NCBI GenBank assembly: GCA_046075445.1
Contig: JBJTQD010000859.1
Coordinates: 1 to 30,389, forward strand
Reading direction: 5' to 3'
Length of the DNA stretch: 30,389 nt
Origin: Planctomycetota bacterium
Lineage (GTDB): Bacteria > Planctomycetota > Planctomycetia > Pirellulales > Pirellulaceae
How positions within the stretch are numbered: position 1 is the first letter of the stretch; each line of letters opens with the position of its first letter. The position numbers were made by a program, and so were the translations under genes. Below the pieces are notes generated by a model. That model had not been told where the DNA came from and searched no databases. It saw only the letters and a program-made list of their open reading frames with translations. Below, one piece after another: positions 1-30,389 of the stretch.

Positions 1-1152
1 TTGCTTCTCGAATTGTCTGGCTGCTTCAGCTACTCGGAGAAAAAACGTGCTGTTTGTCAAAAATTGCTCAGATTTGTCGAGTCAATTTGGGCTCTGGCTG
101 AGTCACAGGGAGTGGCTTTGTAGCTGGACCTTTGCCCCCGAGTGAGTAAAATCTAAGCGACGTGACTCATCACTCATGCTGTTACCACAGCCCGAAAAAA
201 AATAATTCTGGGACAAGAGTGTTTTTGAGCACGCACTTGGCGGTTCACTGTCGCCCGAGGGAGTCGGAGTCAAGCAACGAAACATTCCGAAAGCCGCTGT
301 TGAATCTGAGAGGATTTGATGGCCGTTAGGTCTTCGGAATTTGACTTGGCTTCGAGGCCTTGAGGTTGAGTGAACTTGTCATTGCTCCGTCTTCGGAGCC
401 GCTGAGTTCGGGAACTTTCCTTGCAGGGAACTTCCTTTTCCTCCGTGCGGTTTCGGGGTCAGAGTTTTCGGCCGATTTCGTCGAAGCCCGATAGGATGGG
501 CGGAGAGTCGGTTCGGAACAGGACTGAGGCAGGACTGTCTGCACTCAATTGACCGTTCGCTTGGAACCGATCGGGCGGGGTGGAATTTCCACTCTTTTGG
601 GTGATGACAATCCAAGTGACAGACCAAGGGCTGTATTGTTGCACGAGGCAAAGAACTCGCGTTGTCTATCGCGCTGCAAAGTGGTGCTTAAATCGCTACA
701 AGCGGTGTCGATTGCGCTGACGGATTGGCGGCGAAGGATTGCCTTGAGGTTTTTCGACTGGTTTTTTGTCAGTCGGGTGCGGATTTGACGGTGGTCAACC
801 GCGGAGCTTCAAGGTTAGGAATCCGAGTCAAAGCGGACGGAACGGTTCTCGATGCTGGTTAAAGCTTGGCTGGTCAAAGAATGGCCAGCTACAGATTGGA
901 TTAACCAAGCTGCTACGGATTGCTCTCTCGGTAACGTCATTGTTGTAGGGTCGTTGGTCTGGGGCATGATTCAGGCTGGACCATCGGGTCGCGTTGAATC
1001 ACAGTGGTATGACACGGGATTTGTCTTTGTGTGTTAACCAAGGTGGTTAGCTAGTCAATTTGAGGAAGTGGCCTAGTGCTTTTCCTTCGTTGATGAGGTA
1101 GCCCAAAACCTTGATGGGATCGGGCAAAGCGAATTCCGTTGGCGACTACTTA

Positions 1153-1232
1153 GTCGGACTTTCGAGACCTCGTTTTCGCGAGCCCTCGGTTTCACGAGAG
1201 TTGGTTTTCGCGAGAATTGGTTTCCAGTTGGC
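1153..1232. repeat. Degenerate tandem array of five 16-bp units
   Basis: gtcggactttcgagac | ctcgttttcgcgagcc | ctcggtttcacgagag | ttggttttcgcgagaa | ttggtttccagttggc. The period is exactly 16 and CGAG sits at unit positions 11-14 in the first four units. Confidence 0.7.
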
Positions 1233-1614
1233 AAGCGAAGACGCTGTTAGGTGAAGAGTTTGCCTAAACGGTATTTTTTGCCAATTGGCGGACGAACCGA
1301 GAGTGGTGTCGGAACCAGTGGTAGACTAAGGAAGTTCTGGATTGGGAGTTTGGTTGCAAGCGACCTTTTTCCCGACCGGATTTACAAGCCAATTCCCAGC
1401 GAAACCGGCCCAGCCGAAATTCAAAGCCAAAACAAACAAACTAATAAACAGCCGTCCCTCGGCCAGTGTTCGCTCGAATGAGCGAATTGACGGGGCGAAC
1501 CATCTCACAAGTAGCGCGGAATTTGCCAACGCTTTTGAGAAGAAACCGGACGGTAACAGGTAACAAAAAACATTAACGGGCCGGAGACGGCAAGTACCGG
1601 AAACTCAAATCAGG

Positions 1615-1653
1615 CAACTGGGAGGGAAATGCTACCCAGCTTGTTCTTTTTTT
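1615..1653 (+). terminator. Terminator-like hairpin upstream of the sigma factor gene
   Basis: ctggg (1618-1622) pairs with cccag (1635-1639), extendable by caa/ttg, followed by T7 (1647-1653); ends ~80 nt before the TTG start. Confidence 0.4.
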
Positions 1654-1734
1654 GGCGGAAGGTATTTGCCTTAGTGATCGCGGTGACTTCCCACCTGCAG
1701 TCCAATCCGATTCAAGTGATTCAGGAGTTCTGCC

Positions 1735-3306
1735 TTGTACGACGTACTACTCGATGAGTTTGAAGACGAAGCAACACGCACACGAGTCAAAGACCAACCA
1801 TTTGACGAAACGGTAGTGCAAGACGTTGATGATGATGAAGAGGCGCCAGCCGAGTCACAGCCAATTGCCAGTGACGATGTCGACGTAGACATAAACGACC
1901 GGGAAGAATTACTGGCTGTGATCGATGATACGGACACTTGGTCAGATGACCCGGTCCGGATGTACCTGACTCAGATGGGCGAGATTCCGCTGCTGACGCG
2001 GCAACAGGAAATTTCTCTCGCCAAGCGAATTGAAGAAACCCGTCGTCAATTCCGGACGCGTTTGCTCGAATGCGATTACGTCATTCAGACCGCCTACAAG
2101 ACGCTCAACCGCGTTCACAAGGGCGAGTTGCCCTTCGACCGCACGGTCCAAGTCTCGGTCACCGACCGCTTGGAAAAAGAACAAATCCTGGGGCGAATCC
2201 CCCATAACCTGAACACGCTGGCCGTGTTGCTGAAGCGAAATCGGCGAGATTTTCTGACTGCTTATTCGAAGAGTCGCTCCAAAGCTGACCGCCGCAGTGC
2301 TTGGATGCGGTTGGCACGTCGACGGCGCCGCAGTGTCCGCTTAATCGAAGAACTCGGCCTGCGAACACAAAGAATCGAAGCGATGATCGGATCGCTGGAG
2401 AAGTTCAGCAGAACTGTGGATGAGTTGTACGAGAAGATCGTCGCTCACAAGAAGGCCAAGAAGCCTGCGAGCGAGCGGAAGCCGATGGTCCGTGAGCTGC
2501 GGACAATTCTGATCGCCTGTCAGGAAACCCCTACGAGCCTCCGCAATCGAGTCCGGTTCCTCAAGGGTGTTTACTCTCACTACCAACAAGCCAAACGCGA
2601 GTTGTCCGAGGGCAACTTAAGATTGGTGGTGTCAATCGCCAAGAAATATCGAAACCGCGGATTGAGCTTCCTTGATCTGATTCAAGAAGGCAACGCGGGC
2701 TTGATGCGTGCGGTCGACAAATTCGAATACCGCCGTGGATTTAAATTCTGTACCTATGCGACTTGGTGGATTCGCCAAGCGATTACGCGGGCAGTAGCCG
2801 ATCAAAGCCGCACAATTCGGATCCCGGTTCACATGGTGGAGACAATGTCCCGCGTTCGGACGGTTTCCCGCCAGCTACTTCAGGAATTGGGCCGCGAGCC
2901 GACGCTGGAAGAAATCGCCCGCAAGTCGCAGACGACGATTGATGAAGCCCGCCGGGTGCTGGCGATGAGCCGCTACCCGATCAGCCTCGACCGCCCTGTT
3001 GGCAACAGTGAGGACAGCCAATTCGGCGACTTGCTGCCAGATGGTGAAGCTGAGAATCCATCGCTCGGTGCCGCCCAAGAGATGCTCCGTGGACGCATCG
3101 ACAAGGTGCTCAAGACGCTGAGCTACCGCGAACGGGAAATCATTAAACTGCGTTATGGCCTGGGCGATGGCTACAGCTACACGCTCGAAGAAGTCGGCCA
3201 TATTTTCAAAGTCACCCGCGAGCGAATTCGACAGATCGAAGCGAAAGCCGTTCGCAAATTGCAACAACCTAGTCGGAGTCAAGAACTGGTTGGTTTCCTT
3301 GATTAA
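1735..3306 (+). CDS. rpoD: RNA polymerase sigma70 factor, RpoD-like (probably a paralog)
   Basis: Region 1.2 [18 protein letters not shown]; region 2 [12 protein letters not shown]...[40 protein letters not shown]; region 4 [26 protein letters not shown] start with AGGAG RBS just upstream; acidic N-terminus. Confidence 0.93.
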
Positions 3307-3366
3307 CCTTCCAGTTCCAAAGGCCAAGCTGGAGACAGCGTTGGCTTGAATGCCGACCTCCTAAGG

Positions 3367-3401
3367 AAAAGCCGCTTGAGTTTTGCTCGAGCGGCTTTTT
3401 T
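3367..3401 (+). terminator. Rho-independent terminator after the sigma gene (bidirectional-type)
   Basis: aaaagccgcttgag-ttttg-ctcgagcggctttt followed by further T's. Confidence 0.9.
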
Positions 3402-3683
3402 CGTTTGAGTGTCCGGTGATGAAGAAGGGAGCCACTAATGGGCACTAATCAAAAAGAATTTAGAAAGGAAAAGCAGGTCCACTGATTGTCGCCGATGACA
3501 GGAAACTAGAGGAAGACAGGTAGCAAGAGAAAGAAGTTGAAGGAGTAAATCGGCCCTGGGAATTCGAAAGAGGAAAGTGTCTCGAGATTTCGAGGGGTGG
3601 CGAGGCGTGGCTCTCTGGCTGTTCGCTCGTGTTGCGTGTTGGCCTGTCTTGCTGTGGCTGGATTGACCTGCGACGATTGGGGC

Positions 3684-6131
3684 ATGGAAAGCTCTGTACC
3701 ACAATCTGTGCGCGACGAAATTTGTGAACGCTATCTGGGCCAACTTCCGTTTGAGCCCTATCCGGTTCAGGAAGAGGCGATCTTTAATTGGTTCTCTAAT
3801 GAACAAGGCGTTTTAGTCTGCGCTCCGACCGGCACTGGAAAGACATTGATTGCCGAGGCGGCTCTGTTTGAGGCGCTGCGATTGGGGAAGACGGCCTACT
3901 ATACGACGCCGCTTGTCGCTTTGACCGACCAGAAGTTTCGGGAGTTGCAGGAAGCGGCCGAGCGCTGGGGCTATACCCGGGACCACGTGGGAATGGCGAC
4001 GGGAAATCGCAAGGTCAATCCACACGCTCCGCTACAAGTAGTCGTGGCAGAAATTCTGCTCAATCGCCTTCTGCACAAGGAAGCGTTTGACTTTAAACAA
4101 GTTTGGGCTGTGGTGATGGATGAGTTCCACAGCTTCAATGACTTGGAACGGGGAATTGTCTGGGAGTTCGGCTTGGCATTACTCCCGCGGACGGTGAAGA
4201 CATTACTGCTTTCCGCGACCGTGGGGAATGCCGGCGAGTTCTGCCATTGGCTGGCTACGCGGCACGAGCGCCGCTTGGCACTGGTGCAGAGTGACCAGCG
4301 CAAGGTTCCATTGAATTATCAGTGGGTCGGTGATCAACTGCTCGATGAACAACTCGAGTTGATGTTCGGTCGAGAAGGTGAAGGCCGTTTAACACCTGCA
4401 CTGATCTTTTGCTTTAACCGTGAACAGTGCTGGACGGTGGCTGAGTTGCTAAAGGGCAAGCAGGTTGTCGATTCAGCTCAGCAGAAACTGCTCAGCCAGG
4501 CGCTCGAAGCGCACGACTGGTCTCGAGGAGCGGGCCCGAAGCTAAAGCAACTGCTACAACGTGGCGTTGGGGTTCACCATGCCGGGGTACTGCCGAAGTA
4601 CCGGCGAATCATCGAGCAGTTTTTTCAAGAAAAGCTGCTTTCGGTTTGCGTCTGCACGGAAACCTTGGCGGCCGGGATTAATTTGCCGGCTCGGAGCGTC
4701 GTTTTGCCGACGCTACTGAAGGGGCCGCCGGGAAAGATGAAATTGATCGAGCCAAGTTCGGCTCACCAGATGTTCGGCCGCGCGGGGCGCCCTCAGTATG
4801 ACGACCGGGGGTTTGTCTTTGCCTTGGCACATGAGGATGATGTCAAGATTTTGCGGTGGCAGGAGAAGCTCAATCAGATCCCCGAAGACACCAAAGACCC
4901 TGGTTTGATTCGCGCGAGAAAAGAGATCAAAAAGAAGATGCCTCGGCGTCGCGAGGGGGTGCAGTACTGGAACGAGACGCAATTTGAGCAACTGGTCAAG
5001 AGTTTGCCGGCCAGCCTTGAAAGTCGCGGACCTTTGACTTGGCGTTTGCTGGCTTACATGCTCGAGGCTTCTCCGGATATCTCGTTGATTCGCCAGTTGG
5101 TTTCGCGCCGACTGCTCAAGGGCAAAGCCATCGAGCAGGCAAACTCTCAATTACAGCGAATGCTGTTGACACTACATCGAGCCGGATATGTCAAACTTAC
5201 TCCGACTCCTCCGCTCGCAGCGCTGTACCGGGAACTGCCTGAGTCCCCTGCGCTGCCTGAACAAGCTGCGGAAATTGACATTTCGGCCGAGCAAGCGGCA
5301 AGCGACGTGCGTCCGACTCTGGATTTGGGACAGCGTGGTAAAGGTAAGGGCGGCAAACCGGAATTGAAAAAAGCCAGTTCTGCCGGAGGCGGAGCGCCCC
5401 CCTCAACCAGTTCGGAAATCGAGTATGAAGCGGAGCGGGCCGAACCGACCGAGCGTCTGCGGGATCTGCTCTTCCTCAAGGGCGTTCATCCGCTGTTTGC
5501 GATGTTCCTGATAAATCACATGGCGATCGCCGATCAGAATGAGCGATTGCAGGCATTCGAGGCGCTGCTGGAGATATCGCCTTCTTTGGGAAATGAAATT
5601 GAGGTTCCCTCGCGCGAGTTGCTCCCACCGGGCCCGCTCGCTACGGAGCGACTGGAACCGCAGCTACTGACACTGGGGCTGGCGACGGTGGACGAATTGA
5701 ACGGGCCGGGTCCGGAGGAAGACCCGCGTGAGTGGCGGGCTCGATTCGTCGATGGTCCGCCTCGGGTGTTGACCTTAGCCCACAAGTTGCAAAGGCTCTT
5801 TCAATATGATTTCCCCGGGGTAGACGATTTGCGGATTCGTCCCTGTTGGGTTGCCGGGGAGTTGCTTGCTTTAGGAGGCAATTTCAATCTCTACATCACG
5901 TCTCATCGGCTGCAGAAGCAGGAGGGAGTGGTCTTTCGCCACCTTTTGCGACTGGTTTTGCTGATTGATGAATTGGCGATGCTTTGCCCGGCGGAAATGT
6001 CACCCGATGACTGGAAAGAGGAGATGGGGAATTTAGCGCACGCGATTGAGACTTCTTGTCGAGAAGCCGACCCGGGGAGCGCCGAGCAGTGGCTGGATGA
6101 GGCGAGGCAAACGCTCGGTCCTGAGATTTAA
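3684..6131 (+). CDS. Ski2/HelY-like DEAD/DEAH-box SF2 helicase
   Basis: Motifs I APTGTGKT, Ia TTPLVALTDQK, II VMDEFH, III LSAT, V CTETLAAGINLPARSV, VI HQMFGRAGR. ATG at 3684 (MESSVPQ) is preferred over the upstream GTG at 3597. Confidence 0.9.
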   Translation: MESSVPQSVRDEICERYLGQLPFEPYPVQEEAIFNWFSNEQGVLVCAPTGTGKTLIAEAALFEALRLGKTAYYTTPLVALTDQKFRELQEAAERWGYTRDHVGMATGNRKVNPHAPLQVVVAEILLNRLLHKEAFDFKQVWAVVMDEFHSFNDLERGIVWEFGLALLPRTVKTLLLSATVGNAGEFCHWLATRHERRLALVQSDQRKVPLNYQWVGDQLLDEQLELMFGREGEGRLTPALIFCFNREQCWTVAELLKGKQVVDSAQQKLLSQALEAHDWSRGAGPKLKQLLQRGVGVHHAGVLPKYRRIIEQFFQEKLLSVCVCTETLAAGINLPARSVVLPTLLKGPPGKMKLIEPSSAHQMFGRAGRPQYDDRGFVFALAHEDDVKILRWQEKLNQIPEDTKDPGLIRARKEIKKKMPRRREGVQYWNETQFEQLVKSLPASLESRGPLTWRLLAYMLEASPDISLIRQLVSRRLLKGKAIEQANSQLQRMLLTLHRAGYVKLTPTPPLAALYRELPESPALPEQAAEIDISAEQAASDVRPTLDLGQRGKGKGGKPELKKASSAGGGAPPSTSSEIEYEAERAEPTERLRDLLFLKGVHPLFAMFLINHMAIADQNERLQAFEALLEISPSLGNEIEVPSRELLPPGPLATERLEPQLLTLGLATVDELNGPGPEEDPREWRARFVDGPPRVLTLAHKLQRLFQYDFPGVDDLRIRPCWVAGELLALGGNFNLYITSHRLQKQEGVVFRHLLRLVLLIDELAMLCPAEMSPDDWKEEMGNLAHAIETSCREADPGSAEQWLDEARQTLGPEI

Positions 6132-6201
6132 AGCCTGAAGAGGGAGTAGCCTGCGGATACTCCCGCTGCCGCAGTTCCAAGAGATGTCTTAGCCCAAGTG
6201 G

Positions 6202-7725
6202 TCAGACAGGATTCGCCGGAGAGCTGTTTGCAGCAGCGGGCGTGAGCAATTCCCTGAGCACTTCGCGCAGTTCTTTTACTTTGGCGGGGAGCGAGAGGGC
6301 GCGACGATTGCTGCCGGAAAGGTTCGCGACTTTGGCAAAATCAGCTTGGCGATTTTCCAGCAAAATGATCGCTGGATATTTTGCGTTGCGTGGGTCACCG
6401 ACAAATTGATTAAAGGCTTCGAGGGCACTGGCGCCGAGTTTCGAGCAGCCAAACATTACGAGGTCGGCGGGGCTAGGGTCGGCTGGATCGAGTTCTGCGA
6501 AACGTTGTAAGGCTCGGACGGGGTCACTCATGATCAAGACGCGATAACCGACTTCCTTGAGCTTTTCCCGAAACAGGTCCTGCACCTTGGGATTCGATTC
6601 GACGAGGAGTACGGTTTTATCTCTTCCTTCTTCGCGTTTGGCGAGCGATTGCTCGTATTCGGCCGCTTGTTGCCGGGCAAGTTCGGGGTCGTAGGCTTGG
6701 ACATCACCGGCTGCGACTGCTTTCAACACCGACTCGATTTCAGATAGCGCCTGTGTTGGATTCTGAACTCGGCGTTCTGGGTCGAGGTCCATCAGGCGGT
6801 TGACGAGGATCACCACGCGATTGGGCAGGCTCGGCTCTAACGCCGTAATTGGGGGCACATCGCGGAATCGAGAGGGGTGCATCCGTTTGATTCGCTCCTT
6901 GGTTTCATACAAGGGCGGACGGCCGGTAAGCATTTGATAGAGCATGCAGCCGAGGAAAAAGATATCGCTGCGCGGATCATTACGGCTCACATTGGTTACT
7001 CGTTCCAAGCCTGCGTAATCGACAGAGCGAGGACCTTGCTTGGCATCCCCATCTTCGTCGGTAACATTGACAGCTGCCAAACCAAAGTCGACCAAACGAG
7101 CTTGTCCTCGGCTGGAGAGCAAAACGTTTGAGAGCTTCATGTCGCGGTGAGTAATTCCTTTGGCCAGAGCGTATTCCAACCCGCTGGCCAGGTCCTTCAC
7201 GATTTGCAGGGCCGTATTGAGCTTGAGTTTGCCGTGGGCGCGGACGTAGTCGCGAAGGTTTTGCCCTTCGACGAAATCCATCACCATGAAACAGCGGCCC
7301 TTTTCTGTCTCGACTTCGTGAATCGGGACAATGTTGGGGTGCCGCAGTGTCATCACGGTGCGAGCCTCACGCTCGAATCGATCCCGGACACCCTCGTCGT
7401 CGGAGTAGCGGTTGCGGAGAACTTTGATTGCTTTTATCTCACCGGTTTTCCGGTGCTCACATCGGTAGACACGGGCGAATGTTCCATGGCCGATCAGGTA
7501 AAGCACTCGCCAATGCCCGTAAAAGAATCCTCGGACATGACCTTCCAGCAGGCGGGTGATCTGCCAATTGGTTAACTTCTCTTGTCGCAGCAGGGCGTCA
7601 ACAAAGTCTTGCTCGCTGGCATCGCGACCGCCCAGCCCGGACAGCACCGAGTCGATTTCCGATGTCTCCATCAACCGGCTCTCGAGGATCCGGTTTGCAA
7701 GTTGGTCCGCAGTCGGTTGGCTCAT
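6202..7725 (-). CDS. Hanks-type Ser/Thr protein kinase with C-terminal atypical receiver (REC-like) domain
   Basis: IGHGTFARVY, AIKVL, HRDMKLSNVLL, DFG, SDIFFLG; C-terminal KTVLLVESNP...DLVMFG...YPAIILL...LSLPAKVKELREVLRELL follows the CheY-like pattern. Confidence 0.9.
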   Translation of the reverse strand: MSQPTADQLANRILESRLMETSEIDSVLSGLGGRDASEQDFVDALLRQEKLTNWQITRLLEGHVRGFFYGHWRVLYLIGHGTFARVYRCEHRKTGEIKAIKVLRNRYSDDEGVRDRFEREARTVMTLRHPNIVPIHEVETEKGRCFMVMDFVEGQNLRDYVRAHGKLKLNTALQIVKDLASGLEYALAKGITHRDMKLSNVLLSSRGQARLVDFGLAAVNVTDEDGDAKQGPRSVDYAGLERVTNVSRNDPRSDIFFLGCMLYQMLTGRPPLYETKERIKRMHPSRFRDVPPITALEPSLPNRVVILVNRLMDLDPERRVQNPTQALSEIESVLKAVAAGDVQAYDPELARQQAAEYEQSLAKREEGRDKTVLLVESNPKVQDLFREKLKEVGYRVLIMSDPVRALQRFAELDPADPSPADLVMFGCSKLGASALEAFNQFVGDPRNAKYPAIILLENRQADFAKVANLSGSNRRALSLPAKVKELREVLRELLTPAAANSSPANPV

Positions 7726-7963
7726 GTCGATCGAAAAGGGAGGAGATCAGGCGGGAAAATGAAAATGAATGTTTGTTCCGCAGTCGGATTTGCCGACATC
7801 TTTTCAAGCTGAGCGGTGGCAGATTCGACGACTAAGCGTTCGGAGTGTTTACAACCCTACTTGGGTAGGGCAAAGTTTCAAACCAAGCCAAGTTCCATCG
7901 TATTCCAAGCACCTAGTTCCTTCAATCTTTCGAAAATGCGAGGTTGCAGGGAGCAAAAGCGGA

Positions 7964-8131
7964 CTGAAAACCACTTTTTCAGAGTGCGCAGCTTCAGCCA
8001 TTGCGGTGGACGAGCCAATCTGGTGGGGCATTGAGGTCAGCCAGGCTGCGAAAAGAGGCGGGCCGGTGCATGTGGAATGCACCAGCCCGCCGGGCAGGGA
8101 GACAGTTCCTCAATGAGCGGGTGAAGCAGCG
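7964..8131 (-). ncRNA. Candidate structured RNA (nested stems; 6S-like or extended terminator)
   Basis: 14-bp inner stem 8057-8070/8078-8091 (perfect with one G-U only on the minus strand), 8-bp stem 8029-8036/8108-8115, 9/10 outer stem 7987-7996/8122-8131, small hairpin cagc-cag-gctg at 8038-8048, and hairpin ctgaaaa-ccact-ttttcag at 7964-7982. Confidence 0.35.
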
Positions 8132-8148
8132 ATCGTGGCACAGAGAGC

Positions 8149-8430
8149 TTAGAGGCCGCCCTCGAGATTCGATTTGTAGAGGTCGCGTTCGCGGCGAGTG
8201 GCCTCGAGATCGAACATCAGATACTTCAAATCCAATCGCAATTGGCTGAGTGCTTCTTGAATCAGGTCGAGAATCTTGCGGCGGCGTTTGGTGTATTCAA
8301 CGACTTTTTGCAGCGGATTTGCCAGCTGCTCGCGGTACTGAGCGGGCAGTTGGTCAATTGCCTGCATCAGGCTTACCAGGTCGGCGGGCAGTTGGTCAGA
8401 AGACTTTTGATTGGCAGCGGCTTGGGTCAT
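8149..8430 (-). CDS. Small (93 aa) helical/coiled-coil hypothetical protein
   Basis: ATG at 8430 with GGAG RBS (ggagaaaaac-ATG); heptad-like segment RRRKILDLIQEALSQLRLDLKYLMFDLEATRRERD. I recall this as a conserved planctomycete protein (not verified). Confidence 0.85.
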   Translation of the reverse strand: MTQAAANQKSSDQLPADLVSLMQAIDQLPAQYREQLANPLQKVVEYTKRRRKILDLIQEALSQLRLDLKYLMFDLEATRRERDLYKSNLEGGL

Positions 8431-8782
8431 GTTTTTCTCCCTGCGAGAAGAAGCGGTGAAGGGTTGTCTCGTGGAGGGGAGAAAAAGCATGGATCGTGCC
8501 GAGCCTTGGGGATGGGCTGACAAGACCAGCCCTAACTCTATGGCAGCAGGCAACTTACGAACAAAATCGCAGTTGCTTCCAATTCGCCTCGATGTGGCGA
8601 AAAAACGACGAGCTGACCTGTCGGGACTGACGAGAAACTGCTAAAAGCCTGCGAAAACTCGCGTTTTTCGGGCTTCTCATGGCTTGGTTGCGTTTACTCA
8701 CCAGCCGAACGCTGAAATGAGGCTTCCCAGCAACAGGTTGCCCGAAAACACCATCGCTCCGCCTGATTGGCAATCAGCTTGA

Positions 8783-11617
8783 TTGGCAAGCGGAAACGTT
8801 TTTGACCCCACAAACCACACACTTCCTCGGGCCCTTCAGATGCTTGAATCATCGTGCCGGGAGATCCCTGACCGCGCGCAGGCCACTTTCGAGCGACTGC
8901 GCTGCGGTGCTTGGCTATTTCGTTTGCTGGTCTGGATGTTGATGTCCTCCCTCGCGACGTTGCTTTGTGCCCAAGATCGAGCGGTTAACAGCGAGACGAT
9001 CTGGAAACTCGGGCAGACGGATACTGGCTTGCAAGAGTCCGACTTGAAGCATCGCTGGTTGGCCGATGAAACGTTGACGGGCGAAGCCAAACCTGAGGAG
9101 TTTTCATTCCAAGTCGGACACGGGACGGAAATTCAACTGATTTACCCTCTTGAGCCGGCGCGAGTGATTTCCGAGTGGTCGGTCGGACTTCCCGTCAAAT
9201 CGAATTGGAAAGGAGTCCGTTTATTTATACGCGTTGTCTTCCCACATTCGTTTGACCCTTTGACCGGCAAACGGCTTACGGCACTACTTCCCGGTACTGC
9301 GACGACCACGGTGTCGGGTTGGGAAAACCTAGGGATTGGAGGTCAGTACAGTTCGCTTTCGAGTGAAATGCAGGAAGCAGTCTGGGTGTTGCGAAAAAAA
9401 TACGGTCCTGAGGTAAACGACCGCGATGCGTATATCGATCAGCTGATATTGAACATTTACGGTGGAGAGGGGCCGCACGTCATACAAGTCGGTTCTCCGC
9501 GCACCAGTGGCTCAGTTGGCTTAGACCCCAGCCAATCAAGCTTTCAGGACAGAATCGCTGCGAAACGCGACATGTCACTGCGGCAAGTGTCGTTTCAGGA
9601 AACAGATGAGCGACCATTAGCTCGCGTCAGACGTGATGGAACGGTACTCGAATTAAATGACCAACCCTTTGTGGCTCGGATCATTCAGCACAATGGCGAG
9701 AGCTTTGAATTCCTAAAGGGGCTCGGCTTCAACACGATCCAGTTGGCAACGACAGCTACTGATGTTCAGGTGTTGGAGGCCGAACAGTCGAATGTTTGGT
9801 TGGTCTCTCCTCCGCCACCTGACTGGCAGACACCGAGTTTGGCGGCGCGGTCAGACCGGGTGATTGCTTGGATGCTGGGCGATGGCTTGGGCGAGCAGGA
9901 ATCTCGAAACGTTGCCGAGCGAATCCGCGAAGTAAAGGCACAGGACCTCAGGTCGCAGCGGCCGGTAGCAACCGGAGCCGTTAATAACTGGAATGCTTTT
10001 GCTCAGACCAGCGACATTCTCGTCCTCGGCCAACTGACCGCCGGCGGAGGATTGCCGCTGAGTCGGTACAGCGATTGGCTTAGTGGGTGCCGCGAGGCGA
10101 CGGGCAATTCGCTGCCAATCTGGGCTGATTTGCATACCGAATTTCCTTCGGCTGCCGTTCGCCAAATGGGCAATTTCATCGGACAGCTCCCGCCACTGCC
10201 GCTGGAACCCCAGCAAATGCAGTTTGCCTTATTCGAAGCGCTCGCCGGGGGCGCTCGCGGGATTCGCTTTCTCTCTCGATCGCGGCTCGATGCCACAGAC
10301 CCCCAGTCGCGGCTGCGAACTCTGCAAGTTCAGTGGTTGAATCGGCAACTGGACTTGTTCGAGCCTTGGGCGGCCGCAGGGGTAGTCGCCGGGACGGTCG
10401 CCACCGGAAATGCCCAACTGGAAGTGACAGCTCTCAAGCAAAATCGGGGGACGCTGCTTTTCGTTCAGCAGACGACTGGCTGGGAACAGCTGGTTACCGG
10501 TGACGCGCCTTTGCAGACGGTTCGGTTTGCCGACAGTTACTCAGCAATCAGCGACCGGGCTTATCTTTTGGCTGATTACGGCTTGGTTCCCTTAGGGAGC
10601 GCACGAGGTCCAACCGGAACCGAACTGCAGATCGACCTTTGTCCGCAATTGGCGGCAATTGTGCTGACGCAAGATCCGCAAGTTGTGAATGCCCTAAGTG
10701 CCCAATACGATCGTCCCGGTGGCCCAACTTACGTCAATTTGCATGACCAACTCACTCATCAGTGGTTCACGATTACACAGTTAATCGAGGGCCAATGCAG
10801 TCGTTTGGGCGGAGGAAACGCGGCAGCGAGCAACGCGCTCAATGAATCGCTGCGACTGCTCAGACAAGCCGAAACACTACTGGCAGGTAGCAATCAACTG
10901 ACGGCGACGAATTATCTAGTGTCGGCTGACCAGCAGTTGGCTGTCGTCCGCAGGGAACTCGTCGCGCAGGCGCGGGGAGGATTCCGCAGTCAGGTATCGG
11001 CGCCGCTGCTAATGCATCCCAGCTTGCTGCCGCTGCATTGGCAATTCACTCAACAGGCATCGCGTATTGGTTGGGAAGCCAATGGGCTGGGCGCAGGAGA
11101 ATTTGAAAACCTGGAGCAGCTCCTAGCCAACGGCTGGGAAAACATTCGCGCGGATAACTCGGACATCGAAACTCTGGTGGAGCTTTCACCGCGGGCTGTG
11201 GTTTCGGGAAAAACGGGGCTTCGTTTGGCGGCCGATTCGAGCGCGACGACCAGTGGCAATCTTTCTCAACCACCGCTACGCATCCTTTCCGGCAGAGTGA
11301 ATGTTCCGGCCGGTAAGTTGATTCGGATTCATGGCTGGGTCAATCTGGCAAAACCATTGAGCGGAACGACTGAGGGGCTTTTGGTTTACGACTCGCTTGG
11401 GGGCAGAGATTTGGGATTGCGAGTTCGGCAGACGGAGGGCTGGCAGGAAGTGGTTCTTTACCGGGCAACTTCCGAACCGGCCGAACTGCGGCTGACCCTG
11501 CAACTTCAGGGTCTAGGCGAGGTGCTTCTGGACGAATTCACCGTCCAAACACTCGATTTGCCGGGGGTTAGCCCCCGAGCCGCTGAAAACAGAGCTTCAG
11601 GGTCGCCGCCGAGATAA
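8783..11617 (+). CDS. Large exported hypothetical protein, possible GH-like barrel plus beta-sandwich; start uncertain
   Basis: 944-aa ORF; hydrophobic signal-like stretch AWLFRLLVWMLMSSLATLLCA-QD; LKGLGFNTIQL resembles clan GH-A barrels; C-terminal segment rich in beta-strand and Trp residues. Confidence 0.8.
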   Translation: MASGNVFDPTNHTLPRALQMLESSCREIPDRAQATFERLRCGAWLFRLLVWMLMSSLATLLCAQDRAVNSETIWKLGQTDTGLQESDLKHRWLADETLTGEAKPEEFSFQVGHGTEIQLIYPLEPARVISEWSVGLPVKSNWKGVRLFIRVVFPHSFDPLTGKRLTALLPGTATTTVSGWENLGIGGQYSSLSSEMQEAVWVLRKKYGPEVNDRDAYIDQLILNIYGGEGPHVIQVGSPRTSGSVGLDPSQSSFQDRIAAKRDMSLRQVSFQETDERPLARVRRDGTVLELNDQPFVARIIQHNGESFEFLKGLGFNTIQLATTATDVQVLEAEQSNVWLVSPPPPDWQTPSLAARSDRVIAWMLGDGLGEQESRNVAERIREVKAQDLRSQRPVATGAVNNWNAFAQTSDILVLGQLTAGGGLPLSRYSDWLSGCREATGNSLPIWADLHTEFPSAAVRQMGNFIGQLPPLPLEPQQMQFALFEALAGGARGIRFLSRSRLDATDPQSRLRTLQVQWLNRQLDLFEPWAAAGVVAGTVATGNAQLEVTALKQNRGTLLFVQQTTGWEQLVTGDAPLQTVRFADSYSAISDRAYLLADYGLVPLGSARGPTGTELQIDLCPQLAAIVLTQDPQVVNALSAQYDRPGGPTYVNLHDQLTHQWFTITQLIEGQCSRLGGGNAAASNALNESLRLLRQAETLLAGSNQLTATNYLVSADQQLAVVRRELVAQARGGFRSQVSAPLLMHPSLLPLHWQFTQQASRIGWEANGLGAGEFENLEQLLANGWENIRADNSDIETLVELSPRAVVSGKTGLRLAADSSATTSGNLSQPPLRILSGRVNVPAGKLIRIHGWVNLAKPLSGTTEGLLVYDSLGGRDLGLRVRQTEGWQEVVLYRATSEPAELRLTLQLQGLGEVLLDEFTVQTLDLPGVSPRAAENRASGSPPR

Positions 11618-11673
11618 CCACCCCCTACCTGAGCTGTTTCCTTCAAAGAAAAGAAAAAGCCCCCCAAGCATGA

Positions 11674-11701
11674 TTGACGGCACAATCTGCCCAAGTATCC
11701 T
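11674..11701 (+). promoter_or_regulatory. Putative sigma70 promoter of the PEP-CTERM gene
   Basis: TTGACG (11674-11679)-N16-TATCCT (11696-11701). Confidence 0.4.
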
Positions 11702-11781
11702 AAACAGACTTCCGCGGGCAGTACATTTGATGGGTTGCCTGTAATCTTATTCATTGCGTGATTTCTCTAGGAGTTGCACCT

Positions 11782-12345
11782 ATGACGACTGCCTCTATTT
11801 CTGGAAAGCAAGCTCTCGCTTACGCCGTAGCGGGGGCTGCTGCTTTGGGCACACCAGCGATTGCCCAAGCTGATTTCTCCGGTCCCTATGACCATGCGAA
11901 TTGGACTTTTACCCAAGGTGGCGACAGCTCGTTCACCGCTAACTTGACCACCCTGACACTGAGGGGCTCGAACAATGGCACAACGCTGAATGCGTTGACT
12001 GAGTACACGATCGCCGCCGATGCCAGCGGTACGGTCAGCTTTGACTGGAATTATTCGAGTGTCGACTCGTTGAACTGGGATTACGGTGGCTTTTCGGTCA
12101 ACGGCGTGTTCACGACTTTGGCCTTCAATTCGACCGCTGGCACAGGCAACTTCTCTACTGCGGTCAACGCAGGCGACGTCTTTGGGTTCTGGGTTTTCTC
12201 TCAAGACTCAACCTTCGGTGCCGGTATTCTGCAAATCACCAATTTCAGCGGTCCAGTAGCGGTACCCGAACCAGGTTCCTTGGGCTTGCTGGCCCTCGGT
12301 ACTGTCGGTGGAGTTCTCGGACTGCGTCGCCGACGACGAAGCTAG
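11782..12345 (+). CDS. PEP-CTERM protein-sorting-domain surface protein
   Basis: ATG at 11782 with AGGAG RBS; signal peptide ending AQA; Ser/Thr/Gly/Asn-rich mature domain; C-terminal VPEPGSLGLLALGTVGGVLGLRRRRRS. Confidence 0.93.
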   Translation: MTTASISGKQALAYAVAGAAALGTPAIAQADFSGPYDHANWTFTQGGDSSFTANLTTLTLRGSNNGTTLNALTEYTIAADASGTVSFDWNYSSVDSLNWDYGGFSVNGVFTTLAFNSTAGTGNFSTAVNAGDVFGFWVFSQDSTFGAGILQITNFSGPVAVPEPGSLGLLALGTVGGVLGLRRRRRS

Positions 12346-12421
12346 GCCATCTCGACCGCAATAAGTTTCCACCTGGCAAGTTCCAGCTGGAACGATTGCA
12401 GCGAAGAATTGTTCCAACAAG

Positions 12422-12451
12422 AAGAGCCCGGTCGCAAGATCGGGCTTTTTT
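12422..12451 (+). terminator. Rho-independent terminator after the PEP-CTERM gene
   Basis: agcccggtc-gcaa-gatcgggct followed by a T run. Confidence 0.85.
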
Positions 12452-12592
12452 CGTAGCCTCTCCGCCTTCGTGACTGGACGGCACAAAGCAGTTAGCTGAA
12501 ACTGAAAAGAGAAGCGCGAATCGAATCGAGATTAGGGGTTGGCACTTTCCATTGCCGCCACAGTCGCGCCGTCTCCTTTTACGAAGCTTTCG

Positions 12593-14560
12593 ATGTCCGG
12601 AAAACGCCTCGCCAAGAAACTGCTGCTCATCGGCTGGGATGGAGCTGACTGGCAGATCATCAAACCGCTGCTAGAGCGCGGTGAGATGCCGGCTTTGCAG
12701 AGCCTGATTGACCAAGGGGTGATGGGGAACTTGGCCAGCATGCGGCCGATGATTTCGCCTATGCTTTGGACGAGTATGGCAACGGGCAAATCCCCTGAGC
12801 ACCATGGAATCCACGGCTTCTCTGAGCCTGCACCACACTCCCAAAGCGGGGTTCGTCCGGTTAGCAGCACGAGCCGTAAATGCAAAGCATTCTGGAACAT
12901 TCTGACTCAGGCCGGAATCAAAAATCATGTGGTCAGCTGGTTCGCTGGCCATCCGGCCGAGCCGATCAACGGCGTCTGTATTTCTGAGTTGTTTTCTAAG
13001 CCGACGCAACCGCTGAGCGAGGGCTGGCCGGTCCCCATCGGGTCGGTGCATCCTGTCTCACTGGCAGAGCAACTGGCGGACTTGAGGGTTCATCCGAGTG
13101 ACTTCTCGCTGGATGACTTCAAACATTTCATCCCCACCATCCGAAATTACGATGCGGCCAACGATCGAAATGTACGATTGATGGCGATTCAGTTGGCCGA
13201 GTGTGCGACTAATCAGGCGATCACTACTTGGATTATGGAAACCCAGCCTTGGGAGATGGTTTCCGTTTACTTCAACACGATCGACCACCTCTCGCACGGT
13301 TTCATGTACTACCATCCGCCGCGGATGGCTCACATTCCGCCACCGCTGTTCGAGCGGTACAAGGCGTGCATCGATATGACCTATCGTTTGCACGACATGA
13401 TGCTCAGCCGTCTGCTCAAACTGGCGGGCGAGGACACGACCGTAATGCTGGTTTCGGATCATGGATACCAAACTGGCGATCGTCGACCAAAGTTGACGCC
13501 GCATGAACCGGCCGGGCCGGTGGTTTGGCACCGGCCATATGGCATCATCGTGATCAAAGGTCCCCAGACGCGTCGGGATGAACTGCTCTACGGAGCGAGA
13601 ATCCTAGACGTCACTCCAACCGTTCTTTCAATGTTCGGGCTACCGGTCGGTGCCGATATGCAAGGCAAACCTCTGGTTCAGGCCTTCGCCGAAACGGTTG
13701 CCGTGGAGACGATTCCGAGCTGGGACTCGGTAGAAGGCGATGCGGGGATGCACACTGGCGAGGTTCAGTCAGACCCTTTGGCGGAGCTCGCAGCCTTCAA
13801 TCAACTGGTTGAGCTTGGTTATGTCGAACCAGGGCTGGAAGACAAACAAGCGACCATGAAAAAGGTGGCCGAAGAATGCCAATACAACCTTGGCTGCTCG
13901 CTGATGGCAAACCAGAGCTACGAAAAGGCAATAGAACTTTTGGAGGGCGTGCACCAGAGTCAGCCCGCGCGGTTGAATGTGGCCTTTAACCTCGCCGAGT
14001 GTTATCAACTAGCTGGGCGGTTTGATGATTGTCGGCGGCTGATTGATTTCATCGCGGCGGGTAACTGCTCAGAGCCGGGGCTGGAGGACAAGCGATTGCG
14101 AGTCGTTCCGCAGACGGATCTGCTTCGCGGTGTGCTTGAACTCAACCAAGGAAATCACGAACTGGCTCTGGAGTATCTTCTAAAAGCCGAACAGGCTATG
14201 GGTCGACACCGCGGACTGAGCACGAGCATTGGAAAAGCGTATTTGGATTTAGAGCGCTATGAAGATGCGGGGCGGGCTTTTGAGCGAGCGATTGATGTCG
14301 ACTCTGATGACCCCGAGGCTCACCTTGGAATGGCGGTCGTCTTTCTCTGGATGAACCGAAATGAATTAGCCTTGGAAAACCTGTTGCGTTCCGTCGGGAT
14401 TATTTATCACCAGCCCAAAGCTCACTATTACCTCGGGCTTGCCTATGCTCGGCTGGGCCGTCCCGACGCGGCCAAGAGCGCTTTGGAAGTTTCAATTCAC
14501 ATGCGACCGGGGAATCCGGAAGCCGAGCGATTGCTCTCTGCACTTTCCCAGGCAACCTGA
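12593..14560 (+). CDS. Alkaline-phosphatase-superfamily (nucleotide pyrophosphatase/phosphodiesterase-like) protein with C-terminal TPR repeats
   Basis: LIGWDGADW (metal Asp), ISPMLWTSMATG (Ser nucleophile position), DHLSH, SDHG; TPR-like helices from ~13870 to the end. ATG at 12593 preferred; no signal peptide. Confidence 0.88.
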   Translation: MSGKRLAKKLLLIGWDGADWQIIKPLLERGEMPALQSLIDQGVMGNLASMRPMISPMLWTSMATGKSPEHHGIHGFSEPAPHSQSGVRPVSSTSRKCKAFWNILTQAGIKNHVVSWFAGHPAEPINGVCISELFSKPTQPLSEGWPVPIGSVHPVSLAEQLADLRVHPSDFSLDDFKHFIPTIRNYDAANDRNVRLMAIQLAECATNQAITTWIMETQPWEMVSVYFNTIDHLSHGFMYYHPPRMAHIPPPLFERYKACIDMTYRLHDMMLSRLLKLAGEDTTVMLVSDHGYQTGDRRPKLTPHEPAGPVVWHRPYGIIVIKGPQTRRDELLYGARILDVTPTVLSMFGLPVGADMQGKPLVQAFAETVAVETIPSWDSVEGDAGMHTGEVQSDPLAELAAFNQLVELGYVEPGLEDKQATMKKVAEECQYNLGCSLMANQSYEKAIELLEGVHQSQPARLNVAFNLAECYQLAGRFDDCRRLIDFIAAGNCSEPGLEDKRLRVVPQTDLLRGVLELNQGNHELALEYLLKAEQAMGRHRGLSTSIGKAYLDLERYEDAGRAFERAIDVDSDDPEAHLGMAVVFLWMNRNELALENLLRSVGIIYHQPKAHYYLGLAYARLGRPDAAKSALEVSIHMRPGNPEAERLLSALSQAT

Positions 14561-15150
14561 TGTCTCCTGCCCCGTCAGACCGAGTCACGATTGTTTCGGG
14601 GCTGCCCCGATCGGGCACCTCAATGATGATGCAACTCCTTACGGCTGGTGGTCTGGAGCCACTGACTGATCAAATCAGAACGCCTGACGGCTCCAATCCA
14701 AAGGGCTACTTCGAATATGAGCTAGTTAAGAGTTTGGCTCAAGACCAGAGTTGGCTCCCTTTAGCACGCGGTAAAGTGGTCAAGGTTATCGTCCAATTAC
14801 TACAGTTCCTCCCGACAGGACTCCCGTGTCAGGTCGTCTTGATGCAGCGCGACATTGATGAAGTACTGGAATCACAAGCAACCATGCTGGGCAAACAGTT
14901 GCCGGCCTCTCAAGCTCAAACCCTGAAAGCCACATTCCAGCGTCACTGGGAACAATCGCGCAGCCGCCTGGAATCTTCCCCTGAATGCAGCTTGCTGGTC
15001 GTAGAGCATCGCAATCTCATGACTCGGACGGAAACTGAAATCACTCGGCTGATCGAGTTCTTTACGCCCCAGCAGTTAAAGAGAGAGGAAATGCGAAGAG
15101 TTGTTGACCCGACGCTTTACCGGTCGCGGACCAGTGGAGAGTTGCCGTAA
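14560..15150 (+). CDS. PAPS-dependent sulfotransferase family protein
   Basis: 5'-PSB loop SGLPRSGTSMMM and 3'-PB-like MQRDIDEVLES; TGATG stop/start overlap with the AlkP-TPR gene. Confidence 0.88.
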   Translation: MSPAPSDRVTIVSGLPRSGTSMMMQLLTAGGLEPLTDQIRTPDGSNPKGYFEYELVKSLAQDQSWLPLARGKVVKVIVQLLQFLPTGLPCQVVLMQRDIDEVLESQATMLGKQLPASQAQTLKATFQRHWEQSRSRLESSPECSLLVVEHRNLMTRTETEITRLIEFFTPQQLKREEMRRVVDPTLYRSRTSGELP

Positions 15151-15217
15151 GTTTAGTTGGGCCGCCGCATCAGCATTACGCGGATCGATCGGGCATCGTC
15201 CGCGGACAACTTCGAAT

Positions 15218-15250
15218 GAGCATAGGCTCTCGAAAAAGGAGCATAGGCTC
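15218..15250. repeat. Two exact 12-bp direct repeats (GAGCATAGGCTC), period 21
   Basis: Copies at 15218-15229 and 15239-15250; each is a mini-palindrome gagc-atag-gctc. Confidence 0.8.
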
Positions 15251-15258
15251 GGCGCGCG

Positions 15259-15296
15259 AAAAAAGGCTGGTAGCCAGGATTAAGCCACCAGCCTTT
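15259..15296 (-). terminator. Rho-independent terminator of rplX
   Basis: Minus strand reads aaaggctggtggc-ttaatcctg-gctaccagcc-tttttt. Confidence 0.85.
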
Positions 15297-15378
15297 AGTT
15301 TTTGACGCAGCCGTTTTGCCTGCTGTTGTCGAAATGTTTGGGTGAATAAGCGGAACCGCATTTCACCGACTTTGGGGC

Positions 15379-15729
15379 CTAGGCCTTCTTGGCGTAGGTC
15401 GCCTTGGCTGGGGCAACAATTCCCATCGATGCACCCGACTTGCGAGCAAATCGCTCTTTGCGTCCGTCTTCGAGGTAACGGTAGCCGATGCGAGTTGGCT
15501 GACCGGTCTTCGGGCAGAGCACCATCAGTTTGGAAACATCGATTGGCAACTCTTTGTTCAATCGGCCGCCTTGAGGGTTTCTCTGGCTTGGTTTGACGTG
15601 CTTTTGAACCTTGTTGATGCCTTCGACGACAGCCTTGTTATTGGCGTGATCGACCGAGATGACTTTGCCGGTCTGTCCGGCGTCTTTTCCGCGCAGAACT
15701 TTGACGGAATCGCCAACGTGAATCTTCAT
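15379..15729 (-). CDS. rplX: 50S ribosomal protein L24 (uL24), stand-alone
   Basis: MKIHVGDSVKVLRGKDAGQTGKV (KOW motif)...VVEGINKVQKHVKP...GG...ELPIDVSKLM; GGAG RBS; 116 aa. Confidence 0.96.
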   Translation of the reverse strand: MKIHVGDSVKVLRGKDAGQTGKVISVDHANNKAVVEGINKVQKHVKPSQRNPQGGRLNKELPIDVSKLMVLCPKTGQPTRIGYRYLEDGRKERFARKSGASMGIVAPAKATYAKKA

Positions 15730-15757
15730 CTTTTTCTCTCCGAATTTCGAATTCACG

Positions 15758-15786
15758 ATAATGCGGGAAGACGTGACTTTTGTCAA
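15758..15786 (-). promoter_or_regulatory. Sigma70 promoter of rplX
   Basis: Minus strand TTGACA (15786-15781)-N17-CATTAT (15763-15758); perfect -35 and optimal spacing. Confidence 0.75.
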
Positions 15787-15917
15787 GGGAATCGGAAAAA
15801 ACCCTTGTTTTTTCACGATCTTTATTCACCCCCGGCATGGAGATAGGCCGCTTCCAACCTCATTCAGGGCAAAGCGGGCAGAAGCGGGAGGGCCGGCCGG
15901 CGCTGGGGCGGTTGTCC

Positions 15918-16874
15918 TCAGGCAACCTTTTTACACAGCGCCAGAGCTTGGGCCAGGTCGGGCAGAGCGCCCGAGGCACCCATTCCTGTCACGGCGACAG
16001 CGGCAACCGCGGTGCCAAGCCGGGCGGCGTCGACAGGCTGGTCGCCGCGCAGCAGTCCCGTGATCAGCCCTGCAAAAAAAGCGTCCCCCGCACCCGTTGT
16101 GTCGAGCACTGGGCCTGGCGGCGACAAGGCGGGCAGATGGACGAAGCGGTCCGCTTCCGAGCTTAGCACGACCCCCTCCGCCCCCAGTTTCACGCCGAGG
16201 ATTCCCGAAGCGCCCCAAGTGCGAAATTGACGAATCGCTTCAACTGGGTCAGCACAGCCCGTTTGATTTCGGGCTTCGCCCAGGCTGGGGAAATAAACAT
16301 CGAGTTGCGGCAAGCAGGAGCGGAGCGGGTCTGGGCCACCGCCTGAGCCTGCGGAGTCGAGCGCTACCAGCGTTCCGCCAGCCCGCAGTTCGGCAATCAA
16401 TTTTGGCAGGTCGGATTCCAGCTTGGGCAACAGTGAATAGTAACCCACGAGCACAAAGCGAGAAGCAAAAAGGATCTCTCGCTGCGACCGCCAGAAGAGA
16501 CTGTCAACTGCAGCACAGGCTCCCGGGCAGTGAGCAAAGCTCCGCTGGCCATCTGAGCTGATCATCACTACGGTAGTACTGGTTGGCTGGCCGGCCAACT
16601 CGCTGACGCCCGCGACGGAAACACTACCCGCCGCAAGTCGCTGGCGAATGATACCAGCCCAAGCATCATCCCCGACTCCTGTGACGGCGGCCGTTCGATT
16701 ACCCAGTTTCGCCAGAGCGAGTCCGCTGTTGGAAACGACGCCACCGGTCGTGGCCGTAATCGGGTCAACTAAGACTAAGCGGTCACCACCCAAGGGTTGT
16801 TGCAGGTCGATCGGCCGAACCAAAATATCGACGGTACAGGTCCCGATAACGGAGCAGTCGAGAGTCTTTTCCAT
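15918..16874 (-). CDS. PfkB/ribokinase-family carbohydrate kinase
   Basis: GGVVSNSGLALAKLG (N-terminal signature) and LDTTGAGDAFFAG (PfkB signature 2). Confidence 0.92.
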   Translation of the reverse strand: MEKTLDCSVIGTCTVDILVRPIDLQQPLGGDRLVLVDPITATTGGVVSNSGLALAKLGNRTAAVTGVGDDAWAGIIRQRLAAGSVSVAGVSELAGQPTSTTVVMISSDGQRSFAHCPGACAAVDSLFWRSQREILFASRFVLVGYYSLLPKLESDLPKLIAELRAGGTLVALDSAGSGGGPDPLRSCLPQLDVYFPSLGEARNQTGCADPVEAIRQFRTWGASGILGVKLGAEGVVLSSEADRFVHLPALSPPGPVLDTTGAGDAFFAGLITGLLRGDQPVDAARLGTAVAAVAVTGMGASGALPDLAQALALCKKVA

Positions 16875-17056
16875 GAGCGGCGGTTCGGCGAGCGGGCAAG
16901 TGATTTTGACTCCGATATTAAGGCCCTACGGATCGCTCGGCTATCCCCCTGCTCTGCTGAACGCTGTCCCAGTCGGTCGGTCGCGGCGGCTATACTGACG
17001 CGTTCAGGAGTTTGCCGGTGCGGTGAGCTCTGTTTTCCCTTCGTGTGTGACAACCG

Positions 17057-18067
17057 ATGCTCAAAACTCTCGACCAAAAACTCACCCGAATTGCCGCCGA
17101 TTCGGCTTGCCGCGATTTCATCCTTGCCGATGCCAAAGACCCAGACATGGGGTTTGGCATTTCGGCCCCCGGGCTGGCGACTCGCCACAGTCGCCCCGGT
17201 CGTCGTTATCGCAGCCTCGCGGAGTTTCGCCAATCGATTCGAGAGATCGTACAGCAGGGGCTGGTCGATATCATGCTGATGAGCGCCAGCACTTCGGAGC
17301 AATTGACGGTTGACGAGAAGCTGTTTGCGAATTCCTCAGTGACGCCGGCCGCGCGTGCTAACGATACGACAGACATCTGGTGCGGCCAGACCGGGAGCTA
17401 CAAAAGCCAGCCTTCGCTTTCTTTCCAATCGACGACTATCGACCAGATTCAGTCCGGCCGTTGTCACTGCACTGACGCCGAGCGGAGTCGCGGTGCAAAC
17501 CTCGGGCTCTACTCGATCACTTTCAACAATCATTCGGAGCGCGACCGCGAATCGCTGGAGCGCTACAAGGCTTTCCGGATGGAAGCCGAAGCGAAAGGTT
17601 TTCGACACTTTCTTGAAGTGTTTGAACCCAATGCACTAGGAGAAAACCCTGTCGAGAATATTGGAGCTTACGTAAATGATTGCATTGTTCGCACGCTGGC
17701 CGGGGTAACTCGCAGCGGTCGACCAATTTTTCTGAAGATTCCTTACTTTGGTCCTGCGGCGATGGAGGATCTCGCGGCTTACGATCCAACTCTCGTGATC
17801 GGGGTACTTGGAGGGTCGGCCGGCACCACGCGCGACGCTTTTCAGTTATTACATGACGCACGAAAGTATGGCGCGAGAGCAGCTTTATTTGGGCGCAAGA
17901 TCAATCAAGCGGAGGACCAGCTTTCCTTTATTCGCTATTTGCGTTTGCTCGCCGATGGCCAAATTGAGCCGGAGGAAGCAGTCCGAGCGTATCACGCCGA
18001 TCTTGAGCGGCAAAACATTCCTCCGCAGCGGGATCTAGCACTCGATCTACAGGCGACCAAGGCTTGA
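17057..18067 (+). CDS. Class I (DhnA/LacD-like) aldolase-fold protein of unknown substrate
   Basis: FLEVF, FLKIPY (candidate Schiff-base Lys), VIGVLGGS and ALFGRKINQA match the C-terminal strands of class I aldolase TIM barrels. Confidence 0.65.
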   Translation: MLKTLDQKLTRIAADSACRDFILADAKDPDMGFGISAPGLATRHSRPGRRYRSLAEFRQSIREIVQQGLVDIMLMSASTSEQLTVDEKLFANSSVTPAARANDTTDIWCGQTGSYKSQPSLSFQSTTIDQIQSGRCHCTDAERSRGANLGLYSITFNNHSERDRESLERYKAFRMEAEAKGFRHFLEVFEPNALGENPVENIGAYVNDCIVRTLAGVTRSGRPIFLKIPYFGPAAMEDLAAYDPTLVIGVLGGSAGTTRDAFQLLHDARKYGARAALFGRKINQAEDQLSFIRYLRLLADGQIEPEEAVRAYHADLERQNIPPQRDLALDLQATKA

Positions 18068-18443
18068 ATTCGGGTTCCAATTCTTCACTGTCTTTCTATT
18101 GCTCCACGGCTCAGGATTCTCCTGCTCTCGCGCAGCGCGGGGGCGGGCGCTTGGGCCCGACTGACTAGAGAGCCATGCCCAATCTCACCTCCGAGTGGCT
18201 TTGAGCCAAATCGCACACGGCGGATTCTGAAACCCACCTCAAGACCGTTACATTCGGAAAAGGTGGCTAGTTATTCTTGCCTCAAGCAACCCGCTCGCCA
18301 CAAAACGGCACTGTCTTGGAAGCTCTTCGACCTAGGTTTCGTTATGACCGGGTCGCGGTGCGCGCCGGGCAGGACGTGCTGCTTCTTTTGAGCAGACCGC
18401 GACGAGAGGACCTTCCAACAACACGCCTTTAAAGCTGCCCTTC

Positions 18444-20144
18444 ATGCTCACACCACGCAGTCACACCGGCCGAATAAGCAACGCAATTGACCTGAACGAG
18501 TGCTATTTGGTGCTTGAAACCAGGCAATTGCTCGCGGTCACGGTTGCCTATGACTCTTCAACCAACATCCTGACGATCACTGGCGACAGTTCGGCTGATT
18601 CAGCCTACGTCATCAACGCCGCGGGTGGGCAGGTTGAAGTCACAGGGACGGGGATCGACGCTCAGTATTTCAGCGCTGCAAGTATCAGCCGAATCGACTT
18701 CCTCGGCTACGGCGGTAATGACCATTTCGAAAATCAAACTTCGATCGCAAACCGAGCCTTCGGTCATGCAGGAGACGATTTTCTCTCGGGTGGCAGCGGG
18801 GCGGACTGGTTCAGCGGAGGCCCTGGAAGCGACGAGATTCGCGGGAATCAGGGAAATGATACGCTGATGGGCAGTGAGCAAAACGACTTGCTCTACGGCG
18901 GCGAAGGCAATGATACGCTGACAGGATTCACCGGAGACGACACGCTTTACGGTGGCTCAGGAGACGATTTCCTTTACGGACAAGCAGGAAATGATTTCGT
19001 TGACGGCGAGGCGGGCAACGATCGAGTTCGGGGCAATGCCGGCGCGGACACGCTCTACGGTGGAGCCGATAATGACTACATGATGGGCGACACCGAGAAT
19101 GATCAGATGTACGGCGGAACCGGAGCGGACGAGCTCTACGCTTGGTGGGGCGATGATTTGCTCGATGGTGGTGACGGAGATGACAATCTTTATGCTCACG
19201 ACGGCAACGACGTTTGCCGAGGCGGCCTTGGGGCTGACTTGATTCGAGGGGGCAATGGAAATGACTCAATCTACGGTGAAGCAGACGACGATCGGCTCTA
19301 CGGGGAGAACGGAAATGACTTAATCCGCGGCGGCAGTGGTGTCGACTTGCTTAGAGGTGGAAATGACAATGACTCGCTGCATGGCGGCGACTCCGGTACC
19401 AGCGATACGCTCTACGGCGATGCGGGTTACGATCGATTCTTGCGACAAGGCAGCGACACGGTCGTCGACAAAGCAGCCGAAGACGCGATTATTCGCTTTG
19501 AAAATGCCACCGGCACTTGGACTGACCGCGAAATCGAGGTGATTGATGAAGGTTTGGCAATGCTCGTGGCTGAAACTGCGAACAACGCCCTGCTTCTCGA
19601 TTCACTTGACCCGCAGGATCTCGGATTCTTCAAGTATGCAGAACTCGACGGGGCTGCCGCCTGGAATCAGCTTGCAATCTATGAGCAACAGCAATGGAAT
19701 TACATCACCGGGCAATGGGAAACAACCGGCTACACCTACGAGCGCGAGATCCATTTCGCAGACTGGGATGAATCGTCTGCTTGGTACAACTCGCAGTACT
19801 CGCTGGTTGCGGTCCACGAGTTAGGTCACAACTGGGATAGCGAGGAAGAATTGGCGACCATTTCGGCAAATGCCAGCCAGCTCTGGGTTGACTTCCTTGC
19901 GATCAGCGATTGGCGGGATGTGAATCCTAATTCTCCCGGCAGTTTTACCCAGTCGCTCGACGGCAATCATTGGTTTGCCAGTTCCGCGAGTTTTGCCGAG
20001 AACTACGGCCAAACCAACCCGCGTGAAGATTTCGCGACGATTTGGGAATACTTCTTTAACCCGGACGCTGACCCAGCGCTGGCCACTGCCCTACAGCCAA
20101 AACTGAGCCTACTGAATAACCTCTTCGCTCTAGCTCAAGGTTAG
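18444..20144 (+). CDS. Secreted RTX/hemolysin-type Ca-binding repeat protein with C-terminal HExxH zinc-peptidase domain
   Basis: N-terminal LETRQLLA planctomycete export motif; about 25 GGxGxDx(L/F/I) nonapeptides (~18705-19440); HELGH at 19815-19829 and downstream YGQTNPREDFA. Confidence 0.88.
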   Translation: MLTPRSHTGRISNAIDLNECYLVLETRQLLAVTVAYDSSTNILTITGDSSADSAYVINAAGGQVEVTGTGIDAQYFSAASISRIDFLGYGGNDHFENQTSIANRAFGHAGDDFLSGGSGADWFSGGPGSDEIRGNQGNDTLMGSEQNDLLYGGEGNDTLTGFTGDDTLYGGSGDDFLYGQAGNDFVDGEAGNDRVRGNAGADTLYGGADNDYMMGDTENDQMYGGTGADELYAWWGDDLLDGGDGDDNLYAHDGNDVCRGGLGADLIRGGNGNDSIYGEADDDRLYGENGNDLIRGGSGVDLLRGGNDNDSLHGGDSGTSDTLYGDAGYDRFLRQGSDTVVDKAAEDAIIRFENATGTWTDREIEVIDEGLAMLVAETANNALLLDSLDPQDLGFFKYAELDGAAAWNQLAIYEQQQWNYITGQWETTGYTYEREIHFADWDESSAWYNSQYSLVAVHELGHNWDSEEELATISANASQLWVDFLAISDWRDVNPNSPGSFTQSLDGNHWFASSASFAENYGQTNPREDFATIWEYFFNPDADPALATALQPKLSLLNNLFALAQG

Positions 20145-20171
20145 TCTGAAACGTCAGCAGCCCCTAATAAC

Positions 20172-20194
20172 TCCAAGACGCTCGGAGTCTTGGA
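20172..20194. terminator. Possible hairpin between convergent genes
   Basis: tccaagac-gctcgga-gtcttgga; no clear U tract. Confidence 0.35.
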
Positions 20195-20221
20195 AAGTAG
20201 TTGAAACAGGGCCGGCGATTG

Positions 20222-21343
20222 TCAACTTTGCTGCCGTGTCGCGGCCGATTCAGCTTCTTCAATTTTCGCAATTGGGACCTTGGTAAAGAGGTAGTGGGCG
20301 ACGAACCACTCGCTGCCATTGCGGTAGCCAAAGAGTTCGGCGCAGGCGAGGAAGAACATACGCCAGCGATGAAACCAGCGGCTTCCCTCGCCTCGCCCGT
20401 AGGTTTCATCAAACAGCTCAATGATCTCTCTGCGATGGGAGTACATGTTGGCGAGCCAGAGATTGCTGGTCCGCTCGTAGTGCCGTCCGTCCCAGCGCCA
20501 TTGGCGGCGCACGGCCAAATACTGGTCGTAGCGTGAAAAAAGCTGCTCGTTGGGCATCATGCCGCCAGAAAAGAAATAGCGGCCCATCCAATTGGCGGCA
20601 CCGTCTGTTTCAAAGGGATAGGCAAATTCCTTGTGGCAGAAAATGTGAACAAACATTTTGGCCTCAGCACGCATCCAGGTCGAAATCCGCTGGAGCAATT
20701 CGCGGTGGTTCCGCATGTGCTCGAACATTTCCACTGAGACCACGCGGTCGAATTTCCGATCGAGTTCCAGTCGATTCATGTCGCAAGTGATCACGTCGAG
20801 ATTGCCATCGACGCCTCGCCGTAAAGCCTGCTGCAAGATGTACTCTCGCTGGGTGCGCGAATTAGAGACGGCCGTAATGCGACTATTCGGATAACGTTCG
20901 GCCATCCAGAGGGTCAGCGAACCCCAGCCGCACCCCAGTTCGAGCACATCTTGCCCGTCCCGCAGTTCGGCGCGTTGGCAGGTGACTTCCAAAGCGGCTC
21001 GCTCTCCGCTCGCAAGGTCACCGCGAAAATCTTCAAAATAACAACTGCTGTACTTTTTATGCGGGCCTAGGACGAGGTCATAAAAACGAGTCGGAACTTC
21101 GTAGTGCTGTTCGTTCGCCTTTTCCGACAGCGGAGCCAACTGCGAGGTTTCAGACTGTACCAGAAAGTCGACGGTCCGCTGTTGCCGCTCATCGAGTGTG
21201 CCTTCGTTGAGTGTCGCCAACCGTTGCCGCAGCAGCGCCCGGATCCCAGCTCGCTCGAGGCGTTCCGGAATCCAACCGCGTTCAATTGCCTCGATAGCTA
21301 CTTTGGTGAGTTGTTCTTTAATCATTTGTCTTGCCGACACCAT
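20222..21343 (-). CDS. Class I SAM-dependent methyltransferase (Cfa-related / coclaurine N-methyltransferase-like)
   Basis: ANEQHYEVP, KYSSCYF, VLELGCGWGSL, VSVEMFEHMRN, FFSGGMMP. Confidence 0.9.
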   Translation of the reverse strand: MVSARQMIKEQLTKVAIEAIERGWIPERLERAGIRALLRQRLATLNEGTLDERQQRTVDFLVQSETSQLAPLSEKANEQHYEVPTRFYDLVLGPHKKYSSCYFEDFRGDLASGERAALEVTCQRAELRDGQDVLELGCGWGSLTLWMAERYPNSRITAVSNSRTQREYILQQALRRGVDGNLDVITCDMNRLELDRKFDRVVSVEMFEHMRNHRELLQRISTWMRAEAKMFVHIFCHKEFAYPFETDGAANWMGRYFFSGGMMPNEQLFSRYDQYLAVRRQWRWDGRHYERTSNLWLANMYSHRREIIELFDETYGRGEGSRWFHRWRMFFLACAELFGYRNGSEWFVAHYLFTKVPIAKIEEAESAATRQQS

Positions 21344-21402
21344 GGTCGGAGTTCAGCGGTCAACGATTTTATTTCAGTGATTTGCGTTCAAGCCAATCCG
21401 AT

Positions 21403-22200
21403 TCAATTTGCTTTGGGCTGAGTCCGAGGAAACCATGGAAAAAAGGGACTCGTGGTTTGCTGGTAGCGGCGATAGGCTTCGCCCCGACTCTTTAGTGACT
21501 GGGCTTCGGTTGGCGGAATCCCGGTGACCCGGGTGATCAGGTACCACATCGTCAGCGGGCCGAGCAGGGTCAAGCAGCCCCAGGGCCAGTTGCTGATGGC
21601 AAAGCAGACGTAAGCCCACCAGTGCAGCCACTCGAAGAAATAGTTTGGGTGTCGCGAGTACCGCCACAGCCCGAGATTGCAAACTTGCCCTCGATTGGCC
21701 GCCTGACTGCGGAATCGGGAGAGTTGCCAATCAGCCAAACTCTCTCCGGCGATGCTCAACACGCCAATGGCCAAACCAAACCAGTCGAGCCAGATCAGCG
21801 GCTGAGGGTTTTGCAACGCAATCAGGATTGGCAGGGCAAAAAGCACCACACCGACAGCCTGCAACTGGTAAAAGCGAAACATTCTCCAAGCAGCTTGGGG
21901 CCCCCACTGCTCTTTGAGCGCCGTGTAGCGACCATCCTCCGGCATGGTCAACACGCGCATCAGCACATAGCCTGCCAAACGAATCGCCCACACGAGAACG
22001 ACAGCGAGGACCAGCCACTTGCGTTCAGCCAATCCTGCTGGGCTGAGCCAAGCGAAGGCGGCGGAGAGCAGTCCAACACCGGCTGCCCAGGCGACGTCAA
22101 CAATCCCTGCGTCGCCAGTCCAGAGCTGAACCAGCCAAAGCAGCCCCATCAAACAGGCTGCGGCCAACCATCCAAGCAGAATCAGGGTGAGCATGCTCAT
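21403..22200 (-). CDS. DUF1295 (steroid 5-alpha-reductase-like) membrane protein
   Basis: DAGIVDVAWA, EDGRY, GESLADWQL, GLWRYSRHPNYFFEW, TGIPPTE; several TM segments; ATGA overlap with cfa. Confidence 0.9.
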   Translation of the reverse strand: MSMLTLILLGWLAAACLMGLLWLVQLWTGDAGIVDVAWAAGVGLLSAAFAWLSPAGLAERKWLVLAVVLVWAIRLAGYVLMRVLTMPEDGRYTALKEQWGPQAAWRMFRFYQLQAVGVVLFALPILIALQNPQPLIWLDWFGLAIGVLSIAGESLADWQLSRFRSQAANRGQVCNLGLWRYSRHPNYFFEWLHWWAYVCFAISNWPWGCLTLLGPLTMWYLITRVTGIPPTEAQSLKSRGEAYRRYQQTTSPFFPWFPRTQPKAN

Positions 22201-23558
22201 GAGTTGATCGCCGCGTCTGATGAGCCACTTTCTGCAGCACGGTCGGCATGGGAATGGCGCTGCGACAAATGCCCAGCTATTTTTACGCCGTGGTCAAGCC
22301 GGCACTGGCGATGAGCCCAGAGCATATGCACGAGGTTGATTTGTCGCTCGTCAAAGCCAGCTTCGCAGTAAGCGAGGTAGTAATCCCACATCCGGATGAA
22401 ACGCTCGTCGTATCCCAGCGCCCGCACCTCTTCAATTTGCTGATGAAAACGTTGCCTCCAGCGGCGGAGGGTCTCGGCATAGTGGGGCGCATAATCGTTG
22501 AGCTCTACCAGTCGCATGCTGGCTGAGTCAGCAGCGCACTGGACCAAGCGGGAAATGCTCGGGAGACTCCCTCCGGGGAAAATGTACTTGCAGATAAAGT
22601 CCACACTGCTGAGATGTTGACGATAACGCTGGTCAACAATCGTGATCGCTTGCAGCAGAAGCAAGCCGTCGGGCTTGAGCAAGGAGTTACACTTTTCGAA
22701 GAAGGTTTCGTAATAGTGGTCGCCCACTGCCTCGATCATCTCGACGGAAATAATTTTGTCGTATTTCCCTTCCAGCAAGCGATAATCGCGATCGAGCACG
22801 TTGACGCGATCTTTCAGGCCTTCCATCTCCACGCGGCGACAAGCCCAATTGAATTGCTCTTTTGAAATTGTTGTAGTCGTCACGCGACAGCCAAAGTGTT
22901 TGGCTGCGTAACAGGCGAGCGAACCCCAGCCAGTCCCGATTTCGAGCAGATGGTCGCCGGGTCGCAAGTCGAGCATCCGACAGAGCCGGTCCATCTTGTT
23001 GAGCTGGCCGCGATGCAGGCTCTCTCCATGACCGCCTCCTCCCAGTTCGCTAAAGACGGCGCTTGAATAATTCATTGTTGGGTCAAGGAACAGTTCAAAG
23101 AACTCGTTGCCCAGGTCATAGTGCTCGCGAATGTTCTTGCGAGCTTGGCGGGTGCTATTGCGACGCAGCCAGTGTCCCAGCCGCTCCCAAGATTTTCGCC
23201 AGCGTCCAAAGCCGCGATCGAAATCATCCGCCAGGTCCAGATTGCGGGTCATCAACCGCACCAGCCCCGTGAGGTCGCTGCAACTCCAATCACCATCCAT
23301 CAGACTTTCGGCAGCCCCCAAGCCACCTCCCCAGAGCACGCGGCTGTAGAACACCGGCCGATGAACTTGAATCTCAATGGGTGAAGCCAAAGTCCCGTCG
23401 GCCGACTTCTCAGGAACACCAAACAGGTATCTTCCAGTCGAGTCTTGAATAGCCAATTGGCCGTGACGTAGCCGGCGGACGATTCCAAAGACGAATTGGC
23501 GTTGAATCCGGCTGCGCAGCTTAAGCTGTTCTGGAGCTTTAATCGGAGTAGGAATCAT
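22197..23558 (-). CDS. cfa: Cyclopropane-fatty-acyl-phospholipid synthase family methyltransferase
   Basis: NIREHYDLGNEFFELFLDPTMNYSSA, LLEIGTGWG, SVEMIEAVG, YIFPGGSLP, WDYYLAYCEAGF. Confidence 0.92.
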   Translation of the reverse strand: MIPTPIKAPEQLKLRSRIQRQFVFGIVRRLRHGQLAIQDSTGRYLFGVPEKSADGTLASPIEIQVHRPVFYSRVLWGGGLGAAESLMDGDWSCSDLTGLVRLMTRNLDLADDFDRGFGRWRKSWERLGHWLRRNSTRQARKNIREHYDLGNEFFELFLDPTMNYSSAVFSELGGGGHGESLHRGQLNKMDRLCRMLDLRPGDHLLEIGTGWGSLACYAAKHFGCRVTTTTISKEQFNWACRRVEMEGLKDRVNVLDRDYRLLEGKYDKIISVEMIEAVGDHYYETFFEKCNSLLKPDGLLLLQAITIVDQRYRQHLSSVDFICKYIFPGGSLPSISRLVQCAADSASMRLVELNDYAPHYAETLRRWRQRFHQQIEEVRALGYDERFIRMWDYYLAYCEAGFDERQINLVHMLWAHRQCRLDHGVKIAGHLSQRHSHADRAAESGSSDAAINS

Positions 23559-24487
23559 GGGACCTCTACGGTGGAAGTGGATTCCGAACGAGTTGATAAC
23601 GTTGACGTTGGGGCACTTTCGCGCGACTTGGCCGAGGCACTTAGTTCCCGCATCGCGTCTGCAGCAGATAACTCATGATGGTGAATGTTACTGCGCTGAA
23701 GCGAGCCTTTTCCAATGCCCTGATTACCATGTGGCCGGCCTTTGGCTGGATGCGGGACAAACGGCACCCGTTTCCACCAAAGCCGAAGGGCTTGCCAATA
23801 GATTTGGATGAAGATTCGAAACGTGCTGAAGGGGAAAGTGAACATCAATCGGGTGAGATTGGCTGTGGAGATTTCTCTCTGCTCTAACTGCATCGTGACA
23901 TCAAACAGGGGGCGATTGTCGCGACGATTGACAACGTCTACGGAAAGTCGCTCCGCGGGGGGCGGCAGGTGCCAAGCATATTCCATGTCGAGATTCATGA
24001 AGGGGCTGACGTGGAACACTTTTTCGACGGGCTTGGCAGCCGCAAGCTTGTAAGCGAAATGCTCCGGTTTGAGAACGTAACAGTGGCGCTGTCCCCAAGG
24101 CGTGTTGTTGACCTCGGCGACAATAAAGTCGGGCTGCGGTGAGTCAGGCTGCCGAAAGCAGTAGTAGAAGGAAACCGGGTTGAACACAAAGCCGAAGTGT
24201 CGAAGTTGCGTCAGCAACCTGATCGTTCCAGAAAAGGACTCACCGGTCTGGCTCTGAATTTCTCGCTGAACGCTCTGAGCAAGCGGTTCTGCGGGATTGC
24301 CAAAATGGTCTCGGCGATGGAAACGAAAAGGAGCGGGACGACGCACTGACCATAGCCAGCGTCCTGCGAAGACTTCGTCCAACTCGGATAGGTCGAGATA
24401 GATCAGGTAGATTCGATTGCGAAATGCGTGGCCTGGTTCTTCCAGTCGGCGGTGTCGGACCCAGCCTGCGTAGATGCAACTGAACAT
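23555..24487 (-). CDS. DUF1365 family protein
   Basis: MFSCIYAGWVRHRR, FGFVFNPVSFYYC, AEVNNTPWGQRHCY, KVFHVSPFM, IYWQALRLWWKRVPF; ATG at 24487. Confidence 0.9.
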   Translation of the reverse strand: MFSCIYAGWVRHRRLEEPGHAFRNRIYLIYLDLSELDEVFAGRWLWSVRRPAPFRFHRRDHFGNPAEPLAQSVQREIQSQTGESFSGTIRLLTQLRHFGFVFNPVSFYYCFRQPDSPQPDFIVAEVNNTPWGQRHCYVLKPEHFAYKLAAAKPVEKVFHVSPFMNLDMEYAWHLPPPAERLSVDVVNRRDNRPLFDVTMQLEQREISTANLTRLMFTFPFSTFRIFIQIYWQALRLWWKRVPFVPHPAKGRPHGNQGIGKGSLQRSNIHHHELSAADAMRELSASAKSRESAPTSTLSTRSESTSTVEVP

Positions 24488-25746
24488 GATTTTCGATCCA
24501 GATAACGACAAACTGCCAGAGCGCTGTTAACGCCATCCTCGTGAAAACCATTGCCCCAGTAGGCGCCGCAGAAGGAGGTGCGATTGGGACCGATCAGCTC
24601 GCCATGTCGACGCTGGTTCTCACGGCGGTCCGCGGTAAAGACAGGGTGATGGTAAACGATGCTGCGAATGACTCGGCGGGGGTCAATTCGGTCGCCGCAG
24701 TTCAGACTCACACAGAAGGTCTGCGGGCTGACTACCCCCTGCAGTAAATTCATGTTGTAAGTGACGGTCGCCTTGGCAGTTGCCTCCGGAGCCTCGCTGG
24801 CTGGAATGTGATAATTCCAGCAGGCCCAAGCTCGACGGTTGCGGGGCAGCAATTTTGTATCGGTGTGCAGCACAGCGAGATTTTTCTCATAGGGGAAACC
24901 GCTGAGCACCTCTCGTTCAACGGGAGTCGCAGAGCCATTCAGAATCAACAAAGCTTGGTCGCTGTGGCAAGCAAAGATGACATGGTCAAAAATTTCCGGA
25001 GCGCCTCCCCGATGGGTCCGAATTTTGACGTGCTCTGCCGTTCGTTCGACGGAAACAACGGGTGAGTTTAAGCGAATCGAGTCAGCCAGCGGGCGAGCTA
25101 GTACCTCGACGTATCGCTGAGAGCCTCCGTTGATAACTCGCCACTGCGGACGATTGCGAGTGCTAAGCAATCCGTGATTGCGATAGAAATCGGCGATGAA
25201 ACGAATCGGAAAACCTTCAACTGCCGAGTGCGGACAACTCCAGATGGCCGAAGCCATCGGAAGAAAATACTTGTCGATAAACTGCCTGCCAAATCGGTGC
25301 TGGCTGAAGAACTCTCCCACTGTCTGATTTTCGGGAGCAGCGGCAAGCAACTGCTCGGCTTGGCGATTAAAGCGAAGCAGTTCCGAGAGAAGCCCAAGGA
25401 ATCGGGGGCTGAACAGGTTTCTGCGCTGAGCAAACAAGCCATTTAAATCAGCGCCGCGGTACTCCAGCCCGCTTTGCTCACAGCTAACGGAAAAGGTCAT
25501 CGAGGTCGGCTTGGAGGAAACCCCTAATTCGTCCAGCAAGCCACAGAAATTGGGATAGGTCCGGTCGTTGAAGACAATGAACCCCGTGTCAATCGCATAC
25601 TCGCGACCTTCGAGTTCAAATTCGACCGTATTGGTGTGTCCGCCGATGTAGTCGTTCGCTTCGAACAACGTCACATCGTGCTGCTGACGCAGATTGTGGG
25701 CTGCGGTCAGCCCAGAAATTCCCGACCCGATAATGGCAATTTTCAT
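24403..25746 (-). CDS. FAD-dependent oxidoreductase (amine-oxidase / UfaD-like desaturase family)
   Basis: KIAIIGSGISGL Rossmann motif, FEANDYIGGHTNT, DTGFIVFNDRTYPNF, GAYWGNGFHEDG. Confidence 0.92.
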   Translation of the reverse strand: MKIAIIGSGISGLTAAHNLRQQHDVTLFEANDYIGGHTNTVEFELEGREYAIDTGFIVFNDRTYPNFCGLLDELGVSSKPTSMTFSVSCEQSGLEYRGADLNGLFAQRRNLFSPRFLGLLSELLRFNRQAEQLLAAAPENQTVGEFFSQHRFGRQFIDKYFLPMASAIWSCPHSAVEGFPIRFIADFYRNHGLLSTRNRPQWRVINGGSQRYVEVLARPLADSIRLNSPVVSVERTAEHVKIRTHRGGAPEIFDHVIFACHSDQALLILNGSATPVEREVLSGFPYEKNLAVLHTDTKLLPRNRRAWACWNYHIPASEAPEATAKATVTYNMNLLQGVVSPQTFCVSLNCGDRIDPRRVIRSIVYHHPVFTADRRENQRRHGELIGPNRTSFCGAYWGNGFHEDGVNSALAVCRYLDRKSCSVASTQAGSDTADWKNQATHFAIEST

Positions 25747-26105
25747 CTGGCCGACATCCTTTCTTTTGGAGTCCCGTTAGGAGTTCCAGCTTGGACATTT
25801 TCCAAGGGGAAGTTCTTTGCGGAGCGGCCTGAGGCTTGGGCTGGCCCCCCGCCAACCGGGGCAGATGCTCTCTACCACCACGAGCGGAGGAAAAATCGAA
25901 CGCGGTGAGAGCCTTGAGAGAACTCATTCAAATCGTTCAATTCGTTCAGCAGTCTATTCCATTCATTTTCGGGATACAACCCTGAGCGGCTGAATTTTTC
26001 TGTGAATTTCTGAATGATTTTACGGAGTTTGCCCTACGGCTAATACTGAGCCGAGAAAAAATCGTTCACGTCGACCAGCCATAATCTTTACCAAAGGGCC
26101 TTTAA

Positions 26106-27443
26106 ATGAAGTTGAAACCCTCAAATTGCCGGGAAATGTTTGGCGGCTGGCGTCTGTTCCGTGACTTGCCTGCCTTCCTGTTGGCTCTAGCCAGCTCGTT
26201 TGGGATTTCACAAACGGTCTCGGCTCAGGAAACGACTGCTCAGCCGGTCTCGGTCAACACCGACTGGACTCAGTGGCGCGGGCCAGACCGAACGAGCCAA
26301 CTGAAGTCAGACATTTTGTCCAACCAAGCCAACCTGGATAACCTCGAGCGGAAATGGCGAGTCGAAGTCGACGCGAGCTATTCGGGTCCGATCGTTGCCG
26401 GCAAGCGGGTTTTTGTGACGGAGACCAAGGATCGGAAGTTCGAAGTCGTGCGTTGCTTGGACCGCGAGACGGGCAAGCAAATCTGGGAAGCCCAGTGGGA
26501 AGGCGCGATGAAAGTGCCGTTCTTCGCGGCGGCTAACGGCAACTGGATCCGCTCCACTCCGACCTACGACGACGGCCTGCTGTTTGTCTGTGGAATGAGG
26601 GACGTTTTGGTTTGCTTGAATGCCGAAACTGGAGAGCAGGTTTGGAAAATCAACTTCCCCGAGCAGTATGAAACCAAGCTGCCCGATTTCGGATACGTTT
26701 CGTCTCCTTTGGTTGACGGAGAAGACCTCTATACCCAAGCGGGAAGCGCTGTCTTCAAGCTTAACAAGCGAACCGGAGAGCTTAAGTGGCGTGGCATGCA
26801 AGTTGCCGAGAACATGATGTCGGGCGGCGCTTTTAGCAGCCCAATCATTGCGAATCTCCATGGTGTACGCCAAATCGTTGTTCAGTCTCGCGAGGAACTG
26901 GCTGGATTGAATATGGAAACGGGTGATGTCCTCTGGCGTCAATCAGTTCCTAACTTCCGCGGCATGAACATTCTCACTCCGCTGGTGATTGGCAATCGGA
27001 TCTTCACCAGCACCTACCAGGGCGGCACTTTCCTGTACGACATCAAGAAAGATGGCGACAAGTGGAGCGTCCAGCAACTGTGGAAGCAATCGACCCAAGG
27101 TTACATGTCGTCACCAGTTGTGATTGGCAACCACGTCTACTTGCACCTGCGGAATCAGCGGTTCACTTGCATTGATCTTGAGACTGGCAAGTCAACTTGG
27201 ATCTCGGAACCATTCGGGCAGTACTGGAGCATGGTTGCCGCTGGTGACCGCATCTTGGCACTCGACGAACAGGGCGACTTGCTGCTCATCAAGGCGTCTC
27301 CAGAGAAGTTTGAACTACTTGGGAAGCAGCACCTATCTGATGAATCGACTTGGGCGCACGTCGGCTTTGTCGACCGCGAAGTCTTCGTTCGCGAGCTAAA
27401 TGCGATGAGCGTTTACACTCTGTCCGTCCCGAAGGCTCAGTAA
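26106..27443 (+). CDS. Exported PQQ-like beta-propeller repeat protein (BamB-like family)
   Basis: Signal-like N-terminus; WTQWRGPDR; repeated CLDxxTGxxxW and SSP motifs. Confidence 0.88.
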   Translation: MKLKPSNCREMFGGWRLFRDLPAFLLALASSFGISQTVSAQETTAQPVSVNTDWTQWRGPDRTSQLKSDILSNQANLDNLERKWRVEVDASYSGPIVAGKRVFVTETKDRKFEVVRCLDRETGKQIWEAQWEGAMKVPFFAAANGNWIRSTPTYDDGLLFVCGMRDVLVCLNAETGEQVWKINFPEQYETKLPDFGYVSSPLVDGEDLYTQAGSAVFKLNKRTGELKWRGMQVAENMMSGGAFSSPIIANLHGVRQIVVQSREELAGLNMETGDVLWRQSVPNFRGMNILTPLVIGNRIFTSTYQGGTFLYDIKKDGDKWSVQQLWKQSTQGYMSSPVVIGNHVYLHLRNQRFTCIDLETGKSTWISEPFGQYWSMVAAGDRILALDEQGDLLLIKASPEKFELLGKQHLSDESTWAHVGFVDREVFVRELNAMSVYTLSVPKAQ

Positions 27444-27565
27444 CCAAAACCAGCCGAAGTCGCAGCAATTTCAGCGGGATACTGCTAAAGTTCCCCGAGG
27501 TTTTGGCTGCTACCAAAACATCTCCCTGGGCCCAACATGTGAGTTTGGGCAATTCAGGTCAACCC

Positions 27566-27598
27566 AAGGCAGTCCGCCTCGTGCGGGCTGCCTTTTTT
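27566..27598 (+). terminator. Rho-independent terminator after the propeller gene
   Basis: aaggcagtccgc-ctcgt-gcgggctgcctt followed by a T run. Confidence 0.88.
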
Positions 27599-27804
27599 GT
27601 TTTCTGGCTCGTAGGCGATTTACCTAATCAATCGTGTTCGGGAACGATTCGATTTCATTTGATTTGTTTCGGACCCGCTGAGAATTTGTAGCTCAACGTG
27701 TATCATGGAGGGACTGAGCAATTTGGCTGTGCTGGTTCTTGAGTGACCACCCCTGAATTGCAGCTCCTGTCTGCTCCCGTTCCCAACTCACTCCAAGCCG
27801 AATA

Positions 27805-28698
27805 ATGGCATCTCTCCGCTCTTTTTTTGCACCCAAGCGACTGGCTATTTCTTTCGAACTGTTTCCTCCCAAGACAGCCAAAGGGGAGGATAACATGTAC
27901 GAGCATGTCTCGAGATTGATGGCTTACTCTCCCGATTTTGTTACCTGCACCTACGGGGCGGGTGGTTCGACTCGGGACAAGACGCTGGAGATTATCGACC
28001 GAGTAAAACGACGATTCGGTCTTCCGGTCGCTTCTCACCTGACGTGCGTCGGCAGTTCACAAGCTGAACTTCGGGCCTATTTGACGAAAGCCAAATCGCA
28101 GGGTGTTGACTACATTGTTGCTCTTCGCGGGGATCCGCCGCAGGGGGAGACCGATTTCCGTCCCGTTCCGGGTGGTTTGAGTCACGCCAATGAACTGGTC
28201 AGTCTGATCCGCAGCGAATTTCCCGAGTTCGGGATTTTAGTTGCTGGCTATCCGGAAACGCATCGTGAAGCGCCCAGTCGCGAGATCGACTTGGCGAACT
28301 TGAAACGTAAAGTTGCCGCTGGGGCAGACGTTGTGGTGACTCAGCTGTTTTATGACAACGCGGACTTTTTCCGTTTCCGCGATGATTGCCAGCGACTGGG
28401 CATAAATTGCCCGGTTGTTCCGGGACTACTACCTATTCTGAGCCTCCACCAGATTGAGCGAATCACTTCGCTGTGTGCCGCGGGGTTGCCGGATGCCTTG
28501 ATTGCTCGACTGCGTGAACACGACTCCCCCGAGTGGCATTTCCGCGTCGGAGTGGAGTGGGCGATTGAACAATGTCGGGGGTTGATTGAAGCCGGTGTGC
28601 CCGGATTGCATTTCTATGTATTGAATCAATCGCCAGCAACGCTTGAAATCCTCGAGTCTCTGGGCGTAGCCGAAACAAGGTCGACAAAAGGAAACTAA
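27805..28698 (+). CDS. metF: 5,10-methylenetetrahydrofolate reductase
   Basis: ISFELFPPKT, VTCTYGAGGSTR, SHLTCVG, ALRGDPP, VAGYPETH, VTQLFYDN, GLHFYVLN. Confidence 0.96.
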   Translation: MASLRSFFAPKRLAISFELFPPKTAKGEDNMYEHVSRLMAYSPDFVTCTYGAGGSTRDKTLEIIDRVKRRFGLPVASHLTCVGSSQAELRAYLTKAKSQGVDYIVALRGDPPQGETDFRPVPGGLSHANELVSLIRSEFPEFGILVAGYPETHREAPSREIDLANLKRKVAAGADVVVTQLFYDNADFFRFRDDCQRLGINCPVVPGLLPILSLHQIERITSLCAAGLPDALIARLREHDSPEWHFRVGVEWAIEQCRGLIEAGVPGLHFYVLNQSPATLEILESLGVAETRSTKGN

Positions 28699-28700
28699 AA

Positions 28701-30167
28701 ATGAAAACCGCAAACAAACCGATTCGATGGCTTCTGTTTTTGGCTTGTCAAACAGTCCTGATGTCATGCTCGTTCACTGCGGGGTTTGCGCAGGAACTGA
28801 CACCACCTTCAAGTACTCCGGGGAATCCGCCCGCGGCAGGCTCGCCCCAAGCAGACCAAGCTGACAATCCTAACCGGACTGCCTTGGTCGAACGCCTGAC
28901 GGATGAAATCGCAGCCCTCACTCCCGGCAATCTCAAGCAACCTGACACCTTGCGGGGAGAGGTCTCAGCAGCGATCTCTTTGATGCTTGACAACAAAGTT
29001 GCGGATGCCGAGGGAAAGCTTGATGCTTTGCGAAAGACTTACCCTCAACTGCCCCCCATGCAACTTTGCACGGCTGCTGTTTATTTTGCAGTCAACAACG
29101 GCACCGAAGGATTGCGGCTTTTAGAAGAAACGGCGATCGCCCATCCCGATTTACCGACTGTGTACACCGCTTTCTCTCGACTTGCGATTGCTCAGCGACG
29201 AAAGACCGACGCCTTGGCGCTGCTCGATGCGGCTCGGGCCAAAATCGACAAAGGAACTTGGTCCGAAGAAGAGAAGTCGCACTTCGAACTTGCGTGGCTT
29301 GATGCTACGGCCGACTTGATGATGTTGCGAATGGACTACGCAGAGGCTCGTAAATTTCTTGACCAACTGTTGGTTCGCCGACCAGATGACGCTCGTTCCG
29401 TAATGCGACTTGCTGAAGTCGAGTTTGCACAGGACAACGAGATTGCCTGCCTTGAGCGCCTGCGAAAATTCTCGGAGCTGACTCCAGGACGGCCTTCTCC
29501 CGAGTTGATGATGGCGACTTTGCTTGCCGCGAGCAAGCGAGCCCAACAGGCCGATGAGTGGGTAGAAAAAGCCCGCCAAGCTCAACCGGAAGAACCAAAA
29601 GTGCTGCTCGATTATGCGAGTTGGATGTTGGACCGCGAAAAATTCACCGAGTCAGGCAACGCGTTGGATGCTTTGGAAAAGCTCAGCCCGGGAAAGCCAG
29701 AAGTCAAATTACTGCGGGCGAAAATCGCCTTCATCAACCGCGACTACGTTTCTTCGGAAAAAATGCTTGGCGAGTTGCGAGTCAGTGAGCCGGGACGGCC
29801 TGACATCGCCAACCTTTGGGCAATGGCTTTGGCTGAAAACCCTCAGGCTGACAAGCGGCAACAAGCTGTTGAGGTCGCCGCTCAAAACGCGCAACTCCAA
29901 CCCGAAAATGCGATTGCCGCAGCCATTTTGGGGTGGACCCTCTTCCGCCAAAATGAGCTCAAGCAAGCCGGCGAATGGTTTGGCCGCGCGTCTCAAAGCC
30001 AGCGGTTGACCCCGGAGATGGCTTATTTCATGGCGAAGTTCTTCCAAGCCGCTGGGCAGAAGGAACAAGCTTTGAAATTGGTGACTCAAGCCCTGGAACA
30101 GCCCGGCCTGTTTCTCTATCGCAGCACCGCCCGCGATCTGCGGAAAGAACTGCTGGGTGAAAAGTAA
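28701..30167 (+). CDS. Exported TPR-repeat protein
   Basis: Signal-like N-terminus, Pro-rich linker, then TPR-like helical repeats; starts 2 nt after the metF stop. Confidence 0.82.
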   Translation: MKTANKPIRWLLFLACQTVLMSCSFTAGFAQELTPPSSTPGNPPAAGSPQADQADNPNRTALVERLTDEIAALTPGNLKQPDTLRGEVSAAISLMLDNKVADAEGKLDALRKTYPQLPPMQLCTAAVYFAVNNGTEGLRLLEETAIAHPDLPTVYTAFSRLAIAQRRKTDALALLDAARAKIDKGTWSEEEKSHFELAWLDATADLMMLRMDYAEARKFLDQLLVRRPDDARSVMRLAEVEFAQDNEIACLERLRKFSELTPGRPSPELMMATLLAASKRAQQADEWVEKARQAQPEEPKVLLDYASWMLDREKFTESGNALDALEKLSPGKPEVKLLRAKIAFINRDYVSSEKMLGELRVSEPGRPDIANLWAMALAENPQADKRQQAVEVAAQNAQLQPENAIAAAILGWTLFRQNELKQAGEWFGRASQSQRLTPEMAYFMAKFFQAAGQKEQALKLVTQALEQPGLFLYRSTARDLRKELLGEK

Positions 30168-30280
30168 TTGCACTTGGGCGGTTCGTTAATTGCCCAAAGC
30201 TGCGAGACAAGTGATTTCTGCGGGCTGATTCTCTGAGAGTCAGCTCCCGACGAGGGCACTACGGGGAGCGCTACACTGGC

Positions 30281-30389
30281 TCAGTCGTCCGATGAACGGG
30301 ATTCGTCCCAACGAGCTGGGAACGCAGCAACTGAGACGGCTGCTAGACCAGCGGCTGTTGGGACGACCATGCCCCACTGGAAAGCCGAT
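30281..30389 (-). CDS. Possible 3' end of a gene running off the window
   Basis: Open frame ...SAFQWGMVVPTAAGLAAVSVAAFPARWDESRSSDD* resembles a TM helix with a charged tail; too short to verify. Confidence 0.3.
   Translation of the reverse strand, partial: SAFQWGMVVPTAAGLAAVSVAAFPARWDESRSSDD

Follow-up and report, generated by a model that had tools for sequence, protein, structure and literature searches.

Does the gene for a small exported protein in a genome of Planctomycetota belong functionally to the two enzyme genes that follow it, and what would the enzymes do to its product? The window analyzed here, a stretch of 30,389 nt, carries on its + strand a gene for a PEP-CTERM protein (11782-12345; termed the cargo below), a gene joining an alkaline-phosphatase-superfamily (AlkP) domain to a TPR superhelix (AlkP-TPR; 12593-14560) and a gene for a minimal PAPS-type sulfotransferase (14560-15150). 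The initial annotation regarded the three as a candidate cassette, in which a dedicated cytoplasmic enzyme pair would modify the cargo prior to export.

The cargo gene encodes a 187-aa protein that is predicted to be exported, with a CBM-like beta-sandwich as its putative mature part. It was annotated as a small exosortase-targeted protein, and the PEP-CTERM models bear this out: PF07589 matched residues 160-184 in the Pfam scan with 25.8 bits (cut-off 20.7) and TIGR02595 scored 28.2 bits (cut-off 16), the matches to the two models spanning residues 160-186. The tail reads V-P-E-P-G-S-L-G-L-L-A-L-G-T-V-G-G-V-L-G-L-R-R-R-R-R-S (12259-12342). The same genome encodes an exosortase of the EpsH family (PF09721, 103.7 bits; contig C490) and an APS kinase, and contains only 11 PEP-CTERM matches in 4.26 Mb. 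At the N-terminus, which was inspected by eye only, Lys9 precedes an Ala-rich core and A-Q-A stands ahead of D31; the segment A-L-A-Y-A-V-A-G-A-A-A occupies residues 11-21 (11812-11844) within this putative Ala-rich signal peptide. As annotated, the mature part is rich in Ser and Thr (25% together) and its Tyr residues lie in GPY, EYT, NYS and DYG. Conservation among the mature Tyr residues is confined to Y36, Y75 and Y91, with Y75 alone being invariant across eight orthologues. Searching the atlas for look-alikes of the cargo yielded PEP-CTERM proteins of small size, of which some contain CBM_4_9 or DUF642. An alternative GTG start of this open reading frame is found at 11758.

For AlkP-TPR, we regard the ATG at 12593 as the likely start rather than the TTG at 12539, because the 655-aa homologues cover the query over 100% of its length from that Met. 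PF01663 was detected with an E-value of 6.4e-27 and 95.5 bits (cut-off 23; residues 28-315 of the frame starting at TTG), together with many TPR families. The predicted structure (pLDDT 93.5) consists of an NPP-like AlkP domain (approximately residues 1-390) followed by a TPR superhelix (approximately residues 395-655). In Foldseek searches, the former retrieved the Xac NPP structures (7n1s, 2gsn and 7mw8; E-value of around 1e-9, TM-score by target of 0.51-0.55) and then ENPP4/5/6, while the latter retrieved the TPRs of OGT, SPY and APC. D16, S55, D231, H235, D289, H290 and H313 are invariant among 66 aligned sequences, and we take these residues, by analogy with NPP, to be the metal ligands and the nucleophile. 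Judged by this analogy, the domain possesses a complete bimetal site with Ser (S55) as the nucleophile. The protein was also considered as PrsT (TIGR02917) and rejected, since the score of 51.5 bits (cut-off 312.2) stems from generic TPR repeats only and no signal peptide is present.

The sulfotransferase comprises 196 aa and its start overlaps the stop of AlkP-TPR, the annotated TGATG being located at 14558-14562. PF13469 covers only residues 91-168 (1.4e-9, 39 bits; cut-off 27) and no match to NCBIfam was found. Both the 5'-phosphosulfate loop (G-L-P-R-S-G-T-S) and the 3'-phosphate motif (R97-x7-S105) are intact; the PAPS loop V12-S13-G14-L15-P16-R17-S18-G19-T20-S21 as well as R97 and S105 vary little or not at all among 37 sequences. 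The predicted structure (pLDDT 91.3) retrieved Teg12, TPST2, StaL and Stf1 in Foldseek, and VIA-align placed TPST1 (Z of 13.5) and TPST2 (Z of 12.7) at the top, with 166-171 residues aligned at 18-19% identity. Judged from the modeled structure, the protein is thus closest to tyrosylprotein sulfotransferases by a small margin, as their lead over other, non-protein sulfotransferases amounts to about 1-2 Z units. Neither enzyme was annotated with a signal peptide, and indeed there is no room for one: the metal-ligand strand G-W-D of the AlkP domain sits at residues 14-16 in 66 out of 66 aligned sequences, and the P-loop of the sulfotransferase begins at residue 13.

The two enzyme genes represent a single three-domain enzyme in split form. 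Among 80 related loci, AlkP-TPR and the sulfotransferase were fused in 40, split into overlapping or adjacent genes in 15 and located nearby in four; P0081 exemplifies the natural fusion. The sulfotransferase was present in 14 of the 15 relatives possessing AlkP-TPR, and all of the five acidobacteria lacking an adjacent sulfotransferase gene hold exactly one copy elsewhere. With over 4900 homologues of AlkP-TPR, the NPP-TPR-sulfotransferase enzyme is very widespread in bacteria and unstudied; a literature search found no paper on the enzyme/client system.

The arrangement within the window permits a trivial interpretation, namely that an ordinary PEP-CTERM gene with a terminator of its own happens to lie beside an unrelated two-gene enzyme operon. 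The cargo and AlkP-TPR genes are not tightly packed but are separated by 247 nt, and the spacer contains a GC-rich, terminator-like hairpin followed by a U-run (12421-12452; + strand). The fold of the 71-nt stretch at 12400-12470 has a dG of -28.2 kcal/mol (z of -4.7), which none of 200 shuffled sequences equaled, and the loci L001, L007 and L048 bear hairpins of different sequences at the same place. PEP-CTERM genes are, in addition, dispersed through the genome. The same-strand order of cargo, AlkP-TPR and sulfotransferase in the annotated cassette stands, but the word cassette should not be read as one tight operon. Nevertheless, the neighborhood survey contradicts a fortuitous adjacency, which we deem extremely improbable. 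Order and strand recur in all five genomes with a cargo of the window type as well as across phyla. Of 41 relatives, five possess this type, and in all five its gene immediately precedes that of the enzyme (the orthologues in four relatives being located precisely so); it was never found without the enzyme in the genomes searched (none in 26 enzyme-negative relatives). Both the small number of PEP-CTERM matches in this genome and the recurrence in other phyla place the neighborhood of the two genes far beyond what chance would give.

The survey that the initial annotation had called for, of fused or split AlkP-TPR and sulfotransferase genes beside secreted cargo sharing the leader, came out in favor of the linkage. 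Same-strand genes bearing the leader L-x-x-Y-A-x-x-A-G-A and/or the tail [ST]LG.LA.G..G...W-R were detected in 65 of the 84 loci, the remaining 19 having no client within the flanks, and the linkage recurs in Planctomycetota, Acidobacteriota, Bacteroidota, Verrucomicrobiota and Nitrospirota. The strict tail motif lies on the same strand within 600 nt upstream in 39 of the 80 loci, against an expectation of 0.0033 per slot. The leader-bearing cargo family was found in 52 of the 82 loci, with 85 of its 88 open reading frames on the strand of the enzyme. All-against-all clustering of the neighborhoods yielded only three recurrent families: the enzyme, the cargo family and a micro-protein. In a class sample of 80 genomes, the main cargo family occurred solely in two enzyme-positive genomes, adjoining the enzyme; it was found in none of the 73 enzyme-negative genomes and was missing at E 1e-20 from five of the seven enzyme-positive ones. 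The enzyme-positive acidobacteria without adjacent cargo possess 3-22 dispersed cargo genes per single enzyme gene. Note that the genomes in these counts are related and so are not independent samples.

Two signatures characterize the clients. The leader signature L-x-x-Y-[AS]-x-x-A-[AG]-A was detected in 87 enzyme-linked cargo open reading frames from several phyla, approximately 90% of which retain the Tyr. This residue is kept in seven of the eight orthologues of the window type and is the one hydroxyl residue common to the window-type and main-type clients. The other PEP-CTERM proteins of the genome have ordinary Leu-rich signal peptides, the signature being absent from the four with readable N-termini. 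The window tail belongs to a fixed-length family, [ST]LG.LA.G..G...W/L-R, a member of which precedes the enzyme in 48 loci. The core of this tail is 15 residues long without exception and, in no fewer than 33 of the 59 tails, includes charged residues, which rules out a membrane anchor in many lineages. Of the 59 tails, 52 (but not all) begin with Ser or Thr, and many micro-proteins have Phe at the aromatic position that precedes the tail. What all lineages share is the C-terminal tail and not the leader. In Planctomycetota and Acidobacteriota, the tail resides on full-size exported proteins, and one enzyme gene is often accompanied by several such paralogues in tandem. In Bacteroidota, the tail constitutes a free micro-protein of 60-90 aa devoid of both leader and signal peptide, and the leader is carried by T9SS proteins. 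The micro-protein genes often overlap the start of the enzyme by 4 nt, and no exosortase match was found in three of the five Bacteroidota genomes carrying the module.

Given that, in many phyla, the enzyme neighbors exported proteins that share a particular signal peptide and tail, we consider it a probable sign of a route, not described so far, by which surface proteins are modified ahead of export. For the window, we favor the reading, on which we are evenly divided between acceptance and doubt, that a split, cytoplasmic NPP-TPR-sulfotransferase is dedicated to a family of exported clients, with the upstream PEP-CTERM protein as the client of this genome. The clients would be marked by the Ala-rich signal peptide with L-x-x-Y-A..A-G-A and, in exosortase-bearing lineages, also by the PEP-CTERM-type tail. 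The TPR arm may bind the fresh pre-protein in the cytoplasm as OGT binds its substrates, with the tail and/or the leader as the docking element. The sulfotransferase domain, given its fold and motifs, would move sulfate from PAPS onto a hydroxyl group, and Tyr is favored as the acceptor because the fold is TPST-like. The NPP-like domain might, more speculatively, handle the nucleotide side (PAP, PAPS or APS) or a second ester step, and the modified client would then undergo Sec export and exosortase sorting. No universally conserved hydroxyl residue, Tyr included, was found in the clients, which counts against this reading. The annotated writer pair is therefore retained in part: the enzymes are often one polypeptide, have no signal peptides, are linked to cargo across phyla and include a TPST-like sulfotransferase with intact PAPS motifs. 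The modification itself, sulfate as the group and Tyr as its site, binding of the leader by the TPR domain and a relay role of the AlkP Ser are kept here as predictions.

The peculiarities of the tail invite a different assignment of roles, in which the tail or, in Bacteroidota, the tail-only micro-protein would partner the enzyme, either as a subunit that activates or regulates it or as a tether close to the membrane. The true substrates would then be the leader-bearing proteins or something else, and the window tail would double as a docking helix. Because the micro-proteins of Bacteroidota carry the tail yet have no signal peptide, the tail might act as a subunit or an adaptor instead of tagging substrates. 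The fixed, often charged core, the 4-nt gene overlaps resembling those of subunits of one complex and the Bacteroidota genomes with no exosortase match all agree with this assignment. In Planctomycetota and Acidobacteriota, however, the stoichiometry of several tandem tail-bearing paralogues per enzyme gene fits substrates better than subunits, and the window tail is a canonical PEP-CTERM signal in a genome with an exosortase; we regard it as unlikely that the tail is such a partner instead of a substrate tag. Another possibility is that the enzyme pair sulfates or de-esterifies a non-protein substrate such as a small molecule, a lipid or an exopolysaccharide, and that the exported proteins are only co-regulated binders or users of the product at the cell surface. 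Among bacterial PF13469 sulfotransferases, many have a glycan, a lipid or a metabolite as their substrate; Stf9, Stf1, Stf0, StaL and an olefin-synthase sulfotransferase domain gave Z values near those of the TPSTs; and the cargo resembles a carbohydrate-binding beta-sandwich. Clusters for sulfated exopolysaccharides are known in bacteria (PMC8205485), which also favors a non-protein substrate. On the other hand, neither the neighborhood clustering (as a recurrent family) nor the flanks of the cassette in the window revealed glycosyltransferase, polysaccharide-export or lipid-synthesis genes, and the TPR arm and the short peptide signatures kept on unrelated client domains point to protein recognition, so that we consider a non-protein substrate quite unlikely.

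The TPR protein could also serve mainly as a cytoplasmic holding or targeting chaperone for weakly hydrophobic, Ala-rich pre-proteins, with the catalytic domains in a regulatory role, such as a reversible marking of the leader Tyr that gates export, instead of producing a stable modification of surface proteins. Signal peptides of this kind suit post-translational export. The retention of the leader Tyr and the weak matches of the TPR part to secretion-chaperone models are consistent with such a role; these matches are, however, generic to TPRs and fall far below the cut-offs, the micro-proteins have no leader, and we know of no precedent for the sulfation of a signal peptide. We therefore find a chaperone role improbable.

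Returning to the modification of exported clients, a broader version can be advanced only tentatively, and we judge it somewhat more likely to fail than to hold: an undescribed pathway spanning phyla, in which the tail and the Tyr-bearing Ala-rich signal peptide are tags for the NPP-TPR-sulfotransferase, the tag is a free micro-protein subunit in Bacteroidota with T9SS proteins as the clients, and the NPP-like domain adds new chemistry. If true, this chemistry would be new to protein sulfation, e.g., the use or recycling of adenosine phosphosulfate as a donor or a phosphodiester step, and the PEP-CTERM-type tail and the leader would be more than sorting signals.

Among known systems, RaxST-RaxX of Xanthomonas oryzae (PMC4646787) likewise places the gene for a PAPS sulfotransferase, of the same TPST-like class as that in the window, beside the gene for its secreted substrate, which is modified in the cytoplasm before export; the corresponding substrate link in our case, and the sulfation itself, are predicted. 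RaxST differs in having neither an AlkP/NPP domain nor a TPR arm. A small peptide with a leader, RaxX leaves the cell through an ABC transporter that contains a peptidase (RaxB/RaxA type), while the clients here are multigene families with Sec-type signal peptides and PEP-CTERM-like tails or T9SS domains; no Pfam match to an ABC transporter or peptidase was found in 16 open reading frames scanned from the window, and none was recurrent in the neighborhood clustering. TPST1 and TPST2 (5wri and 3ap3), the best structural matches, share the PAPS loop G-x-P-R-S-G-T-[TS] and R-x7-S with the window sulfotransferase. Those enzymes are membrane-anchored in the Golgi lumen and approximately 370 aa long with a larger acceptor-binding region, in contrast to the minimal cytoplasmic core found here, which relies on AlkP-TPR, whether fused to it or encoded separately. 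The nucleotide pyrophosphatase/phosphodiesterases (NPPs; Xanthomonas NPP, 2gsn; ENPP4, ENPP5 and ENPP6), the best fold matches of the N-terminal domain, share PF01663 and the bimetal site, but those known are either secreted or ecto-enzymes and use Thr as the nucleophile, whereas the window protein is cytoplasmic, has the invariant S55 and is joined to the TPR arm and the sulfotransferase.

OGT and SPINDLY resemble the enzyme in design, with a long substrate-holding TPR superhelix, matched by the modeled TPR, next to a domain modifying hydroxyl groups; the analogy is of design only, as their GT41 glycosyltransferase domain is unrelated to the NPP-like and sulfotransferase domains. The cargo fits PEP-CTERM/exosortase sorting (XrtA/EpsH with the TPR lipoprotein PrsT), given the exosortase in the genome and an accompanying TPR protein, which is however predicted to be cytoplasmic and enzymatic. 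Unlike in that system, the tail is of fixed length, often too little hydrophobic for a membrane anchor, and in some genomes with no detectable exosortase is encoded as a free micro-protein. In RiPP and lantibiotic operons, the precursor gene is followed by a leaky terminator and then by the modifying enzymes. The loci studied here likewise have a short conserved recognition peptide on variable substrates, the substrate gene first and a hairpin before the enzymes, but here folded proteins of 180-290 aa, predicted to be exported by Sec, take the place of the precursor, and recognition would rely on a C-terminal tail and a signature within the signal peptide instead of a cleaved RiPP leader.

The three plus-strand ORFs reported in the initial annotation were recovered at their positions by simple stop-to-stop rules, motifs being located by regular expressions. 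The first (11782-12345) encodes a protein of 187 aa, the cargo, which was assigned to PEP-CTERM by both PF07589 (25.8 bits vs. a cut-off of 20.7) and TIGR02595 (28.2 vs. a cut-off of 16). Its N-terminus is an Ala-rich leader containing A-L-A-Y-A-V-A-G-A-A-A, and its mature part, a CBM-like beta-sandwich with 25% Ser and Thr, contains all four of the tyrosine contexts that had been named. The second ORF encodes an alkaline phosphatase-superfamily domain (PF01663, 6.4e-27) followed by matches to many TPR families (AlkP-TPR). Its start is likelier to be the ATG at 12593 than the alternative TTG at 12539, because the homologues of 655 aa align from the former. The third (14560-15150) encodes a sulfotransferase of 196 aa (PF13469, 1.4e-9), the ATG of which overlaps the stop codon TGA of the AlkP-TPR gene in a TGATG, as had been described. 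The proposed run of cargo and enzymes along one strand held for order and strand but not for tight packing, as 247 nt separate the cargo from the AlkP-TPR gene. This spacer carries a GC-rich hairpin with a U-run at 12421-12452 (dG -28.2 kcal/mol, z -4.7, a stability not reached by any of 200 shuffles), and thus the cargo probably has a transcript of its own or an attenuated one. In three related loci (L001, L007, and L048), hairpins with other sequences are found at the equivalent position. A promoter scan found sites no more numerous than in shuffles. The sequencing runs listed were of freshwater metagenome DNA, with none of RNA among them.

The AlkP-TPR and the sulfotransferase constitute one cytoplasmic enzyme, which is in two pieces in the window. 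More than 4900 AlkP-TPR homologues of about 45% identity are spread over phyla, and relatives occur in no fewer than 591 species-level genomes belonging to six or more phyla. One homologue of 953 aa (P0081) bears the sulfotransferase as its C-terminal domain. We analyzed the best 80 loci of these genomes, namely those most similar to the window enzyme. The sulfotransferase was found in frame with AlkP-TPR, with no intervening stop, in 40 of the 80 loci, separate but overlapping or adjacent as in the window in 15, and within a few kb in four. All five acidobacterial genomes with no adjacent sulfotransferase hold exactly one copy elsewhere (E 1e-74 or better). Among 41 relatives of the window genome, 15 possess the enzyme, and the sulfotransferase was detected in 14 of these. 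Six relatives appeared to be sulfotransferase-positive and enzyme-negative; in the five that were checked, a divergent AlkP gene directly adjoins the sulfotransferase gene in two and lies within a few kb in one. Such pairs with a much more divergent AlkP-family gene in some Planctomycetota relatives (G044:C31 12731-13798, G026:C19 545-1663, and G045:C1 2423102-2430585) are arranged with the sulfotransferase first and the AlkP second, suggesting another and older association between these types of enzyme. A search of 1.84 billion representatives with a sulfotransferase profile returned 1737 clusters at 50% identity (E 1e-30 or better), whose members are either stand-alone proteins of about 190 aa or the C-terminal part of proteins of 840-950 aa.

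Judged from conserved residues, the motifs for PAPS use and AlkP-type catalysis are intact. The invariant residues of the AlkP domain (D16, S55, D231, H235, D289, H290, and H313) fit a full bimetallic site whose nucleophile is Ser, the roles being assigned by analogy. The invariant G-W-D strand of this domain occupies residues 14-16 in each of the 66 sequences aligned and the P-loop of the sulfotransferase begins at residue 13, leaving no room for a signal peptide in either protein, in agreement with the initial annotation. The sulfotransferase family retains the loop G-L-P-R-S-G-T-S and R97-x7-S105, as well as D37, R40, D43, N46, G49, Y50, E52, and K75. The predicted structure of the sulfotransferase (pLDDT 91.3) adopts a sulfotransferase fold, with Teg12, TPST2, StaL, and Stf1 as the first Foldseek matches. 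In a fold search independent of Foldseek, TPST1 (Z 13.5, rmsd 3.1, 166 aligned residues), TPST2 (Z 12.7), and a tick TPST (Z 12.3) were at or near the top, closely followed by the sulfotransferase domain of an olefin synthase (Z 12.5) and by Stf9 and StaL (Z of about 11.3). The preference of the model for the TPST fold is suggestive, not decisive. The AlkP-TPR model (pLDDT 93.5) matched Xanthomonas NPP and ENPP4/5/6, with sulfatases next, and its TPR part matched the superhelices of OGT, SPINDLY, and APC/C. Sequence searches of the PDB gave no match for the sulfotransferase and generic TPRs only for AlkP-TPR, and NCBIfam contains no model for the sulfotransferase, the main cargo family, or the micro-proteins (free ORFs consisting of the tail, see below).

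The enzyme shows a tight and ancient linkage to exported proteins, which are defined by a leader and a C-terminal tail and not by folded domains. In most loci, a same-strand gene immediately 5' of the enzyme encodes a protein that ends in a near copy of the tail of the window cargo. A strict tail pattern was found within 600 nt upstream in 39 of the 80 loci, vs. a background of 0.0033 per equivalent flank slot, and most of the background matches were themselves further tandem cargo genes upstream. With a looser pattern, tails were recovered in 48 loci. All-against-all clustering of the neighbourhood ORFs yielded only three recurrent real families, namely the enzyme, the cargo family, and the micro-protein. 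Of 82 loci, 52 contain the main cargo family (about 280 aa), and 85 of its 88 ORFs share the strand of the enzyme. Altogether, 65 of 84 loci possess a tail and/or a cargo-family gene; the recurrence of adjacent exported cargo, which the initial annotation had proposed to survey, is thus borne out.

Members of the main cargo family share a leader of the form [KR]-L-x-x-Y-[SA]-x-x-A-G-A, whose Tyr is retained by about 90% of the 87 sequences, a mature N-terminus of (E/Q)-(I/V)-V-Y-T, and the motifs L-D-L-N-x-D-G-x-x-D-F, H-Y-G-W, and G-Y-A-Y-E. In Acidobacteriota, Planctomycetota, Verrucomicrobiota, and Nitrospirota, as many as six tandem cargo genes, whose products end in the tail, precede the enzyme gene. 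The order is different in Bacteroidota, where the fused enzyme is followed by one to four cargo genes whose products terminate with a T9SS sorting domain. Here, the tail persists as a free ORF of 60-90 aa that has no signal peptide and immediately precedes the enzyme gene, often overlapping its start by 4 nt. Three loci (L056 8416-9594, L061 1439-2677, and L079 7247-9666) have a leader-bearing T9SS cargo upstream of a Tyr- and acid-rich micro-protein with the motif S-Y-E-[ED]-F-Y-x-x-I-P-x-E-G-S-L-G; as one of them is labelled Lentisphaeria, the T9SS-type arrangement is not confined to Bacteroidota. The tail core, [ST]-L-G-x-L-A-x-G-x-x-G-x-x-x-W, has a constant length of 15 residues, and the next residue is Arg or Lys. 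Charged residues occur within this core in at least 33 of 59 tails, and therefore the tail cannot be a membrane anchor in many lineages. The window cargo is a divergent member that shares the leader and whose tail is of the canonical PEP-CTERM kind; the main family was not found in the window genome, which is 87.6% complete. This genome has one exosortase match, two APS-kinase loci, and 11 PEP-CTERM matches. All nine of the other PEP-CTERM tails differ in detail, and the four readable N-termini of these proteins are ordinary Leu-rich signal peptides with no Tyr-bearing Ala-rich leader. We reject the idea that the tail merely reflects the generic PEP-CTERM consensus, given the fixed core, the frequent internal charges, the terminal Trp-Arg, the free micro-proteins, and the differing tails in the window genome.

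Cargo of the window type occurs in five of the 41 relatives, one per genome and always directly upstream of a split enzyme, and in none of the 26 enzyme-negative genomes among the relatives. The genome of locus L012 (G051, Acidobacteriota) carries 21-22 leader-bearing cargo genes with H-Y-G-W/G-Y-A-Y-E on many contigs and one enzyme gene. Five enzyme-positive Acidobacteria with no adjacent cargo have 3-22 dispersed cargo genes each, so that one enzyme would serve many clients. Of 80 genomes evenly drawn from that class, seven possess the enzyme; the main cargo family was found in two, both enzyme-positive with the cargo adjacent to the enzyme, and in none of the 73 enzyme-negative genomes. The numbers are small and the kin genomes are not independent, but the trend is consistent, as no searched genome yielded clients in the absence of the enzyme.

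We propose that the TPR arm docks the pre-protein via the tail and/or the leader, and that the sulfotransferase would then place sulfate on a hydroxyl group, probably of Tyr. The client would be exported by Sec and, in the window genome, sorted by the exosortase. A signal peptide that is rich in Ala and only weakly hydrophobic would be well suited to export after translation, leaving time for modification. More speculatively, the NPP-like domain may remove or process a nucleotide (PAP, PAPS, or APS), or may perform a second ester step. We regard the chances as even that a client-specific, protein-modifying enzyme acts on the adjacent cargo, and hold the specific chemistry with less confidence than this reading as a whole.

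Other explanations need to be weighed against the same observations. The tail or the micro-protein may be a subunit or adaptor of the enzyme and not a substrate tag. The free tails of Bacteroidota would suit such a role; on the other side stand the tails borne by exported proteins themselves, and we consider this reading unlikely. No universally conserved acceptor residue was found in the tails, micro-proteins, or cargo. The substrate may instead be a non-protein molecule, in keeping with Stf9, StaL, and the olefin-synthase domain among the structural matches. No glycan or lipid gene was recurrent in the neighbourhood clustering, and a non-protein substrate appears slightly less likely still to us. 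That the enzyme acts as a chaperone, or gates export by way of the leader Tyr, which most clients share, is improbable. Chance adjacency of cargo and enzyme is very improbable in the light of its recurrence across phyla.

The fate of PEP-CTERM proteins before or during sorting by exosortases is a long-standing question. To our knowledge, essentially one system of bacterial protein sulfation is known, RaxST/RaxX. In that system (PMC4646787), the gene of the secreted substrate lies next to that of the sulfotransferase dedicated to it, making RaxST/RaxX the closest in working to the present case, in which a sulfotransferase gene lies beside the gene of an exported protein. The enzyme described here is not a member of that system, as it comes with no peptidase-ABC exporter, has another substrate class, and carries two extra domains. 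OGT and SPINDLY are alike in design, combining a TPR arm with catalytic domains, but this is an analogy only. The contact with the PEP-CTERM/exosortase system is through the cargo. The TPR protein here is not PrsT; membership in the PrsT, MamA, or SycD-type TPR families was rejected with scores far below the cut-offs. The tail family reaches beyond exosortase-bearing genomes: three of five module-bearing Bacteroidota genomes, which may be incomplete, gave no match to PF09721 or TIGR04128. Our literature searches found no paper on an NPP-TPR-sulfotransferase architecture. A large enzyme family is tied to exported proteins with a peculiar signal peptide and tail. If the enzyme modifies its clients, bacteria of soil and freshwater would have a further, widespread level of cell-surface biochemistry that is new, and PEP-CTERM-like tails would gain a second, cytoplasmic reader.

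Several other ORFs deserve mention. In three loci of Verrucomicrobiota (L054, L066, and L074), a PEP-CTERM-like cargo is separated from the enzyme gene by a conserved ORF of about 290 aa, which starts with M-I-A-x-x-F-x-I-R-x-A-E and lies some 880 nt ahead of the enzyme. In the window, the cargo is immediately preceded on its strand by an ORF of 944 aa (8783-11617, plus strand) that has an N-terminal hydrophobic segment and gave no match in Pfam or NCBIfam. An isolated minus-strand ORF (15379-15816), convergent with the sulfotransferase gene, contains M-K-I-H-V-G-D-S-V-K-V-L-R-G-K-D-A-G, which by eye resembles ribosomal protein L24 (KOW motif). Further downstream, a protein of 566 aa (18444-20144, plus strand) has seven stretches of RTX calcium-binding repeats (PF00353, 1.3e-51) and, in its C-terminal part, H-E-L-G-H, resembling a zinc-protease site. 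Finally, a five-gene run on the minus strand (20222-25746) resembles a cluster for lipid modification, with genes for two cyclopropane-fatty-acid-synthase-like methyltransferases (PF02353), DUF1295, DUF1365, and a flavin amine oxidase.
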